Shown: one piece after another, positions 1 through 64,000 of the stretch | Layout: every line of letters begins with the position of its first letter | How positions within the stretch are numbered: the first letter of the stretch is position 1 | Source of the DNA: Escherichia coli | Lineage (GTDB): Bacteria; Pseudomonadota; Gammaproteobacteria; Enterobacterales; Enterobacteriaceae | Assembly: GCF_003334765.1 (NCBI RefSeq) | Contig: NZ_QOWT01000007.1 | Strand: one strand, 5' to 3' | DNA: 64,000 nt | The notes under the pieces: model-generated | Seen by the model: the letters and a program-made list of their open reading frames with translations, nothing else | The model's database searches: none | What the model was told of the DNA's origin: nothing | Made by a program: the position numbers and the translations under genes

Positions 1-200
1 ACGGTTCGGTGATCTTTACTCTAAAAGCAACACGTACTGGTAACACGATTACTGTGATTGGTGCGGGCGAGGCGAGGAACTGGACACTGTGCTTGCGCAA
101 TGTTGTGAAAGTAAATGGTCTGCAAGGCGGTTCGCAGGCTGAAAGTGAGCAGGGGCTGGTGGTGAAGCCTCAAGGGAATGCGCTGACAATTACGTTGTAA
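1..200 (+). CDS. 3' end of a gene truncated by the window edge (stop at 198-200); product unknown
   Basis: Open frame from the window start to TAA at 198-200, convergent with yicH. Only 66 codons visible; identity not recognised. Confidence 0.35.
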   Translation, partial: GSVIFTLKATRTGNTITVIGAGEARNWTLCLRNVVKVNGLQGGSQAESEQGLVVKPQGNALTITL

Positions 201-252
201 TCTATTGATGGAATGCCGGGTACGTCTGAGTCGTACCCGACGAGATTGATGT

Positions 253-1962
253 TTACTGCACCGGCTCCGTCGATGTAACTTCACCGCTGGAAACGACGCC
301 CGCATTCATGGTTTGAGTCACTTGCTGCTTTGCGGCGTTCACGGCATGCAATTGCCCGCTAACCGTAGGTTTCAGCGGGGCATTGGCCTGAATATCTCCA
401 CTGGCGGTAAGCTGAATATTGCCGTCGCCAGTCAACGGTAATTCAGGCCATCCCCATTGTTGCAAAATATTCACCGGCACACCGCGTCCATTCAGGCTGA
501 TATGGGTCTGACGTTGTGGCGTTTGTGAAACACTGGCGGTGGCTTCCAGAATGCCTTTTTCAGTAAATGCACTCAGTTCGCTGATATTCACCGTGCTGCT
601 GTTGGCGGTCAGCGCCAGCGACGGGCGACGAACATCAACACGATTGAATGTCGCGGCGGCGGCATTCAGATTCGCCGAGCCACTCCAGACGCCCCATTTA
701 TGATCGGTAACCAGCGTCAGGTTGGCACCGTAACCATCGAGCGTGGTGAGCTGCCACGGGAAGTCAGGGTCGATATCAATGATCAGATTGCGGCTGGCGC
801 TAAATCTCTTCAGTTGCAGGCTGTTTAACCAACCGGGTGTCGTTTCCATCCACAACTGTTGCCAGTTTTTCGGCAAGGTATATTCCAGCCCGGCAATTGC
901 CGCATCATCAAGGATCAACGTTTTCCCGTCACGCAGCCAGTTCCCTGACGTTCTGACCATACCCCCTTCCCAGCGGCTGGTGAACTGGCGCAGCGCTACG
1001 CCCTGCGGGGAAAATTCCGCGTTTATAATCGGGTCAAATAAATGCAGCGAACCATAAATGAACTCGCTAGCGTTCATCGACAGTTTGCCTTCTTGTGTCT
1101 GCCAGTCATCTTTACTGAAGGTCATGTTGCGCAAGCTGAGATCGAGGTCGGTCACCGCCCAGTCCGGACCTTGCAAACGAGCATCGATCACTTCCAGGCG
1201 ACCAATCTGCAACGACGGGACAGAGCGTAATGGCGCAAAGAAGTCGGTTAGCGATTTTTCGCTTTGTAGACGGATATCCGCCATGCGCAGGTTTTCCACT
1301 TGCCAGCTGCCGTCGGCGTTACGCTGCGCGTTTCCGGTTAATGTCCCGCGCGCGATGTCGGCACCCAGGTTAGTCAGCGTAACGCGATCGTTATCAATAC
1401 TGCCTTCAATCAGTACATTGGTGGCAGGAACATCATTGAGCGAAAGCGATCCGGCACTAAACTGAATCTGCGCCTTCGTACCCAGCACTTTACCGGCTTC
1501 TGGTGACCACGGAACCACGCCGCCATTTACCCGCTGCGCGCTCAGTTTCCATTCGCTATTCGGGCTATTAAACGCCATATCACGCAGTTGCAGACGATCG
1601 GCTTTGAACGGTAGCGGCGCGGTCTGGTCGGTGAGATTCAGCGTCCCGTTTTCCAGCAGGATGGTATCGACATGGCGTGGTTCGGTCAGTTGCCGACTAC
1701 TTAGCGCAATGTCGACACTTTTGGCCACCAGGGTCGCGGGCTGGCCATCACGACCAAACGTGACATTCTCCAGCACGATATGAGATGGCGCGGAAAAACG
1801 GTGATCCATCGCCCCGAAGGCCAGATGATAGTCGCTATTCTCGGAAACCCATGCGCTGATATGTTCTGCTCCCCAGCGGGTTTGCAGAAGAAAATAGAGG
1901 CCAGCGATCACCACTAACAGAGCGATGAGAATGTAGAGAAGCAGCTTCCCAATAAATTTCAT
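253..1962 (-). CDS. yicH: AsmA-family outer-membrane assembly protein
   Basis: 577-aa ORF; internal Met (MKFIGKLLLYIL...) gives about 569 aa with an N-terminal TM/signal segment; synteny next to xanP. Confidence 0.8.
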   Translation of the reverse strand: MKFIGKLLLYILIALLVVIAGLYFLLQTRWGAEHISAWVSENSDYHLAFGAMDHRFSAPSHIVLENVTFGRDGQPATLVAKSVDIALSSRQLTEPRHVDTILLENGTLNLTDQTAPLPFKADRLQLRDMAFNSPNSEWKLSAQRVNGGVVPWSPEAGKVLGTKAQIQFSAGSLSLNDVPATNVLIEGSIDNDRVTLTNLGADIARGTLTGNAQRNADGSWQVENLRMADIRLQSEKSLTDFFAPLRSVPSLQIGRLEVIDARLQGPDWAVTDLDLSLRNMTFSKDDWQTQEGKLSMNASEFIYGSLHLFDPIINAEFSPQGVALRQFTSRWEGGMVRTSGNWLRDGKTLILDDAAIAGLEYTLPKNWQQLWMETTPGWLNSLQLKRFSASRNLIIDIDPDFPWQLTTLDGYGANLTLVTDHKWGVWSGSANLNAAAATFNRVDVRRPSLALTANSSTVNISELSAFTEKGILEATASVSQTPQRQTHISLNGRGVPVNILQQWGWPELPLTGDGNIQLTASGDIQANAPLKPTVSGQLHAVNAAKQQVTQTMNAGVVSSGEVTSTEPVQ

Positions 1963-2082
1963 GGTCTTCCATCCCGTGAAATGCACATAAGGGAGTTATG
2001 CACGATTTACGCGCAATCCTCAAGGCGGGAATGGTGAAAGAGGTGAGACTGCGGCGGTAATTATCTTACCGCCGCCAGTGAA

Positions 2083-3474
2083 TTACTGTTTTTCTGGTGG
2101 GAAAATCAGATTCAGCACGATGGCAGTAATACCGCCCGCGGCGATCCCGGAGGAGAGCAGGTTTTTCAGCCATTCAGGGGCAAACTGCAAAATCAGCGGC
2201 TGCTGAGACACGCCCAGACCAACCGCCAGCGACAGCGCGATAATCAGAATCGCCCGACGGTTCAGCGGCTCACGAGAAACGATACGCACACCGGAGGCGG
2301 CGATGGTGCCAAACATTACAAGCGTTGCGCCGCCCAGAACCGGTTCTGGAATGTGTTGTACAAAACCGCTCACTGCCGGGAACAGACCCAGCACGATCAA
2401 CATCAGCGCGACGACAAAACCGACATAGCGGCTGGCAACACCAGTCAACTGGATCACTCCGTTGTTTTGCCCGAAGCAGGAGTTCGGGAAGGTGTTAAAC
2501 ACCGCCGAAACAAACGAGTTCAGGCCGTTTGCCAGCACGCCACCTTTCAGGCGTTTCATGTACAGCGGACCGGACACTGGCTGTTCGGAAACGTCAGAGG
2601 TCGCCGTGATATCGCCAATGGTTTCCAGCGAAGTGATCATAAAGACCAGCATCAGCGGCAGCAGCAGACTCCATTCAATGCCAAGACCGTAATAGAGCGG
2701 CGTTGGCACCATAATCAGTTCTTGCGTCATCGGTTCGTTGCTTTCTGGCAACATGCCCATAAACCACGCCAGCGCATATCCGGCCGCCATCGCAATCACC
2801 AGTGAGGCCACGCGTAAGTAAGGGTTACGTTGACGGTTAAGCAGGATAATTAAGGCTAAGACCACGCCTGCCAGCAGCAGATTTTTCGGTGCGCCGAAGG
2901 TGTTATCGCTCATGGCTGCGTAACCGCCGCCAATGGACGTTAACCCAACCTGAATTAGCGACAGGCCGATAATCATCACCACAACGCCAGAAACCAGCGG
3001 CGTAATAATGCGGCGCGCCAGATGCAGAACGCGGGAGATCACCATCTCGGTGCAACTTGCCAGCATCAACGTGCCGAACAAAGCCGCCATCATGGTAGGA
3101 ACATCAGCACCACCGGTTTTCAGCGCGGTACCGCCCATAATCAGCGGGGCAACAAAGTTGAAGCTGGTGCCCTGAATAGACAACAGCCCGGAGCCAACCG
3201 GACCCCAGGCCTTAATTTGAATAATCGATGCCACACCGGAGGCAAACAGCGACATACTAATAATGTGTTGCGTGTCTTGTGCCGGTAAACCCAGCGCCTG
3301 GCAGATTAATAGCGCTGGCGTGATCACCGCAACGAACATCGCCAGCAGATGCTGACAGGCGGCAAACAGGGTTTGAGGAAGCGGCGGACGATCTTCAAGA
3401 CGGTAAATCAGTTCGCTGTTTTGAGTCTGCGCAACCGGTTGCGCATTTTCTGACTCGAGGGTGGAAACAGACAT
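2083..3474 (-). CDS. xanP: xanthine permease (NCS2 family)
   Basis: Translation [34 protein letters not shown]..., polytopic membrane protein, 463 aa from the internal Met. Confidence 0.9.
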
Positions 3475-3753
3475 CGAAAACAATCCCGTGGTAGCAAAGC
3501 GGGCATTTTAGCTGACCGAAAGAGAAAAGCAAACGTTTGCCACATCCTCATCTAAATATTTAAATGAGATAAATGCACTTTTTTATATAACTTTTGGTAT
3601 TTTTCTGCTTAAAATCCATGCCATTTGTTCATTAACAGCTGAGAATTTGACCCAGGAAAGCATAACTCGATACCCGTCATAGTTCATGAAGTTGCCACTG
3701 CGCGATGAAGTATGACGAGTATGAAAGAGTGATGCGGATACAAAGGAGTAACT

Positions 3754-4959
3754 ATGTTTCATCTCGATACTTTAGCAACGCTTGTTGCCGCAACGCTGAC
3801 GTTGCTGCTCGGGCGTAAGTTGGTCCATTCCGTCTCCTTTTTGAAGAAATACACCATACCGGAACCTGTTGCGGGTGGTTTGTTGGTGGCGCTGGCGCTA
3901 CTAGTACTGAAAAAAAGCATGGGCTGGGAAGTCAACTTTGATATGTCCCTGCGCGATCCGTTAATGCTGGCTTTCTTCGCCACCATTGGCCTGAACGCCA
4001 ACATTGCCAGTTTGCGTGCCGGTGGGCGTGTGGTTGGCATCTTCTTGATTGTGGTTGTTGGTCTGTTGGTGATGCAAAATGCCATTGGCATTGGTATGGC
4101 TAGCCTGTTAGGGCTTGATCCGCTGATGGGGCTGTTGGCCGGTTCTATTACGCTTTCCGGCGGTCACGGTACGGGCGCTGCGTGGAGTAAATTGTTCATT
4201 GAACGTTATGGCTTCACCAATGCGACGGAAGTGGCGATGGCCTGTGCAACGTTCGGTCTGGTGCTGGGCGGCTTGATTGGCGGTCCGGTGGCGCGCTATC
4301 TGGTGAAACACTCCACCACGCCGAACGGTATTCCGGATGACCAGGAAGTCCCGACGGCGTTTGAAAAGCCGGATGTGGGCCGCATGATCACCTCGTTGGT
4401 GCTGATTGAAACTATCGCGCTGATTGCTATCTGCCTGACGGTGGGGAAAATTGTTGCGCAACTTTTGGCTGGCACTGCTTTTGAACTGCCGACCTTCGTC
4501 TGTGTACTGTTTGTTGGCGTGATTCTGAGCAACGGTCTGTCAATAATGGGCTTTTACCGCGTCTTTGAGCGTGCGGTATCCGTGCTGGGTAACGTAAGCT
4601 TGTCGTTGTTCCTGGCGATGGCGTTGATGGGGCTGAAACTGTGGGAGCTGGCTTCGCTGGCGCTGCCGATGCTGGCGATTCTGGTGGTACAGACCATCTT
4701 CATGGCGTTGTATGCCATCTTCGTTACCTGGCGCATGATGGGCAAAAACTACGATGCGGCAGTGCTGGCTGCGGGTCACTGTGGTTTTGGCCTCGGTGCA
4801 ACGCCAACGGCAATCGCCAACATGCAGGCGATCACTGAACGCTTTGGCCCGTCGCACATGGCGTTTTTGGTGGTGCCGATGGTCGGTGCGTTCTTTATCG
4901 ATATCGTCAATGCGCTGGTAATTAAGTTGTATTTGATGTTGCCGATTTTTGCCGGTTAA
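3754..4959 (+). CDS. gltS: sodium/glutamate symporter
   Basis: 401-aa hydrophobic ORF MFHLDTLATLVAATLTLLLGRKLVHS..., recognised as GltS. Confidence 0.9.
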   Translation: MFHLDTLATLVAATLTLLLGRKLVHSVSFLKKYTIPEPVAGGLLVALALLVLKKSMGWEVNFDMSLRDPLMLAFFATIGLNANIASLRAGGRVVGIFLIVVVGLLVMQNAIGIGMASLLGLDPLMGLLAGSITLSGGHGTGAAWSKLFIERYGFTNATEVAMACATFGLVLGGLIGGPVARYLVKHSTTPNGIPDDQEVPTAFEKPDVGRMITSLVLIETIALIAICLTVGKIVAQLLAGTAFELPTFVCVLFVGVILSNGLSIMGFYRVFERAVSVLGNVSLSLFLAMALMGLKLWELASLALPMLAILVVQTIFMALYAIFVTWRMMGKNYDAAVLAAGHCGFGLGATPTAIANMQAITERFGPSHMAFLVVPMVGAFFIDIVNALVIKLYLMLPIFAG

Positions 4960-5124
4960 CCGATGAAGCGGCGGTAGAAGTGCCGCCGCAACAAAGACAA
5001 ATGCCTGATACGCTTCGCTTATCAAGCCTGCGTATTGATTCATAATTTATTGAATTTGTAGGGTGAATCGCATCCGGCAGGAAGGTAGGGTAACCTGAAA
5101 TGGCGGTCTTCTCACTGCCGCCTT

Positions 5125-7206
5125 TTACGCATTCGAGTAACGTTCTGTCTCCGGCATCCAGCGTTCTATCAAGGCTTTTGCCTGTTGTGGGTAACGTTCG
5201 TGAATATGTCGCGCCAGGCGCTGAACTTCCGGGATCATCGCCTGATCGCGCAGTAAATCCGCCACTTTAAATTCAGCATTACCCGTCTGACGCGTGCCTA
5301 ACAATTCGCCAGGGCCGCGAATCTCCAGATCTTTTTGCGCAATCACAAAACCGTCGTTACTGTCGCGCAGCACTTGCAGGCGAATTTGCGCCGTTTTAGA
5401 AAGCGGCGTTTTGTAGAGCAGCACGCAGTGAGAAGCCACCGCGCCACGACCTACGCGCCCGCGCAGCTGGTGTAACTGCGCCAGACCCAGACGCTCAGGG
5501 TTTTCGATAATCATCAGGCTGGCGTTAGGCACATCAACACCGACTTCAATAACGGTAGTGGCAACCAGCAGATGTAGCTCACCTTGTTTAAACGACGCCA
5601 TCACCGCCTGTTTCTCGGCTGGTTTCATCCGCCCGTGTACCAGGCCAACATTCAATTCTGGTAGCGCCAGTTTCAACTCTTCCCAGGTAGCTTCCGCCGC
5701 CTGCGCTTCCAGTAACTCTGACTCTTCAATCAACGTACAAACCCAGTACGCCTGACGACCTTCAGTTATGCAGGCGTGGCGCACGCGGTCAATGATGTCG
5801 GTACGGCGGGTATCAGGAATAGCGACCGTAGTCACTGGCGTGCGGCCTGGCGGCAGCTCATCTATCACCGAGGTATCGAGATCGGCATACGCCGTCATTG
5901 CCAGCGTGCGGGGGATCGGCGTGGCGGTCATGATCAACTGATGCGGATGGAAGCCCTGCTGCTGGCCTTTCTCCCACAATGCCAGACGCTGATGCACGCC
6001 AAAACGATGCTGTTCGTCGATAATCACCAGCGCCAGGCCGTTAAACTGCACCTGTTCCTGGAAGATGGCGTGTGTACCGACAATCATCTGCACCTGACCG
6101 CTGGCGATGGCTTCCTGCTGAGACAGTCGCGCTTTGCCTTTCTGCTTACCGGCGAGCCAGCCCACTTTGATACCGAGCGGTGCAAACCAGTTGCGGAAGT
6201 TATTGGCGTGCTGCTCGGCGAGTAATTCGGTTGGTGCCATCAGTGCCACCTGTTTGCCGTGGGCAATCGCACGCAGCGCGGCGAGGGCGGCGACCAGCGT
6301 TTTACCGGAACCTACATCGCCCTGTACCAGGCGCATCATCGGCACATCCAGCGCCATATCATGCTCGATCTCCGCCACTACGCGTGCCTGTGCGCCCGTT
6401 GGCTTGAACGGTAAGGCGGCGAGGAGTTTATTTTTCAGCGTGTCATTGGCGCTCAGCGGCTGGGCATGAAAACGCTGTGCTCCGGCACGTAAGGCTAACA
6501 TGCTGAGGTTGTGCGCCAGCAGTTCTTCCAGAATCAGACGACGTTGCGCCGGATGCTGCCCGGTTTCCAGATCGCTAAGCTGTAGCGTCGGTGGCGGGCG
6601 GTGCAAAGTGCGCAACGCTTCCGGTAGCGTCATCATTCCTTGTGACAGTTCCGGCGGCAGGAGTTCTTCAATGGCGCAGGTGTCGAGCAGATCCAGCGCC
6701 TGGTCGGTTAATTTACGCAGCGTGGCCTGCTTTACGCCTTCCGTTGTTGGATAAACCGGCGTGAGCGTTTCCTGTAATTCTGGCGTGCTGAGATCGCCCT
6801 GCACGCGGTATTCCGGGTGGATCATCTCCGCACCATATTTACCGCGCTTTGCTTCGCCATAAGCCAGTACACGGCGGCCCGTCGCCAGGCTATTTTTCAT
6901 TGCCGCGCTGAAATTGAAAAAGCGCATGGTGAGGATGCCGGAACCGTCGCTGATCTGGCAGGTCATCATCCGCCGACCGCCGAAGGAGATATTGCAGTTC
7001 AGCACTTCGCCTTCCACCGTGGCATAAACGCCCGGCAGTAGTTCTCCGATGGGGTAGAGATGGGTGCGATCTTCGTAGCGCAGGGGAAGGTGTAAGAGTA
7101 AATCCTGCACGGTATGCAGGTTGATTTTCGCCAGTTTGTTACTAAGCGCTGCGCCAACGCCCGTTAGGGAACTGAGCGGGACAGTATCTAACAGGCGGCC
7201 TTTCAT
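5125..7206 (-). CDS. recG: ATP-dependent DNA helicase RecG
   Basis: 693 aa from MKGRLLDTVPLSSL...; Walker A GDVGSGKT, DEQH box; last gene of the spoT operon. Confidence 0.95.
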   Translation of the reverse strand: MKGRLLDTVPLSSLTGVGAALSNKLAKINLHTVQDLLLHLPLRYEDRTHLYPIGELLPGVYATVEGEVLNCNISFGGRRMMTCQISDGSGILTMRFFNFSAAMKNSLATGRRVLAYGEAKRGKYGAEMIHPEYRVQGDLSTPELQETLTPVYPTTEGVKQATLRKLTDQALDLLDTCAIEELLPPELSQGMMTLPEALRTLHRPPPTLQLSDLETGQHPAQRRLILEELLAHNLSMLALRAGAQRFHAQPLSANDTLKNKLLAALPFKPTGAQARVVAEIEHDMALDVPMMRLVQGDVGSGKTLVAALAALRAIAHGKQVALMAPTELLAEQHANNFRNWFAPLGIKVGWLAGKQKGKARLSQQEAIASGQVQMIVGTHAIFQEQVQFNGLALVIIDEQHRFGVHQRLALWEKGQQQGFHPHQLIMTATPIPRTLAMTAYADLDTSVIDELPPGRTPVTTVAIPDTRRTDIIDRVRHACITEGRQAYWVCTLIEESELLEAQAAEATWEELKLALPELNVGLVHGRMKPAEKQAVMASFKQGELHLLVATTVIEVGVDVPNASLMIIENPERLGLAQLHQLRGRVGRGAVASHCVLLYKTPLSKTAQIRLQVLRDSNDGFVIAQKDLEIRGPGELLGTRQTGNAEFKVADLLRDQAMIPEVQRLARHIHERYPQQAKALIERWMPETERYSNA

Positions 7207-7211
7207 GGCGC

Positions 7212-7901
7212 TTACCCTGCGGCCTGCATGGTGGACCACCAGTCAGCATCAGCTTCGATCTCGCCTTGCTGATTGACGTGGGGGTAAGGCAGGCCTTTGC
7301 GTTTTGCGACTTTCGCCAGCACCGGATAGCCGCCTTCAAACAACAGGCGTTGTTGCTCTGCTTCCGGCAACATGCTGTTTTCACGCAGGTACATGCCTGC
7401 ATTTTGCCGCTGACGCTGGGCTTCGTAAAGAATGAGGGCTGAGGCAACGGAAACATTCAGCGACTGCACCATGCCGATCATCGGAATGATGATGTCCTGA
7501 TCCGCCAGGGCCAATGCTTCCTGCGTGATGCCCGTTTTCTCCTGTCCCATCAAAATGCAGGTCGGGCGAGTGTAATCAATTTCGCGGAAATCGACAGCAT
7601 TATCAGAAAGATGGGTTGCCAGAATCTGCATGCCCTGGCCTTTCAGATGAGCGACGGCATCGCCAATGGTGCGGTGTGTTTTCACCTGTACCCAGCTGTT
7701 ACTACCCGCCGCTGCCGAAGCCATGGTGCGCATCCGGCTACCAGGCCAGACGGCGTGAACTTCATGTACGCCAACGGCATCTGCGGTACGAATAATCGCA
7801 GAAACGTTATGAGGTTTGTGGACCTGCTCCATGCAGACGGTCAGGTCAGGCTGCCGCCTGGCGAGCATTTCGCAGATGCGTGCATAACGTGTTGGGTTCA
7901 T
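7212..7901 (-). CDS. trmH: tRNA (Gm18) 2'-O-methyltransferase
   Basis: 229-aa SpoU-family ORF MNPTRYARICEMLARRQPDL... between spoT and recG. Confidence 0.9.
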   Translation of the reverse strand: MNPTRYARICEMLARRQPDLTVCMEQVHKPHNVSAIIRTADAVGVHEVHAVWPGSRMRTMASAAAGSNSWVQVKTHRTIGDAVAHLKGQGMQILATHLSDNAVDFREIDYTRPTCILMGQEKTGITQEALALADQDIIIPMIGMVQSLNVSVASALILYEAQRQRQNAGMYLRENSMLPEAEQQRLLFEGGYPVLAKVAKRKGLPYPHVNQQGEIEADADWWSTMQAAG

Positions 7902-7907
7902 AAAACA

Positions 7908-10016
7908 TTAATTTCGGTTTCGGGTGACTTTAATCACGTCTGGCATCACGCGGATTTTGCGCATGATATTCGCCAGATGCACACGGTCACGAGCGGTCAG
8001 ACGAATAAAGGCGCTGTAGACGCGACCATCTTTCTCTTCCGTATTCAAACTTTGAATATTCGAGGTCGTGGTGTTAATTGCCGCCGTCAGGTTTGCCAGC
8101 GCACCCTGATGATTGAACATCTCCACCTTGATTTCGGTGATGAATTCCTGCGCCGTCTCTTTATCCCATTCCACAGCCATAAACTTCTCTGGCTCTTTCT
8201 GGTAGCCACGGATGTTACGGCAGGATTCATGGTGGATCACCAGACCTTTACCGGGGCTGACGTGGGCGATAATCGGGTCGCCAGGAATAGGGCGGCAGCA
8301 TTTCGCAAAGGTGATCAGCACGCCATCGGCACCTTTAATTGGCAGATGTCCGTGACTTTGGGTTGCCGGTGGAATGGAGGCGTCCCCATGTTGTAGATTT
8401 TTCGCGACCACCACGCTCATTGCGTTACCAAGGCCGATTTCAGCCAGCAGATCGTCAAGCGTTGCCAGCTTCATGCGATCCAGCTCGCGCTGAATATTTT
8501 CCTGCGGGATTTCATTCAGCTTACGGCTACCACCCAAAGCATGGTTGAGCAGACGACGGCCCAGGCTTACAGAATCATCACGCTTGAGGTTTTTCAGCAA
8601 CTGACGAATTTTGGCGCGCGCTTTTGAGCTAACGACAAAGTTCAGCCACGCGGCATTCGGGCGAGCGCCCGGTGCGGTAATGATTTCAACGGTTTGACCG
8701 CTGGTAAGCGGCTGCGACAGCGGGTAAGGCTGGCGGTCAACGCGTGCGCCCACGCAGGCATGACCGATATCGGTATGCACTGCATAAGCGAAGTCGACGG
8801 GCGTTGCACCGGCAGGCAGCTCGACAATGCGCCCTTCCGGTGTGAAAACGTAAATCTCATCCGGGAAGAGATCGGATTTAACGCTCTCGATAAATTCAAA
8901 CGAACTACCGGCGCTCTGTTGCAGCTCCAGCAGGCTTTGCATCCAGCGCTGGGCGCGGATTTGTGCGGTAGTACTGGTTTCGCCGTGCTCTTTATAAGCC
9001 CAGTGCGCGGCAACACCCATCTCCGCCATCTGATCCATATCTTCGGTACGGATCTGGACCTCAACCGGCACGCCGTGCGGGCCAATCATCGAGGTGTGCA
9101 AAGACTGATAGCCGTTCGCTTTTGGAATGGCGATATAGTCTTTCACGCGGCCCGGACGCGGCTTGTACAGGCTGTGCATCTGGCCCAGCACGCGATAACA
9201 GGTGTCAGAATCATTGACGATCACGCGGAAAGCGTAGATGTCCATGATTGAGTGAAAACGCTGCTCTTTGAGCACCATTTTGCAGTAAATCGAATAAAGA
9301 TGCTTTTCGCGACCACTGACGCGGCACGGTATTCCCGCTTCCTGCAAACGCCCTTCGATTTCAGAAAGAATCTTCTGGATCATCTCTTTACGGTTGCCGC
9401 GCGCGGCTTTCACCACTTCTTTGATTACGCGATAACGGTTGGGATACAGCGCCTCAAAACCCAGCTCTTCGAGTTCGGTTTTAATGTGGTGGATACCTAA
9501 ACGGTGCGCCAGCGGGCTGTAAATTTCGAGAGTTTCACGGGCGATGCGGCGACGTTTGTCCGGGCGAAGTGAGCCCAGCGTGCGCATGTTGTGGGTACGG
9601 TCGGCAAGTTTGATGAGGATGACGCGGATATCCTGCACCATCGCCATAATCATCTTGCGAAAGTTTTCGGCCTGCGCCTCTTTCTTATCGCGGAACTTGA
9701 GTTTATCAAGTTTCGACACCCCCTCTACCAGCTCGGCGACGCTTTTACCAAAAAGCTGTTCCATATCCTGGTAGGTGGCGGGAGTATCTTCAATCACGTC
9801 ATGCAGCAGCGCCGCCATCAGCGTTTCATAGTCGAGTTTCATCTCGGCCAGAATGCAGGCAACCGCTACCGGGTGCGTGATATAGGGTTCACCGCTTGAA
9901 CGTGTTTGCCCCTCGTGAGCATCACGTGCAACGAGATACGCCTGCCGCAGACGCTTGATTTGGTCTTCCGGCAGGTAGGTTTGAATCAGTTGATTCAGGC
10001 TTTCAAACAGATACAA
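7908..10016 (-). CDS. spoT: bifunctional (p)ppGpp synthetase/hydrolase SpoT
   Basis: 702 aa, HD-domain N-terminus (HDVIEDT), RelA/SpoT synthetase region, TGS/ACT C-terminus. Confidence 0.95.
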   Translation of the reverse strand: MYLFESLNQLIQTYLPEDQIKRLRQAYLVARDAHEGQTRSSGEPYITHPVAVACILAEMKLDYETLMAALLHDVIEDTPATYQDMEQLFGKSVAELVEGVSKLDKLKFRDKKEAQAENFRKMIMAMVQDIRVILIKLADRTHNMRTLGSLRPDKRRRIARETLEIYSPLAHRLGIHHIKTELEELGFEALYPNRYRVIKEVVKAARGNRKEMIQKILSEIEGRLQEAGIPCRVSGREKHLYSIYCKMVLKEQRFHSIMDIYAFRVIVNDSDTCYRVLGQMHSLYKPRPGRVKDYIAIPKANGYQSLHTSMIGPHGVPVEVQIRTEDMDQMAEMGVAAHWAYKEHGETSTTAQIRAQRWMQSLLELQQSAGSSFEFIESVKSDLFPDEIYVFTPEGRIVELPAGATPVDFAYAVHTDIGHACVGARVDRQPYPLSQPLTSGQTVEIITAPGARPNAAWLNFVVSSKARAKIRQLLKNLKRDDSVSLGRRLLNHALGGSRKLNEIPQENIQRELDRMKLATLDDLLAEIGLGNAMSVVVAKNLQHGDASIPPATQSHGHLPIKGADGVLITFAKCCRPIPGDPIIAHVSPGKGLVIHHESCRNIRGYQKEPEKFMAVEWDKETAQEFITEIKVEMFNHQGALANLTAAINTTTSNIQSLNTEEKDGRVYSAFIRLTARDRVHLANIMRKIRVMPDVIKVTRNRN

Positions 10017-10034
10017 GGGCGACCCGCTTTGTGA

Positions 10035-10310
10035 TTAACGACGACCTTCAGCAATAGCGGTAACGGCTTGTAATTCAGCGGCTTCCTGCTCTTGCTGTTC
10101 CTGGCGTTCGCGAACGTCGAGGATCTGGTTGTTGATCAGACCTTCTTCGATTTCGCGCAGCGCGATTACAGTGGTTTTATCGTTTTCTTCCGGTACCAGC
10201 GGATCCTTTCCGCCTACCTGCATCTGACGAGCGCGACGCGCGGCGACCAGTACCAGGTCAAAACGGTTACCAATTTTCTCTACAGCGTCCTGAACAGTTA
10301 CGCGTGCCAT
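10035..10310 (-). CDS. rpoZ: RNA polymerase omega subunit
   Basis: 91-aa [34 protein letters not shown]... Confidence 0.95.
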
Positions 10311-10364
10311 ACTTAAAAAGCTCCACAGGTGAAGAAATGACTGGGCATGATACTGAAATCAGGT

Positions 10365-13542
<3,178 letters not shown>

Positions 13543-13833
13543 GGTTCTCTCCCTAAAAATCTGTCTGGCAGGGTAGCGATTTGTGCGTATTGTCACGATT
13601 GAGATTTTTTAAGGTGAGAGGAAATTGATAACTTGTAGTTATGTGAAATCGCTATTTTCTGTAGCGTAGATGCATTCTTCTGACTTCTTGTCTGAGAAAA
13701 TGCATAAGAAAAAATAGGTTAAAATTGAGGGGTGGAAAAGAAAGGTGCAATGTTTAGCCATTGTGTTCACCGCACCTGGACTTTGGCTTACGCATCGGGT
13801 ATCTCAATCAACAAAAAGAGTTTTTAGTTTCTG

Positions 13834-14670
13834 CTATTTCTTCTCTGTAATTTTTACACTGTTTTCCAACTGCTTGATGCTGACCTGCGGGGTCGGCAAC
13901 TCCTCAGGCATGGTTCCGCCAAGTTCCTGAATGGTTTGCATCACCTTGCTACCCACGTCAAAGTGTGTGGTATTAGCTTGCTGTTTTGAATTCACGCCAT
14001 CCCGCTTGAGTTTTTCTTCTGTTTGGGTAGCTCGAAAGAGATTAGCCGCCAGTTCTGTTGAACCCATATGATCCAGGATCTTCTGATTCTTTTTCAGCCC
14101 CTTCCGCTGATGAATAGCTTTCTGATCTAATCCACCATACAGCCCCTGGTAACCATGATTCTGAAATATGGCGAAATCAGTAGCTGTCGCTACCCCAGCT
14201 TGCTGTGCTGCCTCAACCAATTGTTTGTTATGTTCTTTCAACTCATTTCTCAGAAACAGACGCTTTTCGTCTTCACGAAGTTGCTTAAATGCTTCATCGT
14301 CAGCAAGCTCCTGCCGTCGGGTCTGGATAGCAAAATAAGTCTGCCCTGCCGCAATGACCGGTTTCGCAGGGTCGCCGTTTTGTACTACCAGGTAACAGGC
14401 ATAGCGGGAGAGTACGATGTCTTTTAATGCTCTTTTGGCATTTGAGCCAATTTTGACCATATCGAGGATCTCCTCGAAATGGTCATCAATTGTGTGACCA
14501 CTGTTCTCACAGGCTTCTTTGGCGCGCGTTAATACAGGTATAAAGTGACGATACTCTGAATAACCCAGTAGTTTCCCAAGTTGTCTTGCTGACCATTGTT
14601 CTGCTCCGTTTGCATTAATCAGTTTTATCTCTTCAAAAGGTTGATGATGTTCGTTCATTGCCCACTCCAT
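13834..14670 (-). CDS. dinD: DNA-damage-inducible protein D
   Basis: 278-aa ORF (MEWAMNEHHQPFEEIKLINANGAEQWSARQLGKLLGYSEY...); perfect LexA box just upstream. Confidence 0.8.
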   Translation of the reverse strand: MEWAMNEHHQPFEEIKLINANGAEQWSARQLGKLLGYSEYRHFIPVLTRAKEACENSGHTIDDHFEEILDMVKIGSNAKRALKDIVLSRYACYLVVQNGDPAKPVIAAGQTYFAIQTRRQELADDEAFKQLREDEKRLFLRNELKEHNKQLVEAAQQAGVATATDFAIFQNHGYQGLYGGLDQKAIHQRKGLKKNQKILDHMGSTELAANLFRATQTEEKLKRDGVNSKQQANTTHFDVGSKVMQTIQELGGTMPEELPTPQVSIKQLENSVKITEKK

Positions 14671-14703
14671 GTGATATCAATTGCAAAGAAAGTAAATCTG
14701 TAA

Positions 14704-14719
14704 CTGTATTTATATACAG
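14704..14719 (-). promoter_or_regulatory. LexA (SOS) box CTGTATTTATATACAG upstream of dinD
   Basis: 16-bp CTG-N10-CAG palindrome matching the LexA consensus, about 35-50 bp upstream of the dinD start. Confidence 0.8.
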
Positions 14720-14879
14720 TTGTGAGTATCTCACGTTCTCAGTGTGCTGGGCAAAAAAACATCGCAAAATCTGGAGCAGGCACGAAAAACAGAATTGAAA
14801 GTTGCGGGGAAGAAAAATGCCGCTCTGTTTGAGTGGGCGGCATTTGTGAAGGCTGAAAAGTAAGAATTGGCGTTACGAG

Positions 14880-15743
14880 TTATTCAATATTCTGAATCTG
14901 CTCGCGCATCTGCTCAATCAACACTTTCAGCTCAATCGCGGAGTTTGTCACTTCGGCATTGATAGACTTCGACGCAAGAGTGTTCGACTCGCGGTTGAAC
15001 TCCTGCATCATAAAGTCCAGACGACGACCAACGGCTTCTTTTTTCTTCAGAATGTTGTAGGTCTCTTTGACATGCGCTTCGAGGCGGTCCAGTTCTTCGG
15101 CAACGTCAATTCGTTGTGCCAGCAGAACCAACTCCTGCTCCAGACGGTTGTTTTCCAACTGAACCTGAGCATCTTCCAGCTTCGCGACCAAGCGTTCACG
15201 CTGCCATTGCAGGATTTCCGGCATATGGGAGCGGACTTTGACCACTTCGGCGGTGACGCCTTCCAGACGCTGCTCGATCAATGCTTTCAGTGCCTGACCT
15301 TCGGTTTCGCGCGCGACAATAAAGTCGTCCAGCGTACCATCCAGCGCCGCGAGAATTTCAGCGGCAATGGCGTCAAGATCCTGCTCCTGGGCTGCCATCA
15401 CGCCCGGCCAGCGTAGAATATCAACCGGGTTGATTTCCCCTTCGTCACTCTGCATTTTTACCCAGTTCGCGGCAGTTACCAGCTGTTTAGCCAGTTTTTC
15501 GTTGAGGATCAGCTCACCTTGCGCGCTAACATCTGGCTCATAGCGCAGGGTACATTCCACTTTACCGCGCGTCAGGCGAGAACGAATACGCTCGCGAACG
15601 ACAGGTTCAAGGCTACGGAACTGCTCCGGCAGACGAAAGTAAGTTTCCAGATAACGCTGGTTTACCGAGCGCATTTCCCAGGTTGCGCTCCCCCATTCAC
15701 CCTTGATTTCACGCCGGGCGTAGGCGGTCATACTGCGGATCAT
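14880..15743 (-). CDS. yicC: YicC-family stress-induced protein
   Basis: 287-aa ORF MIRSMTAYARREIKGEWGSATWEMRSVNQRYLET...; divergent from rph. Confidence 0.9.
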   Translation of the reverse strand: MIRSMTAYARREIKGEWGSATWEMRSVNQRYLETYFRLPEQFRSLEPVVRERIRSRLTRGKVECTLRYEPDVSAQGELILNEKLAKQLVTAANWVKMQSDEGEINPVDILRWPGVMAAQEQDLDAIAAEILAALDGTLDDFIVARETEGQALKALIEQRLEGVTAEVVKVRSHMPEILQWQRERLVAKLEDAQVQLENNRLEQELVLLAQRIDVAEELDRLEAHVKETYNILKKKEAVGRRLDFMMQEFNRESNTLASKSINAEVTNSAIELKVLIEQMREQIQNIE

Positions 15744-15869
15744 AGACGTTCCTGTTTATAAAAGGAGAGGTGGAAGGATTATAGCCATCGATGCCTTGTC
15801 AGGATAGGAATAACCGCCGGAAGTCCGTATAATGCGCAGCCACATTTGTTTCAAGCCGGAGATTTCAAT

Positions 15870-16586
15870 ATGCGTCCAGCAGGCCGTAGCAATAATCAGG
15901 TGCGTCCCGTTACCCTGACTCGTAACTATACAAAACATGCAGAAGGCTCGGTGCTGGTCGAATTTGGCGATACCAAAGTGTTGTGTACCGCCTCTATTGA
16001 AGAAGGCGTGCCGCGCTTCCTGAAAGGTCAGGGCCAGGGCTGGATCACCGCAGAGTACGGCATGCTGCCACGTTCTACCCACACCCGTAACGCTCGTGAA
16101 GCGGCGAAAGGTAAGCAGGGTGGACGCACAATGGAAATCCAGCGTCTGATCGCCCGTGCGCTTCGCGCGGCAGTAGATTTGAAAGCGCTGGGTGAGTTCA
16201 CCATTACGCTGGACTGCGACGTGCTTCAGGCTGATGGTGGCACGCGTACCGCTTCGATTACGGGTGCCTGTGTGGCGCTGGCAGATGCGCTACAGAAGCT
16301 GGTGGAAAACGGCAAGCTGAAAACCAACCCGATGAAAGGGATGGTAGCCGCGGTTTCTGTCGGGATTGTGAACGGCGAAGCGGTTTGCGATCTGGAATAC
16401 GTTGAAGACTCTGCCGCAGAGACCGACATGAACGTAGTGATGACCGAAGACGGGCGCATCATTGAAGTGCAGGGGACGGCAGAAGGCGAGCCGTTCACCC
16501 ATGAAGAGCTACTCACCTTGTTGGCGCTGGCCCGAGGGGGAATCGAATCCATTGTAGCGACGCAGAAGGCGGCGCTGGCAAACTGA
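15870..16586 (+). CDS. rph: ribonuclease PH, full length
   Basis: 238 aa from [20 protein letters not shown]... ending ...[16 protein letters not shown]; the wild-type C-terminus is present, not the K-12 rph-1 frameshift form. Confidence 0.9.
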
Positions 16587-16593
16587 TTTTTAA

Positions 16594-16618
16594 GGCGACT
16601 GATGAGTCGCTTTTTTTT
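16594..16618 (+). terminator. rph–pyrE intergenic hairpin + T-run (pyrE attenuator)
   Basis: GCGACT/AGTCGC stem with GATGA loop followed by an 8-T run, placed between the rph stop and the pyrE start. Confidence 0.7.
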
Positions 16619-16650
16619 GTCTGTAGAAAAGTAAGATGAGGAGCGAAGGC

Positions 16651-17292
16651 ATGAAACCATATCAGCGCCAGTTTATTGAATTTGCGCTTAGCAAGCAGGT
16701 GTTAAAGTTTGGCGAGTTTACGCTGAAATCCGGGCGTAAAAGCCCCTATTTCTTCAACGCCGGGCTGTTTAATACCGGGCGCGACCTGGCACTGTTAGGC
16801 CGTTTTTACGCTGAAGCATTGGTGGACTCCGGCATTGAGTTCGATCTGCTGTTTGGCCCTGCTTACAAAGGGATCCCGATTGCCACCACAACCGCCGTGG
16901 CGTTGGCGGAGCATCATGACCTGGACCTGCCGTACTGCTTTAACCGCAAAGAGGCAAAAGACCACGGTGAAGGCGGCAATCTGGTTGGTAGCGCGTTACA
17001 AGGACGCGTAATGCTGGTAGATGATGTGATCACCGCCGGAACGGCGATTCGTGAGTCGATGGAAATTATTCAGGCCAATGGCGCGACGCTTGCTGGCGTG
17101 TTGATTTCGCTCGATCGTCAGGAACGGGGGCGCGGCGAGATTTCGGCGATTCAGGAAGTTGAGCGTGATTACAACTGCAAAGTGATCTCTATCATCACCC
17201 TGAAAGATCTGATTGCTTACCTGGAAGAGAAGCCGGAAATGGCGGAACATCTGGCGGCGGTTAAGGCCTATCGCGAAGAGTTTGGCGTTTAA
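16651..17292 (+). CDS. pyrE: orotate phosphoribosyltransferase
   Basis: 213 aa from [36 protein letters not shown]...; PRPP-binding motif [13 protein letters not shown]. Confidence 0.95.
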
Positions 17293-17300
17293 AGAAACTC

Positions 17301-17322
17301 GCCGGATGAAAATTCATCCGGC
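17301..17322. terminator. bidirectional hairpin between convergent pyrE and slmA
   Basis: Inverted repeat GCCGGATGAA-AA-TTCATCCGGC. Confidence 0.6.
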
Positions 17323-17328
17323 GTCATA

Positions 17329-17925
17329 TTACTGCAACTGCGCGGCAATTAGCGGCCAGCGGGCGTCAAAATCATCCGTCGGGCGGTATTTAAATTCGCT
17401 GCGGACAAAACGTGACAGCATACCTTCACAGAAGGCCAGGATCTGGCTTGCCAGCAGGGTTTCATCGGTGGTGTAACCTTCACCCTCACGCATTCTCTTT
17501 TCACGCAATACCTGGCGCAGCTGCGCTTCAATACGCTCGAACAGCTGGTTGATGCGCCCTTGCAGGCGATCCTGTTCAAACATTAGCGCATGACCAGTGA
17601 GGATGCGGGTCAGGCCAGGATTACGCTCACCAAAACCGAGAAGCAGCAACACAATCAGACGCAGGCGCGCTGTGGTGTCTTTCTCATCTTTCAGAATCAG
17701 ATTGATGCGAGTAATCAGGCTATCTTCGATAAACTCAATCAGGCTATCGAACATGCGGGTCTTACTGGGGAAGTGGCGATACAGTGCCGCTTCGGAAACG
17801 CCGACAGAGGCGGCCAGTTTTGCCGTCGTGATACGTTGGCTTCCATCGCTGGATTCCAGCATCAGCGCCAGAGACTGAAGTATTTCCTCGCGACGGTTCC
17901 TTTTCGCAGTTTGTTTTTCTGCCAT
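17329..17925 (-). CDS. slmA: nucleoid occlusion factor SlmA (TetR family)
   Basis: 198 aa from internal Met [24 protein letters not shown]... Confidence 0.9.
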
Positions 17926-18031
17926 GTTACAAAATACCCCTGAAAATAAGCACTTGCCAGGCGGCACCCACGCTATGACCGCAAACGAAATGTTTGCGGC
18001 TATGTTATGACGTTATTCGGATGCGTATGTG

Positions 18032-18490
18032 TTACTGACGACCAGAGTGACCAAAGCCGCCTTCACCGCGGTCGGTGGCGTCGAAATCTTCCACCAGATT
18101 AAATTCAGCCTGTACTACCGGAACAAAAATCATCTGGGCGATGCGTTCGCCAGGTTGAATGGTGAAGCTGTCCTGACCACGGTTCCACACGGAAATCATC
18201 AACTGGCCCTGATAGTCGGAATCGATCAATCCTACCAGGTTACCAAGCACGATACCGTGCTTATGTCCCAATCCGGAGCGCGGCAGCATCATTGCCGCCA
18301 GTGAAGGATCGGCAATATGAATCGCCAGCCCGGTCGGAACCAGCGTAGTGTCACCCGGAGCCAGTTCTACGGCGTCGTCGAGACAGGCACGCAGGTCAAG
18401 TCCGGCAGAGCCAGAGGTGGCATAAGTCGGGAGCGGAAATTCCTTCCCAACGCGCGGGTCCAGAATCTTAACGTCGATTTTTTTCATCAT
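18032..18490 (-). CDS. dut: dUTP pyrophosphatase
   Basis: 151/152 aa M(M)[33 protein letters not shown]... Confidence 0.95.
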
Positions 18491-19688
18491 AACGGGTCAC
18501 GATCTCGTCGAGTAATAATTGGCCAAGGAGCTCTTTGCGCTCAAGCGGTAAGACTTTATCTCCGTCCTGCCAGAAAAGGTGTAATGCGTTGTTGTCGCTG
18601 TTAAATCCTTGAGTTGGCTGGGAAACATCGTTCGCGCAGATCAGATCAAGGTTTTTACGGATACGTTTTTGCCGGGCGTATTCTTCCACATTATTTGTTT
18701 CGGCGGCAAATCCAACGACGTAGGGTCGATGGTCTTTTAGTGCGGCAACGCCTGCGACGATATCGGGGTTTTTAACCATTTTTATTGTTAATTCATCACC
18801 CTGCGTGGCCTGCTTTTTGATTTTTTCTGGGGCCACGGTAGCTGCGCGATAATCCGCCACGGCGGCGCAGCCGATAAAAATATTTTGCTGCTGTACAGAA
18901 GCATTCACGGCGGCTTCCATTTCCAGCGCGGTCATCACATCAACACGTTTAACAAACGGTGGCGTCGGTAGTGAAACCGGACCTGATACCAGCGTGACGT
19001 TCGCGCCACGACGGGCAGCGGCGGCGGCGATAGCAAAACCCATCTTGCCGGAGCTGTGATTAGAGATATAACGCACCGGATCGAGCGGTTCACGCGTCGG
19101 ACCGGCGGTAATCATAATGTTCAGATGTTTCAGGTCGTTGACGGGCGAAAAATGCGCCACCGCCATATCCACAATGGTTAACGGATCGAGCATTCGCCCA
19201 GGACCGATATCACCACAAGCCTGACTGCCACTGTCTGGCCCCCAGATGAGCAAACCACGGGAAGCAAGCACCTCTAAATTATGCTGCGTGGCAGCGGCAC
19301 GGTACATCTGCTGGTTCATGGCGGGGAGCACGGCTACAGGCGCAGGTGTAGCCAGACAAATCGTCGATACCAGGTCATTCGCCATTCCGGCAGCAACACG
19401 GGCAATCAAATCTGCCGTGGCAGGGGCGAGAATCACTAAATCAGCCCATTTACCCAGCTCAATATGGCCCATAGCGGCTTCGGCTGCCGGGTCCAGCAAA
19501 CTGTCGGAAACGGGATAACCAGAAACCGCCTGCAAGCTAAGTGGGGTGATAAAGGCTTTTGCCGCTTCGGTCATGGCTACGCGGACGTCGGCCCCGCGAT
19601 CGCGCAAACGACGCACCAGTTCAGGGGTTTTATAGGCAGCAATACCGCCGCTAACGCCGAGAACGATTTTTTTACCGGCCAGGCTCAT
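18468..19688 (-). CDS. coaBC: bifunctional phosphopantothenoylcysteine decarboxylase/synthetase
   Basis: 406 aa from internal Met [20 protein letters not shown]; 3' end overlaps the dut start. Confidence 0.9.
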
Positions 19689-19853
19689 GATGATTTTTCC
19701 TGTTGGGTGACACCAGAAGTTGGCGATTTTATCACAATACTTTTGTTGTCGTGCCTTCACCTGAGAATCACTTTGCGAGGCGCTTTCCAGGATTGAAAAC
19801 TGGCCGTCGATTTAACGGAACGGCTATGACAGGATGCGAGCACCACAAAGGAG

Positions 19854-20528
19854 GTGAAGGTGAAAAACAATTCACAGCTGTTGATGCCGCGCGAAAAAAT
19901 GCTGAAGTTTGGTATTAGCGCCTTAACGGATGTCGAGCTGCTGGCGCTATTTCTGCGTACCGGAACGCGCGGTAAAGATGTATTAACCCTGGCAAAAGAG
20001 ATGCTGGAGAATTTCGGCTCTCTTTATGGCTTGTTAACCTCTGAATATGAACAATTTAGTGGCGTTCATGGAATTGGCGTGGCGAAATTTGCCCAGTTAA
20101 AGGGGATTGCTGAACTGGCGCGGCGTTACTACAACGTGCGGATGCGTGAAGAAAGCCCTTTACTCAGCCCGGAGATGACGCGGGAATTTTTACAAAGCCA
20201 GCTCACGGGTGAGGAGCGGGAGATCTTTATGGTGATCTTTCTCGACTCACAACACCGGGTTATAACGCATAGCCGTCTTTTTTCCGGCACGCTAAACCAT
20301 GTTGAAGTCCATCCTCGGGAAATTATCCGCGAAGCGATAAAAATAAACGCCTCGGCGCTGATCCTTGCACATAATCACCCTTCGGGTTGTGCTGAACCCA
20401 GTAAAGCGGATAAACTCATTACTGAACGGATAATAAAGAGTTGTCAGTTCATGGATTTACGCGTGCTCGACCATATCGTGATTGGGCGTGGAGAGTATGT
20501 TTCTTTTGCCGAACGCGGTTGGATTTAA
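19854..20528 (+). CDS. yicR: UPF0758 JAB/MPN-domain protein (RadC-like)
   Basis: 222-224 aa; GTG start at 19854 or 19860 ([35 protein letters not shown]...); HNHPSG JAMM-like motif. Confidence 0.85.
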
Positions 20529-20723
20529 CCCGCTATGCGCGATCCTTCGGGATCTTTGTCTGTTCGGGACTTGAGCACATCGCTGAGTCAGCGTATACTA
20601 CGCCACCTTTGAGAATCTCGGGTTTGGCATTTGGGCCTGGCAATCGAGAGTTCACATAGAACTGCGATGACCGGGCTGTAAAGCCTGACGAGGCGCCAAT
20701 ACCCCATACGAAGCTCGAGCTAA

Positions 20724-20981
<258 letters not shown>

Positions 20982-20998
20982 GTACTTAGAGGAAATAA

Positions 20999-21169
<171 letters not shown>

Positions 21170-21188
21170 TTCTCGCTTTGATGTAACA

Positions 21189-21216
21189 AAAAACCTCGCT
21201 CCGGCGGGGTTTTTTG
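21189..21216 (+). terminator. rho-independent terminator after rpmG
   Basis: CCTCGC-tccg-GCGGGG hairpin followed by TTTTTTGTT. Confidence 0.65.
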
Positions 21217-21266
21217 TTATCTGCTTGCCCCCATATTGACTGCATCTGTTCATTCCTGGAGATGCT

Positions 21267-22076
21267 ATGCCTGAATTACCCGAAGTTGAAACCAGCCGCC
21301 GCGGCATAGAACCGCATCTCGTTGGTGCAACCATTCTTCATGCAGTGGTGCGCAACGGACGCTTGCGCTGGCCGGTTTCAGAAGAGATCTACCGTTTAAG
21401 CGACCAACCAGTGCTTAGCGTGCAGCGGCGGGCTAAATATCTGCTGCTGGAGCTGCCTGAGGGCTGGATTATCATTCATTTAGGGATGTCTGGCAGCCTG
21501 CGCATCCTTCCAGAAGAACTTCCCCCTGAAAAGCATGACCATGTGGATTTGGTGATGAACAACGGCAAAGTGCTGCGCTACACCGATCCGCGCCGCTTTG
21601 GTGCCTGGCTGTGGACCAAAGAGCTGGAAGGGCATAATGTGCTGGCCCATCTTGGACCGGAGCCGCTTAGCGACGATTTCAATGGTGAGTATCTGCATCA
21701 GAAGTGCGCGAAGAAAAAAACGGCGATCAAACCGTGGCTGATGGATAACAAGCTGGTGGTAGGCGTAGGGAATATCTATGCCAGCGAATCTCTGTTTGCG
21801 GCGGGGATCCATCCGGATCGGCTGGCGTCATCACTGTCGCTGGCGGAGTGCGAATTGCTGGCTCGGGTGATTAAAGCGGTGTTGCTGCGTTCGATTGAGC
21901 AGGGCGGTACAACGCTAAAAGATTTTCTGCAAAGCGACGGTAAACCGGGCTATTTCGCGCAGGAATTGCAGGTTTACGGGCGAAAAGGTGAGCCGTGTCG
22001 GGTGTGCGGTACGCCGATTGTGGCGACTAAACATGCGCAGCGGGCAACGTTTTATTGTCGGCAGTGCCAGAAGTAA
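21267..22076 (+). CDS. mutM: formamidopyrimidine-DNA glycosylase
   Basis: 269 aa [20 protein letters not shown]... with C-terminal zinc finger [26 protein letters not shown]. Confidence 0.95.
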
Positions 22077-22114
22077 TTCATGCGCGCCGGATGGCATACC
22101 ATCCGGCATAAACG

Positions 22115-23879
<1,765 letters not shown>

Positions 23880-24226
23880 AATAAATAGCTGACTTATGGA
23901 TGTGCTGGGGATTCTATGTATTTAGCACCGGGTTTGCCATTACTTTTCCTTTTTTTGACTTAATTAGCCTCTGTTTGAGCTGATCTGCCGCTAGATCTTC
24001 ATTTTTTTTGTATTTTTATGCGATTCATTGAATTTCAGCCAGGATTGCAGCTTTACATCGACAATATCTGGATTCTCGAGTATGCAAAATTTTATCTCTA
24101 TGATTTTTATAATTAAAACATATTTTGTGTATAAAAATCATTCGGGTCGGATTGCTGCGAAAGAAATGATACACTAGCGCGTCAAAGTAAGTGCGTTATC
24201 AGTATTCGGGTAGCTGTTGAGCCTGG

Positions 24227-24238
24227 GGCGGTAGCGTG
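24227..24238 (+). promoter_or_regulatory. ops element GGCGGTAGCGTG (within a JUMPstart-type leader) upstream of waaQ
   Basis: Exact 12-nt ops sequence about 50 bp upstream of the waaQ start, followed by a T-run; RfaH-dependent antitermination site for the waaQ operon. Confidence 0.8.
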
Positions 24239-24285
24239 CTTTTTTCTGCTTAACTTAACCAGACAATCACACAAAAGAGTCGCTA

Positions 24286-25356
24286 GTGGAAAAGCCATTT
24301 CGAAAAATCCTGGTCATAAAGATGCGATATCACGGAGATATGTTATTAACTACTCCTGTAATCAGTACACTCAAGCAGAATTATCCCGACGCAAAAATCG
24401 ATATGCTGCTTTACCAGGATACAATTCCGATTTTATCTGAAAACCCAGAAATTAATGCACTCTATGGTATAAGCAATAAAGGTACGGGAACATTCGATAA
24501 AATTAAAAATGCACTTTCACTGATAAAAACTCTGCGTGCGAATAATTACGACCTGGTCATTAATCTTACGGATCAGTGGATGGTGGCCCTGCTGGTACGT
24601 TGTTTACCTGCTCGTATGAAAATATCGCAGCTTTATGGTCATCGGCAGCATGGCATTTGGAAAAAAAGCTTTACACACTTAGCGCCTATACACGGTACAC
24701 ATATTGTTGAGCGTAATTTGTCGGTCCTTGAGCCATTAGGTATTACCGATTTTTATACTGAAACAACCATGAGTTACGCCGAGGATTGCTGGAAGAAAAT
24801 GCGCCAGGAATTAGATGCACTGGGCGTGAAAGATCATTATGTCGTCATCCAGCCGACAGCCAGACAGATATTTAAGTGCTGGGACAACGATAAATTTTCT
24901 ATGGTTATCGATGCGTTGCAACATCGTGGTTATCAGGTTGTGCTGACTTGTGGCCCTTCGGCAGATGATCTCGCTTGCGTAGATGAAATTGCACGAGGCT
25001 GCCAAACAAAACCTATTACCGGCCTTGCCGGTAAAACACGTTTTCCTGAACTGGGCGCATTAATTGATCATGCAGTGCTCTTTATTGGTGTGGATTCTGC
25101 GCCGGGGCATATTGCAGCGGCTGTGAAGACGCCAGTTATTAGCCTGTTTGGGGCCACTGATCATGTATTCTGGCGTCCATGGACCGAGAATATTATTCAG
25201 TTCTGGGCGGGGAATTATCAAAAAATGCCTACCCGGCACGAACTTGACCGCAACAAAAAATATCTTTCTGTTATTCCAGCGGAAGATGTCATTGCCGCTA
25301 CGGAAAAGCTGTTGCCAGAAGATGCACCTTCAGCTGACAGGAATGCGCAATTATGA
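24286..25356 (+). CDS. waaQ: LPS heptosyltransferase III (GT9)
   Basis: 356 aa from the GTG at 24286 (ATG at 24322 gives 344 aa, MRYHGDMLLTTPVISTLKQNYP...); first gene of the long waa operon. Confidence 0.85.
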   Translation: MEKPFRKILVIKMRYHGDMLLTTPVISTLKQNYPDAKIDMLLYQDTIPILSENPEINALYGISNKGTGTFDKIKNALSLIKTLRANNYDLVINLTDQWMVALLVRCLPARMKISQLYGHRQHGIWKKSFTHLAPIHGTHIVERNLSVLEPLGITDFYTETTMSYAEDCWKKMRQELDALGVKDHYVVIQPTARQIFKCWDNDKFSMVIDALQHRGYQVVLTCGPSADDLACVDEIARGCQTKPITGLAGKTRFPELGALIDHAVLFIGVDSAPGHIAAAVKTPVISLFGATDHVFWRPWTENIIQFWAGNYQKMPTRHELDRNKKYLSVIPAEDVIAATEKLLPEDAPSADRNAQL

Positions 25357-26477
25357 TCGTGGCATTTTGCTTATATAAATATTTTCCATTTGGTGGGCTA
25401 CAGCGTGACTTTATGCGTATTGCCTCAACAGTTGCCGCACGGGGCCACCATGTTCGGGTATATACACAGTCGTGGGAAGGCGATTGCCCGGAAGCATTTG
25501 AGCTTATTCGCGTACCGGTTAAATCCCATACTAACCATGGACGTAATGCAGAATATTATGCCTGGGTTCAAAACCATCTGAAGGCACATCCCGCTGATCG
25601 CGTTGTTGGCTTTAATAAGATGCCTGGGCTGGATGTTTATTTTGCCGCCGATGTCTGTTATGCCGAGAAAGTGGCGCAAGAAAAGGGATTTTTCTATCGT
25701 TTAACATCGCGCTATCGCCATTATGCTGCATTCGAGCGAGCGACTTTCGAACATGGTAAATCGACGAAACTTATGATGTTGACCGATAAGCAAATCGCCG
25801 ATTTTCAGAAGCATTACCAAACTGAACCAGAACGTTTTCAAATTCTTCCCCCTGGTATCTATCCTGACAGAAAATACAACGCGCAAATCCCAAACAGTCG
25901 TGAAATTTATCGCCAGAAAAATGGCATCACTGAACAACAAAACTTATTGCTGCAGGTTGGTTCAGATTTTGGTCGTAAAGGTGTGGATCGCTCAATTGAA
26001 GCTTTGGCATCGTTACCAGAATCGTTACGCCATAATACGTTGTTGTTTGTTGTTGGCCAGGATAAACCGCGTAAATTTGAAGTGCTGGCAGAAAAACTCG
26101 GTGTGCGTAGTAAAGTGCATTTCTTTTCCGGGCGGAATGATGTGTCTGAATTAATGGCAGCCGCTGATTTATTAATGCATCCCGCTTATCAGGAGGCTGC
26201 AGGTATTGTTCTCCTTGAGGCAATTGCCGCGGGATTACCTGTGTTGACGACTGCGGTATGCGGATACGCACACTATATCACAGATGCTAATTGTGGAACG
26301 GTCATCGCTGAACCTTTCTCCCAGGAACAATTAAATGACGTTTTACGTAAAGCGTTAACTCAATCTCCATTGCGCATGGCCTGGGCGGAGAATGCTCGGT
26401 ATTACGCCGATACTCAGGATTTATACAGCCTGCCGGAGAAAGCGGCAGATATCATTACAGGTGGTTTAGATGGTTGA
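25353..26477 (+). CDS. waaG: LPS core glucosyltransferase I (GT4)
   Basis: 374-aa [42 protein letters not shown]... Confidence 0.9.
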
Positions 26478-27267
26478 ATTAGAAGAGCCACTTGCCACAC
26501 TCTGGCGTGGTAAAGATGCCTTTGCAGAAGTTAAAAAACTGAATGGCGAGGTCTTCCGTGAACTGGAGACGCGTCGCACATTACGCTTTGAACTGGCCGG
26601 CAAAAGTTATTTCCTCAAATGGCACAAAGGGACGACCCTAAAGGAGATTATAAAAAATCTGCTCTCATTGCGGATGCCCGTTTTAGGTGCAGACAGAGAG
26701 TGGCACGCTATTCATCGACTGCATGATGTCGGTGTTGATACGATGCACGGAATAGGATTTGGTGAAAAAGGGTTAAATCCATTAACTCGCACATCATTTA
26801 TTATTACCGAAGATCTCACTCCCACAATTAGCCTTGAAGATTATTGTGCAGATTGGGCGGTCAACCCGCCTGATGTACATATTAAGCGTATGCTGATCGC
26901 GCGTGTGGCAACCATGGTGCGCAAAATGCATGCAGCAGGGATTAATCACCGTGATTGTTATATCTGCCACTTTTTACTCCATTTGCCATTTACTGGCCGG
27001 GAAGATGAATTAAAAATTTCGGTTATCGATCTGCACCGGGCACAGATACGTGCAAAAGTACCACGTCGTTGGCGGGATAAAGATTTGATTGGTTTATATT
27101 TCTCATCAATGAATATTGGTCTGACGCAGAGAGATATCTGGCGATTTATGAAGGTTTATTTTGGGATGCCTTTACGCGATATTTATAGACTTGAGATTGA
27201 TTTACTTAAAAAGGCAAGGATTAAAGCAGGAAAAATAGAAGCAAGAACAATAAGAAAAAACTTGTAA
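26470..27267 (+). CDS. waaP: LPS core heptose I kinase
   Basis: 265-aa [43 protein letters not shown]... with kinase-like HRDCYICHF motif. Confidence 0.9.
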
Positions 27268-27299
27268 ATAGTATTTTATTACAAAAAGGGATTCTAAAA

Positions 27300-28280
27300 T
27301 TGTTGAAATATAGAAACTTCGTTGCTAAGAAGAAAAATTTATACCAAAACGAAGTGTCGTATGTTAAAAATTTACATATTGCACTATGCTTTGACCGTGA
27401 ATTCATAATGCCAGCGGGTGTTGCATTATATTCAATTATATCCAACAATAGACATATTAACCTTCATTTTCACCTTCTTATATCAGGCATAGAAGAAAAG
27501 GAGTGTTCAGCTTTTTACGAACTAGAAGGTCCTAATACATCAATATCTGTATATTATATAACTGATAAATTTGACATTAATCCGGATACATTAGTTCTTG
27601 GTATTCCTTTATCAACATGTTTACGTTTTTTAATCCCAGAAGTTATTGATGATAAAATAAATAAGATACTTTATCTTGACTGTGATGTCATATGTAATGG
27701 TCCTTTAGATGAACTGGTTGATTATAATTTAAATGCTGATATTGCATGTGTAATTCCAGATTCGCCAGAAATGCAAGAACGTGTAAAAAAATTAGACTAT
27801 GGCATTGAGTTTATTAATTATTTTAATGCCGGGGTTATGTTTATTAATACCAGCGAATGGAAAAAAAATAATATAACACAAAAAGCGTTAGAAATGATCA
27901 ACAGTGGAAAAGTATATAGGTATGCAGATCAGGATGTGCTCAATATTTTACTTAATGGACGAGTGCATTACCTTGATAAGAAGTACAATAATAAGACAAC
28001 ATTGTCAGTACGATGTGATGAAGAACAAAAAAACTTGCCCAACACAATTATAATGCATTATGTTACCCAGAATAAACCATGGTACAAAATATTTAGAGCA
28101 CAAAATTTTGATCATTATTTTTCAAATTCTCCTTGGAAGAACCATAAAAGAAATCTAGCTCCATCATCAAGTGAGATTAGGTTAAAGTCTAAAGTTTTTT
28201 GGCTAGAAGGAAAATATTGTAAAGCCATTTCTTATTATTATAAGTATTTACTTGTTAAATTATTTGGCTTAAAGATTTAG
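27300..28280 (+). CDS. LPS core GT8-like glycosyltransferase at the position occupied by waaS in K-12/R2 clusters
   Basis: 326-aa ORF in very AT-rich DNA; GT8 hallmarks YLDCDVIC, YFNAGVMFINTSEW and DQDVLNILL, clearly paralogous to the two downstream GT8 ORFs. Start codon uncertain (the tool start is a TTG). Confidence 0.6.
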   Translation: MLKYRNFVAKKKNLYQNEVSYVKNLHIALCFDREFIMPAGVALYSIISNNRHINLHFHLLISGIEEKECSAFYELEGPNTSISVYYITDKFDINPDTLVLGIPLSTCLRFLIPEVIDDKINKILYLDCDVICNGPLDELVDYNLNADIACVIPDSPEMQERVKKLDYGIEFINYFNAGVMFINTSEWKKNNITQKALEMINSGKVYRYADQDVLNILLNGRVHYLDKKYNNKTTLSVRCDEEQKNLPNTIIMHYVTQNKPWYKIFRAQNFDHYFSNSPWKNHKRNLAPSSSEIRLKSKVFWLEGKYCKAISYYYKYLLVKLFGLKI

Positions 28281-28293
28281 CTGGAATGAAATT

Positions 28294-29373
28294 ATGAAAA
28301 TAGCCTTTATTGGCGAAGCTGTTTCTGGATTTGGCGGCATGGAAACAGTCATTCGTGATGTTATTACTACCTTCAGGCAACAACATATCCAAAGTGAAAT
28401 TTTTTTCTTTTGTCGTAATGACAAAATGGATAAGGGATGGCTGGAAGGTATTAAGTACTCGTGTTCATTTTCCAATATTCGCTTAGGTTTTTTGCGTCGC
28501 GCGAAACATATTCATGCTTTAAGCAAATGGCTTCATGATTATCAGCCAGATGTTGTTATTTGTATTGACGTGATCTCGTGTTTGTATGCGGCCAAAGCTC
28601 GTAAAAAATCGGGGATTGATGTACCTGTATTTTCATGGCCGCATTTTTCTTTAGATCATAAAAAACATGCCGAATATATCACCTGTGCCGACTATCATTT
28701 AGCCATCAGCTCTGGTATTAAACAGCAAATGATTAGCCGGGGTGTACCAGAATCGACAATAAACGTTATTTTTAATCCCGTTGAGGCGAAAAATTCAGTC
28801 ATTCCTGCACCCGGGGAAGGCGAAACGGCAACATTCATTTATGTTGGGCGCATGAAATTTGAAGGCCAAAAGCGCGTAAAAGATCTGCTTGATGGCTTAT
28901 CACAAGTGCAAGGTGACTGGAAACTTCATGTATTGGGAGATGGCTCCGATTTCGAAAAATGCCAGGCTTATGGTAGAGGATTAAATATTGATGATCGAAT
29001 TGTCTGGTATGGTTGGCAACAACATCCCTGGAAATTAGTTCAGCAAGATATTAAAAAAGTGAGTGCATTATTACTCACGTCATCTTTTGAAGGTTTCCCA
29101 ATGACTCTACTTGAAGCCTTGTCGTGGGGGATCCCTTGTATCAGTGCAGATTGTGTCTCCGGGCCTGTTGATATCATTCAGCCTGATGTTAATGGTCATT
29201 TATATCAACCGGGGGATATGACCGGTTTTGTTGCTCTTCTCAATAAATACATAGCCGGTGAAATTCACATCGCACATGAAAAAATTCCGGCGTCGATCGA
29301 TAAATTTTATCAACCGAAATATTACGACAGATTGCAAAAGATAATTATTTCTGTTATTTCCCGGAGGAAATAA
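28294..29373 (+). CDS. waaB: LPS core alpha-1,6-galactosyltransferase (GT4)
   Basis: 359-aa ORF MKIAFIGEAVSGFGGMETVIRDVITTFRQQ...; GT4 motif FEGFPMTLLEALSWGIPCI. Confidence 0.8.
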   Translation: MKIAFIGEAVSGFGGMETVIRDVITTFRQQHIQSEIFFFCRNDKMDKGWLEGIKYSCSFSNIRLGFLRRAKHIHALSKWLHDYQPDVVICIDVISCLYAAKARKKSGIDVPVFSWPHFSLDHKKHAEYITCADYHLAISSGIKQQMISRGVPESTINVIFNPVEAKNSVIPAPGEGETATFIYVGRMKFEGQKRVKDLLDGLSQVQGDWKLHVLGDGSDFEKCQAYGRGLNIDDRIVWYGWQQHPWKLVQQDIKKVSALLLTSSFEGFPMTLLEALSWGIPCISADCVSGPVDIIQPDVNGHLYQPGDMTGFVALLNKYIAGEIHIAHEKIPASIDKFYQPKYYDRLQKIIISVISRRK

Positions 29374-30392
29374 TGCAGCAGGTTTTTTTCCAGGAGACTG
29401 AGTTTCTCAATTCGGTTATTGATTATAATCATAAAATAGAAGCAGAAAATCTTTGTCTGGATATTGCTTATGGGACTGACAAAAATTTTCTTTTTGGATG
29501 CGGAATATCGATTGCTTCAATATTAAAATATAATGAAGGAAATCAATTATGCTTTCATATTTTTACTGATTATTTCGGTGATGACGATCGCAAATATTTT
29601 GATGCCCTGGCCAGGCAATATAAAACAAGAATTAAGATATATTTAATTAATGGTGATCGACTCCGTTCATTACCCTGCACCAAGAACTGGACTCATGCTA
29701 TTTATTTTCGTTTTGTTATCGCCGATTACTTTTTTAATAAAGCACCCAAAGTTCTTTATCTGGATGCAGATATTATTTGTCAGGGAACTATAGAACCACT
29801 TATCAATTACACGTTTTCTGAACATACAGTCGCAATGGTTGTTACAGAAGGACAAAAAGACTGGTGGGCAAAACGTGCTCATTCGTTAGGTGTTGCTGGG
29901 ATTGCTAATGGTTACTTTAACTCCGGTTTTTTACTGATTAATACTAATCAATGGACGAATGAGCGGGTTTCTGCACGGGCCATTGCAATGTTAAGTGATC
30001 CAGAGATAGTCAAAAAAATAACACATCCTGATCAGGATGTATTAAATATGTTATTGGCAGACAAACTTGTTTATGCTGATATTAAATATAACACTCAGTT
30101 TAGTTTAAATTATCAACTAAAAGAAAGTTTTAAAAACCCAGTAACTAACGATACAGTTTTTATTCATTATATTGGTCCAACTAAACCCTGGCATGACTGG
30201 GCCTGGGATTATCCAATATCACAAGCTTTTATGGCGGCAAAAAATGCTTCACCATGGAAGGATACTGCGTTATTGAAACCGGTTAATAGTAATCAATTAA
30301 GATACAGTGCTAAACATATGTTGAAAAAAAAGCAATATATCAAAGGATTTGGCAACTATCTTTTGTATTTTATAAAAAAGCTAAAGCATTAA
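29373..30392 (+). CDS. waaO: LPS core alpha-1,3-glucosyltransferase (GT8)
   Basis: 339-aa ORF MQQVFFQETEFLNSVIDYNHKIEAENLCLDIAYGTDKNF...; motifs YLDADIIC and DQDVLN; ATGA overlap with the waaB stop. Confidence 0.8.
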   Translation: MQQVFFQETEFLNSVIDYNHKIEAENLCLDIAYGTDKNFLFGCGISIASILKYNEGNQLCFHIFTDYFGDDDRKYFDALARQYKTRIKIYLINGDRLRSLPCTKNWTHAIYFRFVIADYFFNKAPKVLYLDADIICQGTIEPLINYTFSEHTVAMVVTEGQKDWWAKRAHSLGVAGIANGYFNSGFLLINTNQWTNERVSARAIAMLSDPEIVKKITHPDQDVLNMLLADKLVYADIKYNTQFSLNYQLKESFKNPVTNDTVFIHYIGPTKPWHDWAWDYPISQAFMAAKNASPWKDTALLKPVNSNQLRYSAKHMLKKKQYIKGFGNYLLYFIKKLKH

Positions 30393-30555
30393 TACTGATA
30401 ATCTATACTCTAAATAATTCGAGTTGCAGGACAAAAAGCCAGTGGCGTTTTGAGGAACGCTTGCGTTGGCCCTGAAATGCCGAGTAACTCGCCGATGCAG
30501 CACATGCAACTTGAAGTATAACGAGTATATAAAGTAATGATATAAGGATAGCCTT

Positions 30556-31572
30556 GTGAACTCATTTCCTGCCATAGAGATAGATAAAGTTAAAGCCTGG
30601 GATTTTAGGCTTATTGATGAAAATACTGCTGAAAGTTTAAATGTTGCCTATGGTGTCGATTCCAATTATCTTGATGGTGTAGGTGTTTCCATTACTTCAA
30701 TTGTCATTAATAATCGACATGTTAATCTTGATTTTTATATTATTGCTGATGTTTATAACGACGATTTCTTTCAAAAAGTTGAGAAACTTGCTGAGCAATA
30801 CCAATTAAGAATCACACTTTATAGAATAAATACTGATAATCTTCAGTGCCTGCCTTGTACACAAGTCTGGTCAAGAGCAATGTACTTCCGTTTATTTGCT
30901 TTTCAATTATTGGGAGTAACACTTAATCGTTTGCTTTATCTTGATGCCGATGTAGTTTGTAAGGGAAATATTAGTCAACTATTGCATTTAGAGTTTAATG
31001 GAGCGGTGGCTGCAGTAGTCAGGGATGTAGACCCAATGCAGGAAAAGGCGGTAGTCAGATTATCTGATCCTGAACTTCGGGGGCAGTATTTTAATTCTGG
31101 TGTCGTTTACTTAGACCTAAAAAAATGGACAGAAGCAAAACTAACCGAAAAAGCACTGTCTATTCTTATGAGTAAAGATAGTATTTATAAGTATCCTGAC
31201 CAGGACGTTATGAATGTCCTACTAAAAGGGATGACAATATTCCTGCCACGTGAGTTCAATACTATATATACAATAAAAAGTGAGTTAAAAGATAAAACGC
31301 ATCAAAAATATAAAGAGTTGATAAAAGAGGATACTCTTCTTATTCATTATACTGGGGCCACCAAGCCGTGGCACAAATGGGCAATTTATCCATCGGTAAA
31401 ATACTATAAAATAGCTTTAGAAAGATCCCCCTGGAAAGATGACTCACCACGAGATGCAAAATCAATTATTGAATTCAAAAAAAGATATAAACATCTGTTA
31501 GTGCAACATCATTATATCTCAGGACTCATTGCAGGAGTGTGTTATCTTTGCCGAAAATATTACCGTAAATAA
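30556..31572 (+). CDS. waaR: LPS core alpha-1,2-glucosyltransferase (GT8; WaaR/WaaJ-type)
   Basis: 338-aa ORF (GTG start) ...NSFPAIEIDKVKAWDFRLIDENTAESLNVAYGVDSNYLDGVG...; motifs YLDADVVC and DQDVMN. Confidence 0.75.
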   Translation: MNSFPAIEIDKVKAWDFRLIDENTAESLNVAYGVDSNYLDGVGVSITSIVINNRHVNLDFYIIADVYNDDFFQKVEKLAEQYQLRITLYRINTDNLQCLPCTQVWSRAMYFRLFAFQLLGVTLNRLLYLDADVVCKGNISQLLHLEFNGAVAAVVRDVDPMQEKAVVRLSDPELRGQYFNSGVVYLDLKKWTEAKLTEKALSILMSKDSIYKYPDQDVMNVLLKGMTIFLPREFNTIYTIKSELKDKTHQKYKELIKEDTLLIHYTGATKPWHKWAIYPSVKYYKIALERSPWKDDSPRDAKSIIEFKKRYKHLLVQHHYISGLIAGVCYLCRKYYRK

Positions 31573-31589
31573 CATTTAACTGGTTTAAC

Positions 31590-32288
31590 ATGATTCAGAA
31601 GAATAAAATCAAAGATTTAGTTGTTTTTACCGATGAAAATAACTCAAAGTATCTCAATGTATTAAATGACTTTCTTTCTTATGATATTAATATCATCAAA
31701 GTTTTTCGTTCTATAGATGATACAAAAGTCATGCTTATTGATACCGATTACGGTAAATTGATACTTAAAGTTTTTTCGCCTAAAGTAAAACGCAACGAAC
31801 GTTTCTTTAAATCTCTTTTAAAGGGAGATTATTATGAACGCCTTTTTGAGCATACTCAAAAAGTGCGTAACGAGGGGCTACATTCTCTCAATGATTTTTA
31901 TTTGTTGGCAGAACGGAAAACATTACGTTTTGTCCATACTTATATCATGCTTATCGAATATATCGATGGCGTAGAGTTGTGTGATATCCCCGATATTGAT
32001 GAAACTTTAAAAAATAAAATTCAACAATCAATTCGTTCATTACACGAACACGGTATGGTATCTGGTGATCCTCACCGCGGTAATTTTATTATTGAAAATG
32101 GTGAAGTACGCATTATTGATCTTTCAGGAAAACGGGCATCTGCACAACGTAAAGCGAAAGATCGTATTGATTTAGAGCGACATTATGGTATTAAGAATGA
32201 GGTTAAAGATCTCGGTTATTATCTTTTAGTTTATCGTAAAAAAATACGTAATCTTATGCGGCGTTTGAAAGGGAAGCCAGCACGATAA
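31590..32288 (+). CDS. waaY: LPS core heptose II kinase
   Basis: 232-aa ORF MIQKNKIKDLVVFTDENNSKYLNVLNDFLSYDINIIKVFRS... Confidence 0.85.
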   Translation: MIQKNKIKDLVVFTDENNSKYLNVLNDFLSYDINIIKVFRSIDDTKVMLIDTDYGKLILKVFSPKVKRNERFFKSLLKGDYYERLFEHTQKVRNEGLHSLNDFYLLAERKTLRFVHTYIMLIEYIDGVELCDIPDIDETLKNKIQQSIRSLHEHGMVSGDPHRGNFIIENGEVRIIDLSGKRASAQRKAKDRIDLERHYGIKNEVKDLGYYLLVYRKKIRNLMRRLKGKPAR

Positions 32289-32359
32289 AGTAAAAGTCTT
32301 ACATTTAAACGTCTTCGTCAGGACATTTCTATGCGGAGTTCTTATTTCACAGGTTTATC

Positions 32360-33169
32360 ATGAAGAATATTAGATACATTGACAAAAAAGATGTTGAAAA
32401 CCTGATAGAAAGTAAAACGTCTGATGATGTTATTATTTTTCTTTCCGGCCCCACATCGCAAAAAACACCATTGTCAGTGCTGCAGACAAGGGATGTTATT
32501 GCTGTCAATGGTTCTGCACAATATCTATTAAGTCATAATATTATTCCCTATATTTATGTACTTACCGATGTTCGCTTTTTACATCAACGGCGTGATGATT
32601 TTTATAAATTTAGCCAGAGAAGTCGTTATACCATCGTAAATGTTGACGTTTATGAACATGCTTCTGAAGAAGATAAGCGGTACATCCTTCAAAACTGCCT
32701 GGTACTACGTTCATTTTACCGCAGAGAAAAAGGTGGATTGATCAAGAAGATCAAGTTTAATATTTTGAGCCGAATTCATAAAGAGCTCCTGATCTCTGTA
32801 CCTTTTTCTAAAAAAGGTCGTCTGGTTGGCTTTTGCAAGGATATTAACCTCGGTTATTGTTCATGCCATACCGTTGCTTTTGCTGCAATCCAAATAGCCT
32901 ATTCGCTGAAGTATGCTCGTATTATCTGTTCAGGCCTTGATTTAACGGGTAGCTGTTCGCGTTTCTATGATGAAGATAAGAATCCTATGCCCTCAGAGTT
33001 GATTCGGGATTTATTCAAAATTTTACCATTTTTCCGTTTTATGCGTGAAAATATAGAAGATATCAATATTTATAATTTATCCGACGATACTGCAATTCAA
33101 TATGATATTATTCCCTATATGAAAATATCCGAAATTGAAGAGCCGTGTGTTTATGAAAAAATAAGCTAA
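32360..33169 (+). CDS. waaZ: LPS core biosynthesis protein WaaZ (Kdo III-associated)
   Basis: 269-aa ORF MKNIRYIDKKDVENLIESKTSDDVIIFLSGPTS...; position between waaY and the last transferase gene. Confidence 0.75.
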   Translation: MKNIRYIDKKDVENLIESKTSDDVIIFLSGPTSQKTPLSVLQTRDVIAVNGSAQYLLSHNIIPYIYVLTDVRFLHQRRDDFYKFSQRSRYTIVNVDVYEHASEEDKRYILQNCLVLRSFYRREKGGLIKKIKFNILSRIHKELLISVPFSKKGRLVGFCKDINLGYCSCHTVAFAAIQIAYSLKYARIICSGLDLTGSCSRFYDEDKNPMPSELIRDLFKILPFFRFMRENIEDINIYNLSDDTAIQYDIIPYMKISEIEEPCVYEKIS

Positions 33170-33221
33170 TATTTTATATGTGTTTATTACGTGTTATAAA
33201 TTATATTGGAGTTGGCTAATA

Positions 33222-34364
33222 ATGATTAAAAAAATAATATTTACCGTCACACCAATATTTTCTATACCGCCAAAAGGAGCTGCAGCGGTTGAAACATGGA
33301 TTTATCAGGTCGCAAAAAGACTTTCGATTCCAGTAACTATCGCCTGTATTCGAAACGAAGGTTACCCAACCTACACAAAAGTAAATGATCACTGTGATAT
33401 TCACTACATTGGTTTTAGTCGAGTCTATAAACGACTTTTCCAAAAGTGGACTCGACTTGATCCTGTGCCATATTCTCAGCGTATTTTAAATACCCAACCT
33501 AAAAACACTGATCCGAAAGACTCTGTTATTGTTATCCACAATAGCATGAAGCTGTATAAACAGATTCGTAGCAGAAGCCCTCACGCGCAGCTAGTTATGC
33601 ATCTTCATAATGCTTTCGAGCCAGGTGAGTTAGACAAAAATGCAAAGATAATTGTTCCTAGCCAGTTTCTTTTCGATTTCTATTCGGAAAAAATGCCTGA
33701 TGCAAATATTGCTATTGTGCCTAATGGTTTTTGTTCTGAATCGTATGAACAAAATAATACTGAAGATTTGAGGCAGAAACTGAACATTGATGCAAATGAT
33801 ACCGTGTTATTATTTGCAGGAAGGATATCACCAGATAAAGGTTGCCTGATGCTTATGGAGGCTTTTAATCAGCTGAATAAGATACAAGATAACCTCAAAC
33901 TGGTGATTGTCGGAGATCCTTTTGCCAGTAAAAAAGGCGAAAAAGCTGAATATCAGAAAAAAGTTCTGGATGCAGCGAAAGCTATTGGAGCGCAATGCAT
34001 TATGGCGGGTGGACAGCCTCCAGAGCAGATGCATAACTATTACCGTTTAGCAGATTTAGTTGTTGTTCCTTCTCAGGTAGAAGAAGCTTTTTGTATGGTA
34101 GCTGTTGAAGCGATGGCGGCAGGTAAACCAGTGCTTGCCAGTCAAAAAGGTGGAATTAGTGAGTTTGTTCTGGAAGGAATTACAGGCTATCACCTTGCAG
34201 AGCCTATGACATCTGAAAGTATTCTCGCGGATATTAAGCGCGTTTTGGCGGATGCTGACAGAGCTCAAATTGCTAAAAATGCCCGAAATTTTGTTTTCTC
34301 AAAATATAGCTGGGAACATGTTACTCAGCGTTTTGAAGCACAAATACAAGACTGGTTTGGTTAA
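33222..34364 (+). CDS. waaK: GT4 glycosyltransferase, WaaK-like (alpha-1,2-GlcNAc transferase of R2/Salmonella-type cores)
   Basis: About 380 aa from ATG 33222 (MIKKIIFTV..., GGAG about 10 nt upstream); GT4 EX7E region EEAFCMVAVEAMAAGKPVLASQKGGISEFV. This is not the GT9 WaaU found in K-12. Confidence 0.7.
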   Translation: MIKKIIFTVTPIFSIPPKGAAAVETWIYQVAKRLSIPVTIACIRNEGYPTYTKVNDHCDIHYIGFSRVYKRLFQKWTRLDPVPYSQRILNTQPKNTDPKDSVIVIHNSMKLYKQIRSRSPHAQLVMHLHNAFEPGELDKNAKIIVPSQFLFDFYSEKMPDANIAIVPNGFCSESYEQNNTEDLRQKLNIDANDTVLLFAGRISPDKGCLMLMEAFNQLNKIQDNLKLVIVGDPFASKKGEKAEYQKKVLDAAKAIGAQCIMAGGQPPEQMHNYYRLADLVVVPSQVEEAFCMVAVEAMAAGKPVLASQKGGISEFVLEGITGYHLAEPMTSESILADIKRVLADADRAQIAKNARNFVFSKYSWEHVTQRFEAQIQDWFG

Positions 34365-34383
34365 AAATTATTGGATTTGAAGA

Positions 34384-34420
34384 GCCTGCCTGAACTTAAT
34401 GTCAGGCAGGCTTTTTTTTA
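34384..34420. terminator. bidirectional hairpin terminator between convergent waaK and waaL
   Basis: GCCTGCCTGA-acttaat-GTCAGGCAGGC followed by a T-run (A-run on the other strand). Confidence 0.7.
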
Positions 34421-35635
34421 TTTATTCCGCATTGCTAACAGTAAACCAACAATCAAGCCAATTGGTTTGAGATCAACTTCCTCGAAGTTACCTCGAATAA
34501 TATAAAAGCTTACAAGCGTTAAAAATAGTAGTAATTGACCATTATAAGGAGTGACGACAACTGTTTTAAACGTTGCATTAGCTGTCTCTTTGATAATAGA
34601 GCCATACAGATAAAGTAAAGCGAGTAGTCCAGCCAAACCCGCTGCAAACCAAATTGACAAAACAACGTTGTGTGGCCCAATGGATTGCCTGAACTTCCAT
34701 GACGGAAAATCTACAACACGCTTATTATATATTGCATGGTAAATATCATCGCCGTAGCCATATCCCTTAAGAGGATTTTCCATAATTAATGTCCACGCCG
34801 TACCTTGAGTACCATTGGTATAGCGATAAGAACTGTCGGTCTGTTGAAGTTTATAAATAAGCCTGTCTTTACCAGCATGATCACCTTTATAGGTAAATAC
34901 ACCCACTGCGGCAACAGAAATAACGATGGAAGTCAGCATCAATAATTTCCACTGACGATTTAAGATTAACCATAGCAGAGTCACTATGAATACTGCCAGC
35001 CATGCACCACGAGACAGCGTTCCTAATAGCAGAAATAAGAAAACTGCACTAAAAATTACGAATGCTATTTTATAAGAGGTTTTCTTGATAAGCCAAAGGT
35101 TTAATAATGCTGGAAACAGAAACACCATTGAATCGGAAATACTACGGTGTTCATAGGTGGAAAATGGCATTATTCCTTTATTATAATCCTGAATATAAAG
35201 AATAAGTTCAACAAGACAACGTAAGCCAAGTCCGGTAACTAATGAGTATAGTACAATTTTACCAATGCTTTCATTATCTTCATCTTTTAATAATGCAGGT
35301 ATAAGTAAACTATAGGCCAAAAATCCTTTAAGTACCGTATTACTGAATTCTTTAAAACTGATTTTCAGATCAGGTGATATAAAAGTAGCATATAAAAGAA
35401 TGAGTGATAGTGCCAGGACACTATAAAAAAGATTATTTTTATAGAGTACTTTAAATGTTCCCGGAGCACGAGAAACTTGATAGATTACCGTAATAATCAT
35501 TAGTATAGATATGATGTGTTTATAACGGGTTATACCATCAAGGAAAAAGGTTGCAATAAAGAGGAATACCAACGCTTTATTCCAGTACGGTTTCCACTTT
35601 TCTTTATTACGTAGCGCCAGCGAGGCTGTTAACAT
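34418..35635 (-). CDS. waaL: O-antigen ligase
   Basis: 405-aa polytopic membrane ORF MLTASLALRNKEKWKPYWNKALVFLFIATFFLDGITRYKHI...; position downstream of waaC; AT-rich. Confidence 0.85.
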   Translation of the reverse strand: MLTASLALRNKEKWKPYWNKALVFLFIATFFLDGITRYKHIISILMIITVIYQVSRAPGTFKVLYKNNLFYSVLALSLILLYATFISPDLKISFKEFSNTVLKGFLAYSLLIPALLKDEDNESIGKIVLYSLVTGLGLRCLVELILYIQDYNKGIMPFSTYEHRSISDSMVFLFPALLNLWLIKKTSYKIAFVIFSAVFLFLLLGTLSRGAWLAVFIVTLLWLILNRQWKLLMLTSIVISVAAVGVFTYKGDHAGKDRLIYKLQQTDSSYRYTNGTQGTAWTLIMENPLKGYGYGDDIYHAIYNKRVVDFPSWKFRQSIGPHNVVLSIWFAAGLAGLLALLYLYGSIIKETANATFKTVVVTPYNGQLLLFLTLVSFYIIRGNFEEVDLKPIGLIVGLLLAMRNK

Positions 35636-35673
35636 TGCTTCTCCACCATCTTAAATAATATATAACGTATTAA

Positions 35674-36630
35674 TCAGGAATTGATTTTATTAAATACCGT
35701 TTCTGCAGTCAGATGAGCAAGATCTTTATCTGGTGCCCTACAAACCACCTGATTCTTCCCATATCCGCCAATTAATCCCGGATCGGTTGGTCCATAAACC
35801 GTGATATTCGGTCGATCCAGTGCTGCAGTTAAATGACTTAACCCAGTGTCTACCGATACCACGAATTTCGCTCCGGCCAGCACACGGGCAACACCTTCCA
35901 GACTCATCTTCGGCAATACTTCAACATAAGCAAATCCTTCCGCCAGTCGTTTCGCCCGTTTTTCCTCATGCGGCGCACCCCACGGAAGTTTAATGCGAAT
36001 CCCTGAATCTGCCAGTAAACCAATCAATTCTCGCCAGTGTTCTTCCGGCCAGTGTTTATCATCACGGGTCGTCGCATGAAGAAATACGGCATATTCGCCA
36101 GCATCTGTAGGCAGGTTCGTCAGAAAATGCTGTGCGATAGCATAATCGCCCTGGGTTTGCGGTTTGCTATAGCCCAGACTTTTGGCAAAAAGTTCGCGGA
36201 TGCGTTCTACGGCGTGCTGCTGTTTTGCAATATGATGTTTACGATTGTAAAACAGGCTGGCTAAAGGTTCGCGAGCGGTTTGCCAGTCCATTCCATGCTT
36301 TACGCCATGCGCCAGACGCGTCACCAGCGCCGCGCTTTTTACCAGCCCCTGAGCATCGATAACTGCGTCATAGTTCTCTGCTTGTAGCGCTTCACGAAAC
36401 GCTTTGCGTTCAGCTTTTATGGGGGCCGAGAACCAGGCTTTACGCCAGCGACGTATTGCCACAGGAATAACTCGCTCAACGGCGGCGTGCCAGGAAGGAA
36501 TCTGTGCGAACCCTTCTTCCACCACCCAGTCAAACTTAATCCCTGGGATTGCCTGCTGGGCATCAGTGAGTGCGGGCAACGTATGGAGAACATCGCCCAT
36601 CGACGATGTTTTAACGATCAAAACCCGCAT
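35674..36630 (-). CDS. waaC: LPS heptosyltransferase I (GT9)
   Basis: 318-aa ORF MRVLIVKTSSMGDVLHTLPALTDAQQAIPGIKFDWVVEEGF... Confidence 0.95.
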   Translation of the reverse strand: MRVLIVKTSSMGDVLHTLPALTDAQQAIPGIKFDWVVEEGFAQIPSWHAAVERVIPVAIRRWRKAWFSAPIKAERKAFREALQAENYDAVIDAQGLVKSAALVTRLAHGVKHGMDWQTAREPLASLFYNRKHHIAKQQHAVERIRELFAKSLGYSKPQTQGDYAIAQHFLTNLPTDAGEYAVFLHATTRDDKHWPEEHWRELIGLLADSGIRIKLPWGAPHEEKRAKRLAEGFAYVEVLPKMSLEGVARVLAGAKFVVSVDTGLSHLTAALDRPNITVYGPTDPGLIGGYGKNQVVCRAPDKDLAHLTAETVFNKINS

Positions 36631-36633
36631 CCG

Positions 36634-37680
36634 TCAGGCTTCCTCTTGTAACAATAGAGAGTTGAGTTCTTCCAGCACGCGCTGGGGAGTAATGTCGATC
36701 AAGCTCTGGTGATAACCTTCTGCGGCGTCGCCTTTGCGTACTTTGTGATAGCCGGTAATCAGGCGGATCACGCGCGCTTTATGGGATAGCGGCGGTGTGA
36801 AGTCCGGGCTACTCGGACCATACAGGGCAACCAGCGGACGATTGAGCGCCGCCGCAACGTGCATCAGGCCAGAATCGTTAGTGACAATGGCTTTACAGGC
36901 TGCAATCAGGATAACCGCTTGATCAAGCTGTGTTTCCCCCGCCAGGTTCCGGCACCATGCCTGCTGCTCGGTATTTAAAGCGGCAAGAATCTCATTGCCC
37001 GCTTCATGATCTTTCGCCGAGCCAAACAGAACCACTTGATAACCTTCATCAATCAGTTGCTTTGCCAGTTCCGCATAGTGGTAGTGTGGCCAGCGTTTTG
37101 CCGGACCAAACTCCGCACCCGGGCAAAAACCAATCATTGGACGTTCTGATGAAAGCGAAAATTGATTACAGGTATATGATTTTTCACCTTCGCTCACCTG
37201 CAACTGCGGCCATAACAATGGCTGCGGCAGATCTTGTGCGGTACGCATAATACCTTTGTCATAGGCCAGCGCCACATAGCGTTCCACCATCAGCGGCCAG
37301 GCTTCTTTATCCAGCACACGCACATCGTTGAGTAAACCGTAGCGCATTTCGCCGCGCCAGCCGGTGCGATGAGGAATACCCGCGAAGAAAGGCACTAATG
37401 CGGATTTGAAGGAGTTGGGTAAAACGTAGGCGCGGTCGTAACGTTTTTCGCGCAGGCTATGACCCAGCTTGCGGCGTTCGCCAATTTCCAGCGCCCCGTG
37501 ACCAAGCGGCATAGGAATGGCTTCGTTAACTTCCGGCATCCGCGATAATAATGGACGGCACCATGCCGGTGCCATCACGTCGATTATCGCCTGGGGATAG
37601 CGCGCCTGGAGCGTGCGATAGAGACTTTGCGACATCATCATGTCGCCAACCCATGACGGGCCGATCACCAATATTTTCAT
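36634..37680 (-). CDS. waaF: LPS heptosyltransferase II (GT9)
   Basis: 348-aa ORF MKILVIGPSWVGDMMMSQSLYRTLQARYPQAIIDVMAPAW... Confidence 0.95.
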   Translation of the reverse strand: MKILVIGPSWVGDMMMSQSLYRTLQARYPQAIIDVMAPAWCRPLLSRMPEVNEAIPMPLGHGALEIGERRKLGHSLREKRYDRAYVLPNSFKSALVPFFAGIPHRTGWRGEMRYGLLNDVRVLDKEAWPLMVERYVALAYDKGIMRTAQDLPQPLLWPQLQVSEGEKSYTCNQFSLSSERPMIGFCPGAEFGPAKRWPHYHYAELAKQLIDEGYQVVLFGSAKDHEAGNEILAALNTEQQAWCRNLAGETQLDQAVILIAACKAIVTNDSGLMHVAAALNRPLVALYGPSSPDFTPPLSHKARVIRLITGYHKVRKGDAAEGYHQSLIDITPQRVLEELNSLLLQEEA

Positions 37681-37759
37681 TCACTTCATCCTTCAAGCTG
37701 TCTCTGCGGCGGCTGCCTGCGTTCACTCCGGTCACTTACTTTTGTAAGCTCCCGGAGAT

Positions 37760-38740
37760 TCACTTAGCTGCTGCCTTGATACCGCTCGAATGATTTTGTG
37801 AATTTACGTTGATGTCGCGATTCAGCCAGGCCATGTATTCCGTTACGCCTTCGGCAACGGTTTTGAACGGTTTGTCATAACCCGCCGCGCGCAGATTCGT
37901 CAGATCTGCCTGCGTGAATGCCTGATAGCGGCCTTTCAGTTTATCCGGGAACGGAATGTATTCGATCTGGCCTTTCTTGTGATAAGCAAGCGTTGCATCG
38001 GCTACCGCCTGGAAGGATTCCGCACGACCAGTACCGAGGTTGAAGATGCCGGAAACGCCATTTTCCAGGAACCACAGGTTTACATCTGCCACGTCGCCAA
38101 CATAGACGAAGTCGCGTTTAAAGTTCTCGCTACCTTCGAACAGCTTCGGTGATTCACCGTTATTAAGCTGGGTGTTGAGATGGAAAGCGACGCTCGCCAT
38201 GCTGCCTTTATGGCCTTCACGCGGTCCATAAACGTTGAAATAACGGAAGCCAACAATCTGTGAGTTTGCTTCCGGCAGAATTTGACGAACATATTCATCA
38301 AACAGGAATTTCGAGTAACCGTAGACGTTCAACGGTTTTTCGTACTCGCGGGATTCAATAAAGTCGGAAGTGCGACCGCCGTAAGTGGCTGCGGATGAAG
38401 CGTACAGGAACGGGATTTCACGCTCCAGGCAGTAGTGCAGCAGCTCCTTGGAGTATTGATAGTTGTTATCCATCATATACTTGCCGTCCCACTCGGTGGT
38501 GGAAGAGCACGCGCCTTCGTGGAAAATCGCTTCGACATCGCCGAACTCTTCGCCAGCCATAATCTGGATCAGGAAGTCTTCCTTATCCATATAGTCTGCG
38601 ATATTCAGGTCCACCAGGTTCACAAACTTGGTGCCGTCTTTCAGGTTGTCCACCACCAGAATATCGGTGATGCCTTTGTCATTCAGGGCTTTAACGATGT
38701 TGCTGCCGATAAAGCCCGCGCCGCCGGTAACGATGATCAT
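37760..38740 (-). CDS. hldD: ADP-L-glycero-D-manno-heptose 6-epimerase
   Basis: [26 protein letters not shown]... (Rossmann GxGxxG), 326 aa as read; the C-terminal tail after ...MAWLNRD appears longer than the canonical 310-aa protein. Confidence 0.9.
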
Positions 38741-38953
38741 AACTGTAACCTTCGAATTGTGGAGTCAGAGACAATCTCAGACACGAATACTTCTATCATA
38801 TCACTACACGGCGCTGGCTACAGCCATTCACCGAAAGTGGTATGCCTGAGCGTGATTTATGCTTATTTTTTGACAAGTACAAATGCTTCATCTCGTATCA
38901 ACCTATGGCTTTCGGTAATATGTGCTGAAATTTGCCCAGTCTGGAGAATCGCG

Positions 38954-40150
38954 ATGCGTGGAGATTTTTATCAGCAGTTAGCCAACGATCTGGAAACCGC
39001 TCGTGCGGAAGGATTGTTTAAAGAAGAGCGCATTATCACATCCGCTCAACAAGCGGATATCACTGTGGCGGATGGTAGCCACGTCATTAACTTTTGTGCC
39101 AATAACTACCTGGGGCTGGCGAACCACCCGGAACTGATTGCGGCAGCAAAAGCGGGAATGGATTCTCATGGTTTCGGCATGGCTTCGGTGCGTTTTATTT
39201 GTGGCACTCAGGACAGCCACAAAGAGCTTGAGCAGAAGCTGGCTGCATTCCTGGGGATGGAAGATGCGATTCTCTACTCTTCCTGCTTTGATGCTAACGG
39301 TGGCCTGTTTGAAACACTGCTGGGTGCGGAAGACGCCATTATCTCCGACGCACTGAACCACGCGTCTATTATTGATGGTGTGCGTCTGTGTAAAGCTAAA
39401 CGCTATCGCTATGCCAACAACGATATGCAGGAGCTTGAAGCTCGTCTGAAAGAAGCGCGTGAAGCCGGTGCGCGTCATGTGCTGATTGCCACCGATGGTG
39501 TGTTCTCGATGGACGGCGTGATTGCCAATCTGAAGGGCGTTTGCAATCTGGCAGATAAATACGATGCCCTGGTGATGGTAGACGACTCCCACGCGGTCGG
39601 TTTTGTCGGTGAAAACGGTCGTGGTTCCCATGAATACTGCGATGTGATGGGCCGGGTCGATATTATCACCGGTACGCTTGGTAAAGCGCTGGGCGGGGCT
39701 TCTGGTGGTTATACCGCGGCGCGCAAAGAAGTGGTTGAGTGGCTACGCCAGCGTTCTCGTCCGTACCTGTTCTCCAACTCGCTGGCACCAGCGATTGTCG
39801 CCGCTTCCATCAAAGTGCTGGAGATGGTTGAAGCGGGCAGCGAGCTACGTGACCGTTTGTGGGCGAACGCGCGTCAGTTCCGTGAGCAAATGTCGGCGGC
39901 GGGCTTTACCCTGGCGGGAGCCGATCACGCCATTATTCCGGTCATGCTTGGCGATGCGGTAGTGGCGCAGAAATTTGCTCGTGAGCTGCAAAAAGAGGGG
40001 ATTTACGTCACCGGTTTCTTCTATCCGGTCGTTCCGAAAGGTCAGGCGCGTATTCGTACCCAGATGTCTGCGGCGCATACCTCTGAGCAAATTACGCGCG
40101 CAGTAGAAGCATTCACGCGTATTGGTAAACAACTGGGCGTTATCGCCTGA
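38954..40150 (+). CDS. kbl: 2-amino-3-ketobutyrate CoA ligase (glycine C-acetyltransferase)
   Basis: 398 aa from ATG 38954 ([32 protein letters not shown]...); the tool ORF starting at 38435 is an upstream read-through. Confidence 0.95.
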
Positions 40151-40159
40151 GGATGTGAA

Positions 40160-41185
40160 ATGAAAGCGTTATACAAACTGAAAGCGGAAGAAGGCATCTG
40201 GATGACCGACGTTCCTGAGCCGGAACTGGGTCATAACGATCTGCTGATTAAAATCCGTAAAACAGCCATCTGCGGGACTGACGTTCACATCTATAACTGG
40301 GATGAGTGGTCGCAAAAAACCATCCCGGTGCCGATGGTCGTGGGCCATGAATATGTCGGTGAAGTGGTAGGTATTGGTCAGGAAGTGAAAGGCTTCAAGA
40401 TTGGCGATCGCGTTTCTGGCGAAGGCCATATCACTTGCGGTCACTGTCGCAACTGTCGTGGCGGTCGTACCCATCTGTGCCGCAACACGATCGGCGTCGG
40501 CGTTAACCGCCCGGGCTGCTTCGCCGAATATCTGGTGATTCCGGCGTTCAACGCCTTCAAAATTCCCGACAATATCTCCGACGATCTGGCTTCCATTTTT
40601 GATCCCTTCGGTAATGCCGTGCATACCGCGCTGTCGTTCGATCTGGTTGGCGAGGATGTGCTGGTCTCTGGTGCAGGTCCGATAGGTATTATGGCTGCGG
40701 CGGTGGCGAAACACGTTGGTGCACGCAATGTGGTGATCACGGATGTTAATGAATATCGTCTCGAACTGGCGCGCAAAATGGGTATCACCCGTGCGGTCAA
40801 CGTCGCTAAAGAAAACCTTAATGATGTGATGGCAGAACTGGGTATGACCGAAGGCTTTGATGTCGGTCTGGAAATGTCCGGTGCGCCGCCAGCGTTTCGT
40901 ACCATGCTCGACACCATGAACCACGGCGGTCGTATTGCGATGTTGGGTATTCCACCTTCTGACATGTCGATAGACTGGACAAAAGTGATCTTTAAGGGCT
41001 TGTTCATTAAAGGCATTTACGGTCGTGAGATGTTTGAAACCTGGTACAAGATGGCGGCGCTGATTCAGTCTGGCCTCGATCTCTCGCCGATCATTACCCA
41101 TCGTTTCTCTATCGATGATTTCCAGAAGGGCTTTGACGCTATGCGTTCGGGCCAGTCCGGGAAAGTTATTCTGAGCTGGGATTAA
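40160..41185 (+). CDS. tdh: L-threonine 3-dehydrogenase
   Basis: 341-aa [46 protein letters not shown]... (zinc-ADH family). Confidence 0.95.
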
Positions 41186-41195
41186 CACGAACAAG

Positions 41196-41216
41196 GGCTG
41201 GTATTCCAGCCCTTTT
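41196..41216 (+). terminator. rho-independent terminator after tdh
   Basis: GGGCTGG-tat-CCAGCCC hairpin followed by TTTT. Confidence 0.65.
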
Positions 41217-41423
41217 ATCTGAGGATAATCTGTTAAATATGTAAAATCCTGTCAGTGTAATAAAGAGTTCGTAATTGTGCTGATCTCTTATATAGCTGCT
41301 CTCATTATCTCTCTACCCTGAAGTGACTCTCTCACCTGTAAAAATAATATCTCACAGGCTTAATAGTTTCTTAATACAAAGCCTGTAAAACGTCAGGATA
41401 ACTTCAGAGGTCGTCGGTAATTT

Positions 41424-42458
41424 ATGATGAACAGCACCAATAAACTTAGTGTTATTATTCCGTTATATAATGCGGGCGATGATTTCCGCACTTGTATGGA
41501 ATCTTTAATTACGCAAACCTGGACTGCTCTGGAAATCATTATTATTAACGATGGTTCAACGGATAATTCTGTTGAAATAGCAAAGCATTACGCAGAAAAC
41601 TATCCGCACGTTCGTTTGTTGCATCAGGCGAATGCTGGCGCATCGGTGGCGCGTAATCGTGGGATTGAAGTGGCAACGGGCAAATATGTCGCTTTTGTCG
41701 ATGCTGACGATGAAGTCTATCCCACCATGTACGAAACGCTGATGACCATGGCGTTAGAGGACGACCTCGACGTGGCGCAGTGCAACGCTGACTGGTGTTT
41801 TCGTGAAACGGGAGAAACCTGGCAATCCATCCCCACCGATCGCCTTCGCTCAACCGGCGTCTTAACCGGCCCGGACTGGCTGCGGATGGGGCTTTCTTCG
41901 CGCCGTTGGACTCACGTTGTCTGGATGGGGGTTTATCGCCGTGATGTTATTGTTAAAAATAACATTAAATTTATTGCCGGATTACATCATCAGGATATTG
42001 TCTGGACAACAGAATTCATGTTTAACGCGCTGCGTGCGCGATATACCGAGCAATCATTATATAAATATTATCTGCATAATACGTCAGTGAGTCGGTTGCA
42101 TAGACAAGGGAATAAAAACCTTAATTATCAACGTCACTATATTAAGATTACCCGCCTGCTGGAGAAATTAAATCGAAATTATGCCGACAAAATTATGATT
42201 TATCCGGAATTTCATCAGCAAATAACTTACGAGGCATTGCGTGTTTGCCATGCGGTGCGCAAAGAGCCGGATATTCTTACCCGCCAACGGATGATTGCCG
42301 AGATATTTACTTCCGGTATGTATAAGCGCCTGATTACCAATGTGCGCAGCGTGAAGGTCGGTTACCAGGCGTTACTGTGGTCTTTCCGCTTATGGCAATG
42401 GCGCGACAAAACGCGGTCGCACCATCGCATTACGCGTAGCGCCTTTAATTTGCGCTAG
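41424..42458 (+). CDS. waaH: GT2-family glycosyltransferase (LPS glucuronic acid transferase WaaH/YibD)
   Basis: 344-aa ORF MMNSTNKLSVIIPLYNAGDDFRTCMESLITQTWTALEIIIINDGSTDNS... (GT2 DxD motif VDADD). Confidence 0.85.
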   Translation: MMNSTNKLSVIIPLYNAGDDFRTCMESLITQTWTALEIIIINDGSTDNSVEIAKHYAENYPHVRLLHQANAGASVARNRGIEVATGKYVAFVDADDEVYPTMYETLMTMALEDDLDVAQCNADWCFRETGETWQSIPTDRLRSTGVLTGPDWLRMGLSSRRWTHVVWMGVYRRDVIVKNNIKFIAGLHHQDIVWTTEFMFNALRARYTEQSLYKYYLHNTSVSRLHRQGNKNLNYQRHYIKITRLLEKLNRNYADKIMIYPEFHQQITYEALRVCHAVRKEPDILTRQRMIAEIFTSGMYKRLITNVRSVKVGYQALLWSFRLWQWRDKTRSHHRITRSAFNLR

Positions 42459-43404
42459 CGTTAAACTTCGCCGCTTCGGGCTGTTTGCCCCAGCCTTGCC
42501 ACTGATGCTGGAAGTAAACGATCAGCGTGCTCTGGCTGATACTTTCGCTTAATACTTCAAAGAAGCGATTAGCATAAACAGGTTCTATCGGTTTCTTCGG
42601 TTTGCACAGCTTCACGCCACGGAACGGATTACGCGGTGCATCAGGCACAGCGTTTTTCGGCGGTGTAGAAGTATCAACCTGCGGTTCATTCAGCAAGCTG
42701 CTGGCTTTCACCAGCGTAATGTCTGGCGGCAGGTTATAAACCATCTGTTGTAGCACGCGTACCGTTGAAGGGTGAGGATGCCCAATGGCAATGGTTGAAC
42801 CGTTGCGACGCGCCAGATCAATTGCGCGATTAAATTGCACACGGATGTCCGCTTCGTTCTGCGAATCGTCGAGGAACACCTTCCGTTTGATCACCTTCAC
42901 GCCAGTACCTTGCGCGGCGCGCATCGCCTGGGTATTACCGATGGTTACGCTGTCGAGGAAGTAAAGATTGTAACGCTCCAGTGCCTGCATCACTTTCTGC
43001 ATACCAAACAGGTTAGAGGTCATCTTGCTACCCATGTGGTTGTTGATCCCCACGGCATAGGGCACGTTATTGACCGCACTACGAATAATGCGCTCAATTT
43101 CGTCGCTGCTCATCTCCGGGCGCAGCGTATTTTTCTCCAGCGGCTGTTTACTCAGTGGTGCCATCGGGAGATGAATCAACACTTCGTGCCCGCTGTTATG
43201 CGCTTTGGTCGCCATCTCTCTGGCGTGCGGTGAATCGGGTAATACAGCGACGGAGATAGCGGAGGGCATCGCCAGCACCTGGTTTTCGTTGTGCGGGCGA
43301 TACCCAAAATCATCAATGACGATGGCAAGTTTGCCAGCAAGTACGGGGGAGGAGAGCACCAACAGAGCGGCAAATGCAAGAACGTTACGACGAAATGGAA
43401 ACAA
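42445..43404 (-). CDS. yibQ: divergent polysaccharide deacetylase-family protein
   Basis: 319-aa ORF with signal peptide MFPFRRNVLAFAALLVLSSPVLAGKLAIVIDDFGYR... Confidence 0.85.
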   Translation of the reverse strand: MFPFRRNVLAFAALLVLSSPVLAGKLAIVIDDFGYRPHNENQVLAMPSAISVAVLPDSPHAREMATKAHNSGHEVLIHLPMAPLSKQPLEKNTLRPEMSSDEIERIIRSAVNNVPYAVGINNHMGSKMTSNLFGMQKVMQALERYNLYFLDSVTIGNTQAMRAAQGTGVKVIKRKVFLDDSQNEADIRVQFNRAIDLARRNGSTIAIGHPHPSTVRVLQQMVYNLPPDITLVKASSLLNEPQVDTSTPPKNAVPDAPRNPFRGVKLCKPKKPIEPVYANRFFEVLSESISQSTLIVYFQHQWQGWGKQPEAAKFNASAN

Positions 43405-43407
43405 AAC

Positions 43408-44667
43408 TTATCTTCCCAACCACGGCTGTGGATTGACCGCCTGACCCTGGCGGCGAATTTCGAAATAGAGTGAAGGCCGACCCTGACCGCCACTGCTGCC
43501 CACCAGTGCAATTGGCTGGCCCGCGCGAACCTGCGAACCAACGCTCACCAGTGCGCTCTGATTATAGCCGTAAAGACTCATGTCGCCTTTACCGTGCTCA
43601 ACCACCACCACCAGACCGTAACCTTGCAGCCAGTCAGCCAGAATCACCCGACCGTCGGCAATCGCTTTAACTTCAGTACCTTCAGAGGCACCGATAACCA
43701 TTCCTTTCCAGCGTAGTTCGCCCTGTAGCTGTTCACCATAGCGATGCAGCGTCGGCCCGCGAACCGGCCAGAATGCCTGACCACGCGGCGCACCCAGACC
43801 ACCGGTACGGGACATCAGCGATTTTTCGCTTTCAGTCGGTTTGTAGGTGGTGCCTTTACGCGTCGCTTCTTTCTGGCGGTCGCGAACCGCCTGGGCCTCA
43901 CGCGCTTCTCGTTCAGCACGCGCTTTCGCCGCGGCTTCCGCACGGGCAATGCTGTTACGCAGACGGGATTCGTTGGCACGCAGTTCACTTAGCTGCTGCT
44001 GACCTTGCTGGATGGAAGATTCCAGCCCCGCCAGCGTCTTTTTACGCTCGTTCAGAGCCTGAGTCAGTTTCGCCTGTTGGGCGCGCTGTTCATATAACAG
44101 CGTTTGTTGCTCGCTTTGTTTCTCTTCCAGTTCAGCACGCTGCATGGCGACTTCTTCACGCGTTTGCTTCAACTGGGCAATGGTTTCTTGTCGCGCCTGG
44201 TTGAGATAGCCGAAATAAGCCTGTAAACGCTGTCCACGCTGGCTTTCTTCACCGCTGAGAATTAGCTGAATACCGGTATGCTCGCCCTGACGGAATGCGG
44301 CATCCAGTTGTGCGGCGAGGCTGCGCTCCTGGGCGGCTTTTTGCTGCTCCAGTTTGGCAATCGACGCGTTCATCTCATCAATCTGTTTATTGAGTTGATT
44401 GAGCGTGTTTTGCGTTTCGCGCAGCTTACGGGTGGCTTCAGAGATCGCTTCTTCCTGCTTTTTCAATTGTGCGAGCAGGCTTGCGCGTTGTTGTTGCTTT
44501 TGGCGTACCGCGCGCTCTTTCGCGGCGATATCGGCCTGAATAGATTTGAGTTGGTCACGCTCATCCGCGTGGGCGGAAAAGGCGCACAACAATACGCCAG
44601 CGCTAAGAACGCTGGCGTAGATGATGGGCCTGATTGCAAACCTGCGCGGTTTCACGGCCCGTGTCAT
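43408..44667 (-). CDS. envC: murein hydrolase activator EnvC (coiled-coil + LytM domain)
   Basis: 419 aa from internal Met MTRAVKPRRFAIRPIIYASVLSAGVLLCAFSAHADERDQLKSIQ...; Q/A/E-rich coiled coil and C-terminal LytM. Confidence 0.9.
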   Translation of the reverse strand: MTRAVKPRRFAIRPIIYASVLSAGVLLCAFSAHADERDQLKSIQADIAAKERAVRQKQQQRASLLAQLKKQEEAISEATRKLRETQNTLNQLNKQIDEMNASIAKLEQQKAAQERSLAAQLDAAFRQGEHTGIQLILSGEESQRGQRLQAYFGYLNQARQETIAQLKQTREEVAMQRAELEEKQSEQQTLLYEQRAQQAKLTQALNERKKTLAGLESSIQQGQQQLSELRANESRLRNSIARAEAAAKARAEREAREAQAVRDRQKEATRKGTTYKPTESEKSLMSRTGGLGAPRGQAFWPVRGPTLHRYGEQLQGELRWKGMVIGASEGTEVKAIADGRVILADWLQGYGLVVVVEHGKGDMSLYGYNQSALVSVGSQVRAGQPIALVGSSGGQGRPSLYFEIRRQGQAVNPQPWLGR

Positions 44668-44700
44668 GGTATTAATCGCCTTTCCCCTCATGGGGAGGGA

Positions 44701-46245
44701 TTATTCCACGATGAACAGCGGCTTACCAGTCATCTCTTGCGGGATTTCCATACCCATCAGCGACAACATGGTCGGCGCGATGTCAGAAAGTTTGCCGCCT
44801 GCAACCGCTTTCACGTTCTTATCACCAACGTAAATCAGCGGAACTGGCAGGTTGGTGTGTGCCGTGTGTGCCTGACCCGTTGCCGGATCGCGCATCTGTT
44901 CAGCGTTACCGTGGTCAGCGGTGATCAGCAGTTGTCCACCCACGGACTCAACCGCTTTCGCGACTTCTTCCACGCAGTGATCCAGTGCTTCAACCGCTTT
45001 AACCGCCGCTTCCATCACCCCGGTGTGACCTACCATGTCGCCGTTCGGATAGTTACAGATAATGGTGTCGTATTTGCCGCTCTTGATGGCCGCAACCAGT
45101 TTTTCGGTCAGCTCTGCGGAGCTCATTTCCGGTTGCAGATCGTAGGTAGCCACTTTCGGTGAGTTGATCAGAATGCGATCTTCGCCTTTGAACGACTCTT
45201 CTACGCCACCGTTGAAGAAGAAAGTAACGTGGGCATATTTTTCGGTTTCGGAAATACGCAACTGAGTTTTGTCGTTTTTCGCCATCCACTCGCCGAAGGT
45301 GTTAACCAGGGAAGCGGGTGGGTAAGCAACCGCAGTTTTGATGTCAGCGGCGTATTCGGTCAGCATCACGAAATCGACGTTAACCACTTTCTTACGCGCG
45401 AAGCCGTCGAAATCTGCGTTTACGAATGCACGAGTGATTTCGCGCGCGCGGTCAGCACGGAAGTTCATGAAAATCAGCGCATCGCCGTCTTCCATTGCCG
45501 CATCTGGCTGACCTTCTGCACGAATAACGGTCGCTTTCACGAACTCGTCGTTTTCGTCGCGAGCATAAGCTGCCTGCAAACCAGCAACGGCAGTATCGGC
45601 CTGGAACTCACCCTGCGCCAGAGTCAGCAGGTCATAGGCTTTTTCAACGCGATCCCAACGGTTATCGCGGTCCATCGCGTAGTAACGACCAATGATGGAC
45701 GCTACGCGGCCTTTACCCAGCGCAGCAAATTTCTCTTCAAATTTTTTCAGCGAGGATTCAGCACTGCGCGGCGGGGTGTCGCGACCGTCAAGGAATGCGT
45801 GCAGGTAGATTTTTTCTGCGCCGCGTTCAGCTGCCAGTTCTACCATCGCCATGATGTGATCTTCGTGGCTGTGTACGCCGCCTGCGGAGAGCAGACCCAT
45901 AATGTGTACTGCTTTACCTGCGTTTTTCGCTTTATCTACCGCGCCAGTCAGCACTGGATTAGCAAAGAAAGCGCGATCTTTGATTTCAACGTCCAGACGA
46001 GTCAGGTCCTGATACACGATGCGGCCGGCACCCAGGTTAACGTGGCCTACTTCGGAGTTACCCATCTGACGGTCAGGCAGACCGACTTCCAGACCGGAAG
46101 CGTCGATCAGGGTATGCGGACGATTGGCCCACAGTGCATCCATTACCGGGGTTTTAGCACTAAAAATGGCGTTATCCTGCTGTTCTTCACGATAGCCATA
46201 GCCATCCAGAATCACCAGTACCATAGGTTTTTTAGAAACCGACAT
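44701..46245 (-). CDS. gpmM: 2,3-bisphosphoglycerate-independent phosphoglycerate mutase
   Basis: 514 aa from internal Met [28 protein letters not shown]... Confidence 0.9.
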
Positions 46246-46489
46246 TGCGACAACCTCATACTCAAGAGTCAAAATTTGCGTAATTTTACTACAGCTGAAT
46301 CGATAAAATAGCCTCTGAAGATCAAAATATACGACCGCTCGCGGCAAGCCGATGCCAGATTTGCGCTTTTTTTTCGTCGTGCCCCGCAAAATTGCATTCC
46401 AGTTAACGCGCTGGCTGTATTTGCCGCACCGCGCAGGTATACTCCTTTCCTGGTTTTTTTAATCACTACGTCGGGAGTTGTTACCCCCC

Positions 46490-46921
46490 ATGCAAGAAAT
46501 TATGCAATTTGTTGGCCGTCATCCCATACTGAGTATCGCCTGGATCGCGTTACTGGTGGCGGTTCTTGTGACTACGTTTAAGAGCCTGACCTCGAAAGTG
46601 AAGGTGATTACTCGTGGTGAAGCTACGCGTCTGATCAACAAAGAAGACGCTGTGGTTGTGGATTTACGTCAGCGTGATGACTTCCGTAAAGGCCATATCG
46701 CAGGTTCTATCAATCTGTTGCCGAGCGAAATCAAAGCCAACAATGTTGGTGAGCTTGAGAAGCACAAAGACAAACCGGTTATCGTGGTAGACGGTTCTGG
46801 CATGCAGTGCCAGGAGCCTGCAAACGCGCTGACGAAAGCTGGTTTTGCGCAAGTATTCGTGCTGAAAGAGGGCGTTGCTGGCTGGGCTGGCGAAAACTTG
46901 CCTCTGGTGCGCGGCAAATAA
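46490..46921 (+). CDS. yibN: rhodanese-domain inner-membrane protein
   Basis: 143 aa from [30 protein letters not shown]...; rhodanese fold. Confidence 0.85.
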
Positions 46922-47062
46922 TTTACCTGTCGTCTTTCATGATGCAGGCCGTTAGCTGCAATTAGGCCCCCAGCGACTTATTGTTATAAGCTTCTGGGGA
47001 CACTCCATTTTGCAGCCGCCCTGCAACATGAAATTTCAGGGTAAAAAAACAGGAGCTAAATT

Positions 47063-47314
47063 ATGGCCAATGTTGAAATCTATACCAAAGAAACCTGCCC
47101 GTATTGCCATCGTGCAAAAGCACTGCTGAGCAGCAAGGGCGTGAGTTTTCAGGAGTTGCCGATCGATGGCAATGCCGCCAAGCGTGAAGAGATGATCAAA
47201 CGCAGCGGTCGCACCACGGTTCCCCAGATTTTTATTGACGCACAGCACATTGGCGGCTGTGATGACTTGTATGCATTGGATGCACGTGGTGGACTGGATC
47301 CCCTGCTGAAATAA
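47063..47314 (+). CDS. grxC: glutaredoxin 3
   Basis: 83-aa [29 protein letters not shown]... with CPYC active site. Confidence 0.95.
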
Positions 47315-47376
47315 CGTGTGAACGTTGGCATTACATTGCGCAGTATTTAAGGACAACACTTAAGGGTTTTCTACAC

Positions 47377-47844
47377 ATGTCAGAACAAAACAACACTGAA
47401 ATGACTTTCCAGATCCAACGTATTTATACCAAGGATATCTCTTTCGAAGCGCCGAACGCGCCGCACGTTTTCCAGAAAGATTGGCAACCAGAAGTTAAAC
47501 TTGATCTGGATACGGCATCTTCCCAACTGGCAGATGACGTATACGAAGTGGTACTGCGTGTTACCGTAACGGCCTCCCTGGGCGAAGAAACCGCGTTCCT
47601 GTGTGAAGTTCAGCAGGGCGGTATTTTCTCCATCGCGGGTATCGAAGGCACCCAGATGGCACATTGCCTGGGCGCATACTGCCCGAACATTCTGTTCCCG
47701 TATGCTCGTGAGTGCATCACCAGCATGGTATCCCGCGGTACATTCCCGCAACTGAACCTTGCGCCGGTTAACTTCGATGCGCTGTTCATGAACTATTTGC
47801 AGCAGCAGGCTGGCGAAGGTACTGAAGAACATCAGGATGCCTGA
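47377..47844 (+). CDS. secB: protein-export chaperone SecB
   Basis: 155-aa [36 protein letters not shown]... Confidence 0.95.
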
Positions 47845-48863
47845 TGAACCAACGTAATGCTTCAATGACTGTGATCGGTGCCGGCTCGTACGGCACCGCT
47901 CTTGCCATTACCCTGGCAAGAAATGGCCACGAGGTTGTCCTCTGGGGCCATGACCCTGAACATATCGCAACGCTTGAACGCGACCGCTGTAACGCCGCGT
48001 TTCTCCCCGATGTGCCTTTTCCCGATACGCTCCATCTTGAAAGCGATCTCGCCACTGCGCTGGCAGCCAGCCGTAATATTCTCGTCGTCGTACCCAGCCA
48101 TGTCTTTGGTGAAGTGCTGCGCCAGATTAAACCGCTGATGCGTCCTGATGCGCGTCTGGTGTGGGCGACCAAAGGGCTGGAAGCGGAAACCGGGCGTCTG
48201 TTACAGGACGTGGCCCGCGAGGCGTTAGGCGATCAAATTCCGCTGGCGGTTATCTCTGGCCCAACGTTTGCGAAAGAACTGGCGGCAGGTTTACCGACAG
48301 CTATTTCGCTGGCCTCGACCGATCAGACCTTTGCTGATGATCTTCAGCAGCTGCTGCACTGCGGCAAAAGTTTCCGCGTTTACAGTAACCCGGATTTCAT
48401 TGGCGTGCAGCTTGGCGGCGCGGTGAAAAACGTCATTGCCATTGGTGCGGGGATGTCCGACGGTATCGGTTTTGGTGCGAATGCGCGTACGGCGCTGATC
48501 ACCCGTGGGCTGGCTGAAATGTCGCGTCTTGGCGCGGCGCTGGGTGCCGATCCTGCCACCTTTATGGGCATGGCGGGGCTGGGGGATCTGGTGCTTACCT
48601 GTACCGACAACCAGTCGCGTAACCGCCGTTTTGGCATGATGCTCGGTCAGGGCATGGATGTACAAAGCGCGCAGGAGAAGATTGGTCAGGTGGTGGAAGG
48701 CTACCGCAATACGAAAGAAGTCCGCGAACTGGCGCATCGCTTCGGCGTTGAAATGCCAATAACCGAGGAAATTTATCAAGTATTATATTGCGGAAAAAAC
48801 GCGCGCGAGGCAGCATTGACGTTATTAGGTCGTGCACGCAAGGACGAGCGCAGCAGCCACTAA
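47844..48863 (+). CDS. gpsA: NAD(P)H-dependent glycerol-3-phosphate dehydrogenase
   Basis: 339-aa [40 protein letters not shown]... Confidence 0.95.
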
Positions 48864-48942
48864 CCTCAGGGAACCTTTGTTACCGCTATGACCCGGCCCG
48901 CGCAGAACGGGCCGGTCATTATCTCATCGTGTGGAGTAAGCA

Positions 48943-49764
48943 ATGTCGTGTGAAGAACTGGAAATTGTCTGGAACAATATTAAAGCCGAAGCCAGAACGC
49001 TGGCGGACTGTGAGCCAATGCTGGCCAGTTTTTACCACGCGACGCTACTCAAACACGAAAACCTTGGCAGTGCACTGAGCTACATGCTGGCGAACAAGCT
49101 GTCATCGCCAATTATGCCTGCTATTGCTATCCGTGAAGTGGTGGAAGAAGCCTACGCCGCTGACCCGGAAATGATCGCCTCTGCGGCCTGTGATATTCAG
49201 GCGGTGCGTACCCGCGACCCGGCAGTCGATAAATACTCAACCCCGTTGTTATACCTGAAGGGTTTTCATGCCTTGCAGGCCTATCGCATCGGTCACTGGT
49301 TGTGGAATCAGGGGCGTCGCGCACTGGCAATCTTTCTGCAAAACCAGGTTTCTGTGACGTTCCAGGTCGATATTCACCCGGCAGCAAAAATTGGTCGCGG
49401 TATCATGCTTGACCACGCGACAGGCATCGTCGTTGGTGAAACGGCGGTGATTGAAAACGACGTATCGATTCTGCAATCTGTGACGCTTGGCGGTACGGGT
49501 AAATCTGGTGGTGACCGTCACCCGAAAATTCGTGAAGGTGTGATGATTGGCGCGGGCGCGAAAATCCTCGGCAATATTGAAGTTGGGCGCGGCGCGAAGA
49601 TTGGCGCAGGTTCCGTGGTGCTGCAACCGGTGCCGCCGCATACCACCGCCGCTGGCGTTCCGGCTCGTATTGTCGGTAAACCAGACAGCGATAAGCCATC
49701 AATGGATATGGACCAGCATTTCAACGGTATTAACCATACATTTGAGTATGGGGATGGGATCTAA
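48943..49764 (+). CDS. cysE: serine O-acetyltransferase
   Basis: 273-aa ORF MSCEELEIVWNNIKAEARTLADCEPMLASFYHATLLKHENL...; hexapeptide repeats. Confidence 0.95.
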   Translation: MSCEELEIVWNNIKAEARTLADCEPMLASFYHATLLKHENLGSALSYMLANKLSSPIMPAIAIREVVEEAYAADPEMIASAACDIQAVRTRDPAVDKYSTPLLYLKGFHALQAYRIGHWLWNQGRRALAIFLQNQVSVTFQVDIHPAAKIGRGIMLDHATGIVVGETAVIENDVSILQSVTLGGTGKSGGDRHPKIREGVMIGAGAKILGNIEVGRGAKIGAGSVVLQPVPPHTTAAGVPARIVGKPDSDKPSMDMDQHFNGINHTFEYGDGI

Positions 49765-49779
49765 TGTCCTGTGATCGTG

Positions 49780-49813
49780 CCGGATGCGATGTAATCATCT
49801 ATCCGGCCTACAG
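49780..49813. repeat. REP (palindromic unit) between cysE and trmL
   Basis: GCCGGATGCG...CCGGCCTAC-type imperfect palindrome. Confidence 0.6.
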
Positions 49814-49816
49814 TAA

Positions 49817-50290
49817 CTAATCTCTCAATACCGCTCCCGGATACCCCAACTGCCGCCAGGCTTCATACACCACTACCGACACCGCATTGGACAGATTCAT
49901 GCTGCGGCTGTCCGGCACCATCGGAATGCGAATTTTTTGTTCAGCGGGCAGGGCATCAAGAATGCTCGCTGGCAGGCCGCGTGTTTCCGGGCCGAACATC
50001 AGATAATCGCCATCCTGATAGCTTACGGCGCTGTGAGCAGGTGTACCTTTCGTGGTGAGGGCGAACAGGCGCTGGGGATTTTCTGCTTCGAGGAACGCGC
50101 GATAGTCATGATGACGCGTAACGGCGGTAAACTCGTGATAGTCCAGCCCCGCGCGGCGCAGGCGCTTATCGTCCCAGGCAAATCCCATCGGTTCGATGAT
50201 ATGCAGACGAAAGCCGGTATTAGCGCAAAGACGGATGATGTTGCCAGTATTTGGCGGAATTTCTGGTTCGTAAAGTACGATGTTTAGCAT
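49817..50290 (-). CDS. trmL: tRNA (cytidine/uridine-2'-O)-methyltransferase TrmL
   Basis: 157-aa SpoU-family [44 protein letters not shown]... Confidence 0.9.
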
Positions 50291-50487
50291 ACTGCCCCCT
50301 TAGTGCGGGGGCAGGATAGCAGAAAATTGGTGAGCAGTGCGGCCTTTTCCCCTCACCCCGGCCCTCTCCCCGGAGGGGCGAGGGAGAAAAAAAGAGTGCG
50401 GTGTCGTTTCAGAGTGAGGGAGTACATACAGCGCCGAACGGTCCCCTCTCCCTGAGGGAGAGGGTTAGGGTGAGGGGGCGCAAACGA
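50291..50487. repeat. cluster of GC-rich palindromic repeats (box C-like CCCTCACCC/CTCTCC...GGAGAGG arms) between trmL and lldD
   Basis: Two imperfect palindromes (cccctcaccccggccctctccccggaggggcgagggag and cccctctccctgagggagagggttagggtgaggggg); the same arm motif recurs at 57107-57165 and 57275-57308. Confidence 0.7.
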
Positions 50488-51678
50488 CTATGCCGCATTC
50501 CCTTTCGCCATGGGAGCCAGTGCCGCAGGCAACTCTTTACCCAGCCCCTGCACCAGCGAATCTTGCGTAATTTCGCTGATCGATTTCGCGCCAGTCAGCG
50601 TCATCGCCACTTTCATCTCTTTTTCGATCAGATTTAGCAGGTTAGCTACACCCGCCTGGCCCGCTGTTGCCAGCGCATACAAGAAAGCACGACCCAGCAG
50701 TACGGTATCGGCACCGAGCGCAATCATACGCACGACATCAAGCCCGTTACGAATTCCGCTATCCGCCAGAATGGCTATATCACCTTTCACCGCATCTGCA
50801 ATAGCAGGCAGTGCACGGGCGGAAGAGAGTACACCGTCCAGCTGGCGGCCACCGTGGTTAGAAACCACAATTCCATCAGCACCAAAACGTACTGCATCGC
50901 GCGCATCTTCCGGATCGAGGATCCCTTTGATCACCATCGGGCCATCCCAGAAATCGCGGATCCATTCAAGGTCTTTCCATGAGATGGACGGATCGAAGTT
51001 ATTCCCCAGCCAGCCGATGTAATCTTCCAGTCCGGTCGGTTTGCCGAGATAAGCTGAGATATTACCTAAATCATGTGGACGACCGTTCAGGCCCACATCC
51101 CACGCCCATTGCGGATGTGTCACCGCTTGCAAGTAGCGGCGCATTGCCGCGTTCGGGCCGCTCATACCTGAATGCGCATCACGGTAGCGTGCGCCCGGTG
51201 TCGGCATATCCACGGTGAAAACCAGCGTCGAACAACCCGCTGCTTTTGCTCGCTCCAGCGCGTTACGCATAAAGCCGCGATCGCGCAGTACATAAAGCTG
51301 GAACCACATTGGGCGCTTGATGGCTGGCGCGACTTCTTCAATCGGGCAAACGGAAACCGTCGAGAGAGTAAACGGAATACCATGCGCGTCCGCCGCTTTG
51401 GCTGCCTGAACTTCGCCACGACGCGCATACATGCCACACAAACCCACCGGAGCCAGTGCCACCGGCATCGACAATTTCTCATTAAACAGCGTCGTTTCCA
51501 GGCTTAAGTCGGACATGTTTTTCAGAATACGCTGGCGCAGCGCCACTTCTGACAAATCTTCCACGTTGCGGCGCAGCGTGTATTCAGAATATGCACCACC
51601 ATCCATATAGTGGAACAGGAACGGCGGCAGAATGCGTTGCGCTGCGGCGCGATAATCGCTGGCTGCGGAAATAATCAT
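50488..51678 (-). CDS. lldD: FMN-dependent L-lactate dehydrogenase
   Basis: 396-aa [45 protein letters not shown]... Confidence 0.95.
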
Positions 51679-52451
51679 GCGTTTTTCTCCCTCGAATGCT
51701 CATTATGCTCACCGGGCAGGCGGGTAATCCGTGCGTGGCGAGCCTGATCTTCATCGAATCGTTTCATGGTGGTGTGAACAAAACTAAGGTGCGCCATCAT
51801 TGCTTTACGCGCCCCGTCAGCATCACCGGCAAAAATGGCGTCAATGACAGCCTGATGTTGTTCGGTCAGTTGTGAAAAAACCGGTGGCACCAGATACATC
51901 CGCTGACGGCTATGCTTCACTGAGGATTGCAGGACATCGAAGAAACCGCGCATGGTTTGCAGCAGCACGATGTTATGTGAGGCTTCGGCAATCGCCAGAT
52001 GAAAACGAACGTCCGCTTGTGAGGCGATATCCGGGTCTTCACTTAGCGTTGCTTCAAAGCAAAGCTGAATCTTTTCTTTGTCGCCAGGTGTGGCGCGCAT
52101 TGCCGCATGCCATGCGGTGCTGGCTTCAATGGCGTAGCGGGCTTCCAGAATATCGAAACTGTAATCCGGATCATCGGCCATCAGTGTTTTTAGCGGCTGG
52201 ACGATGTTTTGCTCCGACCATGTGTCATGACGCCAGCGAATAAACGTCCCGCCGCCGCGTCGACTGAGCAGCACGCCTTCACTCACCAGTTTTGCCAGCG
52301 CCTCGCGCAGTGAATTACGTGATACGCCGAGTTGCATCGCCAGTTGGCGCTCAGCGGGCAACTTCATGCCCGCTTCCAGGTTTTTTTCATCAATCAGCGC
52401 CCGCACACGATCGGCAACCTCGTCTGACAGGCGTCTGGGTAAAACAATCAT
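51675..52451 (-). CDS. lldR: GntR/FadR-family regulator of the lld operon
   Basis: 258 aa from internal Met [52 protein letters not shown]; start overlaps the lldP stop (TAATG). Confidence 0.9.
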
Positions 52452-54106
52452 TAAGGAATCATCCACGTTAAGACATAAGCCTGAAGCGTGGTGATCACGC
52501 CCACTATACAGGTGAAGATCAGGCTGTGTTTGACAGTAAAGCGGAACAAATCAGACTCTTTGCCCACCAGGCCTACCGCCGCACAGGCGATAGCGATAGA
52601 TTGCGGGGAGATCATCTTACCGGTGACGCCACCGGTGGTATTGGCGGCAACCAGCAACAGATCAGAGACGCCAATTTGTTGTGCTGCGGTGGCTTGCAGC
52701 GCGGCGAACAGGGCGTTAGATGAGGTATCCGACCCGGTCAGGAATACCCCCAGCCAGCCGAGGAACGGCGAGAAGAAGGTGAATGCATGACCGGTGTGCG
52801 CCAGTGCCAGCGCCAGTGTTGATGACAGTCCGGAATAGTTCGAAATAAAGGCGAATGCCAGCACCATACCGATGGAGTAGATGGGCAGAGCCAGTTCTTT
52901 CAGCGTGCTGCCGAAGGTGCTGATAGCGTCAGACGGTTTCATCTTCAGCCAGACAATCGAGAGCAGTGCAGCAAACAGAATGGCGGTGCCGGTGGCAGAG
53001 AACCAGTCAAACTTAAACACGGCGGCATAGGCTGTAGCCTCGCTGACCACTGGCGGCATACGGGCAACCAGTTTATCGAGGTACGGCACCGGAATATTGA
53101 TCACCCACTCATACAGCGCGCCACCCGATGCGAACAGGGCTTTAAACGGCGGGATACTCCACAGTGTTACGGTAGCTGTCAGGAACAGGAACGGTGTCCA
53201 GGCACGTAACACCTGACCCGCAGTGTAACCGGTGTGGGCCAGCGTCATATCAACCTGTGACGCCCCCAAATCACCAAAACGGAATACACGCACTGGCTGC
53301 CAGCGTTTGAGGAACAGCGTCAGGCAGAGCAGTGATACCAGCGAAGAGATAATGTCCGGCAGCTCCGGCCCAATGAAGTTAGAGCTAAGGTACTGAGCGA
53401 TGGCAAACGAGCCGCCCGCAACCACGACCGCAGGCCACGTCTCTTTGATACCGCGCCAGCCGTCCATAATCGCCATGATCCAGAACAGCACGATAATGGT
53501 CATAAACGGTAGCTGCCGCCCCACCATCTGACCAATCTCAAAGCTGTCGATACCTGTTACCTGTCCGGCAACCAGGATTGGAATGCCCATCGCACCAAAT
53601 GCCACTGGCGCGGTGTTAACAATCAGGCACAGCCCGGCGGCGTACAGCGGTTTAAAACCCAGGCCGACCAGCAATGCGGCGGTAATTGCTACCGGTGCGC
53701 CAAAGCCTGCGGCTCCTTCAAGGAACGCGCCGAAACAGAAACCGACGATCAGCATTTGCAGACGCTGGTCAGGGGTTATCGAAAGAATAGACGAGCGAAT
53801 GATGTCAAACTGCCCGGTTTTCACCGAGATCTTATAGACGAACACCGCTGCAATAATGATCCACGCGATGGGCCACAACCCGTAGAAGAAACCATAAACC
53901 ACCGAGGCCAGCGCGTTAGCGACCGGCATTTTATAGAACAGCAAAGCCACGGCAAGGGCGATTGCCACCGTCCACGAGGCGGCGACGTATCCTTTCAGTT
54001 TGAGCTTAATCAGCGCAAAGAAGAAAAACAGGATGGGAAGCGATGCTATCAGACTGGAAAGCCAGATATTCCCGGCGGGATCGTAGTTTTGTTGCCAGAG
54101 ATTCAT
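52451..54106 (-). CDS. lldP: L-lactate permease
   Basis: 551 aa from internal Met [40 protein letters not shown]...; polytopic. Confidence 0.9.
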
Positions 54107-54394
54107 TGCAGGTCTCCTGGAGTCCACGCACATCGTGTAATGAGTCTGTTGCTCATCTCCTTGTCACACGTTGTGTAAAAGTGGCACTGCCAATTGTGTT
54201 GTGTAGGGATAATGACAATGAATGGTTAACTAAATGTTATGTATTGGCAACATTGATGTGAGTTTTAATTGGGAAATTGTGAACCAGAGGTCAGATAAGC
54301 GAAGAATTGGTAGGGCCAATTCTTGTGGGGGGAGATGTCTGGTAAAGAAAAGGGCAATCCTCATCAGAGAATTGCCCTTAGGTTGTTGATCCAG

Positions 54395-54447
54395 AGCGCC
54401 TTATCTTGCCGGATGCGGCGTGAACACCTTACTCGGCCTATAGGAAT
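54395..54447. repeat. REP element downstream of yibL
   Basis: gcgccttatcttGCCGGATGCGGCGTGAACACCTTACTCGGCCTAtagg, REP palindromic-unit signature. Confidence 0.6.
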
Positions 54448-54477
54448 GTGCAGAATCACCCTGTAGATACTGTGTTC

Positions 54478-54840
54478 TTAAAACGCGGTCTTTGAAAACC
54501 CAGTCATCTCCTGCAGGCCCATTTCGCGGCCCAGTGCGGTCATTGGGTGCACAACGACCAGTCCGCAAACACTTTTCTTCAGCTTGCCCATATCAGCCTG
54601 CTCTTTTTTGGTAATTGCGCGCTGGAATGGCATCTTCATCAGCTTCTGTGCTTCTTTACTCAGTTTTTGGCTATGAACTTCACGCAGGCGAGCAATTTCT
54701 GCTTCCAGCGTGGCTTTCTCTTTTTCCAGCTCGGCATATTTGTCTGCGGCTTCAACCAGCGAAAGATCGGCCTGCTGGTGGCGGATGGCGTCCAGGCGAT
54801 CGCTGAGACGTTTGATTTCGTTTTTTTCGACTTCTTTCAT
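54478..54840 (-). CDS. yibL: uncharacterised ribosome-associated protein YibL
   Basis: 120-aa [58 protein letters not shown]... Confidence 0.8.
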
Positions 54841-55124
54841 GTGATGGCTTCTGATAAAGATAAATTTATAGCCCCTAGTATGCGCGACCAGGTGCTTTGT
54901 TCACAACTAATGACATTGTAATAGTTCTGTAACGTAATCATTAACATGCTCAAAAACTACGCAATTCGTTGATTAATTAAGAAATCTATAGAAAAAAGAT
55001 AATAAACAGCAGCGGATGATTATTGAGGATTCAGCACGTTTTCCTTAATGTCATCTTTACCGGGAACCTAAACTAAAATTGGCGGCCGCGCATTCCCGGC
55101 GCGGGGTAATACGGAGATATCATC

Positions 55125-55334
55125 ATGGGCAAATTAGGTGAAAACGTTCCGCTTCTTATCGATAAAGCCGTAGATTTCATGGCATCAAGCCAGGCGTTCC
55201 GGGAGTATCTGAAAAAACTTCCTCCCCGTAACGCGATTCCGTCCGGAATACCCGATGAAAGCGTGCCGTTATATCTACAACGTCTGGAGTATTATCGTCG
55301 GCTTTATCGGCCGAAGCAGGTAGAGGGGCAGTAA
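55125..55334 (+). CDS. yibT: small uncharacterised protein YibT
   Basis: 69-aa [44 protein letters not shown]...; synteny between yibL and mtlR. Confidence 0.65.
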
Positions 55335-55345
55335 GCAGACGTTGC

Positions 55346-55933
55346 TTACTTTTGAAAGGCTTTTTTTAAGCTGATTTTGGAAATCAGCTCAGTCAGTGAA
55401 AGGACCATTGTTGATCGCACAGCCTGTTGATAGCGCTGAATTTGCATTGCATACAAACTGGAGTCTGCTGGTTCAAACTGTGGCGGCGGTGGTAACGCCG
55501 CCACGCAGTGCAGTTCACCAAAGGGTCCAAGGATTTCGTCGTCGGTAAAGGCGTACTCGTTGCCGTCGTGATTTAGCTCTTCACGCAATGCCATCAGCAG
55601 TTCCGCATCTTCGTATTCCTGGCGGTTAATGACGCCCAACCCGTAAATGAGTTTTAAACGCACAGAAAGATCGCCCAGCGGACCATCGCCGTCGAGTAAC
55701 GGTTCTACAGCATACTTCACCGCGTAATCGTCTTTGCGGAATACCTGAAGCACCAGAAGATTTACCGCCTCGGTCAGGAGCTCGACGGCGGTGATCAGAA
55801 AGCTTCGCACGGTTTTGCCAGCATTCAGACGCTCAAGCACACGGTTTTCAAAGGCCTGGGTTTGTTCCATTGTTGCCTGCATATCTGACAATCTGTTATT
55901 CGGGCGCAGGGTGTCCTGCGCCTGGTCCACCAT
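55346..55933 (-). CDS. mtlR: mannitol operon repressor
   Basis: 195-aa [45 protein letters not shown]... Confidence 0.9.
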   Translation of the reverse strand: MVDQAQDTLRPNNRLSDMQATMEQTQAFENRVLERLNAGKTVRSFLITAVELLTEAVNLLVLQVFRKDDYAVKYAVEPLLDGDGPLGDLSVRLKLIYGLGVINRQEYEDAELLMALREELNHDGNEYAFTDDEILGPFGELHCVAALPPPPQFEPADSSLYAMQIQRYQQAVRSTMVLSLTELISKISLKKAFQK

Positions 55934-57081
55934 TATTGCATTGCTTTATAAGCGGTTACCGCCTCGGATACAACCTCGCTGTTGGCATCAAGACCGGAAA
56001 TCTGTGCCAGCGCCGCCTGCGGACCTTTGTCAGCGATCAGTGCTGCCAGTTCCTGAGCCTGCGGATCATCTTCACTGCGGAAGTGCATTGCAGCGGCAAT
56101 ACCTTCAATCAGGTTTTTATGTGGCAGACCATATTCCAGCGTACCGAGCAGTGGCTTGATCAGACGGTCGCCAGCACTCAGTTTACGCAGTGGCTGACGG
56201 CCTACGCGCTCTACATCATCTTTCAGATACGGGTTCTCAAAACGGCCGAGAATTTTCTGGATGTACGCCGCATGCTTGTCAGCGTCAAAGCCGTAGCGCT
56301 TGATCAATACTGCACCACTTTCTTCCATCGCACCTTTTACCACCGCGCGGATTTTCTCGTCGAGAATCGCGTCACGAATGGTCTGATGACCGGCCAGTTT
56401 TCCGAGGTACGCGGTTATAGCATGACCCGTGTTCAGGGTGAAGAGTTTACGTTCGACAAATGCCATCAGGTTGTCGGTTAACTCCATGCCTGGGATGTTC
56501 GACAGTGCGCCTTTGAACTGCGTTTTATCGACAATCCATTCGCTGAAGGTTTCTACCGTCACTTCCAGCGGATCGTTAGTTGCCGAAGCCGAAGGCGGTA
56601 CGATGCGGTCAACGGCGGAATCGACAAAGCCAACGTGTTCTTCTACCCACGCTTTGGCGTCTTCCGGCAGGGCGTTCATCACATGGCCTTTCAGCTGCGT
56701 GGTACCGCGTACCATGTTTTCACAGGCGATGATGTTCAGCGGGGATTCATTACCTTGTTCTTTACGTTTCACCAGCCCTTTGGCGATTGCCGGAGCAATA
56801 CGTTCCAGCACAACCGGGCCAACGGCGGTAGTGACTAAATCAACCTGAGCAATCAGATCAACGACATCATCACCAATGCTGCTGACAGCATTGACGCCGG
56901 AAACGGTATCTACCTGCTCGGTTTCACCAACCACATGTACCTGATAGCTATGACGGGCATTCAGGGCATCAAGTACCACCTGATTGACATCGGCAAACGT
57001 CAGTTGGATACCCGCGTCTGCCAGCAGTTTACCGATAAAGCCACGACCGATATTACCTGCGCCAAAATGTAATGCTTTCAT
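55933..57081 (-). CDS. mtlD: mannitol-1-phosphate 5-dehydrogenase
   Basis: 382 aa from ATG 57081 ([24 protein letters not shown]...); the longer tool ORF reads through the REP region upstream. Confidence 0.95.
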
Positions 57082-57106
57082 AGTATTAACCTTCATCAAT
57101 GTTTTT

Positions 57107-57308
57107 ACCCGAGAGGGCTGGGGTGAGGCTTTTCCCTCACCCAAACCCTCTCCGTGAGGAGAGGGGCAGCGCCGGATGCGGCGTAAGCGCCTTATCCGGC
57201 CTACAAGAACGTGCAAATTCAACAAATTGTGATGCATCCTGTAGGCCTGATAAGCGTAGCGCATCAGGCAATTAACCCCACCTTCTCCATGTGGAGAGGG
57301 TGGGATTG
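57107..57308. repeat. BIME-type cluster: two inverted REP units (57171-57204, 57237-57270) flanked by box C-like palindromes, between mtlA and mtlD
   Basis: GCCGGATGCGGCGTAAGCGCCTTATCCGGCCTACA and inverted TGTAGGCCTGATAAGCGTAGCGCATCAGGCA; flanks gggtgaggcttttccctcacccaaaccctctccgtgaggagagggg and ccccaccttctccatgtggagagggtggg. Confidence 0.8.
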
Positions 57309-57310
57309 GA

Positions 57311-59224
57311 TTACTTACGACCTGCCAGCAGTTCCAGCACTTCATCCACGCTGGTGGTGTGTGCCAGACGCTCGATGACGGACTCATCATCCAGTGCATT
57401 GGTCAGGCTGGTGATAACCTGAATGTGCTCGTTGTTACGGGCAGCAATACCAATCACCAGACGGGCAATGTCATCTTCTTCTTCACCGAAGCGCACGCCT
57501 TCCGGGTACTGGCAGAACACGACGCCCGTTTTCAGTACGCGATCTTTCGCTTCAACCGTACCGTGTGGCACCGCGATAGACTCACCCAGATAAGTCGGGG
57601 TCAGTTTTTCACGATCCAGCATCGCCTGAACGTATTCCGGCTCAACGTAACCGCCTTTCACCAGCTGCTCGCCAGCAAAACGAATCGCTTCTTCTTTGGT
57701 TGCCGCTTTGCGACCGAGGAAGATGTTCTCCGCGCCTAGCTTGAACAGGTTAGCACTGGAATCGTCAAAGCTGTCTTTCAGGCTGTCTTTTACTTTCTCT
57801 TCGTTTGCCGTGTGGCGTTGGGCAGCAACCAGACGTTCGGTCAGGCTGGTGTACAGGCCGCTGTCGAGGAAGTTGGTCAGCGAAATATGCTGTGCCTGCG
57901 GAACCTGGCGCATAGCGCGTTCGGTCAGGTCACGGTGAGTGATGACGAGGTCCACATCTGGCGGCAGGTTGTTGATCGCGCTGTTAGTAACAGAAATCTG
58001 CGACAGACCTGCATCCTGAATTTTCTTACGCAGAACGCCTGCGCCCATCGCACTGGAACCCATACCGGCGTCACAGGCAACGATGATTTTACGTACGTGG
58101 CTCAGGTCGTTAGTCACATCGCCAGCAGACAGCGGAGATGCGCCTTTAGACTCAGCTTTCATGTCCTGCATACGACGAGTTGCTGCTTCAATATCATCTT
58201 CTTCTTTCACTTTGCTGGTTTTCAGCAAAATAGCAGAGACAACGAAGGAGACAGCCATCGCCGCACACACACCCGCGATGTTAGCGAAGTAAGCACCTTT
58301 TGGTGTCATCGCCAGTACAGCAAGGATAGAACCCGGAGATGCCGGAGAAACCAGACCACCGCCCAGGATAGTCAGCGTGAACACGCCAGTCATACCGCCG
58401 AGGATGACTGCGAGGATCAGACGCGGATTCATCAGCACATACGGGAAGTAGATTTCGTGGATACCCCCCAGGAAGTGGATGATTGCCGCACCGCCCGCAG
58501 ACTGTTTAGCGCTACCACGACCAAAGAACATGTACGCCAGCAGCACGCCCATACCTGGACCTGGGTTAGCTTCAATCAGGAAGAAGATTGATTTACCCAG
58601 TTCATGGGACTGCTGAATACCCAGCGGCGAGAAGATACCGTGGTTAATGGCGTTGTTGAGGAACAGGATTTTCGCCGGTTCAACAAAGATAGACGCCAGC
58701 GGCAGCATGTCATGGACAACCATGAAGTTAACGCCCGCAGCCAGCATTTTGGACAGGGCTTCAACAATCGGGCCAATGCCGAGGAATGCCAGAATAGCGA
58801 GGATCATCCCGATGATGCCTGCGGAGAAGTTATTCACCAGCATCTCAAAACCGGATTTGATCTTACCGTCTACCCAGCGGTCGAAGTGCTTAATGCACCA
58901 GCCGCCCAGCGGACCTGCAATCATAGAACCGAGGAACATCGGCATGTCTGCGCCGACGATAACGCCCATGGTGGTGATGGCACCGACTACGCCGCCACGT
59001 TCGCCGCCTACCAGCTTACCACCGGTATAACCGATCAGCAGCGGCAGGAGATAAGTGATCATCGGCCCGACCAGCTTCGCCAGCGTCTCGTTCGGTAACC
59101 ACCCTGTTGGAATAAATAACGCGGTGATGATACCCCACGCGATAAACGCGCCGATATTTGGCATCACCATGTTGCTGAGGAAACGACCAAAGCTTTGCAC
59201 TTTGATCTTAATATCGGATGACAT
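57311..59224 (-). CDS. mtlA: PTS mannitol-specific EIICBA component
   Basis: 637-aa [42 protein letters not shown]... Confidence 0.95.
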
Positions 59225-59367
59225 AAAAACACCCCTTCTTATGTTTGCTGTCGCGCAGGCTGGAAGCCCGAGGTTTTTTGTTAATGTGGCGGCAGAGGTA
59301 GCCGGACCTTGTAGATACTGCGAAATCTGGCACTGAATCGGTTAACTGTCCAGTCGACGGCCTTTTG

Positions 59368-59544
59368 TGTGATATCAATCACATAAATATAGGGGGTAGA
59401 GAGGTAATTGACGTGACGTTCATCACAAAACGCTTGTGTAAAAAAGCAACAAGGCGGCGATTTTCGCTAAAAATGGCATTTAAATGTGAGTAGTGTCACA
59501 TTTTTGTTTTGATGGTTTGTTGAATCTTTGTGATCTGAATCACA
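59368..59544 (-). promoter_or_regulatory. mtlA promoter region with several CRP-like sites (TGTGA-N6-TCACA)
   Basis: Sites at 59368-59383 (tgtgatatcaatcaca), 59485-59500 (tgtgagtagtgtcaca), 59529-59544 (tgtgatctgaatcaca), plus a weaker gtgacgttcatcaca at about 59411-59426, all upstream of mtlA. Confidence 0.7.
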
Positions 59545-59760
59545 AGATATTTTCTTACGGCGTTCACCTGATGTGATCTACAGCATGTTATGCCTTCGTC
59601 ATACAATCGTTATGTAACTAAGCAACTCATCACCTCTAAAAATTATTCTTTGGTGTTATGGCGAGAATCGCGAACCCGGATTATTGTCAAAATATCAGCC
59701 TGACTCCCTTCTGGCTGCCAGCCCAAAAACAACACTGATAAACGTGAATCCGAGGCAGAT

Positions 59761-60123
59761 ATGTTTCTAAACTATTTCGCGTTGGGAGTGCTGATCTTCG
59801 TCTTTCTGGTGATTTTTTATGGAATCATCGCGATACATGACATCCCTTATCTGATTGCCAAAAAGCGCAACCATCCCCATGCCGACGCTATTCATACGGC
59901 GGGCTGGGTGAGCCTGTTTACTCTGCATGTTATCTGGCCGTTTCTGTGGATCTGGGCGACGCTCTATCAACCGGAGCGTGGCTGGGGTATGCAGTCACAT
60001 GTTGCGTCGCAGGAGAAAGCGACTGACCCGGAAATCGCCGCACTTTCTGACCGAATTTCCCGGCTGGAGCATCAACTCGCCGCCGAGAAAAAGACTGACT
60101 ATTCCACGTTCCCGGAGATCTAA
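59761..60123 (+). CDS. yibI: small inner-membrane protein YibI
   Basis: 120-aa [60 protein letters not shown]... Confidence 0.8.
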
Positions 60124-60125
60124 TT

Positions 60126-61262
60126 ATGGATCTATTGATTGTTTTAACTTACGTGGCGCTGGCGTGGGCGGTCTTTAAAATCTTCCGCATTCCGGTAAAT
60201 CAGTGGACGCTGGCGACGGCGGCGCTGGGAGGCGTGTTTCTGGTGAGTGGTTTGATTTTGTTGATGAACTACAACCACCCTTACACTTTTACCGCGCAAA
60301 AGGCAGTGATAGCGATCCCTATCACGCCACAGGTGACGGGAATTGTTACTGAAGTCACTGACAAGAATAATCAGCTTATTCAAAAGGGCGAGGTGCTTTT
60401 TAAGCTCGACCCGGTTCGTTACCAGGCGCGAGTTGACAGACTTCAGGCTGACCTGATGACGGCGACGCATAATATAAAGACGCTGCGTGCGCAGCTCACT
60501 GAAGCGCAGGCCAACACCACCCAGGTTTCAGCGGAGCGCGACCGTCTGTTTAAAAATTATCAACGTTACTTGAAAGGCAGCCAGGCGGCGGTGAATCCGT
60601 TCTCGGAACGTGACATCGACGATGCGCGGCAAAATTTCCTCGCGCAGGATGCGCTGGTGAAAGGCTCGGTGGCGGAGCAGGCGCAGATCCAGAGCCAGCT
60701 CGACAGTATGGTTAACGGCGAGCAATCGCAGATTGTGAGCTTAAGAGCGCAACTTACTGAAGCAAAATATAACCTTGAGCAGACTGTCATTCGCGCGCCG
60801 AGCAATGGCTACGTTACTCAGGTACTGATCCGCCCAGGTACATACGCAGCTGCCTTGCCGCTGCGTCCGGTGATGGTCTTCATCCCCGAGCAAAAACGGC
60901 AAATTGTCGCCCAATTTCGGCAAAACTCGCTGTTACGTCTGAAACCCGGCGATGATGCGGAAGTGGTGTTTAACGCGCTACCTGGGCAGGTGTTTCACGG
61001 CAAACTGACTAGTATTTTACCTGTCGTGCCAGGCGGTTCTTATCAGGCGCAGGGGGTATTGCAATCATTAACGGTCGTGCCCGGCACGGACGGTGTGCTG
61101 GGAACCATTGAACTGGACCCTAACGATGATATCGATGCCTTACCCGACGGCATCTACGCCCAGGTGGCGGTTTACTCCGACCATTTCAGCCATGTTTCGG
61201 TGATGCGGAAAGTGCTGCTAAGAATGACCAGCTGGATGCATTATCTTTATTTGGATCATTGA
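60126..61262 (+). CDS. yibH: HlyD-family membrane-fusion (periplasmic adaptor) protein
   Basis: 378-aa ORF with N-terminal TM helix, coiled-coil segments and beta-barrel-like C-terminus; start 3 bp after the yibI stop. Confidence 0.8.
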
Positions 61263-61824
61263 GGGGGAGGGGGGAGATTATGGAACTTTGCTCCTTGTAA
61301 GGACTAATTATTTTTGCATATTACTTCATTAGCTGCGATGATTTTTCTTTAATATTCATTATGTTAATAAGTTCTGGATGAGTGTGCTCTCATTGGATTT
61401 TTTATCCGTCTTGTTCTGCCGCAGGATGAGACTATACATCGTCGAGATCGCAATGATGATATGAGTTGTTCCTCCTGCGACGGCTCTAATCAAAAAAGAG
61501 CAGGAGTGCTTTTCCATCTATTGCGATGATGGCTTTATTATCTGAAGGATGACAGTCACATTTAAAAAATATTTAATCTATAGATCACAATGTAGGGTCA
61601 TGGAATATATGTATACAACTATTTTCTTCTTCACTTTTAATTATCGTATTCATTATAAAACTAAGTTAAAAAAACTCCTGGAGAGTGAGTTATTAATATA
61701 TTTTTAAATAAAATTAAGTTATCATTCATCGATGCACTTTATAGAATCATCAATGGCCATAATAGTACTATTAACTCTCAATTTTATATTTTTATCATCA
61801 CTACAAATATTAACTGAATTTATA

Positions 61825-62160
61825 TCAATGATTTTTTTTATTCTTATCTTTTATTTTATTTACTGTTTCAATGCAATCAGCGGCAAGTTGGAGTGGATTT
61901 AGATTTTTCAGATATGGTCTTATGATCTTTCCCTTACTTAATAAATAGCATGTATAGGATTCGGAAAGTCCAGCATCTATTTTGTACCTCCTTATATTAG
62001 ATAAGGATGTGAGAAATTCCTTGTTATCATTCGCAGCCATATATGCCAGTCCGAGTTCAGCCTCTGCGGCCTTACAGGCAAAATAGCTTAGTGAACACGC
62101 TTTTCGTCCCTCTTTAGTACTGGCTGATATTAGTGCCCATAATATTGCTTTGTCTGCCAA
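61825..62160 (-). CDS. hypothetical 111-aa protein downstream of a decayed Rhs C-terminal fragment (candidate orphan immunity protein; possibly yibV)
   Basis: 111-aa ORF MADKAILWALISASTKEGRKACSLSYFACKAAEAELGLAYMAANDNKEF... in AT-rich DNA; position relative to the Rhs remnant. Confidence 0.4.
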   Translation of the reverse strand: MADKAILWALISASTKEGRKACSLSYFACKAAEAELGLAYMAANDNKEFLTSLSNIRRYKIDAGLSESYTCYLLSKGKIIRPYLKNLNPLQLAADCIETVNKIKDKNKKNH

Positions 62161-62248
62161 ATCTAACTCTCTCTGAAATTGTCTTGCAGTAACTGCACTC
62201 GCAGAAATAGAGAAAAAAATACAATTGTTAATAACCTTGCCATATTTT

Positions 62249-62866
62249 TTAGTCCGTAACTGTTAATGTGCTATCTGGCTCTGAAAATATTAACTCATTT
62301 AATTTTTGCATGTCATTAGATAAACCAGTTATACAACCCTCGGAACAGAATCGAGGTCCTAAAGACGGACCAAAAGCGTTTAAACAACTATGTATTGAAA
62401 ATCCATTGCGATTATAAGTTCCTGTATTAACTGACGGTACTAATCGTATGCCGTCAGGTTTTCTATTGCTTGCTCCCGGGTCATTAACATTCCAACTCCA
62501 TAGGCCTTGAGGTATTGGCTATCTATTTATAAATGTGTACAACGGGGATTATTTTTACATTGCATATTATTACCAGAAGCGACTGGAATACTAAGCACAT
62601 CATAAAAATTATCATCACATGGTATATCTGAAACACACGAAAGCATACCTAAAGTTATGCTGTATAAACAGGTGGCTAATCCCAAGGGGATCGATTCCAG
62701 AAATCGGGTTCAACGGATACTGATAAAAATTCCACCTACCTTCCAGCCCAATCGGAGCCTGAGTGTTATACCGCCCCTGCTGCGGTTAATGTTACCGATA
62801 ATAGTTATAGTACAGCCCTGATTCATCATCATACTACTGCTGCGGCAGTCTGATGAACTATTGCTT
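62249..62866 (-). pseudogene. decayed orphan Rhs C-terminal fragment (core-end remnant + disrupted CT domain)
   Basis: 62706-62860 is a diverged copy of the Rhs core-end DNA at 63857-64000. Minus-strand translation gives [53 protein letters not shown]... with in-frame stops and a downstream frameshift; no ORF of 60 aa or more. Confidence 0.65.
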
Positions 62867-63328
62867 TTACGGATTCTCCTTATTCTTCCTTCTATCCATT
62901 CGCTTTAGCTTTTTGAGCTCTTGAAGTTTGCTCTTTGCATCAATATTACCGTTATTTACAGCGAATTCCATCCAATAAATAGCTCTATTCAAATTATAAT
63001 ATTCTGATAATGTTGGATTTGTATCTGATAAAAAGACCCCATAATTAAACTGCGCTGTAACATTCCCCTGAGATGCTGATCTTTCCAAGAATCGCAATTG
63101 TTTGTAAATGTTATTTTTAGTAAAGCAGTAATATTGATATAGTCGAAATGATGCCTCTGAATCACCATGTTGTGATTTATACTTCAGTTTCATCAACTTT
63201 TCTTCACTTAAATCATAGGTCATTGCTGTAGACCCCATCATACTTTCGTTTTGTTTTATTTTCACATCAGCACCATGCAATTGACAAATAAAAGAGAAAT
63301 AAAAAAATAGTAACAAGCATGCTTTCAT
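62867..63328 (-). CDS. yibG: Sel1-like repeat protein with N-terminal signal/TM segment; candidate immunity protein for the upstream Rhs C-terminal domain
   Basis: 153-aa ORF MKACLLLFFYFSFICQLHGADVKIKQNE...SASQGNVTAQFNYGVFLSD (Sel1-like motif); start 12 bp after the Rhs-CT stop. Confidence 0.6.
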   Translation of the reverse strand: MKACLLLFFYFSFICQLHGADVKIKQNESMMGSTAMTYDLSEEKLMKLKYKSQHGDSEASFRLYQYYCFTKNNIYKQLRFLERSASQGNVTAQFNYGVFLSDTNPTLSEYYNLNRAIYWMEFAVNNGNIDAKSKLQELKKLKRMDRRKNKENP

Positions 63329-63339
63329 ACATCTACAAC

Positions 63340-64000
63340 CTATCTTATATCACTGGGTTTTTCTGGCGTACCTTGCATATTAGAAATGGGGTGCCCAGAT
63401 GGCCCATATGTTATCCAATTACCAAGGTCTTTTGTTGTTATAGCCATTAGATCCTTATTTGAATTAAGGTTCGTTGGTGCTGTTAGCACTGTATCCATTT
63501 TTAACTTACCATTAGTTCCTCGCCCCCACCACGTCCATAGCGTGTCAGGTCCTATTACATTTGTATGTAACTCTTTAGCTAATTGGCTAGCAAATGAATT
63601 TTGTCCTTTACCTGTATTACAAGAAAATAACCAAACTGTCATCCCATCTTTATAATTCCCATCAAATTTAATTAGATATGCTAGATCTTTAGCTGTCATG
63701 ATACTGCGCGTTGCGGATTCAATAGATGTGGGGGTACCATGCCCCCCGATTGTGAAAACGCCTGGGATATTAATCTCATCAGCTACAGAATGGATAAGAT
63801 CACTTTCGGGGTATAAATTTATATCAACCAAACCTTGCGGATCTACATTTATGACCGGATTCAACGGATACTGATAAAAATTCCATCCCCCCTTCAGCCC
63901 AATCGGATCCTGAGTGATATACCGCCCCTGCAGCGGGTCATAATAGCGGTGGCGGTTGTAATACAGGCCGGACTCCTCATCATACTGCTGCCCCGGCAGG
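63340..64000 (-). CDS. Rhs-family protein, 3' portion (core-end motifs + variable C-terminal domain of unknown function); 5' end lies beyond the window
   Basis: Minus-strand frame is open to the window edge and reads ...[57 protein letters not shown] (PxxxxDPxGL demarcation at 63829-63858), then a 162-aa C-terminal domain ending at 63340. The ORF-track start at 63864 is a TTG artefact. Confidence 0.75.

Follow-up and report, generated by a model that had tools for sequence, protein, structure and literature searches.

GC-rich palindromes recur in the trmL–lldD and mtlA–mtlD spacers of a K-12-like stretch of Escherichia coli DNA (64 kb, analysed in full and called the window below), and the question raised by this locus is which repeat family they represent and whether any of the copies serves the genes beside it. 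By their sequence the sites are assigned, as members or derivatives, to the enterobacterial intergenic repeats known as BoxC (Bachellier/Gilson/Hofnung), as PIT elements (Hoyne and Maher 2000, 2002) and as TMECO (Holder et al. 2015, PMC4666352). The family itself has already been described, and novelty is limited to how deeply the copy in the mannitol operon is conserved. Taken as a whole, the explanation which we regard as reasonably likely combines this family membership with an apparently dispensable trmL–lldD pair and an ancient mtl element that would have been domesticated as an RNA structure of the mtlADR transcript. To our knowledge, BoxC/TMECO sequences have been around in the literature for about 30 years with no function assigned, and we know of no mobilising enzyme or associated transposase.

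A BoxC unit starts with a pyrimidine block, CCCTCTCCC, which a short loop separates from its purine complement GGGAGAGGG; a 3-nt linker then leads to another purine block, GGGTGAGGG. The unit folds into a hairpin, and its single-stranded DNA forms an intrastrand triplex in vitro. The TMECO pattern, CCCTCNCCC-N3-6-GGGNGAGGG-N3-GGGNGAGGG, has 23 copies in MG1655, inverted pairs being composed of one type-A (linker TTA) and one type-B (linker CCG) unit, and TMECO loci were described as unusually variable or unstable, with 'palindrome effect' deletions (Holder et al. 2015, PMC4666352). In eight K-12 loci that were read directly, type-A units were preceded by CGGTC, and type-B units were preceded by TTTTCT and followed by CATCAGCGCGCAC.

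The window represents the reverse strand relative to MG1655, around 3.77-3.78 Mb, and its two spacers have the MG1655 lengths, 197 nt (trmL–lldD, from the trmL start codon at 50288-50290 to the lldD stop at 50488-50490) and 229 nt (mtlA–mtlD, from the mtlD start at 57079-57081 to the mtlA stop at 57311-57313). Within it, the motif CCCTCTCC-N(3-12)-GGAGAGGG was matched twice (50444-50464 and 57146-57165; 0.00 expected), CCCTCACCC three times (50350, 50468 and 57134; 0.28 expected) and the double purine block GGGWGAGGGNNNGGGWGAGG (GGGWGAGGG-N3-GGGWGAGG, at most two mismatches) four times (0.00 expected), at 50351-50370 and 57135-57154 on the minus strand and at 50456-50475 and 57109-57128 on the plus strand. 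A profile HMM built from 21 published K-12 copies, with the window's own two left out, matched at 50443-50476 and 50350-50384 in the trmL–lldD spacer and at 57134-57165 in the mtl spacer (E-values in Table 1), with an additional partial unit at 57111-57128 (E 0.21); beyond these four, the scan of the 64 kb gave nothing else of note. Every family site in the window lies in an intergenic spacer. The recurrent motif reported in the preliminary description, once in the trmL–lldD spacer and on both sides of the REP pair between mtlD and mtlA, was thus recovered above chance (four matches, none expected) at the first place and in the mtl element, while the third site holds it in part only.

When the whole window was compared with Rfam 15 at the gathering score, JUMPstart alone passed, and there was no family for the BoxC element. 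The JUMPstart RNA (RF01707, 24200-24238, plus strand; 53.1 bits against a gathering score of 35 bits) is a known element. A permissive Rfam search of 57050-57350 gave naRNA4 as its best match (38 bits against a gathering score of 59.5 bits), located on the REP and not on the element.

Table 1. Positions in the window of the repeat units and neighbouring features in the trmL–lldD and mtlA–mtlD spacers
Feature	Position	Strand	Basis and remarks
BoxC/TMECO type-B unit	50349..50384	-	TMECO 18 in Table 1 of Holder et al. 2015; profile E 5.2e-9
59-nt segment between inverted units	50385..50443	.	replaced or deleted in other E. coli alleles
BoxC/TMECO type-A unit	50444..50477	+	TMECO 17; profile E 1.3e-9
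mtlD A-rich leader and Shine-Dalgarno AAAAACATTGATGAAGGTTAATACT	57082..57106	-	alignment A3; mean pairwise identity 0.75-0.78
Truncated inverted partner	57107..57128	-	inverted repeat I1 (18 nt, 89% complementary); covariation; two near-equal folds
mtl BoxC unit, type-A-like, 8-nt blocks	57134..57165	-	profile E 0.0015; canonical 9-nt orthologues elsewhere
Direct-repeat copy 1	57145..57165	+	copy 2 at 57280-57300, 135 nt apart (D1)
Inverted REP pair (BIME) with IHF-like site (about 57217-57229)	57168..57270	.	REP consensus; arms I3 and I5; naRNA4 below threshold
16-bp hairpin, 4 nt past the mtlA stop codon	57274..57307	-	I4, D1; no profile match; E. coli and E. albertii

Two inverted units, rather than the single motif noted at first, occupy the trmL–lldD spacer. 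The type-B unit reads CCCTCGCCCC-TCC-GGGGAGAGGG-CCG-GGGTGAGGGG, with one mismatch and the family-typical left flank TTTTCT, and the type-A unit reads CCCTCTCCC-TGA-GGGAGAGGG-TTA-GGGTGAGGGG, with CGGTC on its left as in other K-12 copies; the flanks of both units agree with those of the eight loci read directly. Both fit the TMECO pattern and are exact, letter-for-letter matches to entries of the published table, given there for MG1655 as 3,781,061-3,781,028 (TMECO 17, type A) and 3,781,121-3,781,156 (TMECO 18, type B) and placed by the supplement between lldD and trmL (Holder et al. 2015, PMC4666352); the label 'box C-like' that the units had been given was accurate. Their outer blocks form a 22-nt inverted repeat (50349-50370 / 50456-50477), and the A/B inverted pairing conforms to the published rule.

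The window's trmL–lldD spacer is identical to that of K-12. Matches to this K-12-like query came from 5,421 E. coli genomes and reached a coverage of 80% or more in only 3,522, and spacer alleles of 197, 185, 154, 72 and 47 nt occur. The 185-nt allele has lost one copy of a 12-nt direct repeat, the centre has been swapped for a 34-nt palindrome (CTGTCTCTTGATCAGGAGATCTGATCAAGAGACAG) in the 154-nt allele (about 1,013 E. coli genomes), and no BoxC sequence is left in the 47-nt allele. This variety agrees with the published hypervariable TMECO loci, and because the spacer is indel-polymorphic among E. coli, the pair looks like an indel-prone dispersed copy that is dispensable and has no local role. 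The 154-nt allele looks like the remnant left by an IS that had inserted into the BoxC pair. Filled and empty sites were compared and showed no target-site duplication, the flanks themselves differing between alleles. On the relevant strand of this spacer no terminator- or promoter-like site was found, the sole site in a terminator scan of 50200-50600 lying inside trmL on the wrong strand.

The palindrome CTGTCTCTTGATCAGGAGATCTGATCAAGAGACAG, as present in E. coli O145 RM8843-C1 (L003), equals the 3' end of an IS4-family transposase gene or an IS end in strain 536 (L099:2001-2034), and resembles the IS50 inside end. At the other border of the spacer, an 11-bp GC-rich hairpin at 50289-50317 (ATACTGCCCCC / GGGGGCAGGAT) lies over the trmL Shine-Dalgarno sequence and start codon, and it is unchanged in every spacer allele, including the 'empty' one of 47 nt; because of this invariance, the predicted hairpin could mask the trmL ribosome-binding site.

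In the mtlA–mtlD spacer, the element (57107-57165) is composed of a type-A unit and a truncated inverted partner, and has the layout CCCTCTCC-TCAC-GGAGAGGG-TTT-GGGTGAGGG-AAAAG-CCTCACCC-CAG-CCCTCTC-GGGT in mRNA sense. The unit comprises Y1 (CCCTCTCC, 57158-57165), a loop (57154-57157), R1 (GGAGAGGG, 57146-57153), the linker TTT and R2 (GGGTGAGGG, 57134-57142), and the partner comprises Y2 (CCTCACCCC, 57120-57128), the linker CAG, which is also that of TMECO 8, Y1' (CCCTCTC, 57111-57117) and a conserved GGGT (57107-57110). The partner can pair with R2 alone (hairpin H2) or with R1 and R2 together (long hairpin). Owing to its first and second blocks of 8 nt, the E. coli mtl unit fails the strict TMECO pattern, which is why this copy is missing from the table and supplement of Holder et al. 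(2015); its profile score is 15 bits, against 33-35 bits for other copies.

Between the element and the mtlA stop codon, the REP consensus GCCKGATGCGRCG occurs with 0 mismatches at 57171-57183 (match region 57170-57200), and the sequence of the REP pair is found at many places per genome. A scan of 50291-50487 for the REP consensus gave no match; since the trmL–lldD spacer is without a REP, the proximity to REP units that had been put forward for three loci applies to the mtl spacer only. The exact REP consensus GCCGGATGCGGCG is also present at 54408-54420, in another spacer of the window. Because ATTCAACAAATTG (57217-57229), situated between the REPs, differs by inspection from the IHF consensus WATCAANNNNTTR at one position only, the mtl REP pair looks like a REP-IHF-REP (RIP / BIME-1) element. 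Terminator and gyrase/IHF-site properties have been reported for REP/BIME elements. The gyrase or IHF function suggested for the palindromes belongs to those reports and not to BoxC, the IHF-like site that is present being part of the REP pair.

The third site (57274-57307) contains no CCCTCACCC, no GGGTGAGGG/CCCTCACCC block, no double-block match and no profile match at E<=100. It fails BoxC membership, having in common with 57145-57165 only the CTCC-loop-GGAGAGGG core (18 of 21 nt, 86%). The hairpin is best interpreted as duplicating part of the Y1-loop-R1 hairpin rather than as a full BoxC unit, since the repeats in the TUM10828 allele share the loop too. Among the examined species, the REP pair and the third hairpin were found in E. 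coli and E. albertii only. In O157:H7 and others, the spacer measures 94 nt; exactly 135 nt have been lost, a length equal to the spacing of the direct repeats, and the REP pair and hairpin are gone, so that this allele is attributed to recombination between 57145-57165 and 57280-57300. The O157:H7 allele marks the REP pair and the extra hairpin as later additions, losable without harm; being confined to Escherichia and deleted in O157:H7, the REP pair and second palindrome cannot be the conserved functional part.

Of 5,426 E. coli genomes, 5,405 carried the element itself, 4,831 of them with at least 99% identity. When mtlA–mtlD spacers were fetched from 80 species, the five-block element was found in all 66 spacers of the Enterobacteriaceae type, where it ends about 25 nt upstream of the mtlD start and the distance to the leader and Shine-Dalgarno sequence is fixed in all orthologues. 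It spans at least 25 genera at one position (Escherichia, Citrobacter, Salmonella, Klebsiella, Enterobacter, Kosakonia, Cedecea, Buttiauxella, Siccibacter, Franconibacter, Mangrovibacter, Pluralibacter and others), the orthologues in other genera having canonical 9-nt units; the K-12-derived profile gave 19-42 bits in 42 species, at -84 to -100 from the mtlD start. The shortest spacer of this type is 92-95 nt. Mean pairwise identity was 0.85-0.95 in the blocks, compared with 0.52 at four-fold degenerate mtlD positions, 0.43 for the loop and 0.33 for the region upstream. Insertions of REPs, an ERIC-like element and other hairpins are confined to the interval from the mtlA stop to the element and never interrupt the element. 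A BLAST search with a 63-nt query against 28 Gb returned the orthologous locus alone because short partial matches fall beyond the E-value limit. Since the element occupies the same place across the Enterobacteriaceae, it probably has a role for the mannitol operon. A literature search, which covered a 2026 paper on mtl regulation and had the original BoxC/PIT lists outside its range, found no described mtlA–mtlD intergenic element and yielded neither 3'-end nor processing-site nor expression data on the mtl spacer.

Spacers of three loci (L016, L019 and L055) have an insertion of about 125 nt between the mtlA stop and the BoxC element that contains GTGAATCCCCAGGAGC...GTGACTGGGGTGAGCG, which we take to be an ERIC/IRU repeat, and three others (L060, L066 and L073) have an extra BoxC unit in the same interval. 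Two unrelated GC-rich hairpins occupy an equally long spacer (about 94 nt) in Pantoea and a few others. These Pantoea-type spacers (L074, L077-L079, L081-L087, L089 and L090) show tandem hairpins, GGGGCGGGCAAGCCCGTCCC ... GGGGCGGATTTGCCCGCCC, followed by a T-rich stretch, an analogous architecture.

Conservation of the mtl copy could also result from homogenisation against other genomic copies, or from a constraint at the DNA level. According to the first of these, all copies would be selfish or neutral repeats, the mtl copy included, which would simply be old, tolerated and held near the consensus by gene conversion or by the mechanism that spreads the family. We consider this unlikely, even though the family consensus is nearly alike in many genera and a type-B unit in a Cedecea spacer (L066) is almost identical to the E. 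coli trmL–lldD unit, flank included. In Maher's work, as far as it is cited by Holder et al. (2015, PMC4666352), PIT/BoxC sequences were without promoter or terminator activity and without in vivo effect. These results, obtained on other copies, weigh against a function of the mtl element and suit neutral repeats, as does the flux seen at other BoxC loci. The E. coli mtl copy, however, departs from the E. coli consensus in its 8-nt blocks, its TTT linker and its profile score, and is therefore not being homogenised; none of the 66 spacers has lost it, and its distance from mtlD stays fixed while loci nearby vary, and REP, ERIC and hairpin insertions are found upstream and not within it. In contrast to the mtl element, BoxC pairs located 2.2-2.8 kb downstream in the fetched loci are present, amplified, degenerate or absent across Enterobacter species, a locus in flux between congeneric species. 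There, at about +2160 to +2830 from the mtlD start, five loci (L031, L033, L035, L025 and L029) have a head-to-head A/B pair of BoxC units as in trmL–lldD; tandem amplification of partial units is seen in L031 and L035, degenerate remnants in L052 and L046, and a different sequence in L038 and L069.

Secondary structure was assessed on an alignment of 67 sequences. In the long hairpin (R1+R2 with Y2+Y1'), 91.5% of alignment cells were paired, and seven pairs had changed on both sides, compared with 2.3 +/- 0.6 in shuffled controls (0 of 500 reached the observed number) and with all slid controls, which lay below it; RNAalifold independently predicted the same hairpin. This count refers to the long hairpin and leaves H1 (Y1:R1) outside, since in alignment A3 the Y1 blocks are out of register owing to loops of different length, and R1 hardly varies. 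The compensatory changes sit in the linker and in R2:Y2 and are for the most part supplied by few lineages (L075, GGGAAAGGG/CTTTCCC; L057, GGGTGAAAGG/CCTTTCACCC; L056, CCA/TGG; L023, TTC/GAA), while the R1:Y1' helix showed no both-sided change in the 67-sequence alignment. Sequence conservation in the stems goes far beyond the needs of a simple hairpin. The stems contained 49 G·U cells in mRNA sense versus 6 A·C cells, an excess that fits pairing of the sense strand, with strand-biased mutation as a conceivable alternative. A second fold, made of Y1:R1, R2:Y2 and a small CCC/GGG hairpin, had a mean energy of -33.9 kcal/mol against -34.4 kcal/mol for the long hairpin, and was the better one in 28 of the 67 sequences. 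The full E. coli mtl spacer was predicted to form a chain of six hairpins (z = -8.2).

The predicted mRNA-sense fold also pairs the mtlA stop region (GUCGUAAGUAA, 57298-57320) with the mtlD start region (UUAAUACUAUGA, 57072-57090), closing the spacer. This helix, predicted without a control, is strong in Escherichia and Citrobacter and weak or absent in many genera, and it could reflect either translational coupling or a folding artefact.

The constraint at the DNA level is best considered together with these base-pair changes. Under this explanation the G-rich strand, when single-stranded, would form an intrastrand triplex (H-DNA-like) that stalls polymerase and causes rearrangement, at mtl perhaps as a pause of transcription or replication. 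Triplex formation in vitro (CD, NMR) was measured on other TMECO copies, polymerase stops have likewise been published, and in the account given by Holder et al. (2015, PMC4666352) the triplex went undetected by in vivo footprinting. Besides those in vitro results and the variability of TMECO loci, slippage-type deletions at trmL–lldD (for example the 12-nt loss in the 185-nt allele) are compatible with a triplex, and by the triad rules the mtl unit retains 8 of 9 valid triads in E. coli and all 9 in 35 of the 67 aligned spacers, in many genera. The mtl copy is nevertheless the opposite of unstable. When triads and pairs were counted over the 67 orthologues, only two lineages discriminated between triplex and hairpin, and both favoured the hairpin; the changes in L075 (GGGAAAGGG/CTTTCCC) and L057 (GGGTGAAAGG/CCTTTCACCC) keep the Watson-Crick pairing of the third block and break the triplex rules. 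That the elements act at the DNA level appears to us improbable.

The weakest rival is that the mtl spacer structures act as a terminator or attenuator which reduces read-through into mtlD-mtlR. The position of GC-rich hairpins between two genes of an operon invites this explanation, and in Pantoea-type spacers the second hairpin is followed by a T-rich stretch, yet a search of 57000-57400 for terminator-like sites (stem and T-run) found 0 on either strand, the element is followed by GGGTAAAAAC and not by a U-run, and PIT elements were inactive as terminators in the published assays. With no terminator-like site on the relevant strand of either spacer, the terminator role entertained in the preliminary description is not upheld, and we give this rival hardly any credence. 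A promoter scan of the mtl spacer found no promoter-like site on the relevant strand. Open reading frames in the spacer are mechanical only: the mtlD frame is open across its whole length, but a coding function was rejected because the spacers of other species have lengths that three does not divide.

Our best guess for the mtl element, on the basis of its conservation and covariation, is a domesticated intercistronic RNA structure. An ancient type-A unit with a truncated inverted partner has been kept about 25 nt upstream of mtlD and would have been domesticated to give the mtlADR transcript a very stable structure. This structure may take the form of either two to three tandem hairpins or one long hairpin, and may act between the cistrons by blocking exonucleases or directing processing, so that mtlA and mtlD-mtlR are decoupled in decay or translation. 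The differential mRNA stability suggested for this copy in the preliminary description gains plausibility from the conserved position across enterobacterial genera and from the compensatory base changes. More specifically, and only tentatively, the mtl BoxC pair might be a bistable cis-acting RNA that sets the relative stability or translation of mtlA and mtlD-mtlR throughout the family.

Comparison with known systems places the two loci differently. The trmL–lldD units share with BoxC/PIT/TMECO the three-block motif, the intergenic site and the A/B inverted pairs, being entries 17 and 18, and their locus shows the published hypervariability and 'palindrome effect' deletions, whereas the mtl copy has 8-nt blocks in E. 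coli, is uncatalogued, stable and orthologous across genera, and its partner unit is reduced to two pyrimidine blocks. REP/BIME elements, including RIP, resemble BoxC as small GC-rich extragenic palindromes, often in alternating orientation, but have a different consensus (GCCGGATGCGGCG...). REPs are mobilised by RAYT transposases and stabilise upstream mRNA, for example in malE–malF. The REP pair at 57168-57270, between the BoxC element and the mtlA stop, is Escherichia-specific and lost in O157:H7, unlike the BoxC element. MITEs and REPINs are similar to BoxC in their dispersed copies, conserved ends, inverted doublets and presence/absence polymorphism, and likewise in that unit and flanks are alike at non-orthologous loci in E. 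coli, Cedecea and Enterobacter; the lack of a target-site duplication at the filled and empty trmL–lldD sites sets BoxC apart from them. Intercistronic hairpins that stabilise or process mRNA are known from the malE–malF REP and from the pap and puf operons. Like the mtl element, these are very stable stem-loops in an untranslated intra-operon spacer, where products are needed in different amounts; the mtl element differs in its origin from a dispersed repeat and in the competition between its two folds. A further intra-operon BoxC unit, TMECO 19 (K-12 3,908,495-3,908,530, L095), lies between pstA and pstB and offers a natural comparison for the mtl copy.

What is ordinary in these results is the recognition of a known family; what is new is that one of its members is ancient and fixed in the mannitol operon. 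Fixed in E. coli, held at one position and with compensatory changes, the mtl copy contradicts the published instability of BoxC/TMECO loci, and it is therefore the obvious copy in which to test for a cellular role of BoxC. Mannitol-1-phosphate is described as toxic in PMC11784389, so the balance between the MtlA transporter and the MtlD dehydrogenase matters, which makes the mannitol operon a good test setting. For annotation, the lesson is that a strict published pattern overlooks degenerate yet conserved members. If the mtl pair does act as a bistable RNA, a function would for the first time be demonstrated for a BoxC/TMECO copy, and this would suggest how dispersed repeats may seed regulatory RNA structures.

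Follow-up and report, generated by a model that had tools for sequence, protein, structure and literature searches.

To our knowledge, the periplasmic adaptor of each tripartite efflux or secretion system characterised so far works with an energised transporter in the inner membrane, and the two are normally encoded by adjacent genes; we know of no characterised Escherichia coli adaptor that is encoded away from its pump. An adaptor may also work in trans with a second pump, as AcrA does with AcrD, and some E. coli transporters have no assigned adaptor. Docking of adaptors to TolC-type channels proceeds through an R-x3-L-x6-S motif at the tip of the α-helical hairpin, as described for AcrA and MacA. 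The solved system most relevant to the locus analysed here is EmrAB–TolC of E. coli. Its adaptor EmrA carries a single transmembrane helix at the N terminus, ends in a helix packed on the base of the hairpin and docks TolC tip to tip (PMC13139468).

The locus was analysed within a stretch of 64,000 nucleotides of E. coli DNA (the window) and corresponds to E. coli yibI–yibH (identity to RefSeq records of up to 100%). Both open reading frames given by the sequence-only reading were recovered from the window ORF list on the plus strand, at 59761–60123 (120 aa) and 60126–61262 (378 aa). The features referred to below are as follows:

59577..59607, plus strand: promoter-like element TCTACA-19 nt-TACAAT, directed toward yibI, with the ATG approximately 150 nt downstream.
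59752..59755, plus strand: Shine–Dalgarno-like GAGG, with the yibI ATG 5 nt later (read from the sequence).
59761..60123, plus strand: yibI coding sequence, 120-aa DUF3302 inner-membrane protein (ORF, Pfam PF11742, RefSeq name, dN/dS).
59764..59838, plus strand: YibI helix 1, residues 2–26, predicted transmembrane (AlphaFold2 pLDDT 94–97; hydrophobic).
59839..59880, plus strand: conserved basic loop of YibI, residues 27–40, 14 letters (conservation in 31 sequences).
59881..59964, plus strand: YibI helix 2, residues 41–68, with the WPFLWIWA motif and, in mid-membrane, a near-invariant His56 (model, conservation).
60028..60099, plus strand: C-terminal amphipathic helix of YibI, residues 90–113, after a variable linker (AlphaFold2 pLDDT 89–95).
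60114..60117, plus strand: Shine–Dalgarno sequence GGAG of yibH within the 3′ end of yibI, with the yibH ATG 8 nt later (sequence).
60126..61262, plus strand: yibH coding sequence, 378-aa EmrA-like periplasmic adaptor or membrane fusion protein (ORF, Pfam, NCBIfam, AlphaFold2, Foldseek, dN/dS).
60129..60275, plus strand: N-terminal two-helix membrane hairpin of YibH, residues 2–19 and 26–50 (model, conservation).
60414..60779, plus strand: α-helical hairpin of YibH, helices 97–152 and 161–218 (model).
61188..61238, plus strand: C-terminal helix of YibH, residues 355–371, 17 letters (model, conservation).

The promoter-like hexamer pair had one exact match in the window and none in 100 shuffles. 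A genomic-SELEX catalogue of constitutive σ70 promoters, in which yibIH is treated as a single operon, records an identical pair in the spacer between yibI and mtlA (PMC3946193). A published hexamer pair TATACA-18-TATAAT was not found in the window, and an Rfam scan of positions 55000–64000 found no RNA family. The gene mtlA lies upstream of yibI and is divergent. The yibI stop codon (TAA, 60121–60123) is followed by the yibH ATG at 60126, so that the spacer is 2 nt; the tight coupling previously proposed was retained, and the distance of 3 bp given for it was corrected. Downstream of yibH (61263–64000) the sole open reading frames are low-GC and on the minus strand, labelled in RefSeq as Rhs remnants, an Imm57 pseudogene and yibG, in agreement with the earlier statement that no transporter gene follows yibH.

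YibH was assigned to the adaptors by profile and by structure. Pfam matches were obtained with CusB_dom_1, HlyD_D23 and Biotin_lipoyl_2, and the general model TIGR01730 was matched with 99.9 bits (cutoff 94.9). The AlphaFold2 model (pLDDT 84.7) contains transmembrane helices, lipoyl and β-barrel strands and a 56-residue helical hairpin; the lipoyl domain, β-barrel and α-helical hairpin by which the adaptor superfamily is recognised are thus all present. In a Foldseek search, all of the best 50 matches listed were adaptors or annotated efflux proteins. The class of HlyD-type adaptor with coiled coils and β-barrel, as first proposed, was thereby confirmed. The best solved match in both sequence and structure was EmrA (PDB 8zal/8zar; phmmer E 1.7e-11; Foldseek E 6e-21, TM 0.62–0.68; approximately 20% identity), and residues 54–285 of YibH align nearly gap-free to EmrA 52–279, with hairpins of equal length. 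Every score against the named NCBIfam subfamilies (EmrA/EmrK, MdtN, AaeA, MacA, type I HlyD) lay below the curated cutoff (bits/cutoff: TIGR00998 113.5/390.8, MdtN 110.9/376, AaeA 75.1/400, EmrA 57.1/563, type_I_hlyD 54.5/208.65, MacA 34.6/342).

Conservation in the YibH family is concentrated at its two ends. Instead of the one transmembrane helix originally described, the N terminus has two hydrophobic helices (2–19 and 26–50) joined by a short basic loop (an 11-letter segment), with an MNYNHPY motif at the periplasmic end; this two-helix inner-membrane anchor with a conserved loop was present in every family member examined. Residues M1, Y9, F17, P23, W27, G36, Y49, H51 and P52 were invariant among 40 sequences with overall identity down to 32%, and conservation was 0.67–0.81 in the N-terminal hairpin versus 0.38–0.46 in the coiled coil. 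The highest conservation of any block in the family falls in the C-terminal helix (0.86 over residues 361–370; R361, L364, L365, R366 and W370 invariant). Taking both proteins together, the best-conserved parts are residues 1–50 and 341–378 of YibH and 21–70 of YibI, and the coiled coil is the least conserved. Judged from these alignments, the pattern in the membrane parts is the opposite of that for a simple lipid anchor. The α-helical hairpin, approximately 84 Å long in the model if straight, is the least conserved region of YibH, and is approximately 60 residues shorter in family members of 317–335 aa. E. coli YibH keeps only the arginine (R147) of the R-x3-L-x6-S tip motif; the strict motif was found in 1 of 91 long forms and, at the same aligned position, in 8 of 14 short forms (shuffled expectation at any position: 6.6 in 105 sequences).

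YibI matches DUF3302 (PF11742; E 3.3e-41) over residues 3–78, which cover positions 1–76 of the 77 in the model; the family comprises 819 clusters at 50% identity. The AlphaFold2 model shows two long helices (2–26 and 41–68) and a C-terminal helix (90–113), as fits a 120-aa two-helix membrane protein of the kind previously described. The loop 27–40 belongs to a family motif of 20 letters and is predicted by the positive-inside rule to be cytoplasmic; P29, A33 and P39 are invariant and R36 and H38 at least 90% conserved in 31 diverse sequences. In the same set, S51, W59, P60 and W65 of helix 2, the best-conserved block of the family (0.85), are invariant, and H56 and W63 are at least 90% conserved. 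The C-terminal helix, predicted to be periplasmic, varies in sequence, yet a helix of the L..R...LE type is retained across DUF3302. Whether the partner adaptor had a long or a short hairpin was not reflected in the tail length of YibI. Comparison of the DUF3302 profile with PDB sequences gave only chance-level matches to unrelated membrane proteins. An origin of the pair in anti-phage defence or in phages was considered and rejected: YibI matched no PADLOC or PHROGs model, and YibH gave only weak coiled-coil or adaptor-like matches there.

The association of the two genes was surveyed with 172 DUF3302 genes in 165 loci from Gamma- and Alphaproteobacteria, plasmids and metagenomes; in the gene maps, HMM matches took priority over longer overlapping ORFs. 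A same-strand YibH-family gene followed in 158 of the 172, mostly at −4 to +5 nt. Six genes lay at contig ends and could not be evaluated, and in eight further evaluable cases the adaptor was present and masked by ORF-start overlap or contig fragmentation, so that a YibH-type adaptor directly follows DUF3302 in 166 of 166 evaluable cases. Among the 166 evaluable loci no recurrent RND, ABC, MFS (MFS-DHA2) or FUSC pump was found beside the pair. The surroundings change. In Enterobacteriaceae the pair is flanked by mtlA on one side and yibF–selAB on the other, and in E. coli an inserted Rhs element separates yibH from yibF; in Serratia, Yersinia, Pantoea and Buttiauxella the pair is kept and the neighbours differ. 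It also occurs in Vibrio, Psychromonas, Colwelliaceae, Alcanivorax, Pseudoalteromonas and Phyllobacterium, in a 2.5-Mb Pseudomonadota MAG, on a planctomycete-like contig and on a conjugative IncF plasmid. All named hosts are diderm; the metagenomic loci have no assigned taxon. Within E. coli, yibI–yibH was present in 5407 of 5426 complete genomes, with intact copies in 99.6%, and dN/dS was 0.009–0.04 for yibH and 0.04–0.13 for yibI (the latter against other Escherichia and Citrobacter). The non-redundant YibI–YibH pairs number approximately 45–60, and their membrane columns are nearly invariant.

Most loci have no outer-membrane factor (OMF) gene nearby. TolC-family (NodT-family OMF) genes adjoin the pair in at least three distant lineages, in which the adaptors are 40–46% identical. 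The gene order is CPA1 antiporter, DUF3302, adaptor, OMF in locus L095 and DUF3302, adaptor, OMF, SulP in L162; in L089 and L079 the OMF gene lies immediately upstream of the pair and is divergent. No classical pump was found in these four OMF-linked clusters. SulP and CPA1 genes each occurred three times within two genes of the pair (adaptors 32–47% identical), and K-channel-like and CaCA genes also recur near it. An RND-type adaptor gene follows the pair in L147 and lies divergently upstream of it in L098. Genes for PqiB, YahO, PBP4, an MltF-like protein and ion transporters or channels are also among the neighbours.

A paralogous pair, yiaW–yiaV, lies outside the window at a distance of 17 kb from yibIH. 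Identity is 77% between YiaV and YibH (378 aa, no gaps) and 75% between YiaW and YibI; the architecture is the same and this pair, too, is without a pump and uncharacterised. It was found in 3801 of the 5426 E. coli genomes, versus 5407 for yibIH. Its neighbours are yiaU (LysR regulator) and yiaT (MipA/OmpV family). An H-NS site has been reported at the yiaW–yiaV promoter (PMC3946193), and YiaV has the TCDB entry 8.A.1.1.4 (PMC10971958). A full-text literature search on yibH, yiaV, yibI, yiaW, YiaU and DUF3302 returned incidental mentions and no functional study, and no paper naming yibH and yiaV together was found; the y-ome continues to count these genes among the uncharacterised (PMC11551758). 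The incidental mentions include a 1.5-fold induction in biofilm and a Vibrio GWAS hit.

The explanation that we tentatively prefer, while placing it somewhat short of even probability, is that yibI–yibH is a complete, selectively maintained two-gene module in which YibI is the cognate inner-membrane partner of YibH in a TolC-linked complex. It is preferred because pairing is strict while the surroundings change, no pump recurs, selection is strong and the membrane parts are conserved, and because of the EmrA-like fold and hairpin length, the OMF linkage in at least three lineages and the tip motif in 8 of 14 short forms. Both proteins would be made from one message with coupled translation, and YibH would be held by its unusual, highly conserved two-helix hairpin. 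The membrane helices of YibI and YibH most likely assemble into a hetero-oligomer; if EmrA and MacA are a guide, six YibH subunits may form a periplasmic tube ringed by YibI, which would take the position held by the transporter in classical systems, and the YibH hairpin would join a TolC-family outer-membrane channel. A further step, which we regard as possible and rather doubtful, is that YibI, YibH and TolC or another OMF form a minimal system with DUF3302 as its inner-membrane component. The adaptor tube would then be seated on a ring of YibI and YibH hairpins, with no RND, ABC, MFS or FUSC transporter, and the system would represent a new class of trans-envelope conduits, gated or proton-coupled. 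A link to ion homeostasis is conceivable, given the recurrence of SulP, CPA1, K-channel-like and CaCA genes near the pair. Several points count against YibI as the partner. It is a 120-aa two-helix protein without a cytoplasmic domain, an evident energy source or likeness to known transporters. The sole arginine left of the tip motif in E. coli YibH is a second point, and length variation of approximately 60 residues is odd for a hairpin bridging one fixed periplasmic span. In several distant loci SulP or CPA1 could be the true inner-membrane partner. In E. coli, finally, yibH has served as a neutral site for integration, and no phenotype was noted (PMC5852967).

The partner role of the DUF3302 protein, which the sequence-only reading did not consider, is slightly favoured over its closest competitor. 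This competitor, the second alternative of that reading, is a realistic possibility that nevertheless falls on the less probable side, according to which YibH, with YibI as a small accessory like AaeX or AcrZ, serves a classical transporter encoded elsewhere and links it to TolC. The full EmrA-like architecture and EmrA-long hairpin of YibH are suited to such a role, for which AcrA with AcrD is a precedent and the E. coli transporters lacking an assigned adaptor are candidates. The SulP and CPA1 genes near the pair and the RND-type adaptor genes of L147 and L098 point in the same direction; SulP and CPA1 are, however, not known to us as partners in tripartite systems. In the 166 evaluable loci no conserved pump family was found next to the pair, although characterised E. 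coli adaptors are, as far as we know, encoded beside their pumps. Even with no classical pump, the DUF3302–adaptor–OMF operons of L095 and L162 look complete, and the extreme conservation of the membrane helices in both proteins exceeds what an anchor or an accessory would need.

An improbable alternative is that YibI–YibH serves the envelope as a scaffold, sensor or regulator facing the periplasm, reusing the adaptor fold without a trans-envelope duct and acting, for example, on ion transporters, envelope stress or cell-wall enzymes. The scarcity of nearby OMF genes in most loci is consistent with it, as are the weak conservation and variable length of the hairpin and the genes for PqiB, YahO, PBP4, an MltF-like protein and ion transporters or channels in the neighbourhood. 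Deletion of yibH in Klebsiella pneumoniae reduced the plaque formation of evolved phages (PMC11796411), which suggests an envelope effect. These observations are set against OMF genes linked in at least three independent lineages, the tip motif in the short forms, the EmrA-long hairpin of E. coli YibH and the diderm nature of all named hosts.

The proposal of the sequence-only reading that the pair is a remnant efflux module (an aaeXAB-like or emrAB-like operon minus its pump, leaving two drifting genes) could appeal to the lack of a pump downstream in the window and to the Rhs insertion, and is refuted by near-universal intact presence in E. coli, purifying selection (dN/dS 0.009–0.13), the intact paralogue yiaW–yiaV, a pump-less arrangement in all relatives examined that is ancestral to the whole family across Proteobacteria, and Enterobacteriaceae without Rhs, in which yibF–selAB directly follows the pair with no pump.

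Here, then, is an adaptor subfamily tied to a two-helix protein of 100–140 aa instead of to a transporter; it is near-universal and duplicated in E. coli, spread over Proteobacteria and plasmids and linked in some lineages to a TolC-family gene. If YibI is a true membrane partner, the parts list of trans-envelope systems is incomplete and TolC has uncounted clients; if a pump acts in trans, YibH is the missing adaptor of an orphan transporter.

Among known systems, the layout of yibI–yibH (small two-helix protein, a few nucleotides, adaptor) is that of AaeX–AaeA–AaeB (p-hydroxybenzoate efflux; PET/FUSC type) and FusBCDE. The resemblance to aaeX–aaeA noted earlier stands for gene order and fails for homology. 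Between YibI and E. coli AaeX (DUF1656) no homology was detected by hhalign (probability 0.1%), and YibI was rejected as an AaeX homologue; YibH scored 75.1 bits with the AaeA model, for which the cutoff is 400. AaeA and YibH have a common lipoyl and barrel core (25% identity, E 2e-16), but AaeA is anchored by one helix only and its hairpin is short, and the AaeB pump gene directly follows aaeA, with nothing comparable after yibH or its examined relatives. AcrZ-type accessory proteins are small membrane proteins tied to an efflux assembly, as YibI might be. AcrZ, however, binds the pump AcrB and is encoded elsewhere, whereas the YibI gene is always immediately upstream of the adaptor; YibI is also far more conserved, with two helices and a periplasmic helix. 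MdtN (MdtNOP), the second-best NCBIfam match of YibH (110.9 bits, residues 38–298), is likewise an EmrA-like adaptor of a poorly characterised system, but is encoded with its inner-membrane and OMF partners. EmrA remains the closest of the solved proteins: it and YibH both run from membrane anchor through lipoyl domain, long hairpin and β-barrel to a C-terminal helix, without a membrane-proximal domain. They differ in the anchor, which is one helix behind a cytoplasmic tail in EmrA and a conserved two-helix membrane hairpin in YibH, and in the partner gene, which encodes an EmrB-type MFS pump for emrA and a DUF3302 protein for yibH.

The pair had been read from sequence as a gene for a small membrane protein followed, on the same strand, by one for an HlyD-type adaptor, and both open reading frames are present in the window:

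59761-60123, + strand, yibI, 120 aa
60126-61262, + strand, yibH, 378 aa

Between the yibI stop codon (TAA, 60121-60123) and the yibH ATG (60126) there are 2 nt, not the 3 bp given at first, and a GGAG lies inside yibI, 8 nt before that ATG. Of 5426 complete E. coli genomes, 5407 carry a match to the stretch, and in 5382 the match spans 80% or more of the query. The matches are always chromosomal, and the two products are named 'DUF3302 domain-containing protein' and 'HlyD family secretion protein' there. Upstream of yibI, mtlA is divergent. The reported lack of a downstream pump gene was borne out: 3' of yibH the window holds only low-GC (27-44%) minus-strand ORFs, labelled in RefSeq as Rhs remnants, a frameshifted Imm57 gene and yibG. 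GC content falls from approximately 52% to 27-44% immediately past yibH (61300-64000), where the minus-strand ORFs are Rhs-associated orphan toxin/immunity remnants and yibG. Because yibF-selAB directly follows yibH in other Enterobacteriaceae, this Rhs element between yibH and yibF is an insertion in E. coli.

A promoter-like TCTACA-19-TACAAT, oriented toward yibI, was noted at 59577-59607. Its hexamers stand in the column beside mtlA in a published table that assigns constitutive sigma-70 promoters to the operons yibIH and yiaWV (PMC3946193); the pair printed beside yibIH (TATACA-18-TATAAT) was not found in the window. The columns for mtlA and yibIH may have been swapped, or the strains may differ. 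The mtlD-mtlA spacer (57110-57310) carries a REP/BIME-like palindromic repeat cluster (GCCGGATGCGGCG...CTTATCCGGCCTACA and an inverted copy), which makes the mtlD ORF look longer than it is, at 488 aa, when ORFs are listed mechanically.

The DUF3302 family is small (819 clusters at 50% identity). Loci (L numbers) were gathered by scanning species-representative genomes, by a metagenome scan that took distant members as seeds, by looking up distant representatives exactly, and from plasmid records. A YibH-family gene came next on the same strand in 158 of 172 DUF3302 genes, mostly with spacers of -4 to +5 nt; six genes were located at contig ends, and a YibH-family gene was present on inspection in all eight apparent exceptions. 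The pair is flanked by mtlA and yibF-selAB in Enterobacteriaceae and by other genes in Serratia, Yersinia, Pantoea and Buttiauxella; its flanks are unrelated in Alcanivorax, Vibrio, Psychromonas, Colwelliaceae, Pseudoalteromonas, Phyllobacterium, a small-genome Pseudomonadota MAG, a planctomycete-like contig and a conjugative IncF plasmid of Enterobacter kobei. No recurrent RND, ABC, MFS-DHA2 or FUSC pump was found beside the pair among the collected loci, and its multi-helix neighbours were mutually unrelated. Plasmids and secondary replicons, among them the conjugative IncFIB/IncFII plasmid of E. kobei (L165:7001-8391), carry the unit as well, again without a pump gene; plasmid or chromid records numbered 30 for Pantoea and 16 for Rhizobium. 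NodT-family OMF genes, scoring over the TIGR01845 cutoff, adjoin the pair in four distant metagenomic loci:

L162:2582-7234, DUF3302, adaptor, OMF, SulP, PPK2
L095:751-3606, (CPA1 antiporter,) DUF3302, adaptor, OMF, then non-transporter genes
L089:6458-9364, divergent OMF directly upstream of the pair
L079:3-2390, divergent OMF directly upstream of the pair

The adaptors of the four OMF-linked loci share 40-46% identity between groups, and the linkage therefore occurs in at least three lineages; no classical pump was found in these clusters. Secondary ion transporters or channels also turned up repeatedly, no more than about two genes away from the pair, in lineages with adaptors only 32-47% identical:

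SulP: L080:8440-10221, L162:5534-7234, L098:3754-4521
CPA1: L095:25-732, L079:2449-3324, L127:1854-3134
K-channel-like: L075:8002-8389, L105:2233-2898
CaCA: L143:2127-3116
Amt: L140:6658-7917

By a rough estimate assuming about three such genes per 4000-gene genome, approximately 0.15 occurrences each of SulP and CPA1 are expected by chance, against three seen of each.

Pfam assigns YibI to DUF3302 (E 3e-41); no model in NCBIfam matched it. Its AlphaFold2 model (pLDDT 87) contains helices 2-26, 28-35 and 41-68, followed by a linker of low confidence and by helix 90-113. Across 31 diverse relatives the tail is variable and the conserved core comprises helix 1, a basic loop, and helix 2, which carries WPFLWIWA and a His56 that is nearly invariant, followed by YRPxRGWG. 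The positive-inside rule would place the KKR loop in the cytoplasm and both termini in the periplasm. Candidate protonatable residues, recorded as an observation only, are YibI His56 and His25/Asp26, and YibH Asp2 and Asn48-His51.

YibH contains Pfam adaptor domains. In NCBIfam the one cutoff that it passes is that of TIGR01730, a generic adaptor model (99.9 versus 94.9 bits); its scores against EmrA/EmrK, MdtN, AaeA, MacA and type I HlyD lie far under the respective thresholds. An N-terminal membrane anchor had been correctly recognised, as a single helix; two hydrophobic helices (2-19 and 26-50) are modelled (pLDDT 84.7), together with a hairpin (97-152 and 161-218), lipoyl and barrel strands, and a C-terminal helix (355-371). 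Among 40 adaptors, down to 32% identity, the best-conserved segments are the N-terminal membrane hairpin, where M1, Y9, F17, P23, W27, G36, Y49, H51 and P52 never vary (motif MNYNHPY), and the C-terminal helix, where the same holds for R361, L364, L365, R366 and W370, and the coiled coil is least conserved, with some 60 residues absent in the 317-335-aa size class. In ordinary adaptors the anchor is dispensable and variable; the membrane part of YibH looks functional, as does that of YibI.

Two adaptor size classes (375-394 and 317-335 aa) were distinguished in columns 117-200 of the adaptor-family alignment (YibH residues ~111-200). The hairpin of the short class is about 60 residues shorter and frequently bears R-x3-L-x6-S, the TolC-docking motif of AcrA and MacA, which occurs at the same tip position in 8 of 14 short-hairpin adaptors. 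The enterobacterial long class does not carry the canonical motif, E. coli YibH retaining the Arg alone.

From the conserved membrane parts we infer a specific YibI-YibH membrane complex. The likeliest reading, given a little under an even chance, is that YibH has YibI as its cognate partner in the inner membrane: they would assemble as a hetero-oligomeric membrane complex, above which an EmrA-like hexameric tube would contact TolC or another OMF. Its weak point is that no energy-coupling element is evident. Recruitment of a classical pump in trans, which the sequence-only reading had also considered, is possible and somewhat unlikely. An envelope role independent of any OMF is improbable. A remnant efflux module, also proposed from sequence, can be excluded, with hardly any probability left to it, by the low dN/dS of yibH (0.009-0.04) and yibI (0.04-0.13) against other Escherichia and Citrobacter (unsaturated dS for yibH) and by an intact, pump-less paralogous pair:

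L001:37678-39143 (E. coli TG1), yiaW (DUF3302) and yiaV (HlyD family, 378 aa), ~17 kb past yibH and outside the window

YiaV and YibH are 77% identical across 378 aa without gaps, and YiaW and YibI 75%. The paralogous pair, neighboured by yiaU (LysR) and yiaT (MipA/OmpV) and likewise by no pump gene in E. coli, was found in 3801 of 5426 genomes, versus 5407 for yibIH. Rare disrupted E. coli alleles were noted in NZ_CP042350.1, NZ_CP033250.1 and NZ_CM173849.1: one has IS421 inside yibI, NZ_CM173849.1 has IS1 under the yiaWV match, and NZ_CP033250.1 matches only the first 451 query nt, most of yibI and all of yibH being missing. Outside these records, the adaptor ORF at locus L123 is missing its usual N-terminal part, its HMM match starting at position 35. 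These may serve as natural knock-outs for phenotype comparison.

Full-text literature searches returned no functional study of yibH, yibI, yiaV or yiaW and no paper naming both paralogues. yibH serves as a neutral integration site (PMC5852967), its deletion in K. pneumoniae made evolved phages form plaques less well (PMC11796411), YiaV is listed as uncharacterised TCDB 8.A.1.1.4 (PMC10971958), and yibH and yibI are still included in the y-ome (PMC11551758). A review of TolC names eight TolC-dependent pumps, and YibH and YiaV are absent from its text (PMC11762307). Both genes, their annotation and the adaptor fold were already known. What is new is that the DUF3302-adaptor pair, with no pump gene, forms an ancient and autonomous module under strong selection, that its adaptor has a distinctive, conserved predicted membrane hairpin, that the pair is sometimes operonic with an OMF gene, and that decay can be dismissed.

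YibI matched no defence or phage family, and YibH gave weak hits of coiled-coil or adaptor type alone. The likeness to aaeX-aaeA holds for gene position and fails for homology, AaeX and YibI being unrelated by profile comparison. AaeA is 25% identical to YibH, its residue 36 aligning with YibH residue 52, which leaves space for one anchor helix only, and aaeB lies 3' of aaeA. The nearest structural relative of YibH, the best of the solved proteins by sequence and fold, is E. coli EmrA in EmrAB-TolC (phmmer E 1.7e-11; Foldseek E 6e-21, TM 0.62-0.68), with a nearly gap-free alignment of the hairpins. In that complex the EmrA hairpin meets TolC tip to tip; a single TM helix forms the N-terminal anchor of EmrA, and its C-terminal helix packs against the hairpin base (PMC13139468). 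A beta-barrel loop of YibH (residues 298-320, window 61017-61085; conserved G-Q-x-Q-x-x-G; pLDDT <50 at 310-319) appears, by sequence order, to correspond to the loop with which EmrA grips EmrB; it is polar, whereas that of EmrA is hydrophobic. Unlike YibH, EmrA has no two-helix N-terminal membrane hairpin and is encoded with its pump, EmrB.

Follow-up and report, generated by a model that had tools for sequence, protein, structure and literature searches.

We analyzed a 64,000-nucleotide stretch of Escherichia coli DNA (hereafter the window) at positions 61263–61824, the interval that directly follows yibH. The locus is the mtlA–yibI–yibH region, in reversed orientation relative to K-12. The minus-strand genes to the right of yibH form the tail of the RhsA element, and the minus-strand annotation upstream in this cassette comprises RHS repeat-associated core-domain fragments, the sel1-repeat gene yibG, and Imm57. 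In a search of E. coli genomes, the interval was 99.8% identical to K-12 MG1655 and 100% identical to many strains, and the locus is the orthologue of the K-12 stretch yibG, yibS, yibW, yibV, and yibU, also at 99.8% identity. Rightwards from yibH, the interval contains a junction segment, a relic of an ISAs1-family transposase gene, an AT-rich spacer, and the end of an Imm57-family immunity gene (Table 1).

Table 1 Features of the interval 61263–61824 and of the DNA on either side of it. Positions are those of the window.
Feature	Position	Strand	Description and basis
yibH, HlyD-family protein	60126–61262	+	378 aa; last core gene; stop codon at 61260–61262; ORF list and RefSeq annotation of the identical locus
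Junction segment	61263–61306		44 bp, first bases of the RhsA element; starts with the G-run GGGGGAGGGGGGAG (61263–61276)
ISAs1-family (H-repeat) transposase gene, internal relic	~61307–61563	-	Contains a frameshift and a stop; blastn, tblastn, NCBIfam, K-12 annotation
K-12 'promoter island' 3767592_418 (U00096.2)	~61519–61936		PMC3661553, Table 1
Orphan spacer	61564–61705		Single-copy, unannotated; ~21% G+C (20.7% for 61558–61721); core of the promoter island
Sigma-70-like site TTAACT-N18-GATAAT	61640–61669	-	Directed towards yibU and yibH; consensus scans
Putative weak, bulged terminator-like hairpin ACUCACUCUCCAGGAGU with U-run	61668–61690	-	31 nt downstream of the Imm57 stop; predicted from MFE folds
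Imm57-family immunity gene, pseudogene in this strain	61722–62242	-	PGAP 'Imm57 family immunity protein, frameshifted' (identical genome)
T8 run	61832–61839		+1 frameshift relative to T7 of intact alleles; alignments
A7 run	62213–62219		-1 frameshift in the predicted signal-peptide region; intact alleles have A8 or A7G; alignment
Tlde1-domain (L,D-peptidase) orphan Rhs toxin tip, broken; K-12 yibW/yibS	62249–62646	-	Outside the interval; indels in the window copy

The original prediction described about 560 bp of very AT-rich DNA without an ORF of 60 aa or more, set off from yibH by a sharp break in composition, and both the description and the break were confirmed. The G+C content of the interval was 31.5%, compared with 52.8% in yibH and 49.1% across the entire window. 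Just 2.5% of 562-bp windows were as G+C-poor as the interval, and the others lay in the waa cluster and the deeper Rhs tail. The RhsA tail as a whole (61263–64000) had a G+C content of 36.7%. The drop after yibH had a maximum-likelihood change point at 61276 (lnL gain 48) whose 2-lnL support range, 61218–61307, brackets the homology breakpoint at 61263 described below. Composition was uneven inside the interval, with 37–42% G+C at 61263–61557 and 21–24% at 61558–61824. The longest ORFs touching the interval encode 56, 52, and 52 aa, and the longest internal ORF encodes 52 aa. Since mononucleotide shuffling of the 562 bp also gave sequences free of ORFs of at least 60 aa in 83% of cases, the missing ORF is uninformative. 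The next ORF of this length after yibH is a minus-strand ORF of 111 aa at 61825–62160.

The interval is not empty of genes. Its last 103 bp (61722–61824) are the final 34 codons and the stop codon of the Imm57 gene, whose reconstructed 173-aa product matched Pfam PF15596 over residues 30–127 (E = 1.5e-46); NCBIfam models gave no match for either the Imm57 or the Tlde1 protein. The Imm57 reading frame is not intact in this strain and carries two frameshifts, both in homopolymer runs. Slippage in the T8 run creates the stop that ends the 111-aa 'yibV' at 61825, and thus the DNA leftwards from 61824 seemed to be free of ORFs. The right limit of the interval is therefore set by a 1-nt frameshift within a gene and not by the end of a gene. 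The K-12 'yibV', which has a TTG start, is the middle fragment of the 173-aa Imm57 gene with its predicted signal peptide. In terms of annotation, the gene with its two homopolymer slips extends 103 bp into supposedly intergenic DNA.

Both lengths of each run were found among E. coli genomes. The exact T8 allele was counted in 1,004 genomes, compared with 2,159 for exact T7; exact A7 was counted in 3,211, and 29 genomes had A8 on that background (the YZMc3-1 haplotype). At least two further E. coli haplotypes carried intact 173-aa Imm57 alleles, including that of strain 648 (WP_022646265), and a divergent haplotype class (90–95% identity, ~322 genomes) had an intact Imm57 gene in both examples examined. 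Intact Imm57 is thus a minority state in E. coli, comprising the 29 genomes with A8 on the background of the window and the divergent class.

The Tlde1-domain toxin tip upstream of Imm57 is its cognate partner. The window copy is broken, and an intact 135-aa orthologue in strain 648 (WP_072020486) matched PF10908 (E = 2.2e-7). Imm57 has been described as paired with Tox-LD-peptidase on Rhs proteins (Zhang et al. 2012, PMC3482391), and the pairing of the Tlde1 toxin with Imm57 has also been reported (Sibinelli-Sousa et al. 2020, bioRxiv 10.1101/2020.02.18.954545). The same pair as in this polymorphic-toxin module (Tlde1, DUF2778, L,D-peptidase) is found here, with Imm57 (PF15596) downstream of a Tlde1-domain Rhs tip. 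Unlike that module, however, both genes are broken in this strain, and the pair is an orphan, unattached to any full-length Rhs protein. Further into the tail lies another orphan toxin/immunity pair, in which an apparently intact 174-aa orphan Rhs tip (63340–63864, minus strand) is followed by the Sel1-repeat gene yibG (62867–63328, minus strand); yibJ of this region is a pseudogene in the K-12 annotation.

To the left, the interval contains a piece of an ISAs1-family transposase gene that includes the K-12 pseudogene yibU (b4652; 61359–61557). By blastn, it was 77% identical over 235 bp (61327–61559) to K-12 H-rptB/yhhI, and by tblastn it aligned to YhhI residues 96–159. A stitched translation matched NCBIfam NF033564 (transpos_ISAs1; E = 2e-14), with a score under the curated cut-off because just profile positions 67–151 of 314 are present. 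The closest copies elsewhere were ISEc1-type elements with 77–79% identity, and the plasmid collection yielded just mislabelled chromosomes and ISEc1 copies. No ISAs1 homology was found outside ~61307–61563, and a complete transposase gene and element ends are absent; the fragment is a relic and not an element. The arrangement resembles the K-12 RhsB tail (rhsB, yhhH, yrhC, H-rptB/yhhI), as both loci have an Rhs core gene, AT-rich orphan toxin-tip/immunity modules, and a terminal ISAs1/H-repeat next to core DNA. The RhsB locus, however, has an intact 378-aa transposase gene, whereas a ~255-bp internal H-repeat relic is found here. The pseudogenes, which we put at a third of the 'intergenic' DNA, had been missed in the first reading of the interval.

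The spacer between the relic and the Imm57 gene has no paralogues in E. coli; it occurs solely at this locus, without an annotated feature. An extension of the ISAs1 homology into the spacer, suggested by an ENG...HDT likeness noticed on visual inspection, was rejected, as neither relaxed tblastn nor the NCBIfam profile detected it. In a search of species-representative genomes for Imm57, one usable locus was found, on a short contig of Escherichia sp. MOD1-EC7003. Its homology to the window spans the Imm57 gene (95% identical) and stops at 61706, so the spacer is absent after Imm57 in this genome and is therefore not obligatory in the Imm57 cassette. At positions 2632–2850 of the MOD1-EC7003 contig, a different ISAs1 fragment, starting from about transposase residue 247, takes the place of the spacer and relic found in E. 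coli. It appears that an ISAs1 element followed Imm57 at an earlier stage and that its erosion took a different course in each lineage. The spacer (96–98% identity between haplotypes) had not diverged further than the relics on either side (92–94%), a difference based on too few substitutions to test.

To locate the boundary with the core genome, we compared the end of yibH together with the interval against 5,426 complete E. coli genomes. The gene yibH was found in 5,403 of them, and at least 80% of the query was covered in 3,679 of these matching genomes. The interval was carried by 3,726 of the 5,426 genomes and was absent from ~1,700. Among the matches sampled from genomes without RhsA, the alignment ended at query base 401, which is window position 61263, one base past the yibH TGA. 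The empty site, seen in two examples (E2348/69 and Ec-U10), consists of yibH, 70 bp, and yibF, followed by selA and selB. Beside yibF, K-12 retains just the last 37 bp of this 70-bp spacer, and therefore 32 bp were replaced by the RhsA element, which in K-12 amounts to ~8.25 kb by our own arithmetic and lies inverted between yibH and yibF, core genes that point in the same direction. The end of the RhsA element lies precisely one base past the yibH stop codon. The proposal that the compositional break marks the core/accessory boundary was thus borne out to the base. Flanked by conserved core genes, the block is present in some genomes and replaced by a definable empty site in others, carries orphan toxin tips and immunity genes, and has a G+C content below that of core DNA, as is characteristic of an Rhs accessory tail. 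No homologue was found for the junction segment 61263–61306.

Other occupants of the site were also observed. Strain EC444 (NZ_CM128674.1, 6401–12411) represents a third state, with a different island that encodes a helix-turn-helix gene and a fimbrial usher/chaperone operon. This island has GGGGGAAGGGG directly after the yibH stop, in common with the G-run of the RhsA junction, which suggests that the junction was reused or that one island was swapped for another. In several strains, including H14, the Rhs gene upstream of the tail is annotated as rhsB, followed by yhhH, and not as rhsA, suggesting recombination between Rhs elements with retention of the distal tail. IS1 insertions were recurrent in the region of the interval. 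In Z142-3 (NZ_CP159694.1), IS1 is associated with a deletion from inside yibH to ~61680; in N18-04097, an IS1A copy lies within the interval; and in KFu022, an IS1 copy splits yibH just upstream of it.

The AT-rich core of the interval is already known, since it coincides with a published H-NS-bound promoter island of K-12. Panyukov and Ozoline (2013, PMC3661553) listed island 3767592_418 as yibV(+)/yibH(-) within a predicted genomic island, and as H-NS-bound in all three ChIP studies compared (Grainger, Kahramanoglou, and Oshima). We mapped the island by adding 1,977 to obtain U00096.3 coordinates (3769569–3769986), a conversion that we inferred and that is possibly a few bases off. Shimada et al. 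(2014, PMC3946193) reported a SELEX peak of RNA polymerase holoenzyme between yibV and yibU, with the same hexamers as the sigma-70-like site, and their table gives no H-NS flag at this peak. In the window, the five promoter-like sites in 61518–61937 are the maximum of any 420-bp window in the 64 kb. The site density is unusually high over at least 300 bp, yet it is not elevated over that of dinucleotide-preserving shuffles (7 sites found versus 5.5 ± 2.5), and the 'island' is therefore a property of base composition. The locus does not differ in any respect from the promoter islands of K-12, being the same locus, AT-rich, in a predicted genomic island, and listed as H-NS-bound.

The expectation that this is H-NS-bound, horizontally acquired DNA agrees with these published data for the K-12 orthologue. 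The low G+C content, the presence or absence with a precise empty site, and the H-NS occupancy reported for K-12 liken the interval to H-NS-silenced, AT-rich xenogeneic DNA, although one SELEX-based table lacks an H-NS flag here. A promoter for the minus-strand cassette, which had also been envisaged, is excluded by geometry, because the interval is on the 3' side of the minus-strand genes, where their promoter cannot lie. Transcripts started at the promoter-like sites would be antisense in either direction, whether they ran towards yibH or into the cassette. The yibV mRNA was reported to be induced 7.9-fold by AZT (PMC11228462), so the tail is not always silent. A terminator scan called nothing inside the interval. 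The hairpin at 61668–61690, which had a fold z-score of ~0 and differs at one stem base in the YZMc3-1 haplotype, may be a remnant of a terminator, although its folding is not significant.

We read the observed boundary, gene remnants, and allele distribution as the end of a foreign element in decay. Very probably, the interval is a non-functional remnant at the distal end of RhsA, an element acquired horizontally, and consists of a decayed Imm57 gene, an ISAs1 relic, a spacer, and a junction. Seen from the Rhs side, it would begin with the 3' end of an orphan Tlde1/Imm57 module whose immunity gene was presumably inactivated by two slipped-strand changes in homopolymers, and would continue through ~140 bp of spacer at ~21% G+C and ~255 bp of ISAs1 relic to the 44-bp junction abutting the yibH stop. 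The low G+C content probably stems from the foreign Rhs-tip cassettes and from decay, and because of this composition the interval is dense in promoter-like hexamers. In K-12, whose sequence is 99.8% identical, the interval is reported to bind RNA polymerase and H-NS with little productive transcription, as the term 'promoter island' denotes. We infer that this DNA has no selected function beyond being silenced. The locus would then be a tidy textbook case of the decay of an orphan toxin–immunity module at the end of an Rhs element, and it raises no new question. What is gained is annotation, with 'yibV' as an Imm57 fragment, 'yibU' as an internal ISAs1 relic, and the exact end of RhsA.

Against this reading, the spacer could be a selected regulatory element: an H-NS nucleation site, an RNA polymerase trap, or a bidirectional termination zone, with the role of shielding the convergent yibIH operon from the RhsA tail and of silencing the orphan toxins. 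The plus-strand yibH and the minus-strand Rhs cassette do converge without a strong intrinsic terminator on either strand, and the weak hairpin and U-run lie just past the Imm57 stop. The spacer is moreover the least diverged segment of the tail, and the promoter island is H-NS-bound in K-12 according to published data. The difference in conservation, however, amounts to 3–6 substitutions and is not significant, and the density of promoter sites follows from composition. The spacer is also missing downstream of the same Imm57 gene in MOD1-EC7003 and is deleted or interrupted by IS1 in some strains. We therefore consider a selected element of this kind unlikely. The more specific proposal has 61564–61705 under selection to nucleate H-NS or to act as a sink for RNA polymerase, so that yibIH is insulated from the RhsA tail and the orphan toxins stay off. 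It is the one alternative that retains any weight, although very unlikely; if it were true, the spacer would be a functional 'heterochromatin seed' and not debris.

A short protein or small RNA, such as a product of the yibH 3' UTR, is highly unlikely to be encoded in the interval. The plus-strand ORFs of 52 and 56 aa might suggest a protein, and in an extracellular RNA fraction a dominant short RNA had its 5' end at K-12 position 3770242(-), which is window position 61263, the first base after the yibH stop (PMC8082180, supplement). That RNA could be a real 3'-UTR fragment or an artefact of G-rich mapping or processing; the reported oligonucleotide starts with a G-run, which makes an artefact the suspected origin. 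The short ORF that the original prediction thought might be hidden here found no support either. In the strain 648 haplotype, loss of a single nucleotide abolishes the 52-aa ORF, and in most genomes the frame of the 56-aa ORF switches at the T7/T8 run. The search for ribosome-binding sites that the prediction had proposed yielded no usable, properly spaced Shine-Dalgarno sequence for any short ORF. Thus no ORF with a ribosome-binding site is intact across haplotypes; the small ORFs are unconserved and had no PADLOC matches, and the current K-12 RefSeq record has no small gene annotated here. An Rfam 15 scan of both strands of 59000–64000 gave no match at E up to 1, and folds of the yibH 3' flank and of the Imm57 3' flank were no more stable than shuffles (z from -0.4 to +1.8). 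It is barely credible, finally, that the homopolymer runs form a phase-variable or slippage-corrected switch through which low-level expression of Imm57 would persist. In favour of a switch, each lesion adds or removes one base in a run of 7–8 A or T, and the two lengths of either run coexist in the population. The three haplotypes examined nevertheless pass the four-gamete test, and recurrent mutation is therefore not required. A7 is nearly fixed on its background, the cognate toxin is broken too, and this strain would need two independent corrections. The interpretation as the decayed, non-functional end of the RhsA element is thus the one that we retain.

A second large low-G+C block was observed in the window at ~26900–35900, with many 562-bp windows below 36% G+C and with promoter-like sites in numbers just as high. 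Its coordinates fit the waa (LPS core) cluster, for which several promoter islands are listed (PMC3661553).

Follow-up and report, generated by a model that had tools for sequence, protein, structure and literature searches.

A decayed Rhs toxin-tip and Imm57 immunity cassette at the rhsA locus of Escherichia coli

Rhs C-terminal tips that were displaced downstream by new tips have been described as dissociated or orphan tips (Jackson 2009, PMC2935791), and orphan Rhs tip modules with rhsI immunity genes are known as well (Poole 2011, PMC3150448). The locus studied here raises the question of what such a module still encodes. Is the small open reading frame behind a second, damaged Rhs core end an immunity gene that has outlived its toxin, or is it a fragment of a dead gene in a dead module? 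The original prediction had described a second, decayed Rhs-CT/immunity module downstream of an rhs locus, with an intact 111-aa ORF as its surviving part. We analyzed this module in a window of 64,000 nucleotides of E. coli DNA, meaning by the window the whole stretch at its full length. The predicted arrangement, here with the module downstream of the active rhs–yibG pair, matches the layout of dissociated tips (PMC2935791, PMC3150448). Within the stack of Rhs tips at the rhsA locus, the cassette is very probably the oldest and most distal layer, a relic in which the toxin gene and the Imm57 immunity gene are both broken.

The right end of the window is the rhsA–yibH–mtlA region of E. coli in reverse complement, with the rhs material on the minus strand extending up to the window edge (Table 1). 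The 2.7 kb at 61300–64000 are 100% identical to strain BS74R-D, and this region was found in 3,298 of the 5,426 complete E. coli genomes at a coverage of at least 80%. The main rhs position of a 100%-identical genome encodes an RHS element core protein of 1409 aa and is followed by yibG and then by the remnant. The core of the main rhs closes with a DPQGL motif (63829–63843). The yibJ-type tip attached to it had no Pfam match even at E ≤ 10, and yibG is presumed to be its immunity gene.

Table 1. Features at the right end of the window, with their names in K-12 MG1655 where the cassette DNA is concerned
Feature	Coordinates	Strand	K-12 name (id)	Basis or remark
mtlA	57311–59224	−
yibI	59761–60123	+
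yibH	60126–61262	+
ISAs1-family (H-repeat) transposase remnant	61359–61557	−	yibU (b4652), pseudogene	K-12 annotation
Imm57-family (PF15596) immunity pseudogene, 522 nt, 173 aa	61722–62243	−		Pfam, alignment to intact alleles, PGAP flag
111-aa ORF, TTG start	61825–62160	−	yibV (b4615), CDS	Imm57 stretch between two frameshifts
Tlde1/DUF2778-type L,D-peptidase toxin tip remnant	62249–62613	−	yibW (b4651), pseudogene
Rhs core-end remnant	62615–62866	−	yibS (b4650), pseudogene	homology to core ends at 62705–62848
yibG, Sel1-repeat protein, 153 aa	62867–63328	−		ORF list, RefSeq annotation
toxin tip joined to main rhs	63340–63828	−		annotation; same tip is the K-12 orphan pseudogene yibJ
full-length rhs, conserved core 3' end	63829–64000	−		NCBIfam RHS_core and Rhs_assc_core; gene cut by window

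The feature is already annotated and explained as a known relic of the rhsA locus in E. coli. NCBI PGAP treats two genes of the 100%-identical genome as pseudogenes here: the Rhs remnant, labelled a partial 'RHS repeat-associated core domain-containing protein' and interrupted by an internal stop, and the Imm57 gene, labelled a frameshifted 'Imm57 family immunity protein' of 522 nt. The MG1655 annotation keeps yibV as a protein-coding CDS of 111 aa ('PF15596 family protein'). The distal boundary of the Rhs element is marked by the yibU remnant, which matched the NCBIfam model transpos_ISAs1 weakly (E = 6.8e-5, 22 bits; cut-off 70). The cassette is AT-rich, with a G+C content of 22–44% against about 50% at the core end, which fits the classic Rhs pattern. 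A search of 61200–63400 against Rfam returned a single chance-level match (E = 0.79) and no known RNA family. A scan of the region found 10 promoter-like sites, at chance level (9.3 expected), and zero terminator-like sites, and is uninformative on expression.

The element of the cassette nearest to yibG is a damaged copy of an Rhs core end. BLAST aligned 62705–62848 on the minus strand with the core end of the main rhs at 63856–63999 at 80.6% identity over 144 nt without a gap (E = 6e-34, computed against a small local database; a MAFFT alignment was also made). This homology is far above chance, and the diverged duplicate that had been proposed at about 62706–62860 against 63857–64000 is real. 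The translated yibS remnant reads as an Rhs core end including the PxxxxDPxGL region, interrupted by three stops (TAG at 62834–62836, TAA at 62792–62794 and TAA at 62786–62788) and by one +1 frameshift. The latter lies in a run of C residues at 62686–62689, within the DPxGL codons of a degenerate DPLG motif (62681–62692). We ruled out an inserted extra TAG near 62835; according to the ungapped alignment, this stop is a CAG→TAG substitution. Against each of the Rhs core ends that we sampled, of RhsA, RhsB, RhsC and RhsD types, the yibS remnant has an identity of 78–81%. This nearly equal distance indicates that it has no close parent among them, and an RhsD/E lineage was rejected for the same reason. 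The yibS remnant is an old relative of the neighboring rhs, not a recent copy.

The tip that follows could be identified through its intact counterpart. Alignment of the remnant to intact Rhs alleles points to a Tlde1-type tip as the ancestral CT, intact in strain APEC37, in which one uninterrupted frame runs from the Rhs core through DPLGL into a tip of 150 residues that aligns over its full length with the window remnant. The APEC37 allele matched Pfam RHS with E = 4.9e-15 and Tlde1_dom (PF10908) with E = 1.8e-6, the latter at a modest score of 28.8 bits. In MLI114 and ST648, RefSeq labels shorter ORFs as 'tlde1 domain-containing protein', and homologues of the tip with 50–66% identity from Ralstonia, Paraburkholderia and metagenomes carry precomputed PF10908 matches. 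In the family alignment, H104 and S120-E121-G122-C123 are invariant in 7 homologues; the window still has readable codons for the catalytic His (62390–62392) and for SEGC (62333–62344). Membership in this family would predict L,D-carboxypeptidase/transpeptidase activity on peptidoglycan. A PDB sequence search with the intact tip gave zero matches even at E ≤ 10. A protein search with the tip returned only short or orphan-type proteins of at most 249 aa and zero full-length Rhs proteins, likely because clustering at 90% masks tips beneath other Rhs representatives; full-length Rhs with a Tlde1 tip came from a DNA search instead.

In the window, the toxin ORF for the Tlde1 domain is broken by four reference-frame stops and by indels of +1, −9 and −1. 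Besides the core-end lesions described above, the tip has lost 9 nt near 62575 and a single nucleotide (−1) near 62529, and it carries a TAG at 62519–62521 that is private to the window allele and absent in K-12, all upstream of the natural stop of the yibW remnant at 62249–62251. The in-frame TAA/TAG codons and the downstream frameshift that the original prediction had read from the copy are borne out by these stops and the +1, −9 and −1 indels. The toxin lesions are common to K-12, O121, O6:H16, 99-3165 and SCZE5. Identical lesions across these strains indicate that the toxin died once, ahead of the immunity gene.

Directly downstream of the tip, after a gap of 5 nt between the toxin end at 62249 and position 62243, lies the gene of an Imm57-family protein with its ATG at 62241–62243 and its natural stop at 61722–61724. 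On the intact 173-aa allele, Pfam Imm57 matched residues 30–127 with E = 1.9e-47; in NCBIfam, neither Imm57 nor the 111-aa ORF has a family. Two single-base changes separate the window allele from the intact one. The run at 62213–62219 has seven T instead of eight (−1), and the ATG frame ends after 26 codons, whereas the run at 61832–61839 has eight A instead of seven (+1), and the frame of the gene body ends at 61825. The ORF that had been called intact does exist, but it is an internal piece of a twice-frameshifted 173-aa gene. It spans the whole Pfam Imm57 domain without residues 1–28 and without the last 36 (138–173), and, owing to the T7 and A8 frameshifts, a full-length product with export signal and C terminus is not encoded by the window allele.

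The lost segments are conserved features of the protein. The N terminus of intact Imm57 reads MAKLLTIVFFFSISASA, followed by VT. It looks like a Sec signal peptide in having K/R as residue 3, a stretch of hydrophobic residues and an ASA motif. A relative with 52% identity and the protein of Ralstonia likewise have a hydrophobic signal-like N terminus and a C-terminal segment with two conserved Cys residues. Unlike all full-length relatives compared, the 111-aa ORF of the window has neither of them. A residual or altered role of the ORF is conceivable, given that the whole Imm57 domain is retained. Both frameshifts are located in homopolymer runs, where transcriptional or translational slippage could restore a little full-length product.

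Comparison across E. coli genomes recovered the intact versions of both genes. APEC37-type genomes carry an intact orphan tip together with an intact Imm57 gene, and 36 genomes are at least 99% identical to this allele. The intact 522-nt/173-aa Imm57 gene is present in APEC37, ST648, O121:H19 and others. In PE164, the Tlde1 tip is part of a 1392-aa RHS element core protein in the main position adjoining yibF, and this attached tip is 99.5% identical to the orphan tip of APEC37. Imm57 lies beside an LD-peptidase toxin in E. coli APEC37, ST648 and PE164 and in Ralstonia pseudosolanacearum, where the Tlde1 tip is followed by the Imm57 gene. The original prediction had made itself dependent on an intact CT homologue next to a homologue of the ORF in some genome, and such pairs occur in APEC37, PE164 and Ralstonia. 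The Imm57 gene of PE164 is frameshifted to T7, although the full-length Rhs–Tlde1 gene is uninterrupted; in E105, a close relative of PE164, the main rhs has an internal stop as well. These observations fit relaxed selection on the whole system in the PE164/E105 lineage.

The position of the cassette in the stack is the same wherever it was found. In K-12, the layers are rhsA-CT/yibA, then yibJ/yibG, then the Tlde1/Imm57 cassette. Strains differ in what is joined to the full-length rhs: K-12 has the yibA layer there, the window strain has the yibJ-type tip, and PE164 has the Tlde1 tip. The order of the layers is constant where they are present: yibA, yibJ/yibG, Tlde1/Imm57, the ISAs1 remnant and yibH.

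Could the 111-aa ORF nevertheless be a functional orphan immunity gene that has outlived its toxin and guards against the Tlde1-tipped Rhs toxins of other strains? This scenario is real elsewhere. Four genomes with the T8 run that we examined, O121:H19 16-9255, O6:H16 2011EL-1370-2, 99-3165 and SCZE5, had the dead toxin of the window adjoining an unflagged 173-aa Imm57 gene. The window ORF itself has an open frame that takes in the whole Pfam Imm57 domain, and the gene body is 99–100% identical to intact alleles. In the window, however, the signal peptide no longer shares the reading frame, the conserved last 36 residues with the two conserved Cys are gone, the sole in-frame start is a mechanically assigned TTG, the allele carries an additional private M→R change at 61991, and PGAP flags the gene as a frameshifted pseudogene. 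The site of toxin action argues in the same direction. Tlde1/Tldi1, first named Tae5/Tai5, is an effector–immunity pair of Salmonella Typhimurium's type VI secretion system (T6SS) (10.1101/2020.02.18.954545; PMC9638812). Characterized Tlde1-family members are T6SS effectors that cut peptidoglycan in the periplasm of the target, and the immunity protein Tldi1 is Sec-exported (10.1101/2020.02.18.954545). By analogy with these relatives, the toxin of the cassette would have acted in the periplasm, and the 111-aa product, if translated, would be a cytoplasmic fragment that could not reach the toxin and should not protect against it. A protective role of the ORF in the window is very unlikely. The expectation that immunity outlives the toxin thus holds for O121:H19, O6:H16, 99-3165 and SCZE5, a small minority, and does not extend to the window, in which Imm57 is frameshifted twice.

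The states of the two runs were surveyed in the 5,426 complete E. coli genomes with queries of 80–86 nt; at this length, a hit in the '≥99%' band has to be exact. The T7 haplotype was found in 3,233 genomes and the in-frame T8 haplotype in 69, and A8 and A7 in 1,000 and 2,132 genomes, respectively; these counts are of exact haplotypes, and genomes with a nearby SNP fall outside the classes. The joint states were read from twelve sequences (eleven public loci and the window) and from four strains common to the T7 and A7 lists. T8/A7 corresponds to the intact gene, T7/A7 to a gene with a single break (PE164 and 88-3493) and T7/A8 to one with two breaks (K-12 and the window). The four strains E2865, E2863, E2855 and 120899 are in both the T7 and the A7 lists, which places T7/A7 on the common allele. 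T7 exists on at least two allele backgrounds, the APEC37 type (PE164, 88-3493) and the K-12 type. The window represents the last stage of decay, in which the toxin was dead first and the immunity gene followed later.

The same data bear on the idea that the two homopolymer runs are slippage switches of a contingency locus, by which a gene that is not really dead has its immunity turned on and off or held at a low level. Each lesion alters the length of its run by a single base (T7/T8, A7/A8), the occurrence of T7 on two or more backgrounds suggests recurrent slippage, and PE164 has retained an uninterrupted full-length Rhs–Tlde1 gene despite its T7 Imm57. Yet the frequencies are skewed and look nested (T8 69, T7 3,233, A8 about 1,000), as in one-way decay, and for slippage to be efficient, runs of 7–8 are rather short. 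The window allele would require two independent corrections, its cognate toxin is dead anyway, and the internal stop in the main rhs of E105 fits relaxed selection on the whole system. We consider such a switch highly improbable. It is also very doubtful that the T-run in the signal-peptide codons alone is a recurrent slippage site from which T7 cells, including PE164, make a trickle of exported Imm57. If this were true, immunity to Tlde1-tipped Rhs toxins would be tunable instead of lost, and the A8 lesion of the window would put an end to it. That the remnant serves as a silent cassette, a recombination reservoir re-attachable to the main rhs through the common core-end sequence, is extremely improbable: the same tip is joined to the main gene in PE164 and the strain-to-strain differences in layers are explicable by deletions between core-end repeats, but the two core ends in the window are only 80.6% identical with 26 nt as their longest common exact word, and a fusion would bring in three stops and three indels and result in a truncated Rhs without a new toxin.

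The relic is not simply a sequence that has drifted since its inactivation. Across the cassette, the window is 99–100% identical to K-12. Compared with the APEC37 allele, the identity is 74–87% upstream of about 62374 and 97–100% from there through Imm57 and beyond. The divergent segment of the tip differs from the intact APEC37 allele by 13%, with a dS of 0.37 and a dN/dS of 0.21. These values indicate that most of the differences in the tip arose when both alleles were under selection, and we rejected neutral decay as an explanation of the 13% divergence. The toxin remnant is a distinct old functional allele that was killed by a few lesions. ST648 has the reverse pattern, being close to APEC37 in the 5' part of the tip and divergent in the 3' part and in Imm57. 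The opposite patterns of the window and ST648 indicate that the cassette is a mosaic. The recombination breakpoint lies at about 62373–62393, at the codon of the catalytic His, and complicates a simple linear history of the cassette.

For the stack as a whole, we propose the following history, in which the order of the displacement events follows the model for orphan tips (PMC2935791, PMC3150448). An ancestral Rhs protein at the rhsA locus would have ended in a Tlde1-type L,D-peptidase toxin, followed by an exported Imm57-family immunity protein. Recombination would then have placed a newer yibJ-type tip with yibG on the rhs core, displacing the old tip downstream with no more than about 150 bp of core still joined to it. 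Separated from the delivery portion of Rhs and no longer under selection, the orphan tip gathered stops and frameshifts. The Imm57 gene stayed intact longer, as it still is in a few lineages. A T8→T7 slip then cost it the signal peptide, and in the lineage of K-12 and the window an A7→A8 slip also removed 36 residues from the C terminus. At this end point, neither the toxin gene nor the Imm57 gene of the window is expected to yield a working product.

This reading corrects the annotation in that K-12 yibV corresponds to the middle part of an Imm57 immunity gene that carries two frameshifts, and yibS and yibW together are the dead Rhs–Tlde1 toxin that was the former partner of this gene. The population survey also provides a worked case of the stepwise decay of a module, first of the toxin, then of the export signal of Imm57 and then of its C terminus, with a few lineages frozen at each step. 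Beyond good annotation, the significance is small, and the natural alleles found here could serve in tests of Tlde1/Imm57 specificity.

The cassette resembles previously described systems to different degrees. Like orphan Rhs modules (PMC2935791, PMC3150448), it combines a short piece of core that ends in PxxxxDPxGL with an AT-rich tip and an adjoining small gene, it lies downstream of an intact rhs–immunity pair, and in another strain, PE164, its tip forms the end of a full-length Rhs. All features by which orphan Rhs tips are recognized (a core fragment, the downstream position, attachment elsewhere and a small gene after the tip) were found. The difference is that both members are pseudogenes here, whereas many of the described modules are intact. 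The window and K-12 share the DNA of yibS, yibW, yibV and yibU, including the toxin lesions, the T7/A8 state and the 111-aa ORF with its TTG start. The window differs from K-12 by the extra stop at 62519–62521 and the amino-acid change at 61991, and by carrying the yibJ-type tip on the full-length rhs without the rhsA-CT/yibA layer. The pairing of Tox-LD-peptidase and RHS repeats with Imm57 was predicted in 2012 (Zhang et al., PMC3482391); we found the same pairing in E. coli and Ralstonia, and the cassette does not differ in kind from this prediction, being a decayed instance of it.

The relationship to Tlde1/Tldi1 is one of the toxin more than of the immunity protein. The tip matches Pfam Tlde1_dom and keeps the invariant His and the S-x-G-C motif, Rhs–DUF2778 fusions have been reported (10.1101/2020.02.18.954545), and the immunity partner has a signal-peptide-like N terminus as Tldi1 does. 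In contrast, the immunity family is Imm57 (PF15596) here and DUF2195 there. We also counted the spacing between the His and the Cys motif on the family alignment and compared it with the text of the preprint (10.1101/2020.02.18.954545): the H-x15-SEGC of the tip lies within the range of L,D-transpeptidases, HXX14–17[S/T]HGC, whereas the spacing of DUF2778 is shorter.

Among public E. coli loci, O121:H19 strain 16-9255, O6:H16 strain 2011EL-1370-2, 99-3165 and SCZE5 are real cases of a toxin outlived by its immunity gene. In all four, the dead toxin remnant is the one that the window carries, and the Imm57 gene is intact, encoding 173 aa with run lengths of T8/A7. The PE164/E105 lineage, in which a full-length Rhs protein with the Tlde1 tip adjoins yibF, has a frameshifted Imm57 gene (T7). 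In addition to the T7 Imm57 gene, the rhs gene of E105 has an internal stop; PE164 thus combines an apparently intact toxin gene with a broken immunity gene.

The toxin alleles themselves have a composite history. We found a sharp recombination breakpoint within the Tlde1 toxin tip at about 62373–62393 in the window, at the codon of the catalytic His. Upstream of this breakpoint, the window allele diverges from that of APEC37, the strain with an intact orphan tip and an intact Imm57 gene, by 13–26% (dS of 0.37, dN/dS of 0.21), whereas downstream the two alleles are 97–100% identical. Because the ST648 allele has the opposite pattern to the window across the breakpoint, the window, APEC37 and ST648 alleles are mosaics. 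Relative to K-12, the allele shared by the window and BS74R-D has two private changes, an M→R substitution in the body of Imm57 at 61991 and an additional TAG in the toxin remnant at 62519–62521, both of which are consistent with ongoing neutral decay.

Transposase sequences are also found at the cassette. In ST648, an intact ISAs1-family transposase gene directly upstream of the Tlde1 tip stands between the tip and Rhs core sequence. The reading frames of the tip (135 aa) and of Imm57 are open in ST648. The window retains a transposase remnant, with an NCBIfam match (E = 6.8e-5) below the cut-off, which forms the distal boundary of the Rhs element directly before yibH. The hexamers of a promoter-like site in the window, TTAACT and GATAAT, are also those of a constitutive RpoD promoter listed between yibV and yibU in a genomic SELEX study (PMC3946193). 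Lying past the stop codon of the Imm57 gene, the window site would not serve as a promoter for the 111-aa ORF, the Imm57 stretch corresponding to yibV.

Features of the Rhs-associated loci in the window and in other E. coli strains
Feature	Strain	Position	Strand	Remark
Locus with Tlde1 tip on full-length Rhs	PE164	L005 3288–7992		
rhs locus with Tlde1 tip	E105	L014 1288–5992		
Intact ISAs1-family transposase gene	ST648	L006 5777–6913		
Dead toxin and intact Imm57	16-9255, 2011EL-1370-2, 99-3165, SCZE5	L008–L011, locus 2903–4014		
ISAs1/H-repeat transposase remnant (K-12 yibU)	window	61359–61557	−	weak NCBIfam match
Promoter-like site, hexamers TTAACT and GATAAT	window	61640–61669	−	promoter scan
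Toxin tip attached to full-length rhs gene	window	63340–63828	−	

Arguably of greater interest than the dead Tlde1/Imm57 cassette is the toxin tip on the main rhs gene of the window strain. A Pfam search with this tip gave no match even at E ≤ 10, and its sole label, in some RefSeq records, is 'DUF8616'. Its K-12 counterpart is the orphan pseudogene yibJ, and yibG, which encodes Sel1 repeats, follows next after the tip.

Follow-up and report, generated by a model that had tools for sequence, protein, structure and literature searches.

Related toxin and immunity systems

It is established for Rhs proteins that the C-terminal domain (CT) is encapsulated and that it is cut from the core by an aspartyl autoprotease belonging to the core. 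The CPDs of Vibrio cholerae MARTX/RtxA and of Clostridioides difficile TcdA and TcdB are InsP6-activated self-processing modules in host-directed toxins. A domain class termed Tox-Caspase, defined by an H and a C residue, was described by Zhang, de Souza, Anantharaman, Iyer & Aravind in 2012, who predicted that its C-terminal copies are toxins (PMC3482391). Tce1 (PA0256) and Tce2 (PA2372) of Pseudomonas aeruginosa are DUF4347-type T6SS (type VI secretion system) effectors (PMC13323088; PDB 9qpe). Tce2, a relative of the CT considered here, is toxic in a Cys-dependent manner; the two effectors have no immunity gene and showed no antibacterial toxicity, with E. coli as the cell tested, and a eukaryotic target has been proposed for them (PMC13323088). 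At the rhsA locus of E. coli K-12, RhsA-CT is neutralised by the product of the next ORF, YibA (Vlazny & Hill 1995, in the form in which it is cited in PMC3150448), and in Salmonella the activation of orphan Rhs toxins by recombination has been shown (PMC3967940). RhsA (EDL933_4854) and RhsAI (z5018) of EHEC EDL933 were the subject of an in-silico study in 2020, in which the CT was modelled onto PDB 3HO6 and the downstream TPR/Sel1-repeat protein was named as a putative immunity protein (PMC7216683). Precedents for T6SS immunity proteins built from Sel1-like repeats (SLRs) are PA5086–PA5088, which protect against the phospholipase PldB, and Klebsiella Sel1E, which protects against VgrG4 (PMC7216683, PMC7108748).

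The whole stretch of E. coli DNA that was analysed, 64,000 nucleotides in length and referred to below as the window, ends in what is best explained as the toxic tip encoded at the rhsA polymorphic-toxin locus of E. coli, together with its likely immunity gene. The CT encoded there fits the Tox-Caspase class of Zhang et al. (PMC3482391), with which it shares a caspase-like α/β fold (predicted), the conserved H and C and a place at the very end of Rhs proteins and other polymorphic toxins. Single or arrayed internal copies of Tox-Caspase in giant actinobacterial toxins were predicted to be releasing peptidases, and both patterns occur in the family of the CT. The Tox-Caspase partners named in that work are Imm36 and Imm57, whereas the partner here, YibG, is a Sel1-like protein; the activity of Tox-Caspase is, as here, a prediction. 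Tce1 and Tce2 are free-standing cargo inside Hcp3 rings (PMC13323088), whereas the CT is an Rhs tip; its identity to Tce1 is 13%, and the CT family profile A1 does not find Tce1 by sequence. The CT is also shorter than the matched CPD chains (162 aa against 205–251 aa), and it is terminal and has a putative immunity partner, whereas the CPDs are internal.

The K-12 RhsA-CT/YibA pair and the orphan modules occupy the same locus and follow the same logic of a core, a variable CT, an antidote in the next ORF and orphans downstream, as set out in PMC3150448 and PMC3967940. As proposed for the module in the window, orphan Rhs modules are promotable by recombination between core-end repeats (PMC3967940). 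The main CT of K-12 and its HEAT-repeat partner YibA nevertheless have no sequence relation to the CT and YibG of the window. PA5086–PA5088 and Sel1E are, like YibG, small SLR solenoids, and they neutralise T6SS effectors; none of their toxins is a peptidase, however, one being a phospholipase D and the other the C-terminal domain of a VgrG. The rhsA2R primer of PMC7216683 maps inside the CT at 63725–63743, identifying the EHEC system as the same gene pair. In that study 3HO6 was read as pointing to small-GTPase inhibition, whereas 3HO6 is the TcdA protease domain; the YibG annotation used, of 132 aa, starts at Val22 and hence lacks the signal peptide, and the study contains no analysis of catalytic residues, family or co-occurrence. 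The CT/YibG pair is common, is already annotated in databases and was noted in the 2020 paper. Since Rhs tips of the Tox-Caspase class with an immunity gene are an established concept, the advance would be incremental.

Gene organisation and genomic context

All of the features lie on the minus strand. The last 57 codons of the Rhs core (63829..64000) run off the window edge, and translation of 63829–63999 gives 57 aa ending in a C-terminal self-cleavage motif of the PxxxxDPxGL type that directly precedes the CT. The initial annotation of an Rhs core terminus in the frame entering from the edge is thereby confirmed. The CT, of the yibJ type and predicted to have a clan-CD cysteine-peptidase fold, is encoded at 63343..63828; this interval specifies exactly the 162 residues first reported, the last of them ...PSDIR, and is followed by the TAG stop codon of rhs at 63340..63342. 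The spacer between rhs and yibG, GTTGTAGATGT (63329–63339), measures 11 nt and not the 12 bp originally given. Beyond it, yibG (62867..63328) encodes a 153-aa Sel1-like repeat protein, the predicted cognate immunity protein, which is known as RhsAI in the EHEC literature and is entered in databases as yibG or as a sel1 repeat family protein. The G+C content here is 32–43%, against 51–55% in the flanks. A low-G+C variable CT with a small partner gene close behind it is the pattern of Rhs polymorphic toxins, the neutralisation itself being putative.

Genomes that match the window at 100% identity across 20 kb show the frame extending into a 1409-aa Rhs protein, WP_016248285.1 (CT at residues 1248–1409), which scores 2644 bits against NCBIfam RHS_core, for which the cut-off is 2000 bits. 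The Rhs_assc_core match (TIGR03696) in this protein covers residues 1170–1247, the core ending in DPQGL at residue 1247, and the core-end sequence in the window corresponds to residues ~1191–1247. This core end differs at three sites from that of the K-12 orphan yibJ, and at all three it equals the main rhsA core of K-12. The identical genomes and the pattern of core-end SNPs indicate that the gene upstream of the CT in the window is probably a full-length rhs. Whether the gene is complete or an orphan fragment had been raised as a point to check; it is full-length in the genomes identical to the window, which itself shows 57 core codons.

The CT/YibG pair of the window is the yibJ/yibG pair of K-12, where the CT is a truncated orphan pseudogene, yibJ, with a premature stop; the copy in the window is intact. 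Among 5426 complete genomes of E. coli, 3497 contain the 491-nt CT sequence, and its identity of at least 99% in 3488 of them shows that this is not a chance pair of ORFs. The K-12-type junction, with the CT as an orphan behind rhsA–yibA, was found in 2948 genomes against about 3350 with the CT (~88% of carriers), and in O157:H7 the CT is borne on a full-length Rhs; EDL933, H3 and BS74R-D are examples of strains with the full-length allele. Homologues from Salmonella and from metagenomes, with 44–54% identity, have the same two-gene layout. The next module downstream, a Tlde1/YkuD-like orphan with a signal-peptide-bearing Imm57 (yibV), is fully decayed, and its presence argues that periplasm-acting toxins have sat at the rhsA locus before. 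The core-end SNPs indicate that in the lineage of the window the orphan CT became the working tip of rhsA by recombination between core-end repeats. The module of K-12-like strains is a displaced orphan with a CT that cannot be delivered, and yibG would have been retained as a stand-alone immunity gene.

The N-terminus of the full-length E. coli Rhs reads MSGKPAARQGD. Pfam gave no match to a PAAR domain in this protein, only DUF6531 and RHS repeats, and no vgrG adjoins rhsA. Homologous Rhs genes at two other loci (L006 and L012) adjoin VgrG and PAAR, or VgrG, DUF2169 and Tox-PAAR-like genes.

Predicted fold and catalytic residues of the CT

The CT had been described at the outset as matching no known domain. 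As far as sequence HMMs are concerned this stands: no match to the CT was obtained in Pfam, even at E ≤ 10 (in a copy that did not include DUF8616), in NCBIfam or in a phmmer search of the PDB. It does not stand by structure, as described below. The orphan CT bears the name 'DUF8616' in some RefSeq records. Its family comprises 562 clusters, and in 147 of 150 single-copy relatives nothing follows the domain before the end of the protein; a word-indexed protein search returned enterobacterial relatives only, both for the CT and for YibG.

Two residues, His30 and Cys70, are invariant in an alignment of 56 CT-family sequences (A1) and present in 154 of 157 sequences. The His30 codon, in the GGHG motif, lies at 63739..63741 and that of Cys70, in the LFSCNTG motif, at 63619..63621, both on the minus strand and both verified on the DNA; the residues are the predicted catalytic histidine and the predicted catalytic nucleophile, respectively. 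In the motifs VFTIGGH30G and VWLFSC70, the His comes before the Cys and each follows a hydrophobic β-strand, formed in the AlphaFold (AF2) model by residues 24–28 and 64–68. A search of the PDB with the A1 profile gave sub-threshold matches only, among them legumain at a weak E value of 0.31; in this weak alignment His30 falls on the catalytic His of the HG motif and Cys70 on the Cys of EACESG. The CT has the residue order and motifs of a clan-CD dyad, His-Gly and Ala/Ser-Cys after strands, and catalysis by this pair is predicted from the sequence and the model. The Pfam family DUF4347 (PF14252) is matched by 4 of the 56 relatives at E ≤ 1e-3 and by 11 at E ≤ 0.1, with no match by the CT itself, and the relatives also match C13, C80, CHAT and C25 weakly. 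PF11713 (Peptidase C80) is likewise not matched by the CT, and is matched by 2 of the 56 relatives at E ≤ 0.1. A scan of genome contigs with the A2 alignment yielded 42 pattern matches, which does not exceed a rough estimate of the number expected by chance, and none was confirmed by tblastn; the stop codon of the K-12 representative falls exactly in the A2 search pattern.

Structure prediction for the residues after DPQGL, one of the checks initially proposed, produced a confident AF2 model (pLDDT 93.3) that resembles only clan-CD cysteine peptidases, namely Tce1/DUF4347, the C80 CPDs of RtxA and TcdA, gingipain, legumain, CHAT proteins and caspases. The top structural match is a DUF4347 protein, and relatives in AFDB are labelled DUF4347 or Peptidase C80. 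In a Foldseek search of the PDB the best matches were the RTX CPD (probability 0.91) and asparaginyl endopeptidases, and all of the strong structural matches are protein or peptide endopeptidases. The CT is predicted from this model to adopt a clan-CD cysteine-peptidase fold, similar to those of caspases, CPDs and DUF4347 proteins, with an invariant His-Cys dyad. The α/β sandwich of this caspase–haemoglobinase type is common to caspases, legumain, gingipain, clostripain, CPDs and CHAT proteins.

Four other assignments were considered and set aside. For an α/β-hydrolase with a Cys nucleophile there are no structural matches, and the −2 residue of the 'elbow' is Phe; papain and NlpC/P60 folds likewise gave no matches, and the residue order here is His then Cys. 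Nitrilase-type amidases appear as low-ranked matches only, and the CT has no conserved Glu/Lys triad. An InsP6-dependent CPD is disfavoured by the absence of a conserved basic pocket: by a crude measure based on sequence conservation, Lys or Arg makes up at least 50% at only two alignment positions in the family.

YibG and its pairing with the CT

As had been proposed, YibG does belong to the Sel1-like repeat proteins, whose tandem repeats are helix hairpins of ~36–44 residues. Matches of the single sequence in Pfam are weak (Sel1, E = 1.2; TPR_27, E = 8e-4); its family profile, A4, matches 8sxq, 4bwr, 6ok3, LpnE, SEL1L, MotX and HcpB with E values from 5.6e-43, for SEL-1 repeat structures, to 9e-6, and an AF2 model of the CT fused to YibG is all-helical from fusion residue ~202. 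YibG consists of about two SLR units and an ST...[YF].L segment that is conserved at the N-terminus. Among the matches of the family profile are 5jkp and 5jjo, each entered as 'uncharacterized protein', which we take to be the structures of PA5087 and PA5088.

The N-terminus of YibG comprises an n-region with Lys2, an uncharged stretch of 18 residues and Gly at position −1 (...LHG|AD). The predicted Sec signal peptide, MKACLLLFFYFSFICQLHG, is encoded at 63272..63328, and cleavage would probably occur before ADVK. On a heuristic reading of the N-terminal sequences, a signal peptide or lipobox is present in 14 of 15 members of the family, conserved in position and not in sequence, and one member (L015) has a canonical LAGC lipobox. 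The N-terminus is therefore of the secreted or periplasmic appearance noted in the initial annotation, and we predict that it is a Sec export signal like those of periplasmic T6SS immunity proteins. The remaining member, found with a VgrG-linked Rhs (L012/L013), has no signal peptide, which implies that a periplasmic site of action is not universal in the family.

A YibG-like gene is located directly downstream of the CT in all eight divergent Rhs-context loci that were examined (CT identity 36–54%), and is absent from both actinobacterial loci that have an internal copy of the CT domain. With the genuine core end and the C-terminal position of the CT family, this upholds the Rhs CT/immunity organisation that was first proposed. 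Co-folding of the CT with the 153-aa protein, which had also been suggested, was carried out in AF2 as a fused chain and gave a pTM of 0.82 and pLDDT values of 85–88 over five models; in this calculation the two proteins were joined covalently, and the MSA was shallow, with only 7 paired rows. In the fused model YibG gains a β-strand, and the CT strand at 97–101 is extended to 97–105. We conclude that YibG is likely to be the cognate immunity protein of the CT. Imm57 (yibV) was considered for this role and rejected, as it belongs to the adjacent decayed Tlde1/YkuD-like orphan. A literature search found no functional study of yibJ/yibG.

Proposed mode of action and alternatives

The reading that we favour, with a probability of roughly 0.6, is that the CT is a T6SS-type Rhs cysteine-peptidase toxin with a predicted activity that is probably exerted in the periplasm and blocked by exported YibG. 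The Rhs shell would encapsulate the CT, the aspartyl autoprotease of the core would cut after DPQGL, and a type VI secretion spike would bring the Rhs protein into a neighbouring cell. Once freed there, the CT would be a His-Cys endopeptidase that attacks at least one target in the envelope or periplasm. Cells with yibG would export YibG to the periplasm, where it would hold the CT by means of the Sel1 solenoid and a strand near the N-terminus (residues ~29–33, SMMGS) and so obstruct the cleft of the toxin. More tentatively, and at odds that we would put well below even, the CT may be the first toxin with a caspase/clan-CD fold that bacteria use against one another to attack the envelope from the periplasm, cutting a particular protein or peptide link of the envelope, with the exported Sel1 partner inserting its conserved N-terminal SMMGS...Y.L strand into the protease cleft as a pseudo-substrate.

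Other sites and targets have to be weighed against the periplasmic peptidase. The CT might act in the bacterial cytoplasm or in eukaryotic cells, in the manner of Tce2 and the CPDs, in which case the signal peptide of YibG would be unrelated to the site of the toxin or YibG would not be the immunity protein. C80 CPDs do work inside host cells, and one YibG-family protein has no signal peptide; on the other hand, a conserved polybasic InsP6 pocket is missing from the CT. Tce1 and Tce2, which have no immunity genes, are deemed anti-eukaryotic (PMC13323088), whereas all eight Rhs loci have a YibG-like neighbour of the CT, 0–3 other genes lying between or after, as is typical of immunity genes, and the CT–YibG co-fold reaches its pTM of 0.82. 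The pairing of Tox-Caspase by Zhang et al. with Imm36 and Imm57, and not with Sel1 proteins, would also suit this explanation, but the link to Imm57 is better accounted for by the adjacent Tlde1-like orphan, and we regard a cytoplasmic or eukaryotic site as unlikely. We give somewhat less credence to an enzyme of the same fold and pairing that has amidase or transpeptidase activity towards the stem peptides of peptidoglycan or the Lpp–peptidoglycan link and is blocked by YibG in the periplasm, the compartment in which Tae and Tlde effectors act. The export signal in 14 of 15 family members would be expected of its immunity protein, the neighbouring decayed Tlde1/YkuD-like orphan is of a peptidoglycan-directed class, and the structural matches include clan-CD transamidases and ligases (GPI8 and the asparaginyl ligases) and, at low rank, nitrilase-superfamily amidases. 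Yet the strong matches are all protein or peptide endopeptidases, and the Glu-Lys-Cys triad of nitrilases is missing, only His30 and Cys70 being invariant. Moreover, we know of no clan-CD enzyme that acts on peptidoglycan.

Least probable in our estimation is that the module is a relic with no present function in the source strain, an Rhs element that is silent or cannot be delivered and is kept by linkage. Laboratory expression of E. coli Rhs genes is poor, most carriers (2948 against about 3350) have the CT as an orphan behind rhsA–yibA, the K-12 copy has a premature stop and decay of the following module is complete. Nevertheless, the CT and yibG are intact in the window and at least 99% identical in 3488 genomes, and the closest relatives of the window bear the CT on a full-length gene. 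The core-end SNPs, in addition, point to promotion by recombination, a process known to activate orphans in Salmonella (PMC3967940).

Biological significance

The module is present in roughly two of every three complete E. coli genomes, including those of K-12, in which yibG is a y-gene and yibJ a pseudogene, and O157:H7. For this module the analysis offers three predictions: that the CT is a clan-CD peptidase toxin acting through His30 and Cys70, that its antidote is an exported Sel1 protein and that the toxin probably acts in the periplasm. The analysis also corrects the earlier reading of the CT as an inhibitor of small GTPases (PMC7216683). If the predictions are confirmed, a caspase-fold protease would join the few T6SS toxins that are directed at the envelope, and the retention of an intact yibG where the toxin cannot be delivered would be explained. 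Should the more tentative envelope and pseudo-substrate reading also prove true, yibG of K-12 would be an orphan immunity gene against a toxin borne by a minority of E. coli, O157:H7 among them.

Organisation of the locus

The minus strand at the right edge of the window carries, in order, the end of an Rhs core (63829–63999; 57 residues read, running to the edge), a C-terminal domain (CT) of exactly 162 codons ending in EKPSDIR (63343–63828), a TAG stop (63340–63342) and the 153-codon yibG open reading frame (62867–63328, start MKACLLLFFYFSFICQLHG). Translation bears out the core end, CT and downstream frame of the initial annotation at these coordinates, except that the spacer between stop and frame is 11 nt, not 12.

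Complete E. coli genomes searched by megablast identify the region as the rhsA locus, and mtlA, yibI and yibH surround the module. The K-12 counterpart of the CT is the pseudogene yibJ, an orphan fragment behind rhsA and the HEAT-repeat immunity gene yibA, with yibG next. Codon 82 of the CT is CAA in the window (63583–63585) versus TAA in yibJ (7913–7915 of the K-12 locus, L002), a stop 12 residues past the predicted catalytic Cys; the copy in the window is therefore intact. Among the matches listed for the CT DNA in complete E. coli genomes, those at 99.8% identity are mostly laboratory strains derived from K-12, which suggests that the TAA is confined to that lineage.

Genomes that match the last 20 kb of the window at 100% identity (e.g. 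H3 and BS74R-D) lack yibA and encode a 1409-residue 'RHS element core protein' (WP_016248285.1) that ends in the 162-residue CT and is followed by yibG. This protein scores 2644 bits against NCBIfam RHS_core over residues 1–1247, and its Rhs-associated core domain ends at DPQGL. The initial annotation had asked whether the upstream gene is complete; as the window holds the core end alone, stopping within the core, it is from these identical genomes that we infer, strongly, a full-length rhs gene in this strain. The 170-nt core end (63831–64000) differs from that of the K-12 orphan (L002 7506–7675) at three sites, and at all three it agrees with the main rhsA core of K-12 (L002 5753–5914). This pattern is the footprint expected of recombination between core-end repeats, which would have promoted the orphan CT by fusing it to the main core, deleting the K-12-type tip and yibA. 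Promotion of orphan Rhs toxins by recombination has been demonstrated experimentally in Salmonella (PMC3967940).

The CT DNA occurs in 3497 of 5426 complete E. coli genomes (at least 99% identity in 3488) and the K-12-type yibA–orphan junction in 2948, so that about one-eighth of carriers, O157:H7 among them, have the CT on a working gene. In NZ_CM149595.1 (L018), an IS3 element lies between yibA and the orphan; the fragment (2501–3259) is named 'DUF8616 domain-containing protein' there and in other recent RefSeq records, and the CT may already have this DUF number. G+C content is 22–43% across the orphan/tip region (61550–63650) versus 51–55% in yibH and mtlA, an AT-richness typical of horizontally shuffled Rhs tips.

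Fold and predicted activity of the CT

The initial annotation recognised no domain in the CT. This stands for sequence searches: the single sequence has no match in Pfam even at E ≤ 10 (in a copy without DUF8616), nor in NCBIfam or by phmmer in the PDB. It does not stand for the fold. The AlphaFold2 model, built with a 56-sequence alignment (pLDDT 93.3, pTM 0.89), places a β-strand directly before each of His30 and Cys70, residues that are invariant in the alignment and present in 154 of 157 sequences, within FT[VI]GGHG and LxSCxTGxG..SFAQQLA motifs, respectively. Foldseek gave no PDB match at E ≤ 0.001, the best being an RTX cysteine protease domain (CPD; E 0.027, probability 0.91). In AFDB50, the database's own models agree (TM 0.97–0.99), K-12 YibJ (P32109) is retrieved as well, and relatives at 33–37% identity carry the label DUF4347 or Peptidase C80. 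When the 56 relatives are scanned individually, DUF4347 of Pfam is matched by 4 at E ≤ 1e-3 and by 11 at E ≤ 0.1, with weak matches to Peptidase_C13, C80, C25 and CHAT; the alignment profile pairs His30 and Cys70 with the HG/ACESG catalytic motifs of an asparaginyl endopeptidase, in a match that is not significant (E 0.31). A clan CD fold with a His-then-Cys dyad is thus very likely on the predicted structure. A second E. coli Rhs tip of this fold, at 33–35% identity (AFDB A0A376S9M4, E. coli; A0A9P2VKJ6, E. coli O157), may be that of the EHEC 'PAAR' z0268, modelled onto the RtxA CPD in PMC7216683.

Exhaustive searching of 1.84 billion cluster representatives with phmmer yielded 562 relatives (E ≤ 1e-3). 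Of 150 single-copy relatives, 147 have the domain no more than 80 residues from the C-terminus, and 15 giant relatives (1.2–6.8 kaa; P0025, P0028, P0029, P0031, P0033 and others) have 2–5 internal copies, in some about 450 residues apart. The giants at L016 and L017 also carry ADP-ribosyltransferase or PI3/PI4-kinase-like domains, and the genes downstream share a small-protein family, signal-less and different from YibG. Both architectures match 'Tox-Caspase' (H, C), defined by Zhang et al. in 2012, in which internal copies, at times arrayed in actinobacterial toxins, are predicted releasing peptidases and C-terminal ones, on Rhs among others, are likely toxins (PMC3482391).

What the CT does is less firmly indicated than its fold, with cysteine peptidase activity the reasonably probable prediction. 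An in-silico survey of EHEC EDL933 listed the same pair as RhsA/RhsAI, modelled the CT onto 3HO6, noted TPR/Sel1 repeats in the partner and took 3HO6 to imply small-GTPase inhibition (PMC7216683); its primer rhsA2R matches window 63725–63743, inside the GGHG codons. An InsP6-activated CPD was rejected, the conserved basic pocket expected of such domains being absent, as was membership of PF14252 or PF11713, to which the HMMs do not assign the CT. The only studied close structural relatives are Tce1 and Tce2 of P. aeruginosa, Hcp3-loaded putative cysteine proteases without an immunity gene, of which Tce2 shows Cys-dependent toxicity in yeast (PMC13323088). A literature search for yibJ/yibG found no paper testing either.

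Pairing with YibG

Pfam matches to the Sel1 repeats of YibG are marginal for the single sequence, but a 15-member family profile matches solved SEL-1 repeat proteins with E down to 5.6e-43, confirming the Sel1-like partner first proposed. At eight further Rhs-context loci with CT identities of 36–54% (Salmonella L003 and L007/8; metagenomic L005, L009, L010 and L015; L006; L012/13), the next frame is YibG-like in every case, with a common GD..A[SA][FY]RL..YY and later Sel1 motifs. VgrG and PAAR lie upstream at L006, and VgrG, DUF2169 and Tox-PAAR-like at L012/13. Three of the frames were read by hand, being uncalled (L009), mis-called at the start (L010) or frameshifted in poly-A (L007). In the last (3740–4205; GCA_013727115.1/CP007639.1), the A9 run separates signal peptide from mature homologue, and the gene caller reports only a 121-residue product. 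Neighbours were unrelated to YibG at both actinobacterial loci with an internal domain that were examined.

A CT–(GGGGS)5–mature YibG fusion, predicted by AlphaFold2 with this covalent linker, seven paired rows and unpaired homologues, gave pLDDT 87.6 (85–88 over five models) and pTM 0.82; from the way pTM is computed, a value near 0.5 should be expected were the halves not confidently placed. YibG residues ~29–33 turn into a β-strand and CT strand 97–101 extends to 105, which hints at β-augmentation near the cleft. That the two form a toxin/immunity pair is predicted with good confidence.

Predicted export and probable site of action

Residues 1–19 of YibG divide into n-, h- and c-regions as in a Sec signal (...LHG|ADVK). 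An equivalent segment, conserved in character and not in sequence, begins 14 of the 15 family members, in agreement with the secreted or periplasmic appearance noted initially; the L015 homologue has a canonical lipobox, LAGC. The exception (L012 8111–8455/L013 6873–7223), partner of the VgrG/DUF2169/Tox-PAAR-like Rhs, may mark a lineage with a cytoplasm-acting toxin. T6SS effectors that act in the periplasm are as a rule countered by exported immunity proteins, so the periplasm is favoured as the meeting place, and we lean slightly towards the CT acting there. An older 132-residue EHEC annotation begins at Val22 and omits the signal segment (PMC7216683).

Downstream of yibG, on the same minus strand, lies another orphan toxin/immunity module, which is completely decayed (61722–62860): a core-end remnant with in-frame stops (~62615–62860), a broken CT with weak Pfam matches over its last 85 codons, to Tlde1_dom (E 0.006) and YkuD (E 0.05), and an Imm57 (yibV in K-12; C-terminal part in frame 61825–62160), frameshifted right after its signal peptide MARLLTIVFFSLFL. 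This neighbour supports a periplasmic site, showing that tips directed at the envelope occupied rhsA earlier. The link that Zhang et al. drew between Imm57 and Tox-Caspase in gamma-proteobacteria (PMC3482391) probably arose because this decayed orphan adjoins the CT module.

Conclusions

The toxin/immunity interpretation first offered is sound, given the genuine core end and the consistently YibG-like neighbour. We put the whole model, a T6SS-delivered Rhs cysteine-peptidase toxin that would act in the periplasm and be blocked by exported YibG, at a probability of about 0.6. CT/yibG belongs to a known class; the module is widespread and already annotated, and does not represent a new kind of system. 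The present analysis adds the fold and catalytic-dyad assignment for the CT, the systematic pairing of the CT and YibG families with a conserved export signal, and a correction of the sole published functional guess, small-GTPase inhibition (PMC7216683).
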